From Nostoc sp. DedSLP01 (GTDB lineage: Bacteria; Cyanobacteriota; Cyanobacteriia; Cyanobacteriales; Nostocaceae), in the NCBI GenBank assembly GCA_034530875.2, contig JAVRCJ020000005.1, positions 300,662 through 364,661 on the forward strand: a DNA stretch of 64,000 nt. The letters are read 5' to 3'. The position numbers were made by a program, and so were the translations under genes. Under the pieces are notes generated by a model. That model did no database searches and had not been told where the DNA came from. It saw only the letters and a program-made list of their open reading frames with translations. Positions within the stretch are counted from its first letter, which is position 1; each line of letters begins with the position of its first letter. Of the stretch, positions 1 to 64,000 are shown in pieces.

Positions 1-847
1 TGTCTTTTGGATTACCGCCTCATTTCCTCTAATTGTCTCGGCGGCGGCTTGGTTGATTGCTGAATCCCCCATCACCAAAGATACTAAAGATGCTAATCAA
101 ACAAACGCCTTAACAATCAAACATCAACTGAGCCAGTTACGCCAAGCCATCACCCAAAAAACAATTTGGCTACCAACGGCATTTATATTCATTTGGCAAG
201 CGACTCCCAATGCTGACTCAGCCTTTTTCTACTTCACTACCAATGAATTACACTTTGAACCGGAATTCTTGGGACGAGTGCATTTAGTAACAAGTTTCGC
301 TTCTTTAGCAGGTGTTTGGATTTTTCAACGTTTCCTCAAAAGCATTCCTTTTCGTGTGATTTTTGTTTGGAGTACCCTGCTTTCCTCAATTTTGGGGATG
401 ACAATGCTGTTATTAGTGACTCACACGAATCGGCTGTTGGGTATAGATGACCGTTGGTTTAGTTTGGGCGATAGTCTTGTTCTCTCTGTGATGGGGAAAA
501 TTGCCTTTATGCAAGTGATGGTTCTAGCAGCAAGGCTTTGTCCTTCTGGAGTAGAAGCAACATTATTTGCCTTGTTAATGTCGGTGTTCAATTTAGGAGG
601 AAGTATTTCCCAGGCATTTGGGGCATTAATTACACATTGGTTGGGAATCACAGCAACAAATTTTGATTTGCTTTGGCTGTTGGTGCTAATTACTAACCTC
701 AGTACGCTCTTACCTTTACCGTTTGTCAATTGGCTACCCGCTGCTGAAGAGGAAATTCAGATATCAAAAGATGAGCAACAAGGATTTTTGCCTGATTTAA
801 TGTCTGGGTTAGTACTCAGAGAATCAGAGTCGGAAGTAGTTGAGTAA
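1..847 (+). CDS. Folate/biopterin (BT1 family) MFS transporter, 5'-truncated by window edge
   Basis: Hydrophobic ORF with WQATP, FYFTTNELHFEPEFLGRV and LAARLCPSGVEATLFALLMS, typical of cyanobacterial BT1 transporters; the frame is open upstream of 53. Confidence 0.85.
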   Translation, partial: VFWITASFPLIVSAAAWLIAESPITKDTKDANQTNALTIKHQLSQLRQAITQKTIWLPTAFIFIWQATPNADSAFFYFTTNELHFEPEFLGRVHLVTSFASLAGVWIFQRFLKSIPFRVIFVWSTLLSSILGMTMLLLVTHTNRLLGIDDRWFSLGDSLVLSVMGKIAFMQVMVLAARLCPSGVEATLFALLMSVFNLGGSISQAFGALITHWLGITATNFDLLWLLVLITNLSTLLPLPFVNWLPAAEEEIQISKDEQQGFLPDLMSGLVLRESESEVVE

Positions 848-1686
848 TACTTTATCTGTAGAAATTTTGTACGGTAAAAAATTTATACGTTACCGTACAG
901 ATAATTTTTATAACTTAATTTATACACGAAAAAGCACTTGAGAGTTTTGCCCACCCAAGCGCTTCTCCGTAAAAGTTTGTACCAACTCACTAGTTTGATG
1001 CAACATTTGTAATCTGCAACACTCTCTTAGGAAGGAGGATTGCGGGGATAACTTGTGACAAACATGTGGTGAAATGGTATCACTCCTTGCACTAGTTAAG
1101 AATATCTCTTCTGCGATCTAACTAATGTTCTGGTGAGTGACAGTTTGTCAACTGACACTAGTTAAAAAGGACTCATTGTGAAGAGTAGCTAAAAATACTA
1201 AACAATAATGTAGCAAATTTATAAAAAGACTATAAAAACTGAGAATTGATTGGCGATCGCCTGAGTTCGAGTAAAAATAAAATACCTCAAATTTTGCGGC
1301 AGATGTAATGTCAATGACCCGTAGTAAATTCTAATAAGGATGAGAATAAGGGGCTAAGAACTAGGAAATAATTGTTTTAACAGCTAATACTCAGTATCCA
1401 ATCTTCAATCCCCAGTACCTAATACATGAATCGACGTTCTAGGTATATGGTAAGATTAACTTCCTGGAACAGAGGTATTATCTGAGTTAAAGTCTCATAT
1501 AAATAAACTGCAAATGTCAAGCTGACAGTTGATTAGCTCCTACGAGAGTTTGACTATAGACTTGGAAAATACACAGCAAGAATGGTGACCAGCTGAGTGT
1601 AATTTGTAGAGAAAAATCTAGAATTTGCTACCAGACTTAACCAATTTCCGACAATTTTGACTTTTATTTGACTTTAGGATAGACAC

Positions 1687-2838
1687 ATGAACGATAAGCT
1701 GATGCTGATGATTCCTGGCCCAACTCCAGTGCCAGAAGCTGCTTTGCTGGCATTAGCCAAGCATCCGATTGGACACCGTACTAGTGAATTTAGCAACATC
1801 TTGGCAGAGGTGACGGAAAACCTCAAGTGGCTGCACCAAACTCAAAGTGATGTACTGATGCTGAATGTCAGCGGTACGGGTGCTGTAGAAGCCGGGATAA
1901 TTAATTTTCTCTCTCCAGGCGATCGCATTTTAGTTGGTTCTAATGGTAAGTTTGGCGAACGTTGGGTAGAAATCGGTCAGGCTTACGGTTTGAATGTAGA
2001 AGAAGTAAAGGTTGAATGGGGAAAACCTTTAGATCCCCAAGTATTTGCCGAAAAACTCCAAGCAGATAGTAAAAAAGAAATCAAAGCTGTAATTGTTACC
2101 CACAGCGAAACTTCAACAGGCGTGTTGAATGACCTAGAAACCATCAACCGCCACGTCAAAGAACACGGTGAAGCTTTAATTATTGTTGATGCCGTAACTA
2201 GCTTGGGTGCGTTCAATCTCCCCGTTGATGCCTGGGGTTTGGATGTAGTCGCTTCTGGTTCCCAAAAAGGTTATATGATTCCACCGGGATTGGGTTTCGT
2301 CTCTGTTAGTCCTAAAGCTTGGGAAGCTTACAAAACTGCGAAATTACCGAAGTATTATTTGGATTTAGGTAAATATCGCAAATCCGCAGCCAAAAATACA
2401 ACCCCATTTACTCCCCCTGTAAACATGATTTTCGCGCTGCACACTACTTTGCGAATCATGAAAGAAGAAGGCTTAGAATCAATATTTAGCAGACACGAAC
2501 GGCTGAAAAATGCTACTCGCGCTGCTATCAAAGGATTGAACTTGCCTCTATTTGCAGCAGATAGTTATGCTAGTCCGGCAATTACAGCTGTAGCGCCACA
2601 CGGAATTGAATCGGATAAAATTCGATCGTTGATAAAAAAACGTTTTGATATTGCTCTAGCAGGCGGACAAGACCATCTAAGTAACAAAATTTTCCGCATT
2701 GGTCACTTGGGTTTTGTGAGCGATCGCGATATCCTCAGCTGCATAGCATCCTTAGAAGTTACCCTCAGAGAACTTGGCTATGAAGACTTCACCCCTGGAG
2801 CAGGTGTAGCAGCAGCAGCTAAAGTCTTTACAGAATAG
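1687..2838 (+). CDS. Class V PLP aminotransferase (alanine-glyoxylate/serine-pyruvate type, 'soluble hydrogenase 42 kDa subunit')
   Basis: LMIPGPTPVP, VDAVTSLG, SGSQKG (PLP lysine) and FRIGHLG motifs. Confidence 0.92.
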   Translation: MNDKLMLMIPGPTPVPEAALLALAKHPIGHRTSEFSNILAEVTENLKWLHQTQSDVLMLNVSGTGAVEAGIINFLSPGDRILVGSNGKFGERWVEIGQAYGLNVEEVKVEWGKPLDPQVFAEKLQADSKKEIKAVIVTHSETSTGVLNDLETINRHVKEHGEALIIVDAVTSLGAFNLPVDAWGLDVVASGSQKGYMIPPGLGFVSVSPKAWEAYKTAKLPKYYLDLGKYRKSAAKNTTPFTPPVNMIFALHTTLRIMKEEGLESIFSRHERLKNATRAAIKGLNLPLFAADSYASPAITAVAPHGIESDKIRSLIKKRFDIALAGGQDHLSNKIFRIGHLGFVSDRDILSCIASLEVTLRELGYEDFTPGAGVAAAAKVFTE

Positions 2839-2882
2839 TCATTAGACATTGGGCATTGTCAATCAACAATTAGACTAATGAC

Positions 2883-2934
2883 ATACAAATAAAAAGAGCG
2901 AGTTAATGATTTTACTCGCTCTTTTTATTTGTAT
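2883..2934. terminator. Bidirectional intrinsic terminator
   Basis: 21-bp inverted repeat ATACAAATAAAAAGAGCGAGT...ACTCGCTCTTTTTATTTGTAT with A/T runs on both sides, between convergent genes. Confidence 0.8.
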
Positions 2935-3125
2935 ATAAATGAGTAAAAACCGCTAGAGATAATTTTGCCATATATCAACCTTTGGATAAGTTAGAGTGGA
3001 TATGACATACCTCAATTCTTTTGAATGAGCTATTCATAAACTACCCTCGGTTTAATTTACAGCCAGTTAATAACCAACAAACTAGCACGATCGCCTTTCC
3101 TCCTTTTGAGTTTTAAATGACCAAA

Positions 3126-3317
3126 CTATGCAGTTTCTAGCCAATCATAAATTTGCTCTAACTGCTCTAGAGTAATCAATCCATACTGCCAAAGAATCAT
3201 TGGTAAAGGCCCTGGATCTTGCTCTCGATGGCGGAGTGCCACTGCTAGTGAAGCTGTGGAAATTGCCATATCTTCTTGCAAAAAATGAATAAGTCGAGAA
3301 TATTTCGATGGTGACAT
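3126..3317 (-). CDS. DUF2949 family small protein
   Basis: LIHFLQEDMAI...GPLPMILWQYGLITLEQLEQIYDWLE; ATG at 3317 preceded by a GGAGG SD. Confidence 0.85.
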   Translation of the reverse strand: MSPSKYSRLIHFLQEDMAISTASLAVALRHREQDPGPLPMILWQYGLITLEQLEQIYDWLETA

Positions 3318-3830
3318 TTGTATCTCACCTCCTTGTGCAGAATGTATTGTCATATATCAGTTCACCATTAGTTGCTAGCCACTAGCCAATATTCGATCTG
3401 TCACTATGCCGCTATGAGCCATATATCTATACCCAATCTTCTCAATCTGCTTGAAAAATAGGCTTTTTATGAGAATTTGGGAAATCAAAATTTGTAAAAG
3501 TTATTTGCTTGAGATTCAAGTAGTATTTTTACCTAGTTAAACTGACTCCTTCTTATTTACTTTTGTGCTTGAGTTAATTACACATCTAGTTATCAAGATT
3601 CCATAGCCTATACTCACCTATCGGCAACTATTTACACTTACGTCTAAGGGAATATTTTTACAACCAAACCTTAAAACTGCGGTTTCAGCTTTAAGACGAT
3701 GGAATTTTACACGATCGCCACAGTTTTTAAATATTAGCCTCACAATTGAGTTTTTACCACATTAAGTCACTTTTTTTACAAAAAAAACATAGATTTTGAT
3801 ACTTAGAGCTGGAAACAAACCACCAGAGTC

Positions 3831-4337
3831 TCAAGGCTCAATTTTGATAGTATCCCCTACTTTTAAATTTAATTCGGCTGCTCGTCCAGACCGAAGTTCA
3901 ATCACCTTGTCGATTGGTGTATTGGGGCCATAAGTAGGACAAGGTTCATTAGCACAAGGGGGTGCAGCAGGTTGAATATATTTAACTACGCCATTCTGTA
4001 GAAATACCATATCTAAAGCTACAGGTACATTCTTCATCCAAAAACTGACTGGTTGTGCTGAAGGAAACGGAAACAACATTCCCCGGTCATCTGGCAAAGC
4101 TGGTCTATACATTAACCCCATCGCCTGCTGTTTTGCCGTCTTTGCCACTTCTAGCTGAATCGTTGTGCCATTAGGAAGAATAGCTTTGGCAGTAATTGGT
4201 AGTTTTTGACCTAAATTCTCTGGTGGTGGAGTTTGAGAATTAGATGTGGAGTTTGAAGGTATAGCTGTGGTTGGCATAGAACAACCCATCAGTAAAATAC
4301 TTAGTAACATTGAGAGCAAGCTTAGGCAACGACTCAT
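3831..4337 (-). CDS. DUF192 family lipoprotein
   Basis: Signal peptide ending LMGC; QQAMGLMYR, GMLF, FWMKNV motifs. Confidence 0.9.
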   Translation of the reverse strand: MSRCLSLLSMLLSILLMGCSMPTTAIPSNSTSNSQTPPPENLGQKLPITAKAILPNGTTIQLEVAKTAKQQAMGLMYRPALPDDRGMLFPFPSAQPVSFWMKNVPVALDMVFLQNGVVKYIQPAAPPCANEPCPTYGPNTPIDKVIELRSGRAAELNLKVGDTIKIEP

Positions 4338-4445
4338 ATAATTTTTTGATTCTGTAATTTAGATTTCAATTTTACAGAATATATCCGATTTTGGATTTAA
4401 AATTTGAAAATTTTGGATTGGGAATCGCTTTCTACATCTACTTTC

Positions 4446-4618
4446 TAAGTAGGTCAGCCCAATTAAAGCTAACTGGCATAGGTTATCATTTGTCCTGCGT
4501 TCAAATTCTCAGCAAAGGGAACCTTTGCTGAGAATTTGCACTTTGCGATTGTTGATTAATAGGGGTTTGAAGTCTGCTTAGGCTTCGTAACATAATTTAA
4601 TTTATTGTCGCCGACTTA
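4446..4618. mobile_element. MITE-like element with imperfect TAAGT(A)GG terminal inverted repeats and an internal 17-bp perfect hairpin (4502-4538)
   Basis: Left end TAAGTAGGTCAGCCCAATTAAA, right end TTTATTGTCGCCGACTTA; related ends at 8486-8616 and 15211-15232. Confidence 0.5.
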
Positions 4619-4736
4619 ACGATCTATACGTCTGTGGCAATTATTTTTGATTAAATAGACCATTATTAAGTCACGACCTAAATACAGCGACTATTTAAAA
4701 TAATACTTTTGAGTTTTGACTTTTGCCTTGCGGTAC

Positions 4737-5423
4737 TTAGGATTCTCTCAAAACGTAGCCGACGCCCCGCACTGTTTGTATGAGGCGCTTTTGACCTTCA
4801 TCTTCAATTTTTAAACGCAAGTAGCGGATGTATACTTCAATTACATTCGATTCACCGAGAAAGTCGTAACCCCAAACATTTTCTAAAATTTGTTCGCGGG
4901 TTAGAACTTCACGGGGATGTTCCATTAAGAATTTTAATAGTTCAAATTCCTTCATTGTCAAGTCAATTGCCCGTCCGTTGTGTATGGCGCGGCGAGTTGC
5001 TATGTCTAAAATCAAATCCCCAAAGCGTAATTGCTCTGTGGTATCCACATCCGGTTTTAAGTAGAGGCGAATTAACTTTAAAAAGTCTTCTGACCGATAA
5101 GGCTTGAGGATGTAATCATCAGCTCCAGCTTCTAGACAAGCTACGCGATCGTCAACTGTATCCCTTGCCATTAAAATTAACACAGGCGATCGCACCCCAG
5201 TGCTTCTGAGATTTTTGCACAATGAGAGTCCTGATTCACCTGCTAGCATCCGGTCTAAAACAATTAAAGCAGGCTGGCGATCGCGACAGTATTGCAATCC
5301 ACTAGTCGCATCATGAGCCAAAACTGATTCATAGCCGGCTTCTTGCAAATCGCAAGCAAGCTGATTTGCTAGGTTCTCATCGGTTTCAATCACCAAAACA
5401 CAGGGACTTTGAGCAACTGTCAT
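4737..5423 (-). CDS. nblR: OmpR-family response regulator NblR
   Basis: Atypical receiver N-terminus (VLVIETDENLANQL), winged-helix C-terminus (IQTVRGVGYVLRE), directly downstream of NAD kinase. Confidence 0.8.
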   Translation of the reverse strand: MTVAQSPCVLVIETDENLANQLACDLQEAGYESVLAHDATSGLQYCRDRQPALIVLDRMLAGESGLSLCKNLRSTGVRSPVLILMARDTVDDRVACLEAGADDYILKPYRSEDFLKLIRLYLKPDVDTTEQLRFGDLILDIATRRAIHNGRAIDLTMKEFELLKFLMEHPREVLTREQILENVWGYDFLGESNVIEVYIRYLRLKIEDEGQKRLIQTVRGVGYVLRES

Positions 5424-5776
5424 AACAATTGAGGATATTGGATTTGGATTGTAAAAACGTTTTCGAGGAAGTCTTTACATCTGTATAAAAGTGCAATTAC
5501 GAGTTTCTAAAGATGGAACAATCCCGAGCGATCGCGTTACTTAGGATGTTTTAACACGTTCGGGTATGAACCACCGAATTCTCAAGTGCAATCTTAATAA
5601 CTAACTCCAAATACCATCCTGACACCACTAATTCTGGAAGGAAACCCCGAAATGGGGTATGGGGATATGGGGAGAGATGAGGAGATGGGGAAGTATGGGG
5701 AGAGAGGAGAAAGATTTCTCCCCCATCTCCTCACACCTCCCACACTCCAATGCCCCATGCCCCATGCCCTATGACA

Positions 5777-5819
5777 GCAGTTGCTTCAAGCCGGGAAACC
5801 CGTCCAACGCACTGCCTCC
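5777..5819. repeat. 43-nt small dispersed repeat embedded in ATGCCCC heptamer tract
   Basis: Near reverse complement of 35806-35848. Confidence 0.75.
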
Positions 5820-5833
5820 CCTATGCCCAATAA

Positions 5834-6751
5834 TTACGGCAATTCTACCGAAGTTGGTTTGGCTATATGCGGCAAACCCCAACCTAATTTTTCTCGCAAA
5901 ATTCGGAAAAACTCTGGCGATTGTAGGCGAATAAATCGGACACTATATTGCGATCGCTCTATATGTACTCGATCCTCTGGAAGTACATAGCACCCACCAT
6001 TACCATCCACCACCATTACCATTCGCGGAATATTGACTGGGTAGATGTTGACCGATTCTGTGTCTGGAAATACTAATGCTCTAGAAGCTAGGGAATGCGG
6101 GCAAATCGGTACTAGCTGTAGAGCCGGTACACCAGGAGTCACTACTGGGCCGCCAGCACTTAATGAATAGGCTGTAGAACCAGTAGGTGTGGAAACAATC
6201 ACACCATCCGCGGCAATATCTACTGGCGCGTGACGCCCGATGGCAATTTCAAAATGGCACATAGAAGTCAAAGGCTCCCGATGTAGCACCATTTCATTCA
6301 AGCACAGAGCTTCCCACAGTAATGAATCTCCCCGAAGCACTTGCACTGTGAGCATGGCTCGTTCTTCAATTTCATACTCACCCGCCATCACCTGCTCTAA
6401 TGCTTGAGGCAATTGATTGAGGAAAGCTTCCGTCAAAAATCCCATGTGGCCGGTATTCACTGTTAACAGTGGAATACCACAGGGAGCTACTTGACGAGAT
6501 GCTGCTAAAACAGTGCCATCTCCTCCTAACACCACTGCAAATTTCATCTCTGAGTCAAAACCAGGCGGTGTCAGCCCGTCTAAAGGGGTGTGGCATACAG
6601 GACTCTCAGGGGTAGAGTAGCCCAATATGCCACCGATACTCGATGTGAGACACACATCCCAACCGGCAGCGGTTAGCTTGTCTTTTAACTCGATAGCGAC
6701 ACGACCCGCTATCGGTTTAACGTCATTGTAGATAATGCCTGCTTTCGGCAC
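5834..6751 (-). CDS. nadK: NAD(+) kinase
   Basis: [33 protein letters not shown] motifs; probable GTG start at 6751. Confidence 0.93.
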
Positions 6752-6915
6752 ACTTAAATATCCAGGTTTCGGCAATGCTCTGTATTCTGTAATCGTTACA
6801 CATTTTTGGTCATGTAGTCATTAATTTAGCTAAATGAGCTACAAACCTCTGCTGTGCTGCAAGGATTAGCGCCAGCTACTTGAGAGTCAAATATTTATAT
6901 TCCAGAGTCTACTGG

Positions 6916-7914
6916 CTATTGACTATTGGCTTTTGAAGATTGTTTAAAAGGACTTTTTTTAGATTTCTGCTTTTTAGTTTTATTTTTTTCGTAGTCTAAC
7001 TCTTTGAGCTTCTTCATAATTCGGCTGAAGTACTCTTGGAGATAACTTTCTAGAGTTGTAGTTTGTTCTTTATCTAAGCCAAATACTTTGTAAGCTTCAT
7101 CCATTGAAGCATTTAACGGTTTTCCACTAGCCAATACTTCTGTAAATGCTAGCCTGTCGGCGACATTCCATCCCCATTGAAAGAAGCGCATGAAGTTCCG
7201 CACGGCGCGCAGTAAATTTATTGGCATCCGTGTGACTCTGGCTTCTTTTCCAGATAAGCGTTCGCACAAACCAATGATTTCTTCTGCACTCCACGCACGA
7301 GTACCTACTACTGGAAAAGCTTTGTTTTCTGTTTCTGGCACGCTCAATGCTCGAATCGCAAATTTAGCGATATCCTGAGTGTCCATGTAGGCGATGGGAG
7401 AAGATTGACCAGTTACCCAGACTGGCTGTCCTTCTAAAATGGGAATCCCGTATTGACCGATTAACCCTTGCATAAAACCAGCTAGCCGCAAGATGGTGTA
7501 ATTTAAGCCAGACTCAGCCAAGAAAAGTTCTGTACACCGCTTAATTTCCATCAGTGGCACTTCTGGGTATTTCTCGGCATCTAAAATCGAAAAGAAGATG
7601 AAACGCTCTACACCCGCTGCCTTTGCAGCTTGAATCAGTGCTACTTTGCCGTCCCAGTCTACTTGTTTGATGCTTAGCGAATCTGTAGGCCGAGATGTTG
7701 AGGCATCAATAACTTGGGTGACTCCTTGTAATGCTTCTGCTAGGGTGTCTGGATAACGCAAACTTCCCGACACAAGTTCTGCACCCCATTCTTTAAGAAA
7801 AGCTGCTTTTTTAGTACTGCGGACTAGACAGCGTACTTTATATCCCTCATCGATAGCACGACGAGCCACTTGTCTTCCTAAGGTGCCAGTGGCACCGACG
7901 ATTAATAATGTCAT
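6916..7914 (-). CDS. ycf39: Ycf39-like NAD(P)-binding atypical SDR (PSII assembly)
   Basis: LLIVGATGTLGRQVARRA, FLKEWGAELV, WNVADRLAF. Confidence 0.85.
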   Translation of the reverse strand: MTLLIVGATGTLGRQVARRAIDEGYKVRCLVRSTKKAAFLKEWGAELVSGSLRYPDTLAEALQGVTQVIDASTSRPTDSLSIKQVDWDGKVALIQAAKAAGVERFIFFSILDAEKYPEVPLMEIKRCTELFLAESGLNYTILRLAGFMQGLIGQYGIPILEGQPVWVTGQSSPIAYMDTQDIAKFAIRALSVPETENKAFPVVGTRAWSAEEIIGLCERLSGKEARVTRMPINLLRAVRNFMRFFQWGWNVADRLAFTEVLASGKPLNASMDEAYKVFGLDKEQTTTLESYLQEYFSRIMKKLKELDYEKNKTKKQKSKKSPFKQSSKANSQ

Positions 7915-8078
7915 GAGGGTTGTAATATATCTTAATGTTTTATGAAAAGAATCTTATCAGAATAATCTTATGTAAACAAAAGTTTACATTTTTTTCAGAA
8001 AATCTATTGAATTGGAGGCAAACATGAGAAAATTGCTGTCCGGTTGGCGGACAAGCTTTTTTCTCAGTTAGGGGTGAA

Positions 8079-8111
<33 letters not shown>

Positions 8112-8176
8112 GGAGATGAGGGGGATAGGGAGAATTCTTATAACTCCTAACTCAGCATTCAACACTGAGGACTCAA

Positions 8177-8281
8177 TTATTCTTCTCCGCCTTGAATTTT
8201 TAGTAACAATGCGCCTAAGCCCCAGCCGACGAAGATTAAACCGAAGGACAATAGAGCTGCATTCAAAATTTCGGCGCCCAT
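8177..8281 (-). CDS. petM: Cytochrome b6f subunit PetM (34 aa; not in ORF track)
   Basis: Manual translation [34 protein letters not shown], with AAGGAG SD upstream. Confidence 0.93.
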
Positions 8282-8485
8282 TGGTGTGATTCTCCTTATG
8301 GTAAGTTGGTCAGTGTAAAGATGGTCTACCAGAGCTTTTTGATAGTTGCTGTGGCATTAGACCTGTGTAAATAATTCTAAACTACTTTAGCAGGTAATCC
8401 CTACTGGTTTTAGAGGCAATCTCTCTACTATGGAGAGGGGATAAGGGAGATGGGGAGATAAGGGAGATGAGGGAGAATTGGATGG

Positions 8486-8616
8486 TAAGTAGGTCGGTGT
8501 TGAAAATTATCGTTATGGCAAGGCAGGAGGCAGAGGGCAGAAGGCAGGAGGGAAGAGCTTTTTGGGCAACTTTACTTTTCGTTACATACTTTAATTTTTT
8601 TACGCCATTCTACTTA
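8486..8616. mobile_element. MITE-like element with TAAGTAG...CTACTTA terminal inverted repeats
   Basis: Left TAAGTAGGTCGGTGTTGAAAATTA matches the reverse complement of the right end, TAAGTAGAATGGCGTAAAAAAATTA; no coding capacity. Confidence 0.6.
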
Positions 8617-8632
8617 ATTCCGAACAAGTCTT

Positions 8633-9724
8633 ATGTATTCAAATAATCAAGGTAGTTTACAAAATTTTGGCCAACAGAATCGCCCGCGCTTAGCGCTGAC
8701 AGTGGGAGATCCTGCGGGAATTGGGCCAGAGGTGATTTTAAAAGCTTTAACAGATGCGGAAATAAATCAAAAATACGAGGTTACTGTGGTAGGTAACCGA
8801 GATTTATTGACAAAGACTTATCACACGCTAAATTTAAGTCAAAATTTAGCACCTTTAGTAAATCCAGATCTGTTGTCAGTAATTGATGTGCCGCTGAAGG
8901 AAGAAATTAAAGCTCAAATTGTCTCAGGAGAAGGTAATGCAGCTAGCGGTGCGGCTAGTTTTGCTTATATGGAATATGCGATCGCTCAAACACTGGCTGG
9001 TAAGTTTGATGCTATCGTCACCGGGCCGATCGCTAAATCTGCTTGGAAAGCCGCAGGGTATAATTATCCAGGGCAAACGGAACTGCTAGCACAAATGTCT
9101 GGTGTCAAGCGCTTTGGTATGTTATTCGTAGCGCGATCGCCTCATACTCATTGGACGCTCCGAGCTTTACTTGCTACCACACATATTCCTTTATGTCAAG
9201 TGCCTGAGATATTGACACCGCAGTTGTTGACAGAGAAACTGGATTTGCTGGTGGAGTGCTTAAAGCAAGACTTTGGCATAGAGAAAGCGAGAATTGCGAT
9301 CGCTGGTTTAAATCCCCATAGTGGCGAACAGGGACAATTAGGACGTGAGGAAGCAGATTGGTTAATTCCTTGGTTAGAGCAAGAGCGCCAAAACAGGCCA
9401 CAATTGCAATTAGACGGGCCGATACCGCCAGATACGATGTGGGTTAAACCCGGTCAAGCTTGGTATGGAAATTCTCAGATTCAAAATCCGGCTGATGCTT
9501 ACCTGGCACTTTACCACGACCAAGGCTTAATTCCTGTGAAATTGATGGCGTTTGATAGAGCAGTTAATACTTCTATCGGTCTTCCTTTTGTACGCACTTC
9601 ACCAGATCATGGAACAGCATTTGATATTGCAGGTAACGGAATTGCTGATGCTACGAGTATGAAAGCAGCGATAGATTTAGCGGCTGAGTTAGTTAGTCAA
9701 AGGTTGGGGACGGGTCGTGGTTAA
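8633..9724 (+). CDS. pdxA: 4-hydroxythreonine-4-phosphate dehydrogenase PdxA
   Basis: [42 protein letters not shown]. Confidence 0.95.
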
Positions 9725-9763
9725 AAGCTATTTGTCGCAATACTTACTAGGAGTAATCCTTAC

Positions 9764-9994
9764 TTGAATTTTGAAATTATCGGAGACATCACCAATATTG
9801 AAACAATTGCTGTTAGTAACTCCATTCGTGAACTTGAACGCTTGCGTAAAACTTATGGTTCAGGAAGGTGGCGGAAACTTAAAGGTTTTGCAACCATTAG
9901 CTTAGACGACGAAAGCATTTATGAAGCTGAGTTACACTGGTATGAAGCCCACGGAATTGGTAAGAAAGAAATTAAAATAAAACGCTTTCTATAG
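9764..9994 (+). CDS. Small basic hypothetical protein, first gene of a putative toxin-antitoxin-like pair
   Basis: AGGAG SD before TTG; RLRKTYGSGRWRKLKG...AELHWYEAHGIGKKEIKIK. Confidence 0.65.
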   Translation: MNFEIIGDITNIETIAVSNSIRELERLRKTYGSGRWRKLKGFATISLDDESIYEAELHWYEAHGIGKKEIKIKRFL

Positions 9995-10002
9995 GAGTCG
10001 TT

Positions 10003-10236
10003 ATGCAGTCAGCGAACACAGAAACTCAATATGTTGTTTGCATTAGCAACAAAGATTATCCTGCTTCTTTAGAAATTCGGAAAATTTACCAGACTGTTCC
10101 TGATTCTGATGCTGGTAAGCACCGAATGATTAGAGTGATTGATGAATCAGGTGAAGACTATTTATACCCTAGCAATTATTTCGTATTGATTGAATTACCA
10201 AAAGCTGTTGCAGAAGCTTTTTCCCTGGCTAGTTAA
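10003..10236 (+). CDS. Small acidic hypothetical protein, second gene of the pair
   Basis: AGGAG SD at the upstream stop codon; IRVIDESGEDYLYP motif. Confidence 0.7.
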   Translation: MQSANTETQYVVCISNKDYPASLEIRKIYQTVPDSDAGKHRMIRVIDESGEDYLYPSNYFVLIELPKAVAEAFSLAS

Positions 10237-10680
10237 AATTTAATTAAGTTATTTACTAATTTTGAGTGAAACTAATTTGCATATCACAGTATTTTAAAAG
10301 TATATGTGAAAATTCTAATTTATTACTTTAGCCCTTTGGCTTGAGCCTCGAAGCCGTTTACTAGTTTCAAGTAAAGGCAATTTATGAATACCAGTCATCT
10401 GTTTTTCGGGCGACTGGTATTTATTTTTTGTGTTTTTTGATTTAGAGAAAGAATAGGCTAACGCCTAAAAAAAAAGAAAAAATAAAGAGTTTTACTCCAA
10501 TAGTTGTGGTGTCAATACGTCTTTAAATATTTTTCTTAAACACTTCGTGTTGTAGCGAAAATTGAACCGACTAACACCTTAGAAATGTGAGGAAATCTAG
10601 TTTTTTCGTGGTTGAGTCGATAGGACTTCCTTTTTTTGTTCATTTTGGGTTGAAGAGTTTTTGATTTTTAGGAGTTAATT

Positions 10681-11160
10681 ATGAATTTCAATAACATTGA
10701 AGACTTTGGTTGCGATCTTCAAAGTCTTCATGACTGGTGTAATCATCAATTTAGCATGAAGTCAATGGCTTCTAGTGAGATTACTTTTGGTCGAACTCAC
10801 AAATGGTTTGGATACGAGGTAATACTAGTACACCCTGCGGTAATTAAGAAAGGACATTGGGATGAGATGGTTAATCGACTTGGCGATCGCATTCTTCCAG
10901 GATGGAATTGTGCCTTACTCTGCCATTATCGTCCAGGCGGCGGCATGATAGAACATCGTGACCATTCCGTTTTTGAACCTCTGGTAGCATTAGTCAATAT
11001 TGGAAGTGCTAATTTCCGCATTGATAATCACGAATATCACCTTACAGATGGTCAGGTTATCAAGTTTAATTCTAATATTCTCCATGAACTACTTCCGGTT
11101 GCATCTGACCGCTGGTCTTTGTCTTTTCGCCGGATTAAGCCACAGTCTCTACAGTTCTGA
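10681..11160 (+). CDS. 2OG-Fe(II) dioxygenase, AlkB-like
   Basis: HYRPGGGMIEHRD (HxD), distal H in ILHELLP, RWSLSFR (2OG-binding R); AGGAG SD. Confidence 0.75.
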   Translation: MNFNNIEDFGCDLQSLHDWCNHQFSMKSMASSEITFGRTHKWFGYEVILVHPAVIKKGHWDEMVNRLGDRILPGWNCALLCHYRPGGGMIEHRDHSVFEPLVALVNIGSANFRIDNHEYHLTDGQVIKFNSNILHELLPVASDRWSLSFRRIKPQSLQF

Positions 11161-11198
11161 ATTTATGTAATCCTTTTGATGTAAGGATTATGGGGCTG

Positions 11199-12203
11199 TT
11201 ATTGTATCGCTGATGTCACTCTATAATTAAATCTTTGTAACTTGCGCTCCCATCTAAAAAACAAACTTTCCCCGTTCACCTCATCTGTCTTTTCACTTTC
11301 ATTAATGAGGTCTTGGTTTTTCTCCTCTAATTCGCGCATATACTGCCTGAGTATACCCCCAACAGCGATCGCTCTGGTTTTATGTAGCTGACGGGTTAAC
11401 TCTAAAAACCATTCTCTATCACCTACCAAATCTGACTCTTTCACTTGATACTTGAGAATTTCTGGAATAAGTATTGAGGGATTATGATGTTTAGCGATCG
11501 CGCTAATATGAATAACTGGCTGGTAATCAATCCGTAAACACTGCTGCCATAACGCTACCCATTTGGTATGAGATAAATAACCATGACTGAAATACGAAGG
11601 CGGTACCATCGCCAAAATATGTAAATGCGGATGTGCCGATATTCCATTTTTAGCTTTAGTCACTTCTATGGACTTCACCCAACCTTTTGCAGGCCATACT
11701 TTTAATTCAGTCAATCGCTTAAAAGCTTTATTTATCGAATCTAAGTTTTCCCTAAGTTCCTCAATTTGGCAATTCTTTATAGTCAAGGTGACAAACAGCC
11801 AACGGTACTTGGGGTAGTCAGTAACAACCTGTGGGAGAATTTTGTAAGCCTTTGCTTTCCACATCAGCGATCGCCGCCACTGACAAACTGGACAGTGACG
11901 AACTCTACAAAATTGGGCATCTGATAGTTTTAAGCTGAGAATACCTTCCGATTTTTCTGGCACTAATTGAAACTCCAGCAACTCGGAACATGTTTTCACT
12001 CGGCAAGCATACTGCTGAAAGCAATGTTCATCTGCTTTGGCGTAATACTGGAAGACTTTATCAGCATTGGCTCGGTGCTTGTCCCAAGTTTTACCTATAG
12101 GCGCAACATTACTTAAGCTAAGTACATTTTGATTAGGTTGGGACTTATCTTGAGAGGATATATTAAAAGTTATAAACTTACAGTCTGAGGCTTTCGCGGA
12201 CAC
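11199..12203 (-). CDS. rep: Rolling-circle replication initiator, Rep_1 (pC194/pUB110-like) HUH endonuclease
   Basis: FCRVRHCPVCQWRRS, motif I FVTLT, motif II HPHLH, motif III LKYQVK (catalytic Tyr). Confidence 0.9.
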   Translation of the reverse strand: MSAKASDCKFITFNISSQDKSQPNQNVLSLSNVAPIGKTWDKHRANADKVFQYYAKADEHCFQQYACRVKTCSELLEFQLVPEKSEGILSLKLSDAQFCRVRHCPVCQWRRSLMWKAKAYKILPQVVTDYPKYRWLFVTLTIKNCQIEELRENLDSINKAFKRLTELKVWPAKGWVKSIEVTKAKNGISAHPHLHILAMVPPSYFSHGYLSHTKWVALWQQCLRIDYQPVIHISAIAKHHNPSILIPEILKYQVKESDLVGDREWFLELTRQLHKTRAIAVGGILRQYMRELEEKNQDLINESEKTDEVNGESLFFRWERKLQRFNYRVTSAIQ

Positions 12204-12325
12204 AAAATCACCGAGTCAGTTTGGTATTAACGTCCTAACTTAACTCAATTTATACATTCAAGCCTCAATATAAATATTTAGTTAATTCAGTTTTCACGCT
12301 CAGGTTTTGAGCGATTCCGACGAGT

Positions 12326-13018
12326 CTAAGTAAAACGTTGAGGCTCTAGAATTAAATCTACAGCAGCGCTCAAGTCTTTAACGATTAAGTCGGGATGGTA
12401 AAGTTCTAATTGGGTACGATCGCGAATCCCAGATTCCACAGCGATCGCTTTAACACCGTAGTTTTTTGCAGCTGTAATATCTGCTTCTGTATCTCCGACC
12501 ATCCAGGTATCGGCGGCGGGAGGTAGTTCTTCTAATGCCCTTTTCATTAATAAGGGTTTATCTTCGATGTCACGAGTTTTAACGTAGTCGTTACTCAGGC
12601 AATAACAACGATTTTCAGGAAAAAATTTGCCTAAATCATGCTTTTTGAAGGCATAATCTAGTTCCCGGACTCGGCGCATGGTCATAACTGCTAAATCAAT
12701 GCCAGCTTGTTGAATTTTTAACAGTGCATCCACAGCACCAGGCGCAAGCGCGTCATAGTCGAAGTAAGGTTCTGTATGTACTGTTTTTCGCCGCAGCTGT
12801 GCAAATTCTTGTGCTTGCGCTTCATCTAAGCCAGAATTTAAGGCAATTTGTTTTTCGGGAACGCGCTTGCGCTTGAATTCCCAAAACTCTGCTTTGGGAA
12901 GTTCTCGTACATCTTGGCCTGGGCGACGGGTTTTTTCTAAGCAAAATTTATAAACTTGATAGTAGCGTTCGGAAACATCGATAATCGGGCCGTCAAAGTC
13001 AGTAATTAGTCTTAGCAT
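12326..13018 (-). CDS. HAD-superfamily hydrolase
   Basis: ITDFDGP (DxD) and WMVGDTEADI motifs. Confidence 0.9.
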   Translation of the reverse strand: MLRLITDFDGPIIDVSERYYQVYKFCLEKTRRPGQDVRELPKAEFWEFKRKRVPEKQIALNSGLDEAQAQEFAQLRRKTVHTEPYFDYDALAPGAVDALLKIQQAGIDLAVMTMRRVRELDYAFKKHDLGKFFPENRCYCLSNDYVKTRDIEDKPLLMKRALEELPPAADTWMVGDTEADITAAKNYGVKAIAVESGIRDRTQLELYHPDLIVKDLSAAVDLILEPQRFT

Positions 13019-13174
13019 CGCTACACAATGTTAATTTTTCTTAAAATTATCGCAGTTATGTGGCTGTTTTGCGATCGCCAATCTTGCTGACGTTAAATTC
13101 GTGAAGTTGCTTGTCCACAAAGTCAACTTCTTTTGAGTCTGGCTGACTTTGAATTGATATTTTGTACTCAGGCA

Positions 13175-14266
13175 TCATTGCAATGTACCGCGTTTAATTT
13201 GTTCGCTTTCAATGGCTTCAAATAAGGCGCGAAAGTTGCCTTCCCCAAAACCTCGAGCTTGAAAACGGCGTTCGATAAACTCAAAGAAAAATGTCGGCTG
13301 TGCAAATATTGGCTGGGTAAAAATTTGCAGTAATAAGGGTGCAGAATTGCTTCCCTCTAAAGGAGTATATTCGTGCCAGTCTACAAGAATTTCTTGTTGG
13401 GCGATCGCTTCAATTTCTAAATCTGATAATGGAAATCCGGGACGCTGTTTTAGCTGAGTGTAATAGCTTTGAGGAACTGAGAGTAAGGATAAACCACTGG
13501 CACGAAATTTAGCGATCGCACTCACCAGATTAGTTGTTCGCAAAGCGATATGTTGAATTCCTGGCCCGCGGTTAACATCGAGAAATTCTTGAATTTGGGA
13601 ATTGCTAGAAGCTGGTTCGTTAATTGGCAATTGTACGTTACCGTTACGCGAAACCATGACTTGGCTGTGTAAAGCAGAGCGATCGGTTTTAATTTTAAAT
13701 ACCTGCTGGGGTTTAAAATCGAGGATGTTTTCGTACCAAGCAACAGCACGTTCTAAATCGCCAATTTCTACGTTGAGTACGATGTGATCTATGGCAGTAA
13801 TTGAAGAGGACGCGGGGACACGAGGACGCGGGGACACGGAGAATTCTTTTACCGTATTCTCTCCTACTTTTGCACAGTGCCTTTCTATCAGCGTATGAGT
13901 CAGTCCACCCCAAGCGGCAATTTTGCTCCACTTAAGGGATGTTGCACCTAAATTCTCTTGCTGGATGGGTTGTAGGATTGTGGCATCGTGCATTTTAGCA
14001 TGTGCGATCGCTGCTTCTACGTCTTCCACAGCAAAAGCAATATCGGCTACACCAGGTGGATATTGACGCAGAAACTCAGCCACCGGACTTGTGGGTAACA
14101 GTGGTGAAGACAGCCAAAAGCAGACGTCACCACTTTTGACTACTTCTGTGCAAGTGTGAAAAGAACTAGTGCGACTGGGTACTGCTTGAAAACCAAGATG
14201 GTGTACAAACCAATCACGCCATGTTTTGGCGTCTTCTACATAGAAATGAACGCGATCGATATTCAT
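13175..14266 (-). CDS. hppD: 4-hydroxyphenylpyruvate dioxygenase
   Basis: IDHIVLNV, GPGIQHIAL, FFEFIERR, GFGEGNFRALFEAIE. Confidence 0.95.
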   Translation of the reverse strand: MNIDRVHFYVEDAKTWRDWFVHHLGFQAVPSRTSSFHTCTEVVKSGDVCFWLSSPLLPTSPVAEFLRQYPPGVADIAFAVEDVEAAIAHAKMHDATILQPIQQENLGATSLKWSKIAAWGGLTHTLIERHCAKVGENTVKEFSVSPRPRVPASSSITAIDHIVLNVEIGDLERAVAWYENILDFKPQQVFKIKTDRSALHSQVMVSRNGNVQLPINEPASSNSQIQEFLDVNRGPGIQHIALRTTNLVSAIAKFRASGLSLLSVPQSYYTQLKQRPGFPLSDLEIEAIAQQEILVDWHEYTPLEGSNSAPLLLQIFTQPIFAQPTFFFEFIERRFQARGFGEGNFRALFEAIESEQIKRGTLQ

Positions 14267-14381
14267 AGTTACTGAAAATCCAGCATATCAGCTTATATAT
14301 CTCTAGATTTTGCCTTTTTTGCTAAATTTTCAGGTCTTTCCCAGGCCAGAATTCTGTAGGCGAACTACAATCTCTCCAGTC

Positions 14382-15086
14382 CTAAAAAAACAAATGACTA
14401 TCAGGTTGAATGTTAATTTCCATTGGCACAGCTTGCGGTTCGGCAGAAAGAGCAAAGAAAATCGCATTGGCAGCAGTTTCAGCACTGAGCATTTTTTTCC
14501 GATCTACTTTTAAGTTCACATTATCCCAAAATGGAGAATCTACCCCACCAAAGTAGAATAGCGTGAACTTGATGCCAAAGCGCTTGAGTTCTTCTGCCAT
14601 GCACTTGCTAAAACCAACAACACCAAATTTAGAAGCAGAATAAGCTGCCGCCATCGCCATAGAATGTTTGCCGAGAATTCCTACCACGTTACAGATGTGA
14701 CCAGATTTACGCTTTTGCATCTCTTCAGCAGCCGCCTGAGTAGTGTAAAAACTGCCTTTTAAATTCACATCTAGCATCTTGTCTAAATCGGCAGGTTCCA
14801 AGCTATTGTAAGGCTTGAGGATACCAGCACCCGCAGCATTCACTAAAATATCGATTTGGCCAAACTCAGCAATAGTTTTTTCGATTAAAGTGTCTACTTG
14901 TTGAGGATCGGTAATATCGGTAGGAACGGTTAAAACTTGTCCTGGTAAATTAGCAGCTAGTGTGGTTAAACGAGTTGCATCTCTAGCAGCTAATACCAAC
15001 CGTACTCCAGCAGACGCCAGTTTGTGCGTTAAGACCGAACCAATACCACCAGTAGCACCGACAATAACAGCGACTTTATCTTGCAT
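14382..15086 (-). CDS. Short-chain dehydrogenase/reductase
   Basis: GATGGIG, NAAG and YSASK motifs. Confidence 0.9.
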   Translation of the reverse strand: MQDKVAVIVGATGGIGSVLTHKLASAGVRLVLAARDATRLTTLAANLPGQVLTVPTDITDPQQVDTLIEKTIAEFGQIDILVNAAGAGILKPYNSLEPADLDKMLDVNLKGSFYTTQAAAEEMQKRKSGHICNVVGILGKHSMAMAAAYSASKFGVVGFSKCMAEELKRFGIKFTLFYFGGVDSPFWDNVNLKVDRKKMLSAETAANAIFFALSAEPQAVPMEINIQPDSHLFF

Positions 15087-15248
15087 TTTAATATTTACAT
15101 TTCTTTACATCTTTTCACATAATACTGAATTATGGACTCAAGTTGTGAGAAGTAGAAGGCAGGAGGTAAAACCCTCAATAATAAAAGGTTTTGCCCTTTT
15201 GGATTTTACATTTAATTATGTCTGCCTACTTAGATATTGAGAAAGTAT

Positions 15249-16529
15249 TTACTCAAAGAATAGCGGCATTACCTCATATTCCTTTCCGCTTGCTTTTAAT
15301 TTAAACGCGGAGGATGATTGTAAATATTTAGTAAAATTAGAAGCTAGCTTTAATTTTTTGACAATTGAATTAGGAGATTCTCCGGTTATTTTCTGAATTT
15401 CTGTACCTAATTTGGACACAGATAATATAGTTTTGGGAGAATTGATTTGTATATCTTGAATTATTTTTAATAAAAAATTATCTAATGTTTGTTTATCGCA
15501 AATATGAGCTAATTTTTTTTGTTCTTCTTTGAGTAAACTTGTAGATGCTTGTTCTGGAAGAAAAATCATCTCTTCAATTACTGGTTGCTTTTGAGTATGA
15601 GTAGTATCGAGGTTGCATCTTTCTTCAAATAAAGTGGCAATAGTCGCTAAACTATTTAATCGAGCAGCGATTGAGTTTTGTTCGTTTTTAATTAAATCTT
15701 GTATTTGTTCAACTACTTGTTCCAATGATGGAACTTCTCTCGCCATTGCTATGGAATAATGAGTTAAATTGCCGGTATTTCGATTTTCTATATGCAAGCT
15801 TTGTCCTTGTCTGCGTACCCAATGAACAGATAATCCCTGGTTTTGGAGTTCGTTGCAAAGGTGAATTAAAATTCCATCGCCAGAACAAACCAAAATTTCT
15901 TTAACTGTTGGATAAGACCGTAAGACACAAGCGCCAAATGCAATCATTTTTGCATCCGCACTATCCTTACCTCCAGGCACATGAACAAGTTGATAGCCGC
16001 GGTTATATAGTTCGATATCTTGCTTGCCAATACTTGGGTTTTTCCAGTTAGCAAATGCTAATTTAACTTGGAGAGGATATTCACATATACTCGCTAAAAA
16101 TAATTCTGAATTAATATCTAGCTTTAAATTTTCTGCATCTAAAAGTAAAAGAGAAATTCCTGGTTCTGCTTGATGTTTAATTTCTTGTTTTTGCTGAATT
16201 TTTTGCAATAACTGACTGAAAGCATCAGATTCTAGCCAATCAGGTGATAATAATATTTGCAACAATTCTTCAGCTAAAAAACTAAAAGAATTAAGACTTT
16301 TTTCCCTAAAATCTTCTTCCGATATTTTTTTGGCGAAAGGAATTTCTGTAGATTCAACTGGAGTTACTTTACTGTGACCGTTACTGTTAAAAATCAAATC
16401 AGTTTCCAGCAAACGAGAAAATGTAGGCTCAAGGAATTGCTTACCACAGCTTTTGCAGAGGTAATTTTGCTTCTGATTCCGACGGCCATTTTTACGATAT
16501 GAAGTAGAGTCGCACCGAGGACATTTCAT
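15249..16529 (-). CDS. NYN-domain (PIN-like) protein with N-terminal IS1/InsA-like Zn ribbon and possible C-terminal OST-HTH
   Basis: CPRC...KNG...QNYLCKSCGKQF; LLLDAENL, GKDSADAKM, SGDG. Confidence 0.75.
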   Translation of the reverse strand: MKCPRCDSTSYRKNGRRNQKQNYLCKSCGKQFLEPTFSRLLETDLIFNSNGHSKVTPVESTEIPFAKKISEEDFREKSLNSFSFLAEELLQILLSPDWLESDAFSQLLQKIQQKQEIKHQAEPGISLLLLDAENLKLDINSELFLASICEYPLQVKLAFANWKNPSIGKQDIELYNRGYQLVHVPGGKDSADAKMIAFGACVLRSYPTVKEILVCSGDGILIHLCNELQNQGLSVHWVRRQGQSLHIENRNTGNLTHYSIAMAREVPSLEQVVEQIQDLIKNEQNSIAARLNSLATIATLFEERCNLDTTHTQKQPVIEEMIFLPEQASTSLLKEEQKKLAHICDKQTLDNFLLKIIQDIQINSPKTILSVSKLGTEIQKITGESPNSIVKKLKLASNFTKYLQSSSAFKLKASGKEYEVMPLFFE

Positions 16530-16822
16530 TTTTTCTTTAGGTGGTCTAAAGCAGATATTTCACTTCAGTATATAGTATAAAAAATACTGTCAACTTAGAT
16601 TAGTATTGCTCAACACAAAAAACTTACTGAGTCCAGAAATTATATTCCAGCCTTAATTACTAGTTATATTATGCGATCGCCCTCTCAATAGCCAAAATTT
16701 AGAGGGAATTTCAAGTTCACGAAAGTATACAAACTATGTATAAAAACCTGGTATTAAGTCTGTTTAACTTTTGTTAGCGTATCGGTACGTAGCCCATTCT
16801 GAATTCTGCTGTCAAAAAAATT

Positions 16823-17602
16823 TCAAATGACACGAGCAAAAACGTAATCGCGGGTACGGGAATCAATGGGGCTAGTAAAAATCTTATTTGTAGTACCAAA
16901 TTCGATCATTTGAGTAACACGATTTTCAATACTGTAAAAGAAAGCCGTAAAATCAGATAGTCGAGTAACTTGCTGCAAGTTATGAGAAACAATAACAATT
17001 GTCAATTCAGAGCGCAAGTTTTGGATCAAATTCTCAACCTGCATACTACTTATAGGATCGAGACCGCAACAAGGTTCATCCATTAACAAAACTTTTGGTT
17101 TAACTGCTAAAGCACGGGCAATACATAATCTTTGTTGTTGTCCGCCAGAAAGTTCTAAAGCAGATTTGTGCAGCTTATTTTTCAGTTCATCCCAAAGATC
17201 GGCAGCTTTAATGGCAGATTCAACAATCACATCTAATTCTATTTTCGGATGCCATCCAACCAATTTCACCCCATAAGCAACATTATCATAAACGCTCATG
17301 GGGAAAAGATTCGGCTTGGGAAAAACCATACTAATTTGGCGACGTAACCTACTTAAATTGACACGACGCTCATAAATATTTTGTCCAAAAAATTCTACTT
17401 TTCCTTCAACCTTTACTTCTGCCTCTAATTCACTCATGCGATTTAACGATTTCAGAAAAGTAGACTTGCCACAACCACTAGAACCAATAATTGCCGTGAC
17501 TTGGTTTTCATAAATATCCATTGACACGCCTTCAACTATCTTTTGAGTTTCGTAATAAAAGCTGAAGTTTTTGACTCTGATGGCTGGAATTAGTTTACTC
17601 AT
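16823..17602 (-). CDS. pstB: Phosphate ABC transporter ATPase (second copy)
   Basis: [31 protein letters not shown]. Confidence 0.9.
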   Translation of the reverse strand: MSKLIPAIRVKNFSFYYETQKIVEGVSMDIYENQVTAIIGSSGCGKSTFLKSLNRMSELEAEVKVEGKVEFFGQNIYERRVNLSRLRRQISMVFPKPNLFPMSVYDNVAYGVKLVGWHPKIELDVIVESAIKAADLWDELKNKLHKSALELSGGQQQRLCIARALAVKPKVLLMDEPCCGLDPISSMQVENLIQNLRSELTIVIVSHNLQQVTRLSDFTAFFYSIENRVTQMIEFGTTNKIFTSPIDSRTRDYVFARVI

Positions 17603-17852
17603 ATTCCCAAAACGTGTGAAACAGAACTTGACTAAGAAGATAGTACAAATCAGCTGTGCTGTTTCACTATGTTACCCCTAAAAGAAAATCTTCATAGAAA
17701 TTACCTAAGTATCTGGTAAATGAATAGCAAATACGCTCCTAGTAAATGTTTATATTAAGTTACGTCGCAAAAATCATTGTTCAAAGAATTGGGAAGGGGG
17801 AAAGGGAAGATCCCTCCTTTTCCCTACCCAAAGGCTTTTGACCAATGACCAT

Positions 17853-18632
17853 TTAACCGAAACGTCCTGAAACGTAGTCGCGGGTGCGGGGGTCGAGTGG
17901 GCTGTTAAAAATTTGCTCTGTAGCACCGAATTCAATCATTTGACCGATGCGGCTTTCATCGGTGCTGAAGAAAGCGGTAAAATCGGAGACGCGAGCAGCT
18001 TGCTGCATGTTGTGAGTAACGATCGCGATCGTCAACTGAGATCGCAAATTATGGATTAGTTCCTCAACTTTCATCGTCGCGATGGGGTCAAGAGCCGAAC
18101 AAGGCTCATCCATCAGCAGAACTTTTGGCTTGACTGCTAAAGCACGCGCAATACACAATCTCTGCTGTTGACCGCCAGAAAGCCCTAAAGCAGATTTATC
18201 TAGCTTATCTTTCACTTCATCCCAAAGAGCAGCGCTTTTGAGAGCAGACTCAACAATTTCATCTAGTTCTACTTTTGGATACCTACCCGCTATTCTCATC
18301 CCGTAAGCAACATTTTCGTAAATGCTAAAGGGAAAAGGATTCGGTTTTTGGAACACCATCCCAATTTGGCGGCGTAATCGATTGGTGTTGACACGAGGAG
18401 CGTATATATTTTGGCCAAAAAATTCTACTTCGCCTTCAACTTTTACAAGGCCTTCTAATTCGCTAATCCGATTCAAAATTTTGATGAAGGTAGATTTGCC
18501 GCAACCACTAGGGCCGATAATTGCTGTTACATGGTTTCGATAAATATCTATTGATATCTTGTCTATCGCTTTGATTGTGCCATAGTAAAAACTGATATTT
18601 TTTACTTTGATAGCTGGAATTAAGTTATTCAT
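17853..18632 (-). CDS. pstB: Phosphate ABC transporter ATPase
   Basis: [16 protein letters not shown], ends YVSGRFG; probable ATG at 18632. Confidence 0.93.
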
Positions 18633-18678
18633 AAATTGCCCAGATGCGAAATAAAAATTTATCAAAATAGGGTTTTGT

Positions 18679-19560
18679 TTATTTAATTCTTCTCTGCCTA
18701 ATAATTAAGCGAGAAACAATGCTGACACATAAAATTAAGCCCAATAGAATTATCGAAGTCGTCCATACTAATTGATTTTTTTCTGGATCTGGGTCGTTGT
18801 AGAGATTAAAAATTAATACTGGTAAGGAAGCTGTTGGACTTAACAAATTTTCTGACCAATCTAAACTAAATAAAGCAGTAAAAATTAAGGGTGCTGTTTC
18901 ACCAGCAGCACGAGCCACAGCTAATAAAACGCCTGTCGCAATTCCAGGAATTGCAGAGGTTACAACGATGCGAAAAGTAGTTTGAAAGCGAGTTCCACCT
19001 AAAGCAGCAGAGGCAAGGCGTTGAGATGCAGGAATCAATTTTAAGGACTCTTCTGTAGTTAAGACAATCACTGGTAGCATAATTACAGCTAAGGCAAAAC
19101 CACCTGCGATCGCACTAAATCCTTTAGTTGTTAAAACAATTATACCGTAAGCAAATATTCCTACAACAATTGAAGGCACGCCTGTGAGAATGCTAGCGAT
19201 AAAACGAACGATATTAGCAATTGGATTAGTTTGACCAAATTCTGCCAAAAAAATTCCTGTCATTATGCCTGTGGGAATGCTTAAAATAGTACCAATGGTT
19301 ACTATAATTATCGTTCCGAGAATAGCATTACCGAAGCCATTATCAATAACTGGATTGAGAAAAATTTCCGGTTTAATTCCAGATATGCCGCGGACGAAAA
19401 TTTCCCATAAAATTGATAGTAAAGGAATGAGTGCTAGACCTGTCAAACTAAAGGCGATCGCATTCATCAAATAAGTAAATATGACTCGCTCTTTTGGTAG
19501 AGGGCTGCACAATTCTTTCGTTATAGATTCATCATTTTCTGGCTCAATGTAAACACTCAT
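18679..19560 (-). CDS. pstA: Phosphate ABC permease PstA
   Basis: [18 protein letters not shown]; operon position. Confidence 0.93.
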
Positions 19561-19676
19561 ATCTTTTTCAAATTTTAGTTGATAAAAAAAGATTTATCTT
19601 GTAGTAATTACAAATAATAAATTAATAATCATATTTCTTAATTCTGGATTCTGACTTCTGAATTCTGAATTCTGAT

Positions 19677-20678
19677 TTATTTATTTTTTCTGCCAAACCA
19701 TCTGACTAATAAGACAGCACCAATATTTACAGCTAAAGTCAAGCCAAACAAAATTAATCCCAAATAGCTTAAAGCACCAATATGTAATCCTGGTTCGGCT
19801 TCAGCAAATTCATTAGCTAATACAGAGGGAATTGTATAAGCTGGATCGAGTAAAGAAGCACTAATTTGGGCAGAGTTACCAATTACCATAGTCACAGCCA
19901 TTGTTTCGCCTAAAGCACGTCCTAAAGCCAGCATTGCTGCACTAACTATTCCCGAAAATCCAGCTGGTAGCAAGACTCGAAAAATTGTTTCCCAACGAGT
20001 ACCACCTAAAGCCATAGATGCACTACGCAATTCTTTAGGTATAGCTAGCAATACATCACGAGTAATTGCTGCCATTGTTGGCAAAATCATGATGCCTAGA
20101 ATAATTCCAGCAGTTAACATATTTGTGCCAACAGGGTCTTGTGTATTAAATAGCGGTATCACTTTCAAAGTGCTACCTAGCCATTTTTCTACAGGTTCTA
20201 AAACTGGAATAAATACAAAAATACCCCACAAGCCAATAATCACGCTGGGAATTGCTGCGATTAATTCTACAACGAATGCTAATGTTGTTCGTACAGATTC
20301 AGGTAAAAAATTTTCGCTGGTTACTAAAGCGACAGCTATTCCTACTGGTACAGCTAATAAAATAGCGATCGCACTACTTACTAAAGTCCCATAAATATAA
20401 GGTAACGCACCAAAAATTCCATTACCTGCATCCCAATCTTGACCCCAGAAAAATCCTACTCCAAACTGTTTAACCGCTGGTAGAGCTTCTTTATAAATTA
20501 CCCAAGTCATTAAAAATAAGACTGCAAACGTAACCAGAGCAAAAAAGTAAACTAACCGTGTAAATCCTCGGTCAAACCAGAAATTTCTACCACTAATAGC
20601 TGTCAAATCCAAACTTTCATCGTCTAAATCTGATTTATCTGATGAATTATTGCCGCCTGGTTTCCATGAATTTGCCAT
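19677..20678 (-). CDS. pstC: Phosphate ABC permease PstC
   Basis: ELIAAIPSV, GRALGETMAVTMVIGN. Confidence 0.95.
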   Translation of the reverse strand: MANSWKPGGNNSSDKSDLDDESLDLTAISGRNFWFDRGFTRLVYFFALVTFAVLFLMTWVIYKEALPAVKQFGVGFFWGQDWDAGNGIFGALPYIYGTLVSSAIAILLAVPVGIAVALVTSENFLPESVRTTLAFVVELIAAIPSVIIGLWGIFVFIPVLEPVEKWLGSTLKVIPLFNTQDPVGTNMLTAGIILGIMILPTMAAITRDVLLAIPKELRSASMALGGTRWETIFRVLLPAGFSGIVSAAMLALGRALGETMAVTMVIGNSAQISASLLDPAYTIPSVLANEFAEAEPGLHIGALSYLGLILFGLTLAVNIGAVLLVRWFGRKNK

Positions 20679-20877
20679 GACAGATAAACCAATTCAAAAT
20701 TAAAAATTCAAAATAAAAATCATTTCCAGGTTGTACCTGGAAACGAGATTTACGAATAACATTAACTATCAGAAATCAGAATTTATGAAGAGTATAGTAT
20801 GAGGATTATACTCATTTATCCATTTTCTCCTGATTTTTAACTATTCTGATTCCTGGGTTATTACAAGAGATTAGCAA

Positions 20878-21921
20878 TTAAGGTTTCACATTGCTATTTA
20901 CTGTTTCAAGTACTCGGTTTGCTACCTCAGATGGAATCTTGGTGTAGTTGAGGTCATCATTATATTGTTGACCGTCTTTCAATACCCAATTTATCCATTT
21001 CTTGATTGCATCAGACTTGGAAGCATTAGCATACTGTTTGTAAACCATTATCCAAGTCAGACCAACAATAGGATAACCTTGTGATGGATCTCCTACAAAA
21101 ACGCGATAGTTCTGAGGAAAATTCACAGTAGCTAAAGCTGCATTTGCAGACTGCAAAGAAGGAGCAACAAATTCTCCTTGCTTATTTTGAATTTGTGCTG
21201 ATTTCAGGTTATTTTTGAGAGCGTATGCATATTCAACATAACCAATAGAACCAGGAGTGCGAGCTACCAAAGCTGCAACACCGGGATTGCCTTTGCCTTT
21301 AAGGACGTTTGGTAGAGTCCATTTTGGTGTAGTACTAGCTCCAACTCTGCCTTTAAAATAACCATTGATTGTACTCAGATGGTTAGTAAAAATGAAAGTT
21401 GTGCCGCTACCATCGGCGCGAACAACAAATTTAATTGGTTGATTTGGAAGATTTACACCAGGATTATCAGCTTTAATTTTTGCATCATTCCAATTGGTAA
21501 TTTGGCCTGCAAAAATTGCTGGTAGTGTAGAGCGAGATAATTTAAGATTGCTAACACCTGGAATGTTATAAACCACAGAAACGGCACCACCTGCTGTGGG
21601 TACTAAGATGACACCGTTTTTAACTTTAGCGATTTCATCATCTTTCATTGCAGCATCGCTACCACCAAAGTCAACAGTTCCAGCAGTAACTTGACGAATA
21701 CCGCCGCCACTACCAATTGCTTGATAGTTAATTTTCAAGTCTGGATATTTCTTCTTAACTTCACGAGCATACCGTTCGTAAAGTGGAGCCGGAAAAGTTG
21801 CTCCTGCACCATTGAGGGTTTCAGCTTGTGCGATCGCCCCAAACATTGGACTAAGTGCAACAGAAGTTGTCACCAATGAAGTAGCAACGACACGATTCAA
21901 TATGGCGGCCGAAAAAATCAT
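20878..21921 (-). CDS. pstS: Phosphate-binding protein PstS
   Basis: GAGATFPAPLY, GSGGG, DFGGSD, RADGSGTT. Confidence 0.95.
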   Translation of the reverse strand: MIFSAAILNRVVATSLVTTSVALSPMFGAIAQAETLNGAGATFPAPLYERYAREVKKKYPDLKINYQAIGSGGGIRQVTAGTVDFGGSDAAMKDDEIAKVKNGVILVPTAGGAVSVVYNIPGVSNLKLSRSTLPAIFAGQITNWNDAKIKADNPGVNLPNQPIKFVVRADGSGTTFIFTNHLSTINGYFKGRVGASTTPKWTLPNVLKGKGNPGVAALVARTPGSIGYVEYAYALKNNLKSAQIQNKQGEFVAPSLQSANAALATVNFPQNYRVFVGDPSQGYPIVGLTWIMVYKQYANASKSDAIKKWINWVLKDGQQYNDDLNYTKIPSEVANRVLETVNSNVKP

Positions 21922-21987
21922 ATTACCTCTGAATTAAAGGAATATTTTACTGCTGTAATCAAAACCTTAATTAGGGTACATTTCTTA

Positions 21988-22039
21988 TGGTTAAAATTTA
22001 TTTAACAACGGATAAATATGAGATTAAGCTGTGTTTAAA
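21988..22039 (-). promoter_or_regulatory. Cyanobacterial Pho-box (SphR) array upstream of pstS
   Basis: Five 8-mers at exact 11-bp spacing (minus strand: TTTAAACA, CTTAATCT, ATTTATCC, GTTAAATA, TTTAACCA) resembling PyTTAAPyPy(T/A). Confidence 0.75.
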
Positions 22040-22406
22040 AATAAATTTTTAACAATATGTTAAGGTGTGGATATTTGATGCGAATTAATTTAGAAACAAT
22101 ATATTGATAAAAAAATTAAGCTATGTTTAAATACTAAAAAATAGTTAAATGCTAATTAGCGATCGCTTAGTAAGAGACTCTTAAATAATAAAATATCCCA
22201 ATATTTATTGTACGATGGACGTCTAGCCCTTCCTGTGAACTGGGCGGGCTAGAGAGCTTACCCCACAAGATTGAATAATTTATTTCTTGAAATTCCCTAA
22301 ATACGGAATGGTAACTTTTCTGCCACAATTATACGAATCCCTGAAGCAAGTTCTCAATAGACTCAGGGAAACTGTTCAGTTCAAGGCAATATTATGGAGC
22401 TGGATA

Positions 22407-23093
22407 CTAATAAATATATGGAAATAAACGCTTGGTTTGCTGAGAATAAGACTGATATTCTTCACCGAACCGTTCTTCTAACATTTGCTCTTCAATTGCA
22501 ATTCGGTTACCAAACCAAACAACACAGACCATTAACAATAGCCCAGAACCCCATAAGCTTTGTAACATAATGCAAAAGCCAAGAAACAAAAGTATGTAAC
22601 TCGTGTATATGGGATGTCTAATTAAACTGTAGATACCGTCAGTAACTAACCGATGATCTGATTTAATTGTAAGACGGTCAAAGAATTTTCCTAAAGTTTT
22701 GATAGCAACTTGACTAACAATAATTGCAGCACAAATCAAGATTATTCCAGTCACAGTTAAACTTCTATCAACGGCTATATCTGATATCTCCTTTTGCTGT
22801 GAAAAGGTGTATAAACTTATCCAGTGTACGCTCAGTAAACCAACAATAGTAATCAGCGAAGCTACACGTCCAGAAGTAGCTCGAACTTGGCGATCTTCTT
22901 GACGACTCGCTAGCTGACCGTATCGAACAACTCGCCAAACAGTTCCTAAAAAGAAAACAAAATAGCTGATTGATTAAAAAACTACTCTCCAATTTCCTGC
23001 GACTCCAAATTGTGCGGCTGGAATGACAATTAATGCCGCGATAACAGCTAGCAAGGCTAAAATTAATCCCATAGATTTCAGGAACGCTGCCAT
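22407..23093 (-). pseudogene. Isoprenylcysteine carboxyl methyltransferase-family membrane protein interrupted by one in-frame TAA (22974-22976)
   Basis: ATG at 23093 (MAAFLKSMG...WRVVF*SISYFVFFLGTVW...) is in frame with the 22407-22754 ORF, which carries HRLVTDGIYSLIRHPIY and EEQMLEERFGEEY. Confidence 0.8.
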
Positions 23094-23214
23094 AAATATA
23101 AACTCCTGAGCAATGAAGTATATAGATTTAGACCTGACAGTGAACACTGCCAAACAGTCTCAGACTGTTGTCATACAAACAAATTAAAGCTCTTATACTA
23201 TTGTTTGCCTAGCC

Positions 23215-24153
23215 TCAACTTAATTTCAAAACATCACTCATGGTTGCACAGTAATTTGATAACCCAAAACTGCTAGGATTAACTGCATTTTCATAAGTAA
23301 AATGTCGATAATTCATACAAAACCTATCCCAAGCAGCCATGCGAATACGGAACAAAACAATAATCAAATTTGCTAAAGCTATAGATACGGGAATACGAAA
23401 GTAAATCTTTTTGCCAAAATAAGCGCAAACTTGTTCCACTGCTTGATTAGCAGTTAATTTTGCTTGACCTAAAACAAACTGATGTGGTTCATCCTTTTGA
23501 GGAGAATGTTCTATTAAATATCGCACTACAGTTGCAATGTCTCGCCCGTGGATAAAATGAAAACTACCATCTGCATTCAAAAAGCGAATCAAATTAATAT
23601 ATTTGGTAACTTCTCTAATACCAGATGTGACAGCAGAATAGGGTTTATTAGCATCACCACCCAAAACTATAGTTGGAAAAACCGTGGTGATTTTGTGAGC
23701 TATTTCTAATTTTTCTTTTTGATGTAAGCACTCATATTTAGAACGGATATAATCTGTACCGATTTCTCCCGCTTCTTTTAATGGTTGATTGTGGTTATCC
23801 AAAACGCTAGCTGTGGAAAAATAAATTACCTGTTGGCATTTATTTGGATCTAGCAGCTTCATCAACTCTATAGTTTTGTTAACATTAATATCAAATGTCT
23901 GGTCGCCACCCCAAGCTGTAGCTGTGAGTACTGCTGTATCAATTGTTGATAATAAATCGGCAAATTGGCTAATGTTTTGCATATCACCTTGCAAAACATT
24001 TATTCCTGGACGTGCTTGAGTATCAATTTGTAGTTTAGTGGGGTTTCTAACTAGCAGAAACAATTCGTAATCTGTTTCTTGAATTAAGGCTTCTGTTAAA
24101 TAATGACCTATACAACCACTTGCACCAGTTACAAAAATCCGTTTCTGGCTCAT
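23215..24153 (-). CDS. NAD-dependent epimerase/dehydratase family protein
   Basis: FVTGASGCIG and YIRSK; downstream of hemE. Confidence 0.85.
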   Translation of the reverse strand: MSQKRIFVTGASGCIGHYLTEALIQETDYELFLLVRNPTKLQIDTQARPGINVLQGDMQNISQFADLLSTIDTAVLTATAWGGDQTFDINVNKTIELMKLLDPNKCQQVIYFSTASVLDNHNQPLKEAGEIGTDYIRSKYECLHQKEKLEIAHKITTVFPTIVLGGDANKPYSAVTSGIREVTKYINLIRFLNADGSFHFIHGRDIATVVRYLIEHSPQKDEPHQFVLGQAKLTANQAVEQVCAYFGKKIYFRIPVSIALANLIIVLFRIRMAAWDRFCMNYRHFTYENAVNPSSFGLSNYCATMSDVLKLS

Positions 24154-24229
24154 AAATAATTTATAAAAAGTTAGGAGTTAAAAATCAAGATTTAATTATA
24201 AAGTTAAAAGTTCCGAATCAGCTTTGTAA

Positions 24230-24300
24230 ATTTTGGATTTTAGATTTTAGATTTTGGATTTTTTCTACAATCCAAAATCCAAAATTCAAAATCCAAAATT
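24230..24300. repeat. Inverted heptamer STRR tracts (ATTTTGG/ATTTTAG vs CCAAAAT)
   Basis: Tandem 7-mers followed by their reverse complements. Confidence 0.8.
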
Positions 24301-24309
24301 GAATAGCTC

Positions 24310-25371
24310 CTAAGGCGTAACTGCTGCTAAATTCAGTTGCTTTGCAGTTTCAAAGAAGAAAGCGACATTTTCTTCTGGAGTTTCTGGTAAAACGCCGTGA
24401 CCGAGATTGAGAATGTGACCCCAATTGCCGGCTTTGCGAACGGTATCATAAATACGATCGCGGATAAATTCCTTAGAGCCAAATAACACGCCTGGGTCAA
24501 GGTTTCCTTGGACTTTGATTTGTTTGCCCAATCTTGCCCGTGCATCTGCCATATCCACTGCCCAGTCTACAGTAACGATATCTGCGCCAGATTTGCCCAT
24601 TCTTTCCAACACGCCTGCACTACCGCTAACTAGCAAAATCAACGGTGTATCGGGGTGGGTTTGCTTAACTTGCTGGAAAACTCTCTGCTGATAAGGCAAA
24701 GCAAAGGTGTCATAATCTTGGGGGCTTAATTGACCCGCCCAAGAATCGAACATTTGGACAACTTGAGCGCCAGAGTCAATTTGATAGCGGGCATAGATGG
24801 CGATCGCATCTGCTAATTTTGTTAACAATTGATGCAAAATCGTCGGGTCAGAAAATGCCATATTTTTGATGATGGAATAGGTTTTAGAACCTTTTCCTTC
24901 CACCGCGTAAGCAGCTAACGTCCACGGCGCACCCACAAAACCCAATACCGTTGATTTATCGCCAACTTCAGAGCGTAGCGCCTGCAAAATTGTTTTGATA
25001 AAAGGTAGAGCTGCTTCTGGTTCTAGGGGACGCAGGTTCTCAATTTGCTCTTGAGTGCGGAGAGGCGAGTGAATGATTGGCCCTTTACCTTCGGCAATGT
25101 CCATATCAATGCCCAAACCAGGTAATGGGGTGACAATATCAGAAAATAAAATTACTCCATCTGGCTGGAAGGCTCTCCAAGGTTGCAAGGAAACTTCAAT
25201 TGCGACTTCTGGAATTTCCGAGCGATCGCGAAACGAAGGATACTTTTCTCTTAAATCTCGATATGCTTTCATATATCGTCCCGCTTGTCGCATCATCCAT
25301 ACAGGGGGACGATCTACTACTTCACCACGAGCAGCACGTAAGAGATGAGGAGTTGTTAACGAAACGCCCAT
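24310..25371 (-). CDS. hemE: Uroporphyrinogen decarboxylase
   Basis: [23 protein letters not shown]. Confidence 0.97.
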
Positions 25372-25763
25372 TTATCACTTCATCCTAAGTCACTTTTTTA
25401 TGCCATTGTTTAGCTTATCATTCTGAGATTGCGCTTTTTCAGAATAAAAGGGGAGTGGAGAATAGGGAGTGGGGAGTAGGGAAGATAAGGGGATTAGGGA
25501 CTTATTTTTGTAAATAATTTACAAAATTTTATTGACGAAGTAGAGAGTAGGGCATGGGAGAGATAAGGGGATTAGGGACTGAGACTCAGAAATAGGATAA
25601 AACAAGAATCGATATTGAATTGGGCAAGCAGGGTATGGGCTAAACAGGGCATTGGTTATCTTCCCGAAGTTCCGATCGGAGGAAACCTCCGCTCAGACTT
25701 CTCTCCTTGTCTCCCTCATCTCTCCTACTCCCCACTCCCTACTCCCCACTCCCCTAATTTCTT

Positions 25764-26492
25764 ATGCAAACTGACTCCAACAGTCCCGATGGCATTACAT
25801 CTGTTAATAACGAGCTTAACCCAGGAAAATTTTTGATTCCGCGATCGCAGCGACAGAAATTCTTTTTTCAGTTTACTTTAATGACTCTAATCGGATGGGT
25901 TGTGGGTGGCGTTGCTAGTATCGCGCTAGAGAAACTGATTCTCCAAAATTTATCGCTAGAGCCGCAAACCTGGAGCATTGTGGTTAGATGCTTGAGTAAC
26001 GTTGTGTTTGCGCTGATTTTTGCCGCCGACCAAGCCATTGTTATTTACCGATATTTACCTGGTTGGCAATGGATATTTGCTACTAGTGTTGGTTGGTTAA
26101 TTGCTAACGGTGTTTCTACAGCTTGGATTAACTATATTTCATCTTTTGCCTCATCGTTCAATGAAACTTTATCGCCAGAACAGATTTTTATTTTGGGGTT
26201 TCTATCTGCGATCGCCTATATTATTTCTGGCATTTGGCTAGGCATTTGCCAATGGCTGGTATTAAGAAAATATACAGCAAGTGCTTGGTGGTGGAATTTT
26301 TTACCTTCTATTTCTTTCTTCTTAATTACTATTTTGGTTTGGTTACTTTTTCTTATCCAAAATCTCATTCCCGAAGCAAATCGTAATTTTATATTGTATT
26401 GGAGTGGACAAGCATTTACAGCAATCATTCTCGGAGCGATACCAGCAATTGGCTTGTGTACTTTGAAAAGAAATTTACCCCGCCAAAGTTAA
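25764..26492 (+). CDS. Hypothetical multi-pass membrane protein
   Basis: Several hydrophobic segments with repeated GW and QWLVLR motifs. Confidence 0.7.
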   Translation: MQTDSNSPDGITSVNNELNPGKFLIPRSQRQKFFFQFTLMTLIGWVVGGVASIALEKLILQNLSLEPQTWSIVVRCLSNVVFALIFAADQAIVIYRYLPGWQWIFATSVGWLIANGVSTAWINYISSFASSFNETLSPEQIFILGFLSAIAYIISGIWLGICQWLVLRKYTASAWWWNFLPSISFFLITILVWLLFLIQNLIPEANRNFILYWSGQAFTAIILGAIPAIGLCTLKRNLPRQS

Positions 26493-26653
26493 ATTCCTCG
26501 ATAAGGTTTTTGTCAGAATTGAGAATGAGCTAGCTAAGTACAACATTTGATTAATTCCTAGCGATTTCTCCGCGTTCCTTTGCGTTTACCCCTGCGCCCC
26601 TTTGCGTTTAGATTTCAACCCTCAATTCACCACGTGTTATGGTGTGATATTTC

Positions 26654-27553
26654 TCAATCATCGATCGCCAATATCCCTGCATCCCCATCCAAAGTTGCTT
26701 GTACGCCCACAGGTAAGGCTGCGTTAGGGCTATTGTGACCAAAGGGCAAATCAGAGACTACAGGAATCCCCAAATCAGCAAAGCGATCGCGCAATACTTC
26801 TTCAACACTAAAGCTAGGCACGTTTGGCGGCGCTTCACACCGAGTAAAACCGCCTAAAGCTATGCCACGAACCTTTGCTAATACACCACTTAAACGCCAC
26901 TGTGTAAGCATTCTATCGATGCGATAGGGCGCTTCTGTGACATCCTCCAGTGCTAAAATCGCGCCATTGAAATTTGGTTGAATTGGCGTACTTAAAAGAT
27001 GAGTTGCAACTGTCAAGTTTCCTGGTAGCAAAACGCCACTTGCAATTCCACCACCCCAGCCAAAACCTTTAATAGCAGCAACAGAACGACCTTCCACCAA
27101 ATCAAACAATCGCTCGATTGACCAATCTGGCTCATCAACAAGGGTTGTCAGCACGGGGCCGTGAACGCCGGAAATGCCTGCGTTATAAAGGCTCCATAAC
27201 AGCGCAGTGATGTCAGAAAAGCCAATCAACCACTTGGGAGGTTCTGAATTATTTTGCCAATGCCAATTTTCTAAAATGCGGGTGCTACCGAAACCACCTC
27301 TGGCGCAGAGAATACCGCGACAATCTGGATCTTGCCATGCTGTTGCAAGCTGGTTGCTTCGGTTTTCATCGTTACCCGCTAAATATCCCCATTTGTCATT
27401 TATCTTGGGGCATATTTGAATTTTGTAGCCACGCGATCGCCAAATTTCTATACTTCGCTCAAACGCCTCAAATTCTCGTAAAGCACCACTAGGAGCAATG
27501 ACTCGTAGTAAGTCACCAGGCTTGAGGGGTGGTGGCAGGATTGTAGATTTCAT
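26654..27553 (-). CDS. LD-carboxypeptidase (peptidase S66)
   Basis: VIAPSG, ARGGFG, GFSDITAL, GNL, PFGH. Confidence 0.92.
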   Translation of the reverse strand: MKSTILPPPLKPGDLLRVIAPSGALREFEAFERSIEIWRSRGYKIQICPKINDKWGYLAGNDENRSNQLATAWQDPDCRGILCARGGFGSTRILENWHWQNNSEPPKWLIGFSDITALLWSLYNAGISGVHGPVLTTLVDEPDWSIERLFDLVEGRSVAAIKGFGWGGGIASGVLLPGNLTVATHLLSTPIQPNFNGAILALEDVTEAPYRIDRMLTQWRLSGVLAKVRGIALGGFTRCEAPPNVPSFSVEEVLRDRFADLGIPVVSDLPFGHNSPNAALPVGVQATLDGDAGILAIDD

Positions 27554-28857
27554 CTAGGTTGTAAAGAATCCCAAATTGAATCGAGGTTTGCTTGGGCTTT
27601 TGCGAGTGCTGTTTCTGGAGATGCACCTAGCACAGTCGCTTCAATTGCTCTACCAAGAGCATCAGACAAACGACTATAACCAGGAATAATAGGTCTATTA
27701 CCTGATATAGGCATCAAGTCAAGAAAAGTTTTCATTACAGGTTTTTGCTTCAGATATTCTTGATAAGCTTGACTTTGGGCTGATTTAATATTTGTTGGTA
27801 AAAAACCCGATTTAATACTCCATTCTGTTTGGAATTCTTCACTCATCACGTACTCAAAAAATTTAAGTGCAGCTTGTTCTTTTTCGGATGTAGTTTTCAT
27901 CAAAAACAAATTTCCACTACCTTTAACTGAGGCTTGCTGGACATTTGCAGGTATGGGAAATACTTTATAATCAACATCAGACTTCATGATATAAGTCCAA
28001 GGCCCTGTAATTTGCATCGCCACACGACCTGAAATAAAAGCATCTTCCTCATAACCTCGTTCTGGCGGAGAAAGAGTTGCCGAACCATCTTTTAATAGGG
28101 TTTGCCAAAATTTTAAGGCAGCGATCGCTCCCGGATTCGTCAAATTTGGGCGATTATTGGTGACAATCTCTCCTTTAGCACTTAACAAAAACGGAAACCA
28201 ACTAAAAACAGTCCATTCCGCCTTACCTAAAGGCAATAACATGCCATACTGTTCCGGTCGATTGTCACCATTGCGGTCTATAGTTAATTTTTTGGCAACT
28301 TCCCTCAATTCATCCCAAGTCTTAGGTGTTTCTTTAATTCCTGCGGCTTCAAAAAGTTTAGGACGGTAAAAAATGCCCATGTTAGCAGTAGTCAGAGGAA
28401 CTGACCAAATGTGGCCGTTAAATTCCAATTCCTCAAATAAACTAGGAAAAATTTCCGACTTTTGTGGCAATTTTGCTAGCCAATCATCCACAGGGCGAAT
28501 TGCATCTAATTCTACAAACTGACCTGTAATTTGAGGATAGAAAGACAAGATATCTGGAGGCGAATTGCCAACAACTGCTGTTAAGATTTTCGGTAATAAT
28601 TGGTCTATTTGACCTGCATATATAGAATCTACATAAATATCAGGATGAGTCTGATTAAATTTATCTACTAGATTTTGAAAAGCACCCCGATTAGCAGGTG
28701 GATTAATGCTTTGCCATAGTGTCAGATGAATTACACCATCATTTTTTGGTATTGTACTTTGACAACCAAATAAAAATAATAGACAGACACTCAGAACAAT
28801 TCCGAAGAATGAACTTTGCCACTTATAACCAGTACACCAATGAAATATATTTTTCAT
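27550..28857 (-). CDS. Sugar-type ABC transporter substrate-binding lipoprotein
   Basis: Lipobox-like LFGC, PKTWDEL, GRVAMQITGPW. Confidence 0.88.
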   Translation of the reverse strand: MKNIFHWCTGYKWQSSFFGIVLSVCLLFLFGCQSTIPKNDGVIHLTLWQSINPPANRGAFQNLVDKFNQTHPDIYVDSIYAGQIDQLLPKILTAVVGNSPPDILSFYPQITGQFVELDAIRPVDDWLAKLPQKSEIFPSLFEELEFNGHIWSVPLTTANMGIFYRPKLFEAAGIKETPKTWDELREVAKKLTIDRNGDNRPEQYGMLLPLGKAEWTVFSWFPFLLSAKGEIVTNNRPNLTNPGAIAALKFWQTLLKDGSATLSPPERGYEEDAFISGRVAMQITGPWTYIMKSDVDYKVFPIPANVQQASVKGSGNLFLMKTTSEKEQAALKFFEYVMSEEFQTEWSIKSGFLPTNIKSAQSQAYQEYLKQKPVMKTFLDLMPISGNRPIIPGYSRLSDALGRAIEATVLGASPETALAKAQANLDSIWDSLQPR

Positions 28858-28876
28858 ACTAAGTATTTAGCCAAAT

Positions 28877-29530
28877 TTAAGATATTTTATCTATAAAAAT
28901 CTTAGTAGTGCTAGTATCCGACCTAGTATAAATATATGTTTCTGGTTCTTTGATTCTTTGAGTTTTAAATATTTTTTCAGCCCTAGACCACAATTCTGCA
29001 TCTTCTCCATAATGAACATTATTAAATCCCTTCACTTCCCAGAATACTTTTCTTTTGCCGAAAAATGTTCCGCCTACAACACATTCTCGAATGCTAATTT
29101 TTTCCCCTGGTTTAAAAAAGTCGGCAACGAAGAACTCTTCTTCGATTTCCCATCCGCCTTCAATTAAATCAATTTCGGGATTAGCTTTCATATATTCAAA
29201 GCGCGACTCTAGATGATTATTTTTGTATGTGTCATCGCTATCTATGAATGTGATGTAGTTCCCGAATGAAGCTTGGATACCTGCATTCCTTGCAAAAGCA
29301 GCTTTTCGATTTTGATGTTTTAGATAACGAATATTTTCGTATTGTTGTAAATAAGAATTAACAACTGTAAAAGTCTCATCTTGACTTCCATCATCAACTA
29401 TGAGTAGTTCCCAATTCTTAAAGGTTTGCTCTAGAACACTATTAATACAATCGTTTAAATACTTTTCTCGGTTATAAGTAGATAAAATAATCGAAATTTC
29501 TGGATGAGGGTAAAAATTTATACTAAGCAT
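28877..29530 (-). CDS. Glycosyltransferase family 2
   Basis: STYNR, VDDGSQD, ARNAG, FIDSDD. Confidence 0.9.
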   Translation of the reverse strand: MLSINFYPHPEISIILSTYNREKYLNDCINSVLEQTFKNWELLIVDDGSQDETFTVVNSYLQQYENIRYLKHQNRKAAFARNAGIQASFGNYITFIDSDDTYKNNHLESRFEYMKANPEIDLIEGGWEIEEEFFVADFFKPGEKISIRECVVGGTFFGKRKVFWEVKGFNNVHYGEDAELWSRAEKIFKTQRIKEPETYIYTRSDTSTTKIFIDKIS

Positions 29531-29605
29531 TATGAGAAATAACTTGACAAGAATTATTTTGAAGTCAGTATAACTTGTAAGTAGTTTATCTAAAAGTCAA
29601 AACTG

Positions 29606-29983
29606 ATGTTTGACCATCTATCCTTCGGGGTGAGTAGTTTAGAACGCAGTCTAGCTTTCTATGATGCGGTGCTTGCGCCTTTAGGTATCAAGCGGCTGTT
29701 TAATTTGACTGATATTGCTGGTTATGGTGCTGACAGTTTTCCCAGATTTTGGCTTGTGAGTCGCCAAAAGTTTACGCATGAGGTATCAAGGGGCTTCCAT
29801 CTGGCATTTGTGGCTAATAATCGTGCTGCTGTCGATGCTTTTTACGAACAAGCGATCGCTTTAGGAGCTAAAGACGATGGTAAACCAGGATTACGTCTAA
29901 ATTATCATCCCAATTATTATGCCGCTTTTGCGATCGACCCTGATGGGTATCGCATAGAGGCAGTTTGTCATGAACCGACATAA
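29606..29983 (+). CDS. VOC/glyoxalase family protein
   Basis: FDHLSFGV, HLAF, YYAAFAIDPDGYRIEAVC. Confidence 0.9.
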   Translation: MFDHLSFGVSSLERSLAFYDAVLAPLGIKRLFNLTDIAGYGADSFPRFWLVSRQKFTHEVSRGFHLAFVANNRAAVDAFYEQAIALGAKDDGKPGLRLNYHPNYYAAFAIDPDGYRIEAVCHEPT

Positions 29984-30029
29984 TTGGGCATTGGGCATTA
30001 ATCTCCGCGTCCCCGCGTCTCCCCATCTC

Positions 30030-32660
30030 TTACTGTGGCAAACCCTCAACTCGCATCAAATCTAATTCGCGTTCAAATATTTCATCAATAGGCAACATTT
30101 GACCGTCAACAGTCATAAATTTATGGTCTTTTGTTGCCCGAATCACCGAACCGTCTTCTAAAGAATACTCAAAAACTTCTTGCTGTCCGCGATTATGCCA
30201 CTGGGCAATAGGTTGACTATAAATATTTCCATTACTATCAACGCTGTAGACACTACATTCAATTTCTTTTTCTACAATCTCACCAATCGGCAAAAACCCA
30301 TATTCTACCGTTAAAATTTGCGTATCATAACTTAAACAATATTCAGCAAACTTCAACATTTGCTCGAATAATTCATCAGCAACTTGTTTTTTTACACCAT
30401 TTTTTGCCGCACCATCAACGAATTTTTCTCGCTGCTTTTGCATCTCAGAAACTTTCTTTTTCCCCATCGCCCGACGCAGTAAGTCAGCTTGACCTAAGGA
30501 ATATCCAGCCATATCTTGAGCAATTTTCATGATTTGCTCTTGATAGACCATGATTCCATAAGTTTCGTCTAATATTGGTTCTAAAATATTGTGTTCGTAA
30601 TCAATCTTTTCTCGGCCGTGTTTGCGGTTAATAAATTTAGGAATCAGTCCCGCATCTAATGGCCCCGGCCGATAAAGTGCCAAAATTGAAGAAATATCTT
30701 CTATATTAGAAGGCTTCAAATCTCGGACTATTTGACGCATTCCAGAAGATTCTAATTGAAATATTCCTTCTAATTCACCTGCTTCTAATAATTCGTAAGT
30801 CTTTTGTACATCTTTTGGTAGGTTGCTATGTTCGCCTTTAGCTAATATCTTTTGTGCTTTTCTTTCTTGTTGAGTAATTTCATCTGGATCGACGCGATAT
30901 CCTTTGGTTTCTTCAATTAGATCGAGGGTTTTTTGAATCAGGGTCAGGTTACGCAAACCCAGAAAGTCCATTTTCAGCAAACCCATTGATTCTAGGTCTT
31001 CCATGAAATATTGAGTAATCACGGAACCGTCATTATTCTTTTGTAGCGGTACAATTTCATCCAGTGGTTCGTCTGAAATCACCACACCTGCTGCATGAAC
31101 TCCAAAGGTTTTGTTAGTTCCTTCAATTCGCATCGCCATATCAATCCAATGACGAACATGCGGTTCTCGATCGTATTTTTCTTTAAACTCTGGTTCTGGA
31201 GTTGCATCGGAAATCATCACCTTGAGTTTAGTAGGTTTCCCCCGCACCACAGGAATTAATTTCGCCATTTTGTCGGCTTCACCATAAGGAATATTTAATA
31301 CCCTGGCGACATCTTTCAAAACGGCTTTAGAAGTTAAGCGGTTAAAGGTAATAATTTGAGCAACTCTATCTGCACCATATTTCTCAGTTACGTAATCAAT
31401 AACTTTATCGCGTTGTTCAATACAGAAATCCGTATCAATATCAGGCATGGATTTCCGTTCTGGATTCAAAAATCGCTCAAATAATAGCCCATGATGTACG
31501 GGGTCAATATTCGTGATTCGCATCGCATAAGCAACTAACGAACCAGCGGCCGAACCGCGCCCAGGACCAACAGGAATATTATTATCTCTGGCAAATTTAA
31601 TATAGTCCCATACAACTAAAAAGTATTTAGAAAAACCCATTTGCTGAATCATTTTCAGTTCGTATTCCAATCTTTCTTTGTAGACGGAATCTACTTCATT
31701 TCGGGATTTCCGATTTAATCTTTCTAAAAGTCCTTTCCACGCAACTTCTTCAGCGTAAGTATCAGCAGTATGACCGGAAGGAATTGGTGGAGTAGGAATT
31801 TGAGGCTCACCCATAATATGGTAAGGCTCGACTTTATCAGCGACTTCTTCAGTGGTGGCTACAGCTTCTGCAATGACATCATCTGGTAAATGGTCGCGGA
31901 ATAGCAGCTTCATCTCTTCGGCAGATTTGAGATATTCTGTACCGCTATAACGCATCCGATTATCTTCAATAATTAGCTTGCCAGTTTGAATACATAGCAA
32001 AGCGTCGTGGGCTTCAACGTCAAAACAAGAAATAAAATGCGAATCATTAGTAGCAACAAATTTAATTCCTAGTTCTCGCGCAATTTTGACTATTTCAACA
32101 TTTACAATTCGGTCTTCTTGGGAACCGTGGTCTTGAATTTCTAAATAATAATCATCGCCAAATACATCTTTATACCACTGAGCAACTTTCCGGGCTGCAT
32201 CTGGTCTGCCACTGAGAATTGCTTGAGGAATTTCTCCACCCAAACAAGCACTAGTAACAATCAACCCTTCATGATATTGTTTGAGTAAATCTTTATTAAT
32301 ACAAGGACGAGAAAAAATTCCTTTGCCTTGAACGCCTTTGAGGTTAGAAATACTAGTTAATTTGACTAAATTTTTGTAACCTTTTGTATTTTTAGCTAAA
32401 ACAACTTGATGATATCTCGGACGGCGTTCTTGTTTTTCAATATCGCCGTTAATGATATACATTTCGTTACCGATAATCGGCTTAATATTTTGACTGCGGC
32501 AAATTTTAATTAATTCAACCGCGCCATACATAACACCATGATCGGTAAGGGCGATCGCTTTCATTCCCAATGCGATCGCTCTTTCCACTAACTCTGGTAG
32601 CTGACTTGCTCCATCGAGCAAACTGTAGTCACTGTGAATATGCAAAGGCACAAAAGACAT
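30030..32660 (-). CDS. dnaE-N: DNA polymerase III alpha subunit, N-terminal half, fused to split N-intein
   Basis: PHP domain ([12 protein letters not shown]), [16 protein letters not shown]; ends KFAEY|CLSY...; probable ATG at 32660. Confidence 0.97.
30033..30338 (-). other. DnaE split intein, N fragment (102 aa)
   Basis: [14 protein letters not shown]...[11 protein letters not shown]...ELDLMRV, then stop; Npu/Ssp DnaE-type IntN. Confidence 0.95.
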
Positions 32661-32843
32661 AAGCATCTCCAAGCACAAGCCAAAAATATCTCTTAGGGTT
32701 TACCCTATATAAGCCGGATTTTGCAAAGCAACGGAATCTTAGATTAGCAGTTTTTAACCAAAAATAAAGCTCCCGTTTTTCCGGATTCCTCACTACTACA
32801 AGTGTTGTTTTAATAGTTACAGCAGTTCATCCGCATCTAACCA

Positions 32844-34136
32844 ATGAGTCATCCAGATAGCACTACTGTGCCTGAAACCAAAGCTAGACCTTGGTGGCAG
32901 CGCATTCCTCTAACTTTACAAATCATTATCGCCCTAGTAGCCGCCCTTAGCGTCGGAATTGCCCTTGGTGCGGGAAATCCCAGCCCCAGTAATGCCACCC
33001 TCATAAACAATTTAGCAATTCCGGCCGAGTTGGTGCTCAAGGCTCTCCGTGCTTTAGCTACGCCCCTAATTTTGGTAGCGGTGCTGCATACTTTGATGAC
33101 TACAAACATTCCTGGTACAGCCGGACGCCGACTGGCAATTCTACTTTTAACCAACACTACCGTAGCTATTTTAGTCGGACTTTTTGTCGCAAACGTCCTC
33201 CGTCCTGGAACCTGGGGTAATGTCGTCACCTCAACAACTACACAAATAACAAATCAAAGTCTCGACCCTTGGGGACTAATTAAAGATGCCGTACCGGAAG
33301 CAGTCCTCAAACCGTTGGTTGATAATAATGTCATTCAATTGATTGTGGTTGCCCTAAGTTTTGGCATTGTCCTGCGGGGATTAAAATCCGAACAAATTGC
33401 CCAAGCGAAAAACGGATACCAGCCTATTGAAGATGTCATCGGCATTTTATTTCAAGCAGTAGTCCGCATCCTCGATTGGGTAATTGCCTTAGTCCCCTTG
33501 GCAGTCTTTGGGATTGTGGCTAAAACTGTTGCTAAAGAAGGCTTTGCCCCTTTTCAATCTTTGGGTGCATTCATTATTGCAGTGCTGGTAGCATTAGTGT
33601 TACAAGCTTGCTACTACCTCACCAGAGTAAAATTCGGTTCTTGGGTACAGCCTTTAAAATTTCTAGCTGGCGGTTCTGATGCCTTTTTGACGGCTTTCTC
33701 GACTTCTTCCTCTGCGGCAACAATGCCCGTAACATTTGAAGTTTTGCAAACAAAAATCGGTTTAAGAGAATCTTCTGCTGCCTTGGGAGCATTAGTAGGA
33801 GCAAATTTTAACAATGATGGTACTGCTCTTTATGAAGCAATGTCTGCGTTGTATATTTCCCAATTAATTGGGCAACATTTGAGTTTGGGACAACAGTTAA
33901 TTGTCATCCTCACCTCAATTTTTGCATCTGTGGGTGCAGCAAATATTCCTAATGCTGGACTAGTAACAATGACGCTAGTATTTACTTCTGTAGGTTTACC
34001 TACCCAATACATAGCTTTGCTAGTGACTGTAGACTGGTTTTTAGATCGCTGTCGCACTGCTATTAACGTTATGGGAGATATGACTGTTAGTACTTTATTG
34101 GACGGCAAAAAGCCTCGTGCTGTAGACGAGGCTTAA
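32844..34136 (+). CDS. Dicarboxylate/amino acid:cation symporter (DAACS)
   Basis: AFSTSSSAATMP, NNDGTALY, DWFLDRCRTAINVMGD. Confidence 0.92.
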   Translation: MSHPDSTTVPETKARPWWQRIPLTLQIIIALVAALSVGIALGAGNPSPSNATLINNLAIPAELVLKALRALATPLILVAVLHTLMTTNIPGTAGRRLAILLLTNTTVAILVGLFVANVLRPGTWGNVVTSTTTQITNQSLDPWGLIKDAVPEAVLKPLVDNNVIQLIVVALSFGIVLRGLKSEQIAQAKNGYQPIEDVIGILFQAVVRILDWVIALVPLAVFGIVAKTVAKEGFAPFQSLGAFIIAVLVALVLQACYYLTRVKFGSWVQPLKFLAGGSDAFLTAFSTSSSAATMPVTFEVLQTKIGLRESSAALGALVGANFNNDGTALYEAMSALYISQLIGQHLSLGQQLIVILTSIFASVGAANIPNAGLVTMTLVFTSVGLPTQYIALLVTVDWFLDRCRTAINVMGDMTVSTLLDGKKPRAVDEA

Positions 34137-35005
34137 AGTCAAAAGTTAATAGTAATGATTAGTTGAGTGCAGCTGTTTTTAATGTTGCTAAGGGACTTCG
34201 AGAAAATAAATTATCTAATTTACTTAGATTGTATTTTTCTGTCTCTCCCCTGCTCCTGCCATCAAAGGATGGGATATTTTTTAAATTGCAAGTTCCTAAT
34301 GCTGTTGAGGCCCTTTAGCGTCACATTCTTTACTCCAGCAGCGTTCTAGCATTTGCAGACGCCAAATCAATGCAAAATGATGCGGATTCAATACTAATTT
34401 TGTATCGCGACTAAATAAGGGCTGGTTCAGATATTGCCAAACAGGAAATTTAATTTTGATGTCTTTTGGATTCATAAGAAGGACAAATATAAAAAAGTTT
34501 AGTGGGAATAGTTGACCTTTTGTCTAGGAACTGCGTGATACTGTGTTTTCTAGTTAAAGGCTACACTGGCTTTCTACAATTGTCTTGGTGGCAATTGCGG
34601 AAATTCCACAGGTGAATTATGTTGTCTACGCTTTAATACTGAAATTAGATTTGAGTTTTAACTTCGAGCTGGAAAAACTCTTCTGCTGAAGCTATCCACG
34701 ACGCAAAGTTTTCTTAAAATTTTCAAGGATGAGAACTCATACTTGAGGTAAGATTTACAGCTTTGTTTATCAAATTATTAAGTAATTTAATAGAATTAAT
34801 CATGACGCAAAGTTTTTGATAGTAAATATACTTAAGCTAAAGATGATGTCCGGCGAGGAGCTAAAGTTCCTTGCTAATAGCAAAAGTCATCATCAGACGG
34901 CTTGCATATCGCCAGAAATCTTTACTCTAGTGAAGTAGATTAGCCTAGTAATTTATTATTAAGCGTTTGTTGTGGCTCAATTTTTGCGTTTAGCAAAGGT
35001 ATTGC

Positions 35006-35776
35006 TTAAGGAAACTTGCGTTCTCGCACTTCTAAAGCATAATCTTGCACGGCTTTAGTAATTGTCTCTCGCAAATTGGTGTAAACCTTGGCAAATGGTG
35101 GATTCTTCGGTGTCAGACCGAGTACATCTGAGGTAACTAAAACTTGGCCGTCACAGTGAGGGCCTGCACCAATACCAATTGTGGGAATGGTAAGTTTTTG
35201 TGTAATTTGCATTGCCAAATCTGCGGGTATATGCTCTAACAACATGGCAAAAGCGCCGGCTTGTTCGAGAGCGATCGCTTCATTTAAAATTCTCTCGCTG
35301 GCTTCTTCGGTTTTACCCTGTTGTCGCAAACCGAGTTGATGTATTGATTGCGGCGTCAAACCCACATGACCCATAACTGGAATTCCGGCTTGCACCAAAC
35401 GAGCCACAGTTTCCACCATTTGCGGATAACCACCCTCTAACTTCACGCCTTGCGCTCCAGCCTCTTTCAAAACTCTACCAGCTGAATGTATCGCTTGTTC
35501 GATGCTTTGTTGATACGTCAAAAACGGTAAATCAACCAGTAAAAAAGCGCGTTTAACTCCTCGACGTACAGCTTTAGCGTGGTAAATCATCTCATCTAGA
35601 GTGATGGGCAGAGTTGTTTCATAGCCTAAAACTACTGCCAGAGAGTCACCCACCAGGATTAAGTCTACACCAGCTGCGTCGAGGAGTTGGGCGATCGCAT
35701 AATCCCAGGCGGTCAACGCCACAATTGAACGTCCCTGTTGTTTCCATTGAATTAATTGCTGGGTAGTAATTGCCAT
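35006..35776 (-). CDS. panB: 3-methyl-2-oxobutanoate hydroxymethyltransferase
   Basis: [35 protein letters not shown]. Confidence 0.96.
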
Positions 35777-35805
35777 TTTTCTAGGTAGGGAGTAGGGAGT
35801 AGGGA

Positions 35806-35848
35806 GGAGCCACTGCGTTGGGCGGGTTCCCCGACTTGAAGCAAGTGG
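35806..35848. repeat. 43-nt small dispersed repeat embedded in GGGAGTA heptamer tract
   Basis: GGAGCCACTGCGTTGGGCGGGTTCCCCGACTTGAAGCAAGTGG; second copy at 5777-5819 in opposite orientation. Confidence 0.75.
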
Positions 35849-35913
35849 CGTTAGGGAATAGGGATTAGGGAGTAGGGAATTTTACCACTCCCCACTCACC
35901 AGTCCCTACTCCC

Positions 35914-37020
35914 TCATTTCACGGCGCGACTGAAAGCAAGATGGGGTTTTGCACTGTTCATCTTCGGCATTAACCAAGCTAGACCTTCACTAGTACCTAT
36001 CCACAATTTATTGCCGATATCAGGTGCAAGGGCAAGAATCCGACTAGAAGGAAGTCCAGCAACTTCAGCGTCTAAGACAGCTCCTGTATTTGGATTTAAT
36101 CGTAACAAACCATTGTTAGTACCAACCCAGACACTACCATCTTTTGCAAAACGTACTGCTGTGACATTACGCCCGCGCAGTCGCGTTACAGACCGTAATA
36201 CTGCGCCAGTTTTCGGGTTAATAACTAACAAATTATTCGGCATTCCTGCCCAAATTAACCCTTCTGGACTGATAGCTAAAGCTTGCACAGTTGTTCCCGG
36301 TAAATTTGCGATTCGCTTCATAATCTCAGCACTGGCAGTATTAACCCGCACTACTCCATCAAGAGTGCCAACCCATAATTGACCGTCAGCATCTAAAGTT
36401 AGGGTATTGGCGCTGACACCAGGCAGATTCTTTAATGTTGTCATAATTAAGCCTTGGTCGGGACTAATTAGGGCTAAACCACTGTCAGTTCCAGCCCACA
36501 AATAGCCGCGCTTGTCAACTAACAGCGACAACACCCGTTTAGAGGGCAAAAATAAATTCTGTGCAGTAATTTCGCTGGTTCGCGGATCTACTCGCATTAG
36601 TCCGCCATAACTTCCTACCCACAAACGTCCTACTTTGTCTTGGGCTAAAGCACCAATGGCAACATTCGGCAAGGTCACACGAGAAACAATCTTGCCAGTT
36701 TCCGGGTCAATCCGCGATAGTCCCCGCCAAGAACCTATCCAAAGATTACCTGTAACATCTGTCAATAAGTTACTCACACGATAATCGGTTTCTGGTGAAT
36801 TTTCTTGCACTCCCCGTTCATCGGGTAAAGGATCTACTTGCGGAGGCGGTGGTGAAGATGGGTAAGCTGGAGTTAGATCGGATGATTTAATGTCAGGGGT
36901 TTTTTGTGCCCATCCCATACTCGGTAGAGTTATTAACCCCAGCAAGATTGAAGAAATCAATAAACTAGTACGCTTGCAAAACAATACCACAATGACATTT
37001 CCTTTGGAGACACTACCCAT
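35914..37020 (-). CDS. Secreted beta-propeller protein (two-component regulator propeller repeats)
   Basis: Repeated D-x-x-G-x-LW-x-GT units; signal peptide. Confidence 0.82.
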   Translation of the reverse strand: MGSVSKGNVIVVLFCKRTSLLISSILLGLITLPSMGWAQKTPDIKSSDLTPAYPSSPPPPQVDPLPDERGVQENSPETDYRVSNLLTDVTGNLWIGSWRGLSRIDPETGKIVSRVTLPNVAIGALAQDKVGRLWVGSYGGLMRVDPRTSEITAQNLFLPSKRVLSLLVDKRGYLWAGTDSGLALISPDQGLIMTTLKNLPGVSANTLTLDADGQLWVGTLDGVVRVNTASAEIMKRIANLPGTTVQALAISPEGLIWAGMPNNLLVINPKTGAVLRSVTRLRGRNVTAVRFAKDGSVWVGTNNGLLRLNPNTGAVLDAEVAGLPSSRILALAPDIGNKLWIGTSEGLAWLMPKMNSAKPHLAFSRAVK

Positions 37021-37344
37021 AGCCGTTGTCTAAACAGGCTTTTGGTTAACTTCAGTGTTCCCCTCGCTTCGATTTTTTAAACATTTAGGAATGGGGAGTG
37101 GGGAGTCGGGAATGGGGACAATAATTAATAACAGTTCGCCATTAGATGAGTTTCTTTGCAGCAAGTCTTTCCCCTCCAGCCTCCCAATCCCTGTTCCCTA
37201 CCTCCACTCCCTACTCCCCATTCCCCAAACACCATTAATGACATTTTGTAAACTATTCTTAACAAAATGTTTAAATCTTTATGTAATAACAAATTTAAAT
37301 AAATAAGTTAAAAACTTTCAAAGAATAACTTATTGAATTCTTGA

Positions 37345-37364
37345 TATATTGTGAAACAAGCTAC
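37345..37364 (+). promoter_or_regulatory. Probable rbcL promoter -10 box with adjacent NtcA-type site
   Basis: TATATT (37345-37350) then GTG-N8-TAC (37351-37364), ~520 nt upstream of rbcL; long leader and NtcA repression are known for Anabaena rbcL. Confidence 0.55.
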
Positions 37365-37880
37365 AAATTTTCGTGGTGTGCAATTCTTTTATCTTTTGCT
37401 TACCACTCTGCTAAATCTCTGTCAAATAAATTCTTTTCTGGTATCTTTCCCAAGTAAGGAGAAGATAAAAGGAGTATGGAGGCGGGAATGTGTGCCAATC
37501 AGGCCAATCCCCTGAATATGCCAGATTATGAGAGAATTATCTAAATGCTGCCCGCAAAGTGCGGAAGTTTTGGTGAAATTGAGAAGGTTTAGTCGGGTGC
37601 GAGAAGAGAAACAGATAAAAAAGAATTTTGATGTGTAGGCAGAGGTAAAGAATAGAAGCGCGAGGTCGTGTGCCCAAGAACGGGAGAACACTGCTGAGGA
37701 GGGTTACCACCGCTACCAAAGTGTAGGCCGCAAAAAAGTGCTAAACTCTGCCGAAGGCAACCCATAACAAAAATTTTTCCCGATCTTCTCCCCGCTCAAG
37801 GGGGAAAGAGCGGGGTGTGGGAATGTTGCACAATACGTGATTTGATTAGTAAAAAGAGTGACTTCTGGGAAGGATAAAAT

Positions 37881-39311
37881 ATGTCTTACGCTCAAACGAA
37901 GACTCAGAGCAAATCTGGGTATCAAGCCGGGGTTAAGGATTACAGATTAACTTATTACACCCCCGATTACACTCCTAAAGATACAGATATTCTTGCTGCA
38001 TTCCGGATGACTCCCCAACCTGGAGTTCCACCCGAAGAAGCAGGTGCCGCTGTAGCTGCTGAGTCTTCCACTGGTACATGGACCACCGTATGGACAGACT
38101 TGCTCACCGACCTAGATCGCTACAAAGGTCGTTGCTACGACATCGAACCCGTTGCTGGTGAAGATAACCAGTACATTGCTTATGTTGCTTATCCTCTAGA
38201 TTTGTTTGAGGAAGGCTCTGTAACCAATATGTTGACCTCTATTGTAGGTAACGTGTTTGGTTTTAAAGCTTTACGGGCGCTACGTCTAGAAGACTTACGG
38301 ATTCCTGTAGCTTATCTAAAGACCTTCCAAGGCCCTCCCCACGGTATTCAAGTTGAGCGTGACAAGTTAAACAAATACGGTCGTCCTTTACTGGGTTGTA
38401 CGATTAAGCCCAAATTGGGTCTGTCTGCTAAGAACTACGGACGCGCTGTATACGAGTGCTTGCGCGGTGGTTTGGACTTCACCAAAGACGACGAAAACAT
38501 CAACTCAGCACCATTCCAAAGATGGCGCGATCGCTTTTTGTTCGTAGCTGAAGCTATCCACAAATCCCAAGCAGAAACCGGCGAAATCAAAGGTCACTAC
38601 CTGAACGTTACCGCCCCCACCTGCGAAGAAATGCTGAAACGGGCTGAGTTTGCTAAAGAACTCAAAATGCCCATCATCATGCACGACTACCTCACCGCAG
38701 GTTTCACCGCTAACACCACATTGGCTCGTTGGTGCCGTGACAATGGTCTGTTGCTGCACATCCACCGCGCTATGCACGCTGTAATCGACCGTCAAAAGAA
38801 CCACGGTATCCACTTCCGCGTTTTGGCTAAGACTCTGCGGATGTCTGGTGGCGACCACATTCACACCGGTACTGTTGTTGGTAAGCTGGAAGGTGAGCGT
38901 GGAATCACAATGGGCTTCGTTGACCTGTTACGCGAAAACTATGTCGAGCAAGACAAGTCTCGCGGTATTTACTTCACCCAAGACTGGGCTTCTATGCCTG
39001 GTGTAATGGCAGTTGCTTCCGGTGGTATCCACGTATGGCACATGCCCGCACTAGTTGAAATCTTCGGCGATGACTCCGTACTGCAATTCGGTGGTGGTAC
39101 ACTGGGTCACCCCTGGGGTAACGCGCCTGGTGCAACCGCTAACCGCGTAGCATTAGAAGCTTGTATCCAAGCTCGTAACGAAGGACGTAACTTGGCTCGT
39201 GAAGGTAATGATGTTATCCGCGAAGCTGCTAAGTGGTCTCCTGAATTGGCCGTTGCTTGCGAACTGTGGAAAGAAATTAAGTTCGAGTTTGAAGCAATGG
39301 ATACCGTCTGA
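37881..39311 (+). CDS. rbcL: Rubisco large subunit, form IB
   Basis: [20 protein letters not shown]; 476 aa. Confidence 0.99.
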
Positions 39312-39314
39312 TCT

Positions 39315-39391
39315 GAGTTAAGAGTGAAGAGTTAAGAGTTAAGAGTTAAGAGTTGACTCAATTCATAACTCATAACTCATAACTCATAACT
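39315..39391. repeat. Inverted heptamer STRRs (GAGTTAA)n / (ATAACTC)n in rbcL-rbcX spacer
   Basis: Directly visible tandem 7-mers able to form a stem-loop. Confidence 0.85.
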
Positions 39392-39411
39392 TTTAAAGGC
39401 TGGGGTCAAGC

Positions 39412-39810
39412 ATGAATCTTAAGCAAATTGCGAAGGACACAGCCAAGACTCTCCAACGCTACCTGACATATCAGGCGCTGAAGACAGTACTGGCACAGCT
39501 AGGCGAAACTAATCCGCCGTTGGGAATTTGGCTGCAAAACTTTTCAGCAGACAAAATCCACGATGGAGAAACATATATTGAGGAACTGTTCCGAGAAAAG
39601 CCAGATTTGGCATTGCGGATTATGACTGTCAGAGAACACATCGCCGAGGAAATCACAGAATTTTTACCGGAAATGGTTCGCACCGGCATTCAGCAAGCCA
39701 ATATGGAACAGCGTCGCCAGCATCTAGAACGCATCACGCAAATCAATTTATCGGGCCCCAGTCTGTACCCAGAACAGCAAACAACTTCAGACCCAAACAA
39801 CGAACAGTGA
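39412..39810 (+). CDS. rbcX: Rubisco assembly chaperone RbcX
   Basis: MNLKQIAKDTAKTLQRYLTYQA, LALRIMTVREH. Confidence 0.97.
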   Translation: MNLKQIAKDTAKTLQRYLTYQALKTVLAQLGETNPPLGIWLQNFSADKIHDGETYIEELFREKPDLALRIMTVREHIAEEITEFLPEMVRTGIQQANMEQRRQHLERITQINLSGPSLYPEQQTTSDPNNEQ

Positions 39811-39882
39811 ACAGTTAAGAGCAATCGCTTTTTGACTGCTAACTGAGTAACTAAAGTCAACCGCAACCCATTATCATCAACC

Positions 39883-40212
39883 ATGCAAACTTTACCAAAA
39901 GAGCGTCGTTACGAAACCCTTTCTTATCTGCCTCCCCTTTCTGATGCTCAAATTGCTAAGCAGATCCAGTACATCCTTAATCAAGGTTACATTCCAGCGG
40001 TTGAATTTAACGAAACTTCTGAGCCAACCGAATTTTTCTGGACAATGTGGAAGCTGCCTTTGTTCGGTGCTAGATCTACTCAAGAAGTACTGAATGAAGT
40101 TCAATCTTGCCGTTCTCAATATAGCAACTGCTACATCCGCGTTGTAGGTTTTGACAACATCAAGCAGTGCCAAGTTCTCAGCTTTATCGTTCACAAACCC
40201 AGCAGATACTAA
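39883..40212 (+). CDS. rbcS: Rubisco small subunit
   Basis: [30 protein letters not shown]. Confidence 0.99.
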
Positions 40213-40260
40213 AAATTAAAAGGTAAAAGCTAAAGCCTATTACCTTTGAAATTGATTTAT

Positions 40261-40295
40261 TAAGAGAGGTAAAATTATTTGCCTCTCTTATTTTT
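40261..40295 (+). terminator. Intrinsic terminator of rbcLXS
   Basis: TAAGAGAGG...CCTCTCTTA stem followed by a T run. Confidence 0.75.
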
Positions 40296-40365
40296 ATGAA
40301 AACAGAATTCAGGAGTCAGCATTCAGAATCAAGGGCTATTGTTAAATTACAGAAATATTTATTCA

Positions 40366-40986
40366 ATGAATTCAGCACAGTTACGTGAAGTCAGAATTTG
40401 TTTTGTTGGTGACTCCTTCGTTAACGGGACTGGCGACCCTGCATGTCTGGGTTGGACGGGGAGAGTATGTGCTAACGCTAATAAAAAAGGTTATGACATC
40501 ACTTACTATAATTTAGGAATCAGGCGCGATACGAGTAGCGATATAGCAAAGCGTTGGTTACAAGAAGTATCGCTGCGTTTGCCAAAGGAATATGATGGCA
40601 GAGTTGTGTTTTCTTTTGGATTAAATGACACAACAATAGAAAATGGTAAAACTCGTGTAGATTTAGCAGATTCACTCAAAAATGCTGAGGAAATTTTAAG
40701 GAAAGCGCAACAGTTATATCCTGTTTTAACGATCGGGCCAGCACCTTATGCAGAACAAGAAGACTTGGAAAGAAGGAAAAGAACCAGCGATTTATCCCAA
40801 AATTTAGCTTTAATTTGCCAAGAGTTAAATGTGCCTTATTTAGATGTGTTTCCAATTCTGGAAAAATCGAATATTTGGATAAATGAAGCAAAAGCTAATG
40901 ACGGCGCTCATCCTAGAGCAGGAGGTTATACAGAATTTGCCAAAATCGTAGAAAATTGGGAGGCTTGGTTAAATTGGTTTCCTTGA
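40366..40986 (+). CDS. GDSL/SGNH hydrolase
   Basis: FVGDSF, GLND, DGAHP; start could be 40339 or 40366. Confidence 0.88.
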   Translation: MNSAQLREVRICFVGDSFVNGTGDPACLGWTGRVCANANKKGYDITYYNLGIRRDTSSDIAKRWLQEVSLRLPKEYDGRVVFSFGLNDTTIENGKTRVDLADSLKNAEEILRKAQQLYPVLTIGPAPYAEQEDLERRKRTSDLSQNLALICQELNVPYLDVFPILEKSNIWINEAKANDGAHPRAGGYTEFAKIVENWEAWLNWFP

Positions 40987-41037
40987 AGTTAAATTTCCTA
41001 TACTAAATGCAGCAACACTCATTTGAGGAACCTGCTC

Positions 41038-41739
41038 ATGACAGCATCGATAGAACAAAACTTCGACAAAGGTATTCGCATTCCGCCTTTAGAAAGTGGA
41101 GATAGACTCACACGCCAGGAATTTGAACGCCGATATACTGCTATGCCAAATATTAAAAAAGCAGAACTGATTGAAGGAGTCGTCTACGTGGCATCACCTT
41201 TGCGTTTTAATAGTCATGGAAAACCTCATGCCAATCTTATAGGCTGGTTGTGGAATTACAAAATTGCTACTCCTGGGGTTGAGTTAGGTGATAACGTTAC
41301 AGTTCGTCTAGATTTAAATAACGAGCCACAGCCTGATGTTGTATTACTAATAGATGAAAATTTAGGTGGACAAGCGCATATCGGTAAAGATGATTATATT
41401 GAAGGTGCGCCAGAATTAATCGCTGAAGTAGCAGCCAGCAGTGCTGCTAATGATTTATATGATAAGAAAAAAGTTTACCATCGTAACGGTGTTAAAGAAT
41501 ATATTGTTTGGCAGAGTTTAGAAAATAAACTGAATTGGTTTTGTTTACAAAATGAAGAATATGTGCAGCTAGAAGTAGATACAAATGGAGTAATAACAAG
41601 TTGCGTATTTCCCGGTTTATGGTTGGATGTAGAGGCGCTATATAAAGGTGAAATGACACAAGTTTTAGCTGTGTTGCAACAGGGATTGAGTAGTGAAGAA
41701 CATGCAGAGTTTGTGCAACAGTTAGCAAAAAAATCTTAG
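41038..41739 (+). CDS. Uma2-family (DUF820) putative endonuclease, copy 1
   Basis: AELIEGVVY, PQPD, PELIAEVAASS, GVKEYIVW, FPGLWL. Confidence 0.9.
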   Translation: MTASIEQNFDKGIRIPPLESGDRLTRQEFERRYTAMPNIKKAELIEGVVYVASPLRFNSHGKPHANLIGWLWNYKIATPGVELGDNVTVRLDLNNEPQPDVVLLIDENLGGQAHIGKDDYIEGAPELIAEVAASSAANDLYDKKKVYHRNGVKEYIVWQSLENKLNWFCLQNEEYVQLEVDTNGVITSCVFPGLWLDVEALYKGEMTQVLAVLQQGLSSEEHAEFVQQLAKKS

Positions 41740-41798
41740 TTATCAATCAAACAATTGCCTATACTAGATGTAGCAATACTCCTTTGAGGAATCTGCTA

Positions 41799-42491
41799 AT
41801 GACAGCATCGGTAGAACAAAACTTCAATAAAGGTGCAAAAATCCCCCCTTTAGAAAGTGGGGATAGGCTGACTCACCAGGAATTTGAACGCCGATATCAT
41901 GCAATGCCAGATACGAAAAAAGCAGAACTGATTGAAGGAGTCGTCTACGTGGCATCACCTTTGTGTTTTGAACGTCATGCAGAACCTCATAGTTTATTAA
42001 TAGTTGTCTTTGGCACTTATAGGATAATGACTCCAGGTGTCAGAATCGGTGATAATGCTACAGTTCGTCTAGATTTAGACAATGAACTTCAGCCTGATGT
42101 AGTATTGTTAATTGATGAAAACTTGGGTGGACAAGCACGTATTAGTCAAGATGACTATATTGAAGGTGCGCCAGAATTAATCGCTGAAGTAGCAGCTAGT
42201 AGTGCTGCTAATGATTTACATGATAAGAAAAAAGTTTACCGTCGCAACGGTATCAAAGAATATATTGTTTGGCGAATATTAGAAAACCAACTAGATTGGT
42301 TTTGCTTAGAGAATGGTGAATATAGAGCGCTAGAACCTGATATAAATAATATAATCAAAAGTCGCGTTTTTCCTGGCTTATGGTTGGACGTACAGGCGTT
42401 ACGTACAGGTGAAATGACAAAGGTTTTAGCGGTGTTGCAGCAAGAATTGAGTAGTGAAGAACATGTAGAGTTTGTGCAAAGTTTAGCATAG
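41799..42491 (+). CDS. Uma2-family putative endonuclease, copy 2 (tandem paralogue)
   Basis: Same motifs; clear nucleotide similarity to copy 1, including the upstream ~40 bp. Confidence 0.9.
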   Translation: MTASVEQNFNKGAKIPPLESGDRLTHQEFERRYHAMPDTKKAELIEGVVYVASPLCFERHAEPHSLLIVVFGTYRIMTPGVRIGDNATVRLDLDNELQPDVVLLIDENLGGQARISQDDYIEGAPELIAEVAASSAANDLHDKKKVYRRNGIKEYIVWRILENQLDWFCLENGEYRALEPDINNIIKSRVFPGLWLDVQALRTGEMTKVLAVLQQELSSEEHVEFVQSLA

Positions 42492-42729
42492 AAACAGTGA
42501 CGAATGGAATTCTTGGCTATAGAGACAAAATCTACCTCTGTAAGTTTGTAATTATATTTAGAATCAGTCTTAGGGAATAGAATTCGCAGCGACACAGAGA
42601 AAACCTATCTCTGTGTTTCAAATTGTGTGAAAAAACCGATCGCCATGAATAATCAACGAAAAGCGATCGCTATACCCAAAAAAACTTAACATTAACTTTA
42701 GAAGGGCTAACTATTTATCAGATACGTTC

Positions 42730-43995
42730 ATGGCTTACTACATTGCTCCGCGATTTTTGGACAAACTTGCTGTCCACATCACCAAAAATTTTTTGAAGCT
42801 TCCTGGCGTTAGAGTACCTTTGATTTTAGGTATTCACGGACGTAAAGGTGAAGGCAAGTCTTTTCAATGCGAGTTAGTCTTCGAGAAAATGGGTATCGAG
42901 GTGACTCACATCTCTGGTGGCGAGTTGGAAAGTCCAGATGCAGGAGATCCAGCGCGGTTGATTCGGCTGCGCTACCGGGAAACAGCAGAACTAATCAAAG
43001 TACGCGGGAAAATGTGCGTGCTGATGATTAACGATTTGGATGCCGGTGCTGGACGCTTCGATGAAGGCACTCAATATACTGTAAACACCCAGTTGGTAAA
43101 TGCCACACTGATGAATATTGCCGATAACCCCACAGATGTGCAGTTACCGGGAAGCTATGATTCTACGCCTTTACATCGCGTACCGATTATTGTTACAGGT
43201 AATGATTTTTCCACCCTGTATGCACCGTTAATTCGGGATGGACGGATGGAAAAATTTTATTGGGAACCAGACCTAGACGATAAAGTAGGAATCGTTGGCG
43301 GAATTTTTGAAGCAGATGGACTTTCGCGGCGGGAAATTGAACAATTAGTTGATACTTTTGCCAATCAATCTATTGACTTTTTTAGCGCGTTGCGATCGCG
43401 GATTTATGACGAACAAATCCGCAACTTCATCCATGAAATCGGTTTTGAACGCGTATCCTTGCGCGTGGTTAACAGCACTGAAGGGCCGCCAAAATTTAAA
43501 AAACCAGATTTCAGCTTGTCTCACTTAATCGAGTCCGGCCATTTGATGGTTGGCGAACAAAAACGAGTGGAAAATTCCCAATTAGTCGATGAGTATAACC
43601 GACTGAATCGAGGTAGAAGTTATCAAGCCGCACCACCATCGCCTGCTGTGAAACCAACTAGTCAACCGTCAACTAATGGCGCAACCACAAATGGATTCCC
43701 GAAAAAAGAATCATCAAATCCGCATTTGAGCTTGGAAACACAAGCACAAATCCGGGAAATTTTGTCTCAAGGTTACAAAATTAGTATCGAACACGTAGAT
43801 GAACGTCGCTTCCGTACAGGTTCTTGGCAAAGTTGTGTTAACAGCCACATTGATGCCGAATCGGATGCAATTTCAAATTTAGAATCTTCTCTGGCAGAGT
43901 ATAGCAATGAATACGTGCGCTTAGTAGCGATCGATCCAAAAGCCAAGCGGCGAGTTTTAGAGACGATTATTCAGCGGCCGAATGGTAAAAATTAA
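42730..43995 (+). CDS. rca: Rubisco activase (AAA+) with C-terminal RbcS-like domain
   Basis: GRKGEGKS, INDLDAG, LYAPLIRDGRMEKF; Pro-rich linker then EHVDERRFRTGSWQSC...EYVRL. Confidence 0.93.
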   Translation: MAYYIAPRFLDKLAVHITKNFLKLPGVRVPLILGIHGRKGEGKSFQCELVFEKMGIEVTHISGGELESPDAGDPARLIRLRYRETAELIKVRGKMCVLMINDLDAGAGRFDEGTQYTVNTQLVNATLMNIADNPTDVQLPGSYDSTPLHRVPIIVTGNDFSTLYAPLIRDGRMEKFYWEPDLDDKVGIVGGIFEADGLSRREIEQLVDTFANQSIDFFSALRSRIYDEQIRNFIHEIGFERVSLRVVNSTEGPPKFKKPDFSLSHLIESGHLMVGEQKRVENSQLVDEYNRLNRGRSYQAAPPSPAVKPTSQPSTNGATTNGFPKKESSNPHLSLETQAQIREILSQGYKISIEHVDERRFRTGSWQSCVNSHIDAESDAISNLESSLAEYSNEYVRLVAIDPKAKRRVLETIIQRPNGKN

Positions 43996-44251
43996 GGAAG
44001 TTCCAAAAAACGTCCGACTTTTTTTGTGAGGGTGGACATTTTGTCCGCCCTTGTTTATAGTCCAATACGGTTCAGTTCTCAAGACGCGATAAATCGCCGT
44101 CTCTACAAGTATTTTGATATTATCTGAACTGTATTGGTTTATCAAAACAATCGGGTTTAAAATCGTACTTCGTCCAAAGTTTTTAGAATGGGGTATAAAT
44201 CCTCGTTACAAAAACGCCCTTCTGCCCTCTGCCTCCTGCCTCCTGCCTTCG

Positions 44252-46171
44252 TTAAAGGTTGGCATTAACAAACTGCTGTTGTTTTAAAGGAATGACAATT
44301 ACAACAGTTGTACCCTCATCTGGAGATGAAATACATTCAAGGGTTCCATAATGATTTTTGGTCACAATTTGATAACTAATTGACATACCCATTCCCGTAC
44401 CTTTACCAATTGGTTTTGTAGTAAAGAACGGGTCGAAAATACGTTGTTTTATATTTTCTGGCATCCCTACACCATTGTCAGTAATTTTAATAGCAATCTG
44501 ATTTTTATTAATTATTTCTGTACGAATCTCAATAACACTAGGAGATTGTTGAATTTCTTCTTGAGTACGTTGTTTATCTCGTTCTTCTAAGGCATCGATA
44601 GCATTAGTTAAAATATTCATGAATACTTGATTCATCTGACCAGCATAGCACTCAACTAAAGGTAAATTTTCATATTCTTTAATAACTCGTATTCCTCGAG
44701 AATTAGGTTTTGCTTTCAAACGGTTTTCTAAAATTAATAAGGTACTATCAATTCCTTCATGAATATCAACTGTTTTATATTCTGCTTCATCTAGACGAGA
44801 AAAATTTCTTAGAGATAGGACTATTTGCCGAATGCGGTTTGCTCCTATTTTCATTGAAGCTAGTAGCTTAGGTAAATCTAGCATCAAAAATTCTAGGTCT
44901 ATAGCTGCAATTTGTGATTGAATAACTGGAACTGGAAAAGGGTAGTATTCTTGATATAAGTTAATCAGATTTAACAAGTCTTGAACGTAATCATGAGTAG
45001 GTGCAATATTGCCATAAATAAAGTTCACTGGATTATTTATTTCGTGAGCAATACCTGCTACTAGTTGCCCTAAAGAAGACATTTTTTCACTTTGGAGCAT
45101 TTGGGTTTGAGTGCGTTGTAATTCTTTCAACGCTTCTTCTAATTGTTCGGTTTGCTGTCTGAGTTGTGTTTCTGATTGTCGTAGTGCTTCTTCGGCGATT
45201 TTGCGATCGCGTGATTCAATTACTAGCCGTACAAAGTCAGTAATGGAGCTAATAAAGCTTTCTTCTTCTAATGTCCAGTGACGCTGAGTTCCCAAATGTT
45301 CGCAACAAACTACGCCAATCACCTCTCCTCTAGACCAAATCCTAGCATCTAACATTGAGCTAATTCCCAGTGGCGTTGTATAAGTTGCAGAAAATTCCGA
45401 AGTGCGAGGATCGGTATGAACATCAAAAACTGCAATTACTTGTTCTTCTTTTAAAGCTTGAAAATAAGCGGGAAAGTCACAGACAAGTAATTCAAAACCC
45501 TGACTGTGGTAATTCTTCTCACGTTCATATAAGTCAATACATTGGATTCCCAAACGTTTTTCTGTATATAACCAAACGCTTACGCGTTCGACATCAAGAC
45601 CTAAACTAGCCACTTGCGTTACATATTGAATCGCAATTTGAAAATCATCGTGTTGTAGTTTTTCACTTTGCACCAGCTGTTGTAAAGCATTACTATGTCT
45701 GCGAAAGCGTTTTTCTGTTTCTTGACGTTCGTGAATTTCCTGTTCTAACTGATTTATTGTTTGATGCAGTAAAGCAGCTTCAATTTTGCTTTTGGACTCA
45801 ATTCGCCGAATATATCCTATTAAAAATAAAACCCCAGCCTCATTTAAAAATAGACTTTTTCTCGTAGAGATGATATAGGTTTCACCTTGGGCATCTGTGA
45901 ATAATTCCTCATTTTCATCAGCCAAGCCTGTGGTGAATACGAGGTTATCTTTCTCCCAAGAAATATCTGCTTGTGCTTTACTGAAGAAATTATAGTCAGA
46001 TTTACCAATTAGTTCTGCTCTTTCATATCCGATGAACTCGCAGAAAGCATCATTTACAAACACCCAACAGTGTTGCCTGTCTTTGACAAAAATTGGATCT
46101 GTAATGCTGTTAAGAATACTCCACAAAAAAGCCTGAGAAGGTTGTTGCGAAACAGTGTCGAAAAATACCAT
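44252..46171 (-). CDS. PAS-GAF sensor histidine kinase
   Basis: PAS (DPIFVKD), GAF (GVVCCEH), H-box [20 protein letters not shown]. Confidence 0.92.
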
Positions 46172-46655
46172 CTTGCTTAATCCTGCAAGGTACTGACTTT
46201 CTTCTAGGCATTTCCTCCCAAAGGGATGAGTAGCTCAAAAGATTGTCTAAGTTTCCTTTAGTATGCCCAAGATGTCATTTAACTACACTACTCTCTAGTT
46301 AAAATTCCTTTTATTTACGAGGCGAAGCTGCGTATATAAGCTGTTACTAAACAGCTCATATAAATGCGTAGGTAGGGGCGTACAGTTGTATGCTCCTACA
46401 AATGATTCATCTGTTTCATGGATTGTTGTAAATTTTCTCACACTTTACACAGGTAATATCAAAGTGAGGAATTTGCTTAAGACAATTGGCAAAATCCGCA
46501 CCAAAAAGTATTCGGTTTCGCTCAACAGGAAAAATAACTGCTTGTTAGCTTAGAGAAGTGCCGATCGCAAACTCAATCTTGACTCACAGAGAGAACTATC
46601 AATAAGAGTTGTAATTAAATTTAAGACTGACAGTAAAAACTGTAGGTTTTAAGTT

Positions 46656-47573
46656 TTGCAGAAAAGTTTGATGCGAAGAAAAAACTGGTTTTTAATGACA
46701 GGATTTACCTCTTTAATTTTGACAATGTTTGTGTTGAAAAATTCTATGGATAAAACTCATACCATTACGGGAATATATACATTCGGCGACAGCCTTTCGG
46801 ATACAGGAATGGTATTCCAAGCGACAGGAAGAATGTATCCACCTAATCCAACTTATTTTCAGGGACGTTACTCGAATGGTAGAGTTTGGAGTGAGTATCT
46901 AAGCGATCGCTTGCATCTTTCCTCTAAACAAACTAACAATTTTGCTTACGGAGGAGCAACCACCGGCGCTACTAGCAACAGTTATGTACCTAGTTTACTC
47001 AACCAAGTCCAGTCTTTTACCCATACCAATAAAAAGGCCAATCCAGATGGTTTATATGTTTTATGGGCAGGGGCAAATGATTATTTACAGGGAGTAAACA
47101 ATGCTAGTGTTCCTGTGAAAAATACGATTAGTGCAATTAACTTACTCGCTGATACAGGTGCGAGAAAAATTTTGGTAGCCAATTTACCAGATTTAGGACA
47201 GTTACCTGCAACAAAAAGCACTGCTAATTCTGCAAATTTGAGTGCATTAACGCAAGCACATAATCAAACTTTAAGACGCTCGATTAAAGTATTGACTCAA
47301 CAAAATCCCCAGCTTCAGATTGCCATTTTAGATGCTAACAGCTTATACCGAGATGCAATGGTAAATCCGGCAGCATTTGGTTTGACAAATGTTATGAGTT
47401 CCTGTTTGTCTGGCTCTAGCATCTGTCATAATCCAGAACAATTTTTGTTCTGGGATGGGATTCATCCTACAACTGCGGCTCATCGGATTATAGCAGAAGA
47501 TGCTTTTACAACGATTCAAGAAGCAGGAATGGTTAATTCTAATTCAATACAAATTGGTTCCATAGAACGCTAA
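46656..47573 (+). CDS. GDSL/SGNH lipase-esterase, probably exported
   Basis: FGDSLSDTG, GRYSNG, GANDY, FWDGIHPT. Confidence 0.92.
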   Translation: MQKSLMRRKNWFLMTGFTSLILTMFVLKNSMDKTHTITGIYTFGDSLSDTGMVFQATGRMYPPNPTYFQGRYSNGRVWSEYLSDRLHLSSKQTNNFAYGGATTGATSNSYVPSLLNQVQSFTHTNKKANPDGLYVLWAGANDYLQGVNNASVPVKNTISAINLLADTGARKILVANLPDLGQLPATKSTANSANLSALTQAHNQTLRRSIKVLTQQNPQLQIAILDANSLYRDAMVNPAAFGLTNVMSSCLSGSSICHNPEQFLFWDGIHPTTAAHRIIAEDAFTTIQEAGMVNSNSIQIGSIER

Positions 47574-47831
47574 GAGCAGCCACATCCAAATTTAGATTTT
47601 GCTCTTAGTAATTAATACGATGATTTTGATTTTTTTGTGGGATAGGCAAGATGCCTCTCCCTTATTTTTTTAGCTGGCAAAATTCTCAGCCAGCAAGAAT
47701 AAAAATATTATTTATCTTTATCTCTGCATTCAGAAGTTTATGCAATCAAAATCTGAAAATATATTACTCAAGATATACGAATCTCAACTAAAGATTTTCT
47801 ACCGTGAAAGCGTAAAATTCCGGCTGAGATT

Positions 47832-49496
47832 ATGGCAAACTTTACTATTGGCGACTATTTAGTATATCGTCTGGCGCAGATTGGCATCCAACATATCTTC
47901 GGTGTTGCTGGAGATTATAATATGGAGTTTCTTGACTTTATTGTTAAGAGCGATCGCGTTAAGTTAATTCCGGCTTGCAACGAACTCAACGCATCCTACG
48001 CAGCCGATGGCTATGGTCGAATTAATGGTGTTGCCGCATTAGTAACTACCTTTGGGGTTGGCGAACTCAGCGCTATTAATGGTGTTGCTGGCGCTTATGC
48101 CGAACACGTTCCTGTGGTAGTAATTACTGGCTCTCCTGCTACTAAAATTCAATCATCCGGTTCAGTTGTTCACCATACCCTTGGTACTGGCGATTTTTCT
48201 CTGTTTGCCCGCATGTATGAAAAGGTAACGGTAGCTCAAGCATATTTAACAATAGATAATGCCACCGCAGAAATCGATCGAGTTTTGGGTGTGTGCCTGC
48301 TCAAAAAGTTGCCTGTTTACATTTCCATCCCGATGGACGTTGCAACGCATGAGATCGCTACCCCATCTGATTCGCTCTCCCTTCCTGACTTCCAAAGCGA
48401 TGCAGCGACTTTAGCCGAGGTTGTTGATGCTTGTGTAGAGATGCTGGAAAAATCCTCGAAACCAGTTATTCTTGCTGATATTGGCGTGGCTCGTTATCAT
48501 TTACATCAACAATTGCGAGAATTGTTAACAGCTACTGGATACCCTTATGCCACCTTGAACATGGGTAAAGGATTGCTGGAAGAAACCCATCCCCAATTCA
48601 TCGGCATATATGGTGGTGCTGCTAGCCAAGAAAATGTACGAATGCGTATTGAACAGGCAGATTGTGTTTTGAGTATCGGTGTTTTAATGACCGACCTTAG
48701 CACAGCCAAGTTTTCAGCCAAACTCGATCCTAGTCATACTATCGAACTGCATGGTGAATCTGTAAAAATTAAACGAGCTTTATACAAGAATGTCGGTATG
48801 GCAGATTTAATTCCTGCTTTAAGCCAACGCTTGCAGCACCGCGATGCTCAAACGCTTAATTTTAAGTCAGCAACAGAGAATTTAGATCCTGTTTTTACAA
48901 CTCCTTTAGCAAGTGATTCTACTGCACCTATTACACAAGAATATTTTTGGCGTCGATTTGCTCATTTTCTGCAAGAAGATGACATTATCGTTGCTGAGAC
49001 TGGAACTTGTTTATTTGGTGCCTCAGTTGTTCCTTTACCAAAAGCAGCTACCTTTATTGGGCAAGTACTTTGGGGTTCTATTGGCTATTCTGTTGGCTCA
49101 TTACTTGGCTGTTGCGTCGCCGCGCCACAACGTCGCTCTATCTTAGTAGTTGGTGACGGATCTTTTCAAATGACAGGACAAGAACTATCTACTATTTTCC
49201 GCTACAACTTCAAACCGATTGTTTTTCTGATTAACAATGATGGATACACCATAGAACGTGATATCCACGGCGAACGGATGCCCTATAACGATATTCAACC
49301 TTGGAATTATCATCAACTGCCTGAGGTTTTTGCTGGCAATGGCTGGGGAATTAAAGTCAGTACTCAATCTCAATTAGAGGCTGCATTGCAAAAAGCCGAA
49401 CAAAACCAAGATAAACTTGCTTTCATTGAAGTGGTGATGGACAAAATGGACAGCCCAGAAATTCTTTTGAAGATGTTGCATCCGCAAAGCAACTGA
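47832..49496 (+). CDS. ThDP-dependent alpha-keto acid decarboxylase (indolepyruvate/pyruvate decarboxylase family)
   Basis: FGVAGDYN, CNELNASYAADGY, VHHTLG, GDGSFQMT, NNDGYTIER. Confidence 0.9.
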   Translation: MANFTIGDYLVYRLAQIGIQHIFGVAGDYNMEFLDFIVKSDRVKLIPACNELNASYAADGYGRINGVAALVTTFGVGELSAINGVAGAYAEHVPVVVITGSPATKIQSSGSVVHHTLGTGDFSLFARMYEKVTVAQAYLTIDNATAEIDRVLGVCLLKKLPVYISIPMDVATHEIATPSDSLSLPDFQSDAATLAEVVDACVEMLEKSSKPVILADIGVARYHLHQQLRELLTATGYPYATLNMGKGLLEETHPQFIGIYGGAASQENVRMRIEQADCVLSIGVLMTDLSTAKFSAKLDPSHTIELHGESVKIKRALYKNVGMADLIPALSQRLQHRDAQTLNFKSATENLDPVFTTPLASDSTAPITQEYFWRRFAHFLQEDDIIVAETGTCLFGASVVPLPKAATFIGQVLWGSIGYSVGSLLGCCVAAPQRRSILVVGDGSFQMTGQELSTIFRYNFKPIVFLINNDGYTIERDIHGERMPYNDIQPWNYHQLPEVFAGNGWGIKVSTQSQLEAALQKAEQNQDKLAFIEVVMDKMDSPEILLKMLHPQSN

Positions 49497-50021
49497 GGAA
49501 ATAATTCGTAATTCGTAATTCGTAATACTTACTAAGGCGTGAAAAGCAAACTACGTAATTCGTAATGGGCTTCTTTAGGAGAGGTTAGCGCCTAACTTGC
49601 TTCTTTGTAGGAGTACGCCACGTCGTGAAGACAGTAATTGTTGCCCAAAGATTTGAGTCGGAGGCTAAAAAAAAGGAATTATGTTTTGAATTCCATCAAG
49701 AATTGAGGAGTAATTGCTGATTATTCATCCCCACCTGCTACCCTGAGGGTGGGGACTTTTGCGTAGCCTTAAGTCGCTAAAATTCATCGTCGCCTCTTTT
49801 TGTGCTACTGCGCGGGAATCCAATATTACTGAAGCCCAAACAAATCATTTCCCATCCAGTTACCAGGGTGAGCTAATGATACTTTCACGAGTAATACCAA
49901 TTCTCTAAGGTTTGATAAAAACAATTAACCCTTAAAATTCCTTTAAGGTTTACCGCAAGGTTTTTTTAACCTATTGTCAGTAGTGTAAAAGTTCTGGCAT
50001 TTCAAGCTACTTTGTCAACTA

Positions 50022-50840
50022 ATGCCAACTCTGCTCTTAACAAAGGTATGGAAGCCTCAAACCAAATCTAAAGTTACTATGAACAAACAATCATTTAACT
50101 ACAAATACTCAATTATTCCGCTATTAGGCGCTTTAATTGTTAGCAACGGATTTTTCTCCAAAGTATCTGCTCAAAACATTTCTGCTCCAGATAGTACTGA
50201 TTCTGAAGCAGTCAGTATCAAAAACCAAGATTTTCCCCAGTGGGGATATTACACAGTACGAAGGGATTTTCGCAGATGTGTTTCTCCTATATGTGGGGGA
50301 TATTTCATTAAGCAGGTAAACTTAAAAGCTACTCCTTGCGTTGATGGCGTTTTTCGTGAGGAATGCTACGTGTCTGCAATTGATTGGAGTTCCCTGAAAG
50401 TCTCAGCTTCACAACTGGCAAAGATTCAAAGTGATGATGGTAGCCGTGTGATTCTCAGAGGTAGTATAGTTCCAGTGCAATTTCCTGGATTCGGTGAGTT
50501 TGGGAATTTGAGAGTTAAAGAAGCCTTCATAGCCGCTACAAATACCCCGGTGAAAGGTACTTTTGTGGGACTAAAAGACAATGGCATTCGTTGCATCACA
50601 ACTCCTTGCTTCTCCACAGATCGACTTGTTTTGAATCAACCTAAGATTTTTCAAGTTTCGTCAATCGATTTGAATCAAACGGGTGCAACACCAAAACAAA
50701 TTGAAGCAGCAACAAGAGAAATTTTCGCTAAAGGGTTGATTACTGTAGGTAGAACTCAGGTAGTAGGCAACTCAGATCCAACCAAGAGAGATACTAAGTT
50801 TGTGGCTACACAATTTTATTTGAGAGTGGAATCGAACTAA
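50022..50840 (+). CDS. Secreted Cys-containing hypothetical protein (possibly DUF6748-like)
   Basis: Signal peptide; RRDFRRCVSPICGG and GIRCITTPC; true start may be a downstream Met. Confidence 0.65.
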   Translation: MPTLLLTKVWKPQTKSKVTMNKQSFNYKYSIIPLLGALIVSNGFFSKVSAQNISAPDSTDSEAVSIKNQDFPQWGYYTVRRDFRRCVSPICGGYFIKQVNLKATPCVDGVFREECYVSAIDWSSLKVSASQLAKIQSDDGSRVILRGSIVPVQFPGFGEFGNLRVKEAFIAATNTPVKGTFVGLKDNGIRCITTPCFSTDRLVLNQPKIFQVSSIDLNQTGATPKQIEAATREIFAKGLITVGRTQVVGNSDPTKRDTKFVATQFYLRVESN

Positions 50841-51399
50841 AGAAATGTAATATATCCAATTTCTGCTCTTATTTTGATGATAAAAACTGCTCTGGTTTTA
50901 CTCCAGAGCAGTTTGAGATTGGAAAAGATAGATTTTATTTATGAGAGAGCTTTTAAATTTTTAGCTCTCGGTTTACATATAGTGAATTTGGTATGTAGTT
51001 GGATACAGTTTGCTCTGTACCTTTTCCGCAAAACGGGAAAAAATATTTTGGGCGATCGCGGTAGATTGTAATTGACCCATTCAAGGTTATCTTCGTCACT
51101 AGTTCATCCTGAAACCATTCGATATCCAATTGAATTTTTTTGATTTATTAAGATTATTGTATTATTATTACTATTAGTTTATAACTCAAGTTTTATAGCT
51201 CTACATGTAACATCAAATTACAGAAATTTTTAGATCTGAAGATATATTTAAAACTCGATAGTTACCATTGGTAAAAAGAATATATACAAATACCTTATAT
51301 TCAACAAAAGAAATCTAAAATTCTGTTTTCCGAAATTGTACGAATTTTGCTTCAAACTAATATTTATGGAAATATTTTTTTAAAACGAGGGGATGAGAT

Positions 51400-51567
51400 A
51401 TGAGTTTGATAGATGGTTTATTCCTGACCCTGTTAAATGCTCTTGCTTGCCTAGCACTGCCTAAGCTGTTATCTCTAATTCTGTCTGGTAAGAATGAGAA
51501 CGCTGTACTATCACCCTCTGCCGTAACTTCAGAAGATTCTAGCTCTCAAATTGCCACATTGTCTTAA
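51400..51567 (+). CDS. 55-aa small membrane protein (not in ORF track)
   Basis: MSLIDGLFLTLLNALACLALPKLLSLILSGKNENAVLSPSAVTSEDSSSQIATLS*; GAGGGG upstream, 13-bp inverted repeat (51586-51637) downstream. Confidence 0.6.
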   Translation: MSLIDGLFLTLLNALACLALPKLLSLILSGKNENAVLSPSAVTSEDSSSQIATLS

Positions 51568-51675
51568 TCTCAGCTAATTATTTATAGATATCGCCTTGAT
51601 GAGGAGAAAATTGAGCGATTAGTGCAAGGCGATATCTGCACAAGTCAAAAGTAAAAATTTCCAAGAAAAAATTTA

Positions 51676-52866
51676 TTATTCATTTGTGCTTGGCGTTGTG
51701 ATTTTAGGTCTAACGATAATCAAAAATGCAAGCAAAGTAAAAATTAACATTTGCCAAGTTACCAAATCCCAGCCGCCAAGCCTCCAGCATAATAGACCAA
51801 TGCTAGTACCTACCGCACCACCGATGAAATAGGTAGTCATATAAACTGTGTTGATGCGACTATTGGATTGAGCATCAAGAGTATATATCCTAGCAACATT
51901 AGTGACCTGCGTTGCCTGTACGCCTACATCTACTAACAATACAGCAACAGCGATCGCCAGTGCAGAATGAGCAGCAACTTTAGCAATTACTAAACTTGCA
52001 ATCACCATCGATACAGCAAGAGTTAAAGAACGTTGAGAGTTACCGCGATCGGCTAGTCTACCAAAAACTGGCGCCATCAATGCACCTGCGATCGCCACAA
52101 AGCCATACATCCCAATTGTGTCAGATTGAAAATTAAAAGGCGCTCCGCTTAAATGGAAAGTCAGCGTCGTCCAAAATGAGCAAAATACGCCAAACAATAA
52201 CCCGCCAATTAAAGATGCTTCCCTTAATAATGGAAAACGTTTTAATTGGTAGAGTGTTGATTTTAATAATTCTAGATAATAACCACTAAAAGCATTTTTA
52301 ACATTTGGTAAATATATCTTTAATAAGACAGTAATAATTAAAATCATTCCTGCCGAAAATCCGTATACATAACGCCAACCTAACCATTCAGCAACATACC
52401 CGCTAAAAACTCTTGCTCCTAAAACACCAATCAATATACCAGTAAAAATATTGCCGACAGTTTGGCCTGTAGTTACTCTATCTATACTTGCTGCTAAGGG
52501 AAGAATAACCTGGGCTGAGACTGTCGTAATCCCAATTGCTATGCTTAATATCCAAACTTGGACGATGTTTTGTGCAAATGTAATGAACATCAACAAACAG
52601 AACAAACATGTCAACAAGCTCAGAATTAATTTTTTCTTGTTGATTTTATCGCCCAAGGGAATTAAAAAGAAAAGCCCAAAACCGTAACCTACTTGCGAAA
52701 GTACAGATATGCTACCCGCTTCGCCTTCACTGACTCGAAAAGAAGATGCAATATCTTTGAGAATTGGCTGATTATAATAAACGTTAGCAACACATACACC
52801 AGCTGCGATCGCCATAATCAGTACTTGGACTTTAGTTAATCCGTTACTTGAGATTTGTTTTTCCAT
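51676..52866 (-). CDS. MFS transporter
   Basis: ANVYYNQPIL, PLGD, GWRYVY, SRINTVYM. Confidence 0.9.
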   Translation of the reverse strand: MEKQISSNGLTKVQVLIMAIAAGVCVANVYYNQPILKDIASSFRVSEGEAGSISVLSQVGYGFGLFFLIPLGDKINKKKLILSLLTCLFCLLMFITFAQNIVQVWILSIAIGITTVSAQVILPLAASIDRVTTGQTVGNIFTGILIGVLGARVFSGYVAEWLGWRYVYGFSAGMILIITVLLKIYLPNVKNAFSGYYLELLKSTLYQLKRFPLLREASLIGGLLFGVFCSFWTTLTFHLSGAPFNFQSDTIGMYGFVAIAGALMAPVFGRLADRGNSQRSLTLAVSMVIASLVIAKVAAHSALAIAVAVLLVDVGVQATQVTNVARIYTLDAQSNSRINTVYMTTYFIGGAVGTSIGLLCWRLGGWDLVTWQMLIFTLLAFLIIVRPKITTPSTNE

Positions 52867-53028
52867 TCAACTTTCTTTAAAAATATTTAAAAGCTTTTAG
52901 TCTACTTCAATAGAGGTTAGCTATTAGCTTGGAAATGAATTCCCAGGTGGGTGAGCAAGCCAACAGTTAAGCTATTTCTAACTTAAGTTGGCACTAATGC
53001 TTACACCCTACCACCTACACCATCTTGA

Positions 53029-53964
53029 TTAGGAAATAGACAAAACCCAATCGCGTAAAAGTTGGTTTACTTTATCAGGTATTTCATCATGGGGACAATG
53101 ACCTGCCATTAAGAAATGTTCTGTAAGTTGAGGATAATATTGACGAAACTTTTGAGAACGTTCTCTAGCATTCATCCAAGGATCTGCTTCTCCCCATAAC
53201 ATCAACAAAGGACAAGTTAACTGCTTGAGTAGCACATCAACTTTCTCTCCTTGAGGCGTGCTAAAAACAGAAACAAACACATCCATTGCTCCAGGGTCGT
53301 AAGCTGGGCGAGAAATTTCTTCTACTAATTGGTCTGTAATTGCACTCTTGTCTAGGTAAACCTTTTCTAAAGTTTGGCGAATTACCCAAGTTTGTCGCAC
53401 ATATTGAAATAGTAGAAACTGGGCTAAAGGCTGTTGAAACATCCACTTAACCGAGTCACCCAAGAGTTTTTGTAAAGAAGAGGGTTGTTTGGGAGGTTGA
53501 ATTTGGCTTTGTAAAGCTTCAGGTTCCGGTGTAGGCTGACTTTCGCTAAACGGGCCAGCGCTATTGAGTAACACTAAACCAGCCGCACTATCAGGACGTT
53601 GTGCTGCAACACACAAACTCGCATAGCCACCAAGAGAATTACCTGCCAAAACTGCTTTTTCACCGATCGCTTCACTGATAAAATCGTGAAGTTGGTCGCG
53701 CCATAAATCGCCACTGTACTGCAATTTTGGTTTTGCCGATCGCCCAAATCCCAAAAGGTCGATAGCAAATACTTCAAAATCTTGAGACAATCCCGTGATA
53801 TTCTTGCGCCAGTGGTCTGTAGAAGCACCAAATCCATGCACCAAAAGCAAAGGCGGACGCTGCCCTTGCTTTTCTCCCGCACGCACATAGTAAACATTGT
53901 GCCCACGCCACTGCCAGTATTTACCAGGAATTGGAGTTGTAGAGGGCGCTGTAGTTGCCTGCAT
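53029..53964 (-). CDS. Alpha/beta-fold hydrolase
   Basis: LVHGFGASTDHW, GNSLGG, GHCPHDE; true start MQATTAPS at 53964 (the poly-Pro extension comes from the G-rich tract). Confidence 0.9.
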   Translation of the reverse strand: MQATTAPSTTPIPGKYWQWRGHNVYYVRAGEKQGQRPPLLLVHGFGASTDHWRKNITGLSQDFEVFAIDLLGFGRSAKPKLQYSGDLWRDQLHDFISEAIGEKAVLAGNSLGGYASLCVAAQRPDSAAGLVLLNSAGPFSESQPTPEPEALQSQIQPPKQPSSLQKLLGDSVKWMFQQPLAQFLLFQYVRQTWVIRQTLEKVYLDKSAITDQLVEEISRPAYDPGAMDVFVSVFSTPQGEKVDVLLKQLTCPLLMLWGEADPWMNARERSQKFRQYYPQLTEHFLMAGHCPHDEIPDKVNQLLRDWVLSIS

Positions 53965-54020
53965 GATATAAACAAATGTGAAGTAGCCTTTAATAATTGT
54001 AGAGTAGGTGACGGGTGAGA

Positions 54021-54291
54021 GTGTGGGAGGTGTGGGAGGTGTGGGGGGTGTGGGAGGTGTGGGAGGTGTGGGGGGTGTGGGAGGTGTGGGGGGTGTGGGA
54101 GGTGTGGGAGGTGTGCCGGCGCCGCCCCGCCCTAAACCCTCTCCTGGCCGCCCCCCCCCCCCCCCCCCCCGCGGGGGGGGGGGGGGGGGGCGCGGGGGGG
54201 GGGGGGGGGGGGGGGGCGGGGGGGGGGGGGGGGGGGGGGGGGGCGGGGGGGGGGGGGGGGGTGGTGTGGGAGGTGTGGGGGGTGTGGGAGG
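54021..54291. repeat. G-rich 9-mer tandem repeat (GTGTGGGAG/GTGTGGGGG) with poly-G/poly-C core
   Basis: Directly visible; the core ~54115-54262 is homopolymeric and of doubtful quality. Confidence 0.75.
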
Positions 54292-54362
54292 AATAACCAA
54301 TGACCAATGACCAATGACTAATGACTAATGACTAATGACTAATGACTAATGACTAATGACTA
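54292..54362 (+). repeat. Heptamer STRR (AATGACC/AATGACT)n running into the aroE start codon
   Basis: About ten tandem 7-mers; the last supplies ATG ACT. Confidence 0.85.
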
Positions 54363-55276
54363 AATTAATTACAGGCAAAACTAAACTTTTAGGAGTTATC
54401 GGACATCCGGTGGAACATTCACTGTCGCCGGTGATGCATAATGCAGCGTTAGCGCAGCTCGTCGTTCGCGTAGCGTCTCGTAGAGAAGACATCGCTGATT
54501 TGGGATTAGATTATGTTTATCTGCCTTTTCCCATAGCACCAGAAAATTTGGAAATTGCGATCGCAGGTTTTGCAGCGTTTGATATTGTCGGTTTTAACGT
54601 CACAATTCCTCATAAACAAGCAATTATACCCTTACTCACAGAAATTACACCTATTGCTCAAACTATTGGAGCAGTGAATACTGTTAGCCGTAAAAATGGC
54701 AAATGGGTAGGTACAAACACGGATATTGAAGGATTTATCGCTCCTTTGCAGACAACATACAAACAAGATTGGAGTCAAAAGGTCGCGGTAATTTTAGGCA
54801 ATGGTGGTGCAGCTAGGGCAGTTGTTGCAGGTTGTCACCAACTCGGTTTTGCCAAAATTTATGTATTGGGACGCAATGTGCAGAAATTACAAGCATTTTG
54901 CGATAGTTGGAGTAATCCAGCTATCGAAGAGAATTTGCAAGTCGGTACATGGGATGAACTAGCAAAATTGATTCCCCAAGCAGATTTGTTAGTCAATACA
55001 ACCCCCATCGGGATGTATCCCAAAGTTGATGAATCGCCTTTGAGTGCAGAAGAAATAGGGCAATTGCCCCAAGGTGCGATCGCTTATGACTTAATATATA
55101 TTCCTAAACCAACACAATTTCTAAAGCTTGCACAAAAGCAAGGCGCAATTGCGATCGATGGATTAGAAATGCTAGTCCAACAAGGGGTAGCAGCATTAAA
55201 AATCTGGTTGCAGCAAGAAACTATACCTGTAGAAGTCATGCGCCAAGCATTGAGAAAGCATCTGAATTTGGAGTAA
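54356..55276 (+). CDS. aroE: Shikimate dehydrogenase, with a 14-aa in-frame insertion
   Basis: GHPVEHSLSPVMHN, NVTIPHK, GAVNT, NTD, DGLEMLVQQG. Confidence 0.95.
   Translation: MTKLITGKTKLLGVIGHPVEHSLSPVMHNAALAQLVVRVASRREDIADLGLDYVYLPFPIAPENLEIAIAGFAAFDIVGFNVTIPHKQAIIPLLTEITPIAQTIGAVNTVSRKNGKWVGTNTDIEGFIAPLQTTYKQDWSQKVAVILGNGGAARAVVAGCHQLGFAKIYVLGRNVQKLQAFCDSWSNPAIEENLQVGTWDELAKLIPQADLLVNTTPIGMYPKVDESPLSAEEIGQLPQGAIAYDLIYIPKPTQFLKLAQKQGAIAIDGLEMLVQQGVAALKIWLQQETIPVEVMRQALRKHLNLE
54449..54490. mobile_element. Nested 21+21-nt small dispersed repeats inserted in a HIP1 site
   Basis: GCG|TTAGCGCAGCTCGTCGT[TCGCGTAGCGTCTCGTAGAGA]AGAC|ATCGC; removing 42 nt restores GCGATCGC and ...HNAAIADLGLDY. Confidence 0.75.
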
Positions 55277-55829
55277 TTTTGACCGTCCAGTTCGCAGGAC
55301 GGCCGACACGCCCATCCTACAAAGATTTTGTCATGCGAACTGCAAAATTTTTCGTTTTTTGCGTAAAGTATGAAACTTGAAGTGAATAGTATTATATGAC
55401 GATGTTTACTATGCTTAAACGGGGACAACATTATAAGTCTCCCATCTATATTTACTTCTATGGAAAACTGCTCTGAATAAAAATCAGAGCAGTTTTATTT
55501 TGTTTAGGTAGCCAGATTTTCAACTGTGTCCAATAGACCTGCCTTGAAAATAGGGAATCTTTACTGGGGACTGGTGACTAGGAAAGAAATATTTTCATTC
55601 CTTCGTTGTGAATTGTATTCATGGAGTAAGAGTGCAAAACTCTTTTTGCGCTGTTGGGGCAAAGGGATGCATGTAAAAGCGAAAGGGTTTTTTCTTATCC
55701 CTTTCCCCTTTCACCCTTACCCTTTTCCCGAATAAGAGCAAGAAGTCTAATGGTGAATAATCTACTTGTTGTTAGCGAGATAATCGTAAATTTATGTTTT
55801 AAAGTAGAAAGTAGTTGGATTGAAAGTGT

Positions 55830-56231
55830 TTGTTACTACCAATGAAAGTTTTAGGGTTAGTCCTGCCAGTTTTGTTGCTGCTAGGTACGCCTACTATGGC
55901 AGTTGAGTTGAAAGGGCAAAATATTGATGGTCAAAAGCTGCCTGCCAAAGCTTACTATTATGCAACTGGTGGTGTATACAAAGTTCAGGTAAAGTTTCAT
56001 AAAAAACGAGCTACTATCTATTTTGACGATCGCAACCAGATAACTATAAATTTGAACCAGGAAGCGATCGCTGACTCAAAGAATATTGAAGGTTATGGAA
56101 TGCTAGGGCAATATCCTCTGGGAATATTTAGCGTTGGCTTGGTGTATGGCAATGATTGGCTAGGCAGCAGCGATAGTCAATTCCAACAGTCAAATCCGCT
56201 ATTTGGTTTGTGGAGAATCAGTTTAGAGTGA
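55830..56231 (+). CDS. Secreted hypothetical protein
   Basis: Signal peptide MKVLGLVLPVLLLLG...; contains HIP1 sites. Confidence 0.6.
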   Translation: MLLPMKVLGLVLPVLLLLGTPTMAVELKGQNIDGQKLPAKAYYYATGGVYKVQVKFHKKRATIYFDDRNQITINLNQEAIADSKNIEGYGMLGQYPLGIFSVGLVYGNDWLGSSDSQFQQSNPLFGLWRISLE

Positions 56232-56387
56232 AGACTGGCTTTGAAAGTTAAGATTGGCGATCGCAAAAACTGCAAACTAGACTTCTTGGTATTGTGGGGA
56301 AAGGGGAAGCGAAAAATTTAACCTTTTCCCACAACCAAATTCTGAATTCAAAATTTACAAAGCGAGTAGTATTGCCATTGAGCCTAA

Positions 56388-56660
56388 TTACTCTATAGGT
56401 TCAGCTGACTTCATCCGTTCTTCACCTACTTCAGCTCTTGCCTCTGCGATGATATCATCCCAAGTTTCGCCCAATTCGGCTAAGGCTTCTTTATTTTTTT
56501 CATAAAAAGCAATTCCACTTTTGACAAGTTTTTTAGCTATTGGCCTGCCAACGCCACCGATGACTGGTAAGAATACTGGTAAAAGAATTATCCCGACAAT
56601 ACCTGTAATTCCTAATCCTTCTGCTAAATCTCCAAGGTCGGGTAAAAGTTTAACTGACAT
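56388..56660 (-). CDS. DUF5132-like small membrane protein
   Basis: GRPIAKKLVKSGIAFYEK...ELGETWDDIIAEARAE. Confidence 0.75.
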   Translation of the reverse strand: MSVKLLPDLGDLAEGLGITGIVGIILLPVFLPVIGGVGRPIAKKLVKSGIAFYEKNKEALAELGETWDDIIAEARAEVGEERMKSAEPIE

Positions 56661-56908
56661 AGTAGCTTTTCCTCGCTGGTTTTAGTTAATGTCATTTTAA
56701 TTTGACTCTATTATTTAAGTTTGGTATGGAAACATTCCGCAATTCTCAAAGCTTGATAAAAGTTAAATAACCTTAATCACCTAGCTTGCTGCGACAGCTA
56801 CATTCACTACTGAGATAGATTTTTTAATTCAGAAGAATAGATATAACTAAACTAAAGCCAACCTTTGAGAATATCAATATATAAGTTTATAAATTTCAGT
56901 TCTATTTT

Positions 56909-57571
56909 TTGAAATTAAAAAATAATCTTATGACTTCTAGAAAACGGTCTAACTCTCCCAAAAGTGCAAGCCTTAATCTACATTTACCATCAACAAAAGT
57001 AGGTAAAAATCTAGCTCAAAAAACACTGGCATCTTCAAAAATATCATATAGTATAGTCCATGCAATTCCTGGGCGCATACGTTTTCGTATTCCTCTGCTA
57101 GCAAGAGATGCCGAGTATAGTAATCAAATTAAATCGGTGATGGAATCTGACAAAAGAGTTATAAATGTTCGTGTTAATCCCCAAGCTGCATCCATCATTA
57201 TCAATTACCGGGTAGGCGTCATTTCAGATAATCAAATGCGCGAACATCTAATCGGCCTAATTCAAACTGCTCAAGATGTGCTTGTGCCAAGAGAGATAAC
57301 GATAAAATCAATCGTGGAGACTATCTTTGATGCTTTAATCAATTTAATTGATAGTACGCGCAATCTCAACCAAGCACGTAATATTATTGTCTATCGCAAG
57401 TTTAGGACAAACGTTTGGGAACGAATACTTTCTACCTCAAGAAGTGTAATTAAGAGATTAAAATCTGCAACTATGTTTATTTTACCGAACAAGCGATGGC
57501 GATTGCGCGGCAATGCCAACATCAGCCAGCCTTTACAACTGCAAGCTGCTAGCGAAGCTGACGGTGTATAG
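56909..57571 (+). CDS. HMA2-like domain protein
   Basis: YSIVHAIPGRIRFRIP...VRVNPQAASIIINY. Confidence 0.75.
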   Translation: MKLKNNLMTSRKRSNSPKSASLNLHLPSTKVGKNLAQKTLASSKISYSIVHAIPGRIRFRIPLLARDAEYSNQIKSVMESDKRVINVRVNPQAASIIINYRVGVISDNQMREHLIGLIQTAQDVLVPREITIKSIVETIFDALINLIDSTRNLNQARNIIVYRKFRTNVWERILSTSRSVIKRLKSATMFILPNKRWRLRGNANISQPLQLQAASEADGV

Positions 57572-57632
57572 CTGCCAAATGTCGCTATTTTTCTAATAAA
57601 ATAAGTATCTTATTTCTCGGTTGCTACATGTC

Positions 57633-58964
57633 TTAAACAGTTACGAAATAGTTAGCACTAAGGCTGAGGTTGCTGGAGCCTTGAACGATCGCAATTAGTT
57701 CAAGCTTACTTTCATTCAAGAATAAGGCTGTACCTGTAGGTAAGCCAGTCGGTACTACTCCTAAGCTATAGCTAGATTTCAAACCAGATAATTGGAGTAT
57801 GTCTTCGTTAGTATTGAAATCGGTAATCAAGGCATAATCGCCTAAGCCAGAAGTTTTGCTATTACCATCGCTGTAGAAAACGCTTGCACTGAGGCCTAAG
57901 ACAAAGCGATCGCTACCAGCGTCTCCAGTCAAACGGTCAATTTGTCTAGCACCTTTTGTTGCTGTACCCGTCCCTGTGAGTACATCGTTACCATCATCTC
58001 CAAATAAGCGATCGCTCCCAGCACCACCGAAGATAGAATCATTACCACGTCCGCCGTAGACGAGATCCTTACCATTATCCCCAAATAGGGAATCATTACC
58101 ATCGCCACCAGTAATGTAGTCATTTCCGCCATTACCACGAATGATATCATCGGCTGCACCACCCGCTTGGAAGTCGTTCTTAGCAGTACCTGAAAGAGTC
58201 AGAGCAACAATAGTTTTATTGTCTTTAGTTGTGGTGTCATTCTGCCCGGTAAATTGACCATTGACTAGTGTATTCAAGTTGAAAAGAATACTGTTTGACT
58301 GAGTAAAACTATTGCCTTGGAGTAATTGTGTATAGAGGGTGTGAGCATAGCCGTGATTGCCAATAAAATCCGACTCACCAGGCTGTAACGGGTCTTTCCA
58401 GTTAACATATAAATCTAACGTAGCCAAGCGCGCATCATAGCCCAATATCTGACTTGTATGTAAAGCGACAACCCGAGTGGCATCAGTTGGATCTAGGCGA
58501 TCGCTAGCTGTTTTGTCTTCAAACTCAGGCCCGGCCGGATCTAGTCCGACTATTTGACCGATGGAATGTCTGGTAGATGCTTTATAGGCAGCACCAGCAA
58601 ATCCAGCAACGTGCGCTCCCAAACTATGACCTATCAGGCTGGTGTAAGTGGGATCTACGCCATTTTTTATTAAGTAGGTACCCAACCGATCGCCGACATT
58701 GCGCGTTTCACTAGCCGAAGTAGAATACCACAAGGAACTAGCTGCTTCTTCCCAATCTACTAAAACAATATTGGCATCGGACTGGCGCTGTCGAATGGTT
58801 TGGGCGATGTTTGCCATCCAGTCCACAGGTTTATAGTTATTATTTGCGTTGCCACCAGTGCTGAAATAACCATGAATAATTACATAAGTTGGTGCATCAG
58901 AATTAATCTGCCCCGAACGGTTTATAGAGCCGTTACCCCAAATATTAAAGCCGACTTGAACCAT
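57633..58964 (-). CDS. Pancreatic-lipase-like hydrolase fused to RTX Ca-binding repeats
   Basis: IIHG, VDW, GHSLGAH, GLDPAGP, then GGxGxD nonapeptide repeats. Confidence 0.85.
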   Translation of the reverse strand: MVQVGFNIWGNGSINRSGQINSDAPTYVIIHGYFSTGGNANNNYKPVDWMANIAQTIRQRQSDANIVLVDWEEAASSLWYSTSASETRNVGDRLGTYLIKNGVDPTYTSLIGHSLGAHVAGFAGAAYKASTRHSIGQIVGLDPAGPEFEDKTASDRLDPTDATRVVALHTSQILGYDARLATLDLYVNWKDPLQPGESDFIGNHGYAHTLYTQLLQGNSFTQSNSILFNLNTLVNGQFTGQNDTTTKDNKTIVALTLSGTAKNDFQAGGAADDIIRGNGGNDYITGGDGNDSLFGDNGKDLVYGGRGNDSIFGGAGSDRLFGDDGNDVLTGTGTATKGARQIDRLTGDAGSDRFVLGLSASVFYSDGNSKTSGLGDYALITDFNTNEDILQLSGLKSSYSLGVVPTGLPTGTALFLNESKLELIAIVQGSSNLSLSANYFVTV

Positions 58965-59441
58965 ACTATAAAAAATCCTATAGAAAACTTCTGTTTCTTA
59001 GTCTGAAAGTGATTGGGCAGGAAGAATTTGATTAATTTATTGCTTAGATGACTGCAATTAAATGAACCTCAAATAACAGATTATTTGCTGTTGTTGATTT
59101 TATATGTGAGAATCATTCCACATAATACCAAAAACTTTGCACGCACAGCCTAGTAAAAGTTATTTACATCTAAATCTATACGCGAATTCACCAAAGCATA
59201 AAAACTTAACTAATTGAAAAATATTTTTGAATATTAATAAAAATGAGATATTTGCTTAATCTTTTGATAAAAATAAATATAAAACTAATTAAAGGTAAAA
59301 AAACTTTATTTATCGCTATTGCAATCTAGCAGCAGAAGACAATTTCCTAAAGGGTTTCAGAGCTTTGTCTTTCACTCCTTAACACCCTATCAGCAACAGC
59401 TATGTAACGAGACTAGGTTTTATCCATCGATTAGCCATGAC

Positions 59442-59635
59442 TATGACTTAATACATTCTTAAACCAACACAATTTCTCAAGCTAGCAGAAAAACAAGGCG
59501 CAATTGCGATCAATGGCTTAGAAATGCTAGTGCAACAAGGGGTAGCAGTGCTAAAAATCTGGTTGCAACGGGAAACTAACTGTGCCTCTAGAAGTCATGC
59601 GCCAAGCTTTACAATATCATCTGGGTTTAGTTTGA
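59442..59635 (+). pseudogene. aroE': Degenerate duplicate of the aroE 3' end
   Basis: Aligns by eye to 55085-55276 (TATGACTTAAT...AAACCAACACAATTTCT...GAAATGCTAGT...GAAGTCATGCGCCAAGC) with a 2-nt deletion and a 4-nt insertion; ends ...EVMRQALQYHLGLV*. Confidence 0.9.
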
Positions 59636-59649
59636 TAGAGAAACAATTT

Positions 59650-59880
59650 GATCGGGCTATATAGCGGACACGGTAAACTCGATGGGTGACTGCTGACGTT
59701 TACGACATGAATTCTTGTCAACTAGCAGTTGATTGTGAGTGAGCATTCTTCATAGGGCACAGTCTAAAAACACCTAAATTTCACAACCTACGCTCTGGTG
59801 GTCGCTCATTTGGATGCATAGTGGATTGGGCAGAACAGCAGATGTTAGATTAGACTTACTAAAAGCTAACAAAAGCACTT
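59650..59880 (+). ncRNA. Putative structured RNA upstream of the RT (boundaries and strand inferred)
   Basis: GC-richer than its flanks, with serial hairpins 59673-59703, 59704-59719, 59718-59732 and 59737-59811. Confidence 0.4.
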
Positions 59881-59897
59881 TTAACGCAGACAATATA

Positions 59898-61616
59898 ATG
59901 AATAAAGATTTTTTGATTGAGCAGATAAGAAAGAGAGAAGTTTTTGAAAAAGCTTATGTATATGCTATATCGTACAGAATTAATTATGATTCTTACTGTA
60001 ATTTTATTGAGATAGATTACTATAGACAAAATAAAGAGAAGTTATTTAAAGAGATTGAATCATCCCTTGAAAATCCAAACTTATATGATGCAGAAACTGC
60101 TTTTTCTTACTATCTACCAAAATCAGATATGTTTTTCAGGAGAATGATATATACTCCATTTAAAGACTTGGTTATTAAATTTATTTTTGTATCTGTATTA
60201 GCTGAGCTATTAGATTTTACGTTTGTTCAAAATTGCTTTTCATATCGTCTTGAGAGAAATATTGAAAAAAATAAAAAATATAAGGGATATTTATATAAGT
60301 ATTACTATGAAAGTTTTCAAGAATTTATAGCTTGGCAATTAGCACAAGTTGAGAACAATAGTTGTATGTTGAAAACTGATATATCATCTTTTTATGATTC
60401 AATATCACATGAATACTTACTATTAGCTATTTCAAAACAGATCAATATAGGAAAAGATACACATTTTTTGACTCTTTTTGGTAAAACCTTGAAGTTCAAA
60501 ATTTCTTACTACTCAATTGTGGATGGTAAATTAAGTGAAACATATAATAGTCAAGGTATACCGATAGGAAATGAAGCAGAGGGATTTATAGCTAATATAT
60601 TTTTAAAGGAAGCTGATGAAGCATTATTTAACTTGGGTATAAACTTTGGAAGATATGTAGATGATTTCCGTATTTTTACAAACAGTAAAAGTGATGCGGT
60701 GAAAGCCTCAATAGTATTACAAGAATTTCTTTTAAAAATAGGGGTAAATTTGAATGCTTCAAAAACCAAGGTTATAGAAGCTGAAGAAGAAATAATTAAT
60801 TTTATTGAAGAGTCAAAGGAAAGTGGAGTTTCTGCAATGCCGTTTGAAGAAGAGGAATATAATGAAAGCAGCAAACAAGAAAAAAAATTAGATAAGACAG
60901 ACCTAATAAAAGAAATTGATTCAGAAAAAGTCAGTATGTATAAAGAACCTTATTATTCAAACCATCAAACATTATTTTTAAAAATAGAAGATATTAATAA
61001 TCAGGAAAAAGCAAAACAATTTGGTAAGTTTTTGAATGAAATCCCATTAGGTATAGAGATAGAAACTCAAATGTTTAGTGAGCATATAAAATGGCTTTAT
61101 CAATTGTCTAAAATATATCCAAAACATTGGAAATTATACTCTTGGTTATTTGTAAAGTTTTTATCTCAAAATTATAGCGATGATGTCCAAAGGATTAGCC
61201 TTAAATATCTTTTTGCTGTATTTGATGATGAGCTTATCGATACATTTATCAAGACTAGAATCATTCATCATTTAGTTAAACCACGAAAGGGAGCATTAAC
61301 CTATATAGAAAGAATATCAACCAGAAAAAATCTTAGGAAGAGAATTATTGAATATATAACTAAGTTAATGAAAATAAATTGTATGGCATTACAATTGAAT
61401 TGTATATATGCTTATTATCTGCTTTTCAAAGATCATCGAGATGTGGAAGATTTTGTATCTAAAAGTTTAAAACGCCCAATACCAGAACCAATCCAAAATG
61501 CTGTTTATCAGATTGGAACTTTATGTTTCCGAGGTTCTTCAAGGTTGGTCTCTTTTGAAGAAATTTTGGAAGAAAGTGAAATAGAATATGAATCTGAAAG
61601 TATTATTTTCCAGTAA
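59898..61616 (+). CDS. Reverse transcriptase, UG/Abi-like (defence-associated type), with C-terminal helical domain
   Basis: NCFSYR, LKTDISSFYDSISH, QGIPIGNEAEGFIANIFL, RYVDDFRIF, LNASKT; no retron VTG motif; ATG 59898 preferred over 59814. Confidence 0.88.
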   Translation: MNKDFLIEQIRKREVFEKAYVYAISYRINYDSYCNFIEIDYYRQNKEKLFKEIESSLENPNLYDAETAFSYYLPKSDMFFRRMIYTPFKDLVIKFIFVSVLAELLDFTFVQNCFSYRLERNIEKNKKYKGYLYKYYYESFQEFIAWQLAQVENNSCMLKTDISSFYDSISHEYLLLAISKQINIGKDTHFLTLFGKTLKFKISYYSIVDGKLSETYNSQGIPIGNEAEGFIANIFLKEADEALFNLGINFGRYVDDFRIFTNSKSDAVKASIVLQEFLLKIGVNLNASKTKVIEAEEEIINFIEESKESGVSAMPFEEEEYNESSKQEKKLDKTDLIKEIDSEKVSMYKEPYYSNHQTLFLKIEDINNQEKAKQFGKFLNEIPLGIEIETQMFSEHIKWLYQLSKIYPKHWKLYSWLFVKFLSQNYSDDVQRISLKYLFAVFDDELIDTFIKTRIIHHLVKPRKGALTYIERISTRKNLRKRIIEYITKLMKINCMALQLNCIYAYYLLFKDHRDVEDFVSKSLKRPIPEPIQNAVYQIGTLCFRGSSRLVSFEEILEESEIEYESESIIFQ

Positions 61617-61626
61617 AATAAATATG

Positions 61627-63195
61627 TTAAAAGTCAATTTCTGGATCGGGAGTTTCATAAATAATAAGAAAACTTTTTGCTCTTGTTGCTCCGATATATT
61701 TATTGGCAATATCCCACTTACTTGGGATTAATGTTTTTATCTTCTCAAAAAATAGGATTATAACATCACTTTCTAATCCCTTATACATACCTATATTTGA
61801 CCATTGAAGAGTATTTGGATCTTTATTAGAAAATGAATACTGCTTGAGATGAAAACGATTGATATACAAATAATTTGAAAGTATCGATTTAACTAGTGGA
61901 TACATATCAGTTAATATAACAATCTGAGTAGGAAGAACATTCTCTTTATCAACTAAATTTAGAACATCTTCTTCTAACATCCTAAATATCTCACTTTTAT
62001 CTTGATATAGTCGTTGTACAACATTCTTTCCTTCAATAGCTGAACTTTTTATTGGATGAGTACAGGATACAAATGGCTCTGCATATTTAAATATTTTGTC
62101 AGTATTTCGACAGTTTTTGTCTAAAACATTTGGGATTACCGCAAGTGCAAATTTATTTGCATTTTTTGAAATATTTTGATTGCTATCTTGGAAAATGTAG
62201 AATATTCCATCATCTGGAATCAACTTGCTTAATCCGTTAACTTCCTGATACTCAAAGTCTTGTCCTTCATCAACAATGATTGCCGTAAACTCAAATTTAA
62301 TCTTATAATTTTGTGCCTTTATTTCTTCATAACTATAAACCACACAGTACCCTGATTGGATTTCAATTTGCAATGATGCTGCAAGATATAGCGAAAGGTT
62401 ATTAGATTTACAAATTACTAGCGTTCTTATATTATGTTGAGACAACCTTCTAGCTTTTTCTATTGCTAATTGAGTCTTGCCTGAACCAGCACATCCCAAA
62501 ATTATGCATTTAGAATGATGATAAAGGTAATCTAAGATATTGAATTGTTGCTCTGTTAATTTAAGAATCTCTTCTTTTATCTCACCAATATCATTGGCAA
62601 TATATTTTTTAAAATTACTACTTGGAGATATAAGGTTAACAATTTTTTCTGTACGATTATTTCCAAGTCTTATAACTTTTCCGTTCGCATAGTAATTGAA
62701 AACAGAGGAAATCCAGCTATCAACATTTTTTATTTGAGGACGTAAGAGTAATATTTCTTGTGGTGCTTCCGAAGGAAGTCCATTTATAACTTCATCGACA
62801 TCAGGGAAAACTACACATTGTCCAATACAAAAATCTTGCACTGAAAATTCGCTATATTTAATAAGAAAATCTCGAAACTTATATCTAATCTGTCTAGCTT
62901 GTTCAAATGGAGATATTTTCATTCTAATTTGGTTTTGATACCAAGCCTTATCAACAGAATCATATCTGATCTCTCCTCCTTTAGCTTCTACTATAAGTAT
63001 TCCTTTGTCAGGATGAATAATTATGAAATCAGCTTCTCTATCTTGGATAACATATTTGATATACTGCCACTGCCACCATGCTCCATGAAAAACAATATAA
63101 TCATTACTAAGGTTTTTTGCAAAAATTTCAAATAGCTTCTTTTCAGCATTGCTCTTTGTTGTTGACGATAACTTTTCAGGAATCATTCTTGCCAT
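61627..63195 (-). CDS. NERD nuclease fused to superfamily-1 helicase/ATPase
   Basis: EADFIIIHPDKGILIVEAKGG; Walker A GCAGSGKT; IIVDEGQD; NCRNT; YKGLESD; YIGATRA. Confidence 0.88.
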   Translation of the reverse strand: MARMIPEKLSSTTKSNAEKKLFEIFAKNLSNDYIVFHGAWWQWQYIKYVIQDREADFIIIHPDKGILIVEAKGGEIRYDSVDKAWYQNQIRMKISPFEQARQIRYKFRDFLIKYSEFSVQDFCIGQCVVFPDVDEVINGLPSEAPQEILLLRPQIKNVDSWISSVFNYYANGKVIRLGNNRTEKIVNLISPSSNFKKYIANDIGEIKEEILKLTEQQFNILDYLYHHSKCIILGCAGSGKTQLAIEKARRLSQHNIRTLVICKSNNLSLYLAASLQIEIQSGYCVVYSYEEIKAQNYKIKFEFTAIIVDEGQDFEYQEVNGLSKLIPDDGIFYIFQDSNQNISKNANKFALAVIPNVLDKNCRNTDKIFKYAEPFVSCTHPIKSSAIEGKNVVQRLYQDKSEIFRMLEEDVLNLVDKENVLPTQIVILTDMYPLVKSILSNYLYINRFHLKQYSFSNKDPNTLQWSNIGMYKGLESDVIILFFEKIKTLIPSKWDIANKYIGATRAKSFLIIYETPDPEIDF

Positions 63196-63455
63196 AATTA
63201 TTCACTTATCAGTTATGATAAATAGCTACTTTGCAATAGTACTCTGTATATTATCATTTAGTCATTAATGATGTTACATTACGACATCAATCTAATGAAA
63301 TACTAATTAGGCTTTATCATAGTAAAGCAATCGCAGCAACAATGAAGTAAAAATATAAAGCTGTGTACCAATGAACTGAGCTATTGCCGAACAAAATCGG
63401 TAAAACTGGTGCGATCAGAGTCTGTTCTGAACGATGTAGTGGTCTTACATAGTCT

Positions 63456-64000
63456 ATGTTTTCCAAACCAAAAGTACTTTTATCATTACTTGCATTATTA
63501 CTAAGTTTGACAAGCCTATTTCTTACCTCTTGGATTATACTTCCGGCTCCAAATATGTTTTTACTCACATTAGCAGTGGGAGCGCCAGAAGTTAGTCCTT
63601 GGTTATTTTTATTCAATCTGCTCTGTTTATTACTTTCTTTTTTCTGCATTAGTCGCGGCCAAATAAGGCGTTTAGCTTGCATTTTCAGCTTAATCGGATT
63701 GCTAATTTGTGGATGGGTACTAGTGAATATTTCACCCACTCAGATGCAGATGACCCAAGCGATGAAACAAGCATTGGGAGCAGATTATTTAGAAAAAATC
63801 CCAGTTCGATTAAGCGCCAACATGCAAACTCATCCCTTTAACTTAGTTGATTCCTTCCGGGGGATTGCATTAGGTAAAACGCGCCATCAAAAAGATATTA
63901 TCTTTGCTACTCCTGGGGGAGTGCCTTTAAAAATGGAAGTTTACCAACCGCCGGAGGTGGGAAAATATCCAGCAGTAATAGTAATTTATGGTGGAGCTTG
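63456..64000 (+). CDS. Membrane-anchored alpha/beta hydrolase (esterase), 3'-truncated by window edge; not in ORF track
   Basis: Manual translation MFSKPKVLLSLL...LAVGAPEVSPWL...MEVYQPPEVGKYPAVIVIYGGA; open to the window end. Confidence 0.8.
   Translation, partial: MFSKPKVLLSLLALLLSLTSLFLTSWIILPAPNMFLLTLAVGAPEVSPWLFLFNLLCLLLSFFCISRGQIRRLACIFSLIGLLICGWVLVNISPTQMQMTQAMKQALGADYLEKIPVRLSANMQTHPFNLVDSFRGIALGKTRHQKDIIFATPGGVPLKMEVYQPPEVGKYPAVIVIYGGA

Follow-up and report, generated by a model that had tools for sequence, protein, structure and literature searches.

Background

Among class 1 UG/Abi reverse transcriptases (RTs), the enzymes of the DRT4, DRT6 and AbiK class are template-free and protein-primed, and for DRT4 and DRT6 ExoI is the restraint and a phage ssDNA-binding protein the trigger (PMC12783706). 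DRT8 combines a UG7 RT with a PD-(D/E)XK nuclease and requires both active sites, as described in the main text of Mestre et al. 2022 (PMC9226505); the same text reports a cluster 485 NERD-helicase with 7 of 17 UG34 members, describes that pair without assaying it and calls the defence prediction for UG34 inconclusive. The word 'convergent' does not occur in that main text, and its passages on UG34 mention no tail-to-tail layout, split into two subtypes or terminal Tyr. Our literature search returned no published experiment on any UG34, RT-dependent phage protection included.

Here we analyzed a UG34 locus in a window of 64,000 nt (the whole stretch of DNA under study) from Nostoc sp. DedSLP01. 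A first-pass annotation had presented the locus as undescribed and its RT as unassignable to a subtype; it proved to be the UG34 RT with the cluster-485 NERD-helicase, listed in Mestre et al. 2022 and PADLOC v2. The pair probably serves in phage defence, and the reading that we tentatively prefer is one in which ssDNA made by the RT would gate the nuclease-helicase as an anti-phage effector.

Locus organization, insertion site and spread

The RT gene (59898..61616, forward strand, 572 aa) and the gene for a NERD nuclease-SF1 helicase (61627..63195, reverse strand, 522 aa) lie tail to tail, with exactly 10 bp from stop codon to stop codon (61617..61626, no strand assigned), as had been annotated. 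The junction measures 10 bp in most cyanobacterial loci, with an overall range of -4 to 41 bp, and at only 10 bp it leaves no room for a terminator; a terminator-like hairpin at 61711-61728 in the helicase gene was rejected, since one was found against 1.5 expected by chance and it is lost in relatives. The GC content of 59640-63250 is 0.297, below that of all 2322 same-size genome tiles, so the earlier description of an AT-richer block holds, except that the leader (59640-59897, GC 0.415) is host-like. The reported lack of the HIP1 octamer from 59640-63250 was also confirmed, and 84 of the 2322 same-size tiles (3.6%) likewise lack it. On the left, the host insertion site is marked by a second, frameshifted copy of the aroE (shikimate dehydrogenase) 3' end (59442..59635, forward strand; 84% identical to 55085-55264), which lies outside the system; in relatives an undamaged aroE finishes at the corresponding place, 258-272 bp ahead of the RT. 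The right border is the divergent intergenic region from the helicase start to a host esterase gene (63196..63455, no strand assigned), which differs between insertion sites. The locus is a horizontally acquired, intact copy of the UG34 RT and NERD-helicase module.

A UG34 RT locus was found in 9 of 127 genomes of the genus, three of them deleted, and a full-length UG34 RT in 5 of 401 genomes of a phylum sample; the module was seen at many insertion sites. Such patchy spread and varied insertion sites, together with the extreme AT bias and repeated loss, fit a defence gene. Plasmid and phage searches for UG34 gave no match at E 1e-25 and 1e-15, and IMG/VR returned only four weak RT matches, all to other groups.

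Classification and predicted structure of the RT

In the PADLOC profile search the RT matched RT_UG34 over residues 1-559 with 677.7 bits (E 2.9e-204), the next group reaching 114 bits (E 2e-33); the Drt8 model was among the next-best RT matches (E 7.5e-31), and 7 of 7 distant relatives tested also scored best on the UG34 profile. By this full-length profile match the RT is UG34, a class 1 UG/Abi RT, and the check proposed with the first-pass annotation thus placed it in a group already catalogued. The 572 residues and the motifs TDISSFYDSI (residue 160), GIPIG (220) and YVDD (253; 60654..60665, forward strand) were all found as annotated, and K75, R81, D161, D255 and D256 are invariant among 49 UG34 family members. 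The start at 59898 is used in all homologues; a longer version from an in-frame ATG at 59814 is not common to them and was set aside. Strong UG34 matches among 50% representatives, screened for fusions, were all 627 aa or shorter. Separately, one UG34 locus (L017) has a 197-aa in-frame upstream extension with no Pfam match.

The protein comprises an RT domain (residues 1-310), a disordered acidic linker (315-348), an alphaRep (HEAT-like helical repeat) domain at about 369-545 (61002..61532, forward strand) and an acidic tail at 546-572 (61533..61613, forward strand) that ends in IIFQ, Phe571 occupying the place of the terminal Tyr of most stand-alone UG34 RTs. The structure is an AlphaFold2 (AF2) model (pLDDT 86) in which the alphaRep helices H369-H545 mostly exceed a pLDDT of 85. 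The linker and the all-helical domain thus agree with the annotation, whose estimate of about 280 aa for this stretch fell short of the 316 aa that follow YVDD. Over its whole length, RT plus alphaRep, the model aligned with DRT4 (9vdo; Z 19.6, rmsd 5.0, 434 residues aligned), DRT6 (Z 17.9, rmsd 4.0, 421 aligned), AbiK (Z 16.2, rmsd 4.8, 429 aligned) and Abi-P2 (Z 16.0, rmsd 4.3, 394 aligned), and alignment across both domains was confined to class 1 enzymes (five structures: DRT4, DRT6, AbiK, AbiA and Abi-P2). The earlier view of the RT as UG/Abi-type, acquired horizontally and helical at its C-terminus is borne out. The RT domain alone was a better fit to template-dependent group II intron RTs (Z 24.1, rmsd 2.5, 268 aligned), which we counted against gating of an effector by RT-made ssDNA, and it also aligned with G2L4 (Z 22.6, rmsd 3.0, 278 aligned).

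Searches for the hallmarks of other RT classes were negative, in line with the annotation. The RT has no VTG, its score on the retron St85 model was 43 bits against a cut-off of 235, and no msr-msd RNA was found; the group II intron maturase model TIGR04416 gave 94 bits against 300, covering only model positions 24-266 of 353, with no Rfam intron. No cas1 lies nearby, the single cas1 of the genome being on another contig, and no TR/VR-like repeat pair was present in 54000-64000.

The NERD-helicase and its linkage to the RT

The partner matched the PADLOC RTasNERD-Hel model over residues 1-522 with 834 bits (E 1.2e-251), and Pfam NERD at residues 15-131. Its motifs are intact (nuclease E54/D56/E70/K72, Walker A GCAGSGKT, Walker B DE309-310 and motifs III-VI) and invariant in 21 RT-linked copies with identities down to 28%. 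The closest solved relatives are HelD and SLFN11/5 by sequence and SLFN11/14 by fold, the latter from a low-confidence model (pTM 0.40); SLFN11 is described as an ssDNA-sensing nuclease-helicase. The acidic tail of the helicase (PDPEIDF) may resemble the C-terminal tip of SSB. Related NERD-helicases exist without any RT, so they may not depend on an RT product, a point against our preferred reading.

All 37 helicase-type UG34 loci with downstream DNA carry the helicase gene in convergent orientation (six further loci end too early and lie outside this count), and RT and helicase identities co-varied with a Spearman coefficient of 0.95 over 190 pairs and 0.85 in the main clade, kin not being independent. 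On this comparative evidence the convergent NERD-helicase is functionally tied to the RT.

Seven broken loci, all located via the RT, were available: in five a single deletion spans the junction and removes both gene ends, in two the RT carries a stop, and in none is the helicase alone inactivated, although a helicase acting as effector would allow it; we counted this against our preferred reading. The same pattern would suit an arrangement in which the RT alone is a toxic defence unit making ssDNA constantly and the helicase-nuclease, a co-encoded stand-in for ExoI or RecBCD, trims the product, so that DNA piles up and the cell dies once phage proteins block or titrate the helicase-nuclease, and in which the ratio of the two could also come under antisense control through the tail-to-tail layout. 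We regard this as unlikely. It is consistent with the restraint of DRT4, DRT6, DRT3, DRT9 and DRT10 by ExoI or RecBCD, with the lack of any ExoI-family match, or of a RecB above the cut-off, in this genome (99.8% complete), and with the fact that about half of the UG34 family works without a partner. However, chance alone would place the three smaller deletions across the junction with probabilities of 0.59, 0.16 and 0.55 and the two large ones cannot miss it, loci were ascertained through the RT, and the partner nuclease of DRT8 is described as working for immunity, not against it. No co-encoded silencer is known to us for any DRT.

The region upstream of the RT

The first-pass annotation had read some 250 nt of hairpin-rich DNA before the RT as a leader RNA and proposed a new RT-ncRNA combination, in which, in the manner of DRT2 and DRT9, a structured ncRNA from the upstream region would serve the RT as template or scaffold. 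What speaks for this is about 260 nt of non-coding DNA with a mean column identity of 87% across the 7 genomes sharing the insertion site. The leader, however, folds to -53.3 kcal/mol, its shuffles averaging -56.0 (z +0.66; 149 of 200 shuffles equal or better), and has no covariation support (term +0.45, covariation score reached by 114 of 500 shuffles), and its divergence of 0.16 per site (fourfold-degenerate sites, 0.19; second codon positions, 0.037) amounts to almost neutral drift. Most of it, 59647..59827 on the forward strand, is what is left, with stops and frameshifts, of the part of a cation P-type ATPase gene that encodes the C-terminal membrane region (Pfam Cation_ATPase_C): its local DNA score against the ATPase gene was 125 (maximum of 200 shuffles, 68), a tblastn search with the ATPase matched 6 of 7 leaders, the best at E 7e-15, with the copy in the window visible at the DNA level only, and the strongest matches of a leader covariance model were ATPase genes. 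The remaining 59828..59897 (forward strand) is the presumed promoter or 5' UTR, where no consensus promoter was called; only its final ~40 nt are common to one locus at another site.

The helicase, for which conservation had been proposed as a check, is kept in helicase-type homologues, and the upstream RNA is not: of 73 other UG34 loci, 72 gave no match to the leader model and one gave a weak match to the last 87 nt only. Moreover, the upstream gene ends less than 100 bp from the RT start in 19 of 65 loci, and Rfam over 55000-64000 gave no leader match and two chance-level matches elsewhere. Among 20 UG34 upstream regions tested, a few others fold well by themselves (L032, z -4.3; L039, -3.5; L002, -3.0; L005, -2.9), yet those of their closest relatives do not (L033, +0.1; L049, -0.7; L003, +1.4). 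A candidate ncRNA 5' of the helicase was likewise discarded, the region falling into three unrelated sequence groups, each bound to its insertion site. Because the leader is an ATPase pseudogene remnant confined to one insertion site, there is no RT-ncRNA combination here; for 59640-59897 the ncRNA reading is refuted on five counts, namely folding, covariation, the rate of divergence, restriction to one site and homology to the ATPase, and we give dependence of the RT on an upstream ncRNA practically no weight. The conserved structured ncRNA adjoining the RT that characterizes DRT2, DRT3, DRT9 and DRT10 is absent.

Subtypes and genomic context of UG34

UG34 splits into a stand-alone and a helicase-linked type; the family trees (UG34 only) were quick trees with SH-aLRT support only and a long-branch warning. 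Roughly half of the family has no partner. Stand-alone members mostly have an acidic tail with Tyr at the end, and a Tyr stands among the last three residues of 31 of 44 stand-alone RTs versus 6 of 30 helicase-linked ones, kin again not being independent.

With the catalytic residues still invariant and a Phe at the terminal position of the window RT, this difference would agree with a scheme in which the helicase-linked RT has abandoned terminal-Tyr priming and extends 3'-OH ends cut in phage DNA by the NERD nuclease-helicase, untemplated tails then blocking repair, replication or packaging. Priming from a Tyr at the C-terminus is known for DRT3b (Y666 of 667, with Y666F inactive) and DRT9 (Y496/Y498). 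That priming by a terminal Tyr holds for UG34 is nevertheless an assumption, the residue being found in only 19 of 45 cluster representatives; priming sites shift among relatives (Y44, Y61, Y125, Y298/303; S402 in DRT1), invariant internal Tyr residues (22, 166, 173, 205, 469 and 504) and tail serines remain in UG34, and class 1 channels accommodate ssDNA only. We consider such tailing improbable, and the fuller version, with partner-cut ends priming the RT, phage DNA tailed and antisense transcription across the tail-to-tail pair keeping the two genes in balance, equally doubtful; if true, it would be a DRT mode of action not found in the DRT literature searched.

PADLOC-type neighbours accompany 17 of 36 stand-alone loci (13 without dGTPase) and include restriction-modification, BREX, DarTG and Tiamat. 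Helicase-linked loci had a PADLOC match in 2 of 16, both ordinary Ser/Thr kinases, which we counted against an effector role for the helicase; they sit among housekeeping genes (aroE, clpP) and lie outside defence islands. This setting, and the likeness of the RT domain to group II-like RTs including G2L4, an RT that acts in break repair, would be expected of a DNA end-processing or repair module in which resection of ends falls to the helicase-nuclease and their filling or joining to the RT. To such a non-defensive role we attach a low probability, as the module is rare and often lost, the alphaRep domain is typical of defence RTs and the sister subtype lies near defence genes.

Discussion

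Both genes of the locus are identified, both proteins keep intact catalytic motifs, and the two are strictly paired and co-diverge with no ncRNA. If ssDNA gates the nuclease-helicase, as we tentatively prefer, the RT would, like its class 1 relatives, oligomerize via the alphaRep domain and make template-free ssDNA primed by its own hydroxyl residue; since the window RT lacks the terminal Tyr, which speaks against this reading, candidate primers are an internal Tyr (e.g., the invariant Y205) or a tail Ser or Tyr564. More speculatively, host nucleases might hold this ssDNA short until it accumulates under raised dNTPs or through a phage protein that binds ssDNA or inhibits nucleases, whereupon the partner's helicase domain could load on it and switch on the NERD nuclease, which might destroy phage and/or host DNA. 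Protection would need both active sites, as in DRT8.

Rather than a new kind of system, the locus is a clean, intact test case for an uncharacterized DRT group. Class 1 RTs studied to date depend on host nucleases or act alone, while UG34 comes in two natural subtypes, with or without a dedicated nuclease-helicase and, in most members, without or with a terminal Tyr; comparing the two would reveal the link between untemplated DNA and an effector or silencer. With more loci than the 17 members of the 2022 study, which left the matter inconclusive, the present set gives some defence-context support for stand-alone UG34.

Of the known systems, DRT4 (UG15) and DRT6 (UG12) resemble the window RT over the whole RT-alphaRep length and are the model for nuclease-controlled template-free, protein-primed ssDNA synthesis; they differ in being single-gene systems with 14% identity, Tyr125 priming and dependence on host ExoI, and NCBIfam Drt4 scores 53 on the window RT against a cut-off of 450. 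AbiK, AbiA and Abi-P2 share the bilobed RT-alphaRep fold (Z 16-17, ~390-440 aligned), but have 11-18% identity and no helicase partner. DRT3b (UG8) and DRT9 (UG28) use C-terminal Tyr priming, possibly in common with stand-alone UG34, whereas both systems include an ncRNA, DRT3 has a second RT and in the window RT a Phe takes the place of the terminal Tyr. SLFN11/HelD-like SF1 helicases, the partner's best sequence and fold matches, likewise place an N-terminal nuclease before a compact SF1 helicase; the nuclease is a Schlafen RNase there and a NERD PD-(D/E)XK nuclease here, at 12-15% identity and with the model pTM of 0.40. DRT8 also joins a class 1 RT to an optional nuclease partner of the NERD superfamily, with forms with and without it, but that partner lacks a helicase and the RT belongs to another group (E 7.5e-31 versus 3e-204). 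Closest of all is UG34 with the cluster 485 NERD-helicase (Mestre et al. 2022, PMC9226505; PADLOC RT_UG34, PDLC03773, and RTasNERD-Hel, PDLC03813), which has the same RT group and the same partner, and from which no feature distinguishes the window locus.

The RT and its convergent partner

The RT gene (59898-61616, forward strand) encodes 572 aa with the intact motifs TDISSFYDSI, GIPIG and YVDD at residues 160, 220 and 253 and no VTG motif, and 10 bp separate its stop codon from that of the convergent 522-aa NERD-helicase gene (61627-63195, reverse strand), in line with what the first-pass annotation had described. Its account of the surroundings held as well: the block has a GC content of 29.7% against 40.9% for the genome, below all 2322 equal-size tiles; it lacks the HIP1 octamer, as do 84 of the 2322 tiles; the single cas1 of the genome sits on another contig; and no TR/VR-like repeat pair was found near the RT. 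The locus had been regarded as undescribed and of no assignable subtype, but PADLOC profiles placed the RT in UG34 (E = 2.9e-204, residues 1-559; next group UG21, E = 1.6e-33) and the partner, over its full length, in RTasNERD-Hel (E = 1.2e-251). The RT fell far under the cut-off of the curated group II, retron, Drt3a, Drt4, Drt5 and AbiA RT models. UG34 was defined as a class 1 UG/Abi group by Mestre et al. (2022, PMC9226505); in the portions of that survey available to us, a NERD-helicase adjoins 7 of 17 members, the defence prediction is inconclusive and the group is without an experimental test. No later work on UG34 was found in a literature search that largely missed subscription papers. 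The locus adds a member, intact in both genes, to a system that is catalogued but experimentally uncharacterised.

Origin of the leader

The main novelty originally proposed, an RT paired with a hairpin-rich upstream non-coding RNA, was refuted on several grounds. The leader (59640-59897) folded less stably than 200 shuffles did on average (z = +0.66), and no covariation was detected in a seven-sequence alignment (term +0.45; covariation score reached by 114 of 500 shuffles). Its divergence was near neutral, at 0.16 per site compared with 0.19 at fourfold-degenerate sites and 0.037 at second codon positions of the RT. By DNA search the full leader occurs in 7 of 127 genus genomes, including the window's own, always before the RT at the aroE site, and the upstream DNA of other helicase-linked loci is unrelated to it, forming at least 12 sequence groups. 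Two weak matches pointed to a P-type ATPase origin: positions 59647-59827 align in sense with the stretch that codes for the C-terminal part of a 900-aa cation P-type ATPase (score 125; maximum of 68 in 200 shuffles), and the ATPase protein matches six of the seven leaders across stops and frameshifts (tblastn). When a leader covariance model was run on 76 loci (73 UG34, two ATPase and one emptied aroE site), the two ATPase genes ranked best, followed by the emptied aroE site and then by 87 nt of one UG34 locus (E = 0.02). An upstream gene could be called in 65 of 76 loci examined for one, and in 19 of the 65 it ends less than 100 bp from the RT start, including two helicase-linked loci. The folding, site-specificity, drift and ATPase origin of the leader, together with the adjacent aroE copy, thus mark it as passenger DNA of one insertion event, and a functional leader RNA is hardly credible. 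In another locus (L017, positions 5410-6000), a 197-aa open frame with no Pfam match is continuous with the RT reading frame, and the non-coding leader is absent.

The aroE insertion site

Just upstream of the leader, at 59442-59635, the 3' end of aroE is present as a frameshifted copy, and a 4.2-kb block (55277-59441; DUF5132, an HMA_2 protein and a lipase with RTX calcium repeats) separates this copy from intact aroE. Because the frameshifted copy has the same ending as aroE in relatives, the block was probably inserted inside aroE, supplying a new 3' end and parting the RT module from the gene. The aroE-esterase interval varies within the genus (L143-L148), being empty or holding other cargo or a UG34 module; in L143 only 50 nt of leader are left, which suggests that the module was lost there. 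Tandem 9-mer and 7-mer repeats and long poly-C/poly-G runs occur between a hydrolase gene and aroE (54000-54355); the homopolymers suggest an assembly artefact.

Two subtypes of UG34

Loci were gathered from scans (19 genome and 79 metagenome) and by individual retrieval. Of the 77 RT rows that spanned most of the profile, a helicase accompanied 29; 30 had none over at least 1 kb downstream, and 18 ended too early. All 29 helicase rows and two contig-cut rows fell on one side of a branch (SH-aLRT 100), and a reduced set (12 and 20 rows) gave the same single split; since both are quick trees with an uncertain root and meeting long branches, the split shows two subtypes, not their order. Homologues on the helicase side keep the helicase, tail-to-tail in all 37 loci with downstream DNA (some near-copies; six more are cut by contig ends), whereas the stand-alone subtype lacks it. 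The RT-helicase gap stays between -4 and 41 bp even where identity falls to 28-36%, the two proteins co-vary in pairwise identity, and the motifs of nuclease and helicase do not vary among 21 copies. The module is present in 9 of 127 genus genomes, deleted in 3 of those 9, and was not found in the plasmid and phage collections searched. NERD-helicases without an RT within 1.5 kb were seen in five loci (up to E = 1e-110) and are as close to the family as deep RT-linked ones.

Neighbours were compared as the nearest gene of at least 150 aa on each side of 36 stand-alone and 16 helicase-linked loci (82 proteins; near-duplicates dropped by hand). As raw counts, PADLOC neighbours (E <= 1e-20) occurred in 17 of 36 stand-alone loci (type I R-M, BREX PglX, DarG, Tiamat and PDC candidates), or 13 with dGTPase excluded, and in 2 of 16 helicase-linked loci, both generic kinases. 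A stand-alone subgroup of five loci adjoins, mostly tail-to-tail, a dGTPase-family gene, which may be a second partner that acts on dNTP pools; alternatively, the site of insertion may be a housekeeping one.

Structure and possible mechanism

In the AF2 model of the RT (pLDDT 86, pTM 0.87), a disordered acidic linker joins the RT domain to a helical repeat domain, which is followed by a loose acidic tail. The RT domain alone best matched group II intron RTs (Z 24.1, 268 aligned); both domains aligned only with class 1 enzymes, namely DRT4 (Z 19.6, rmsd 5.0, 434 aligned), DRT6, AbiA, AbiK and Abi-P2. The helicase model was poor (pTM 0.40), with best fold matches to SLFN11/14 and best sequence matches to HelD and SLFN11/5; SLFN11 is an ssDNA-sensing nuclease-helicase. 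At its C-terminus (61630-61650) the helicase carries an acidic tip that is conserved as PDPEIDF, or as IADIF in deep members, and may resemble SSB C-terminal tips.

Both enzymes encoded at the locus are intact and co-inherited, no RNA accompanies them, and the 10-bp junction implies a putative antisense coupling between their genes. From its class 1 membership we hold with fair confidence that the RT would make ssDNA without a template, a mode of synthesis tied to this class also in the available part of a preprint (bioRxiv 10.64898/2026.02.16.706125). This product may gate the partner nuclease-helicase as effector, a reading that we tentatively favour because DRT8, the nearest tested analogue, needs its PD-(D/E)XK nuclease for immunity (PMC9226505, as far as available) and the partner has an ssDNA-sensing nuclease-helicase layout. 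Alternatively, the partner might be a private silencer restraining the RT product, which we consider unlikely. In its favour, DRT3, 4, 6, 9 and 10 are under ExoI/RecBCD control according to the accessible parts of PMC12783706, bioRxiv 10.1101/2025.03.24.645077, bioRxiv 10.64898/2026.05.04.722794, the DRT10 study and a second DRT4 preprint, ExoI and RecB matches were not found in the window genome, and the loss pattern fits, as none of seven broken loci showed helicase-only breakage (five carry one deletion across the junction and two a stop in the RT, with the helicase partly or not seen); however, given the geometry, deletions across the junction are likely to arise by chance. The five deletions are independent, span 0.45-2.5 kb and truncate both genes, with short microhomology at some joins. 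A repair role for the pair seems distinctly improbable, and the remaining probability falls to readings not listed here.

C-terminal tails and priming

Of continuing interest is the contrast between the two subtypes, through which both the role of the partner and the site of priming can be put to a direct test. A Tyr at one of the final three positions, preceded by an acidic stretch, was found in 31 of 44 complete stand-alone RTs versus 6 of 30 helicase-linked RTs (19 of 45 representatives at 50% identity, both types pooled); the window RT ends in IIFQ. In stand-alone UG34, endings without a terminal Tyr often still supply a hydroxyl residue. Tyr-less acidic tails ending in Thr-Ser or Ser (PEPTS, PEITS, EPFS) were seen in six stand-alone loci. 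Orientation or tail observations of this kind may already appear in bioRxiv supplements or the Mestre tables. As a lead rather than a result, the terminal Tyr would prime stand-alone UG34, and the helicase-linked subtype would have lost or moved it; that the partner itself primes the tailing strikes us as about as improbable as a repair role. Priming sites vary among known systems, to judge from the parts of the reports available: DRT3b (bioRxiv 10.64898/2026.05.04.722794) and DRT9 (bioRxiv 10.1101/2025.03.24.645077) are primed by a terminal Tyr, whereas DRT4 uses Tyr125 (PMC12783706) and DRT1 uses Ser402 (PMC13275509).
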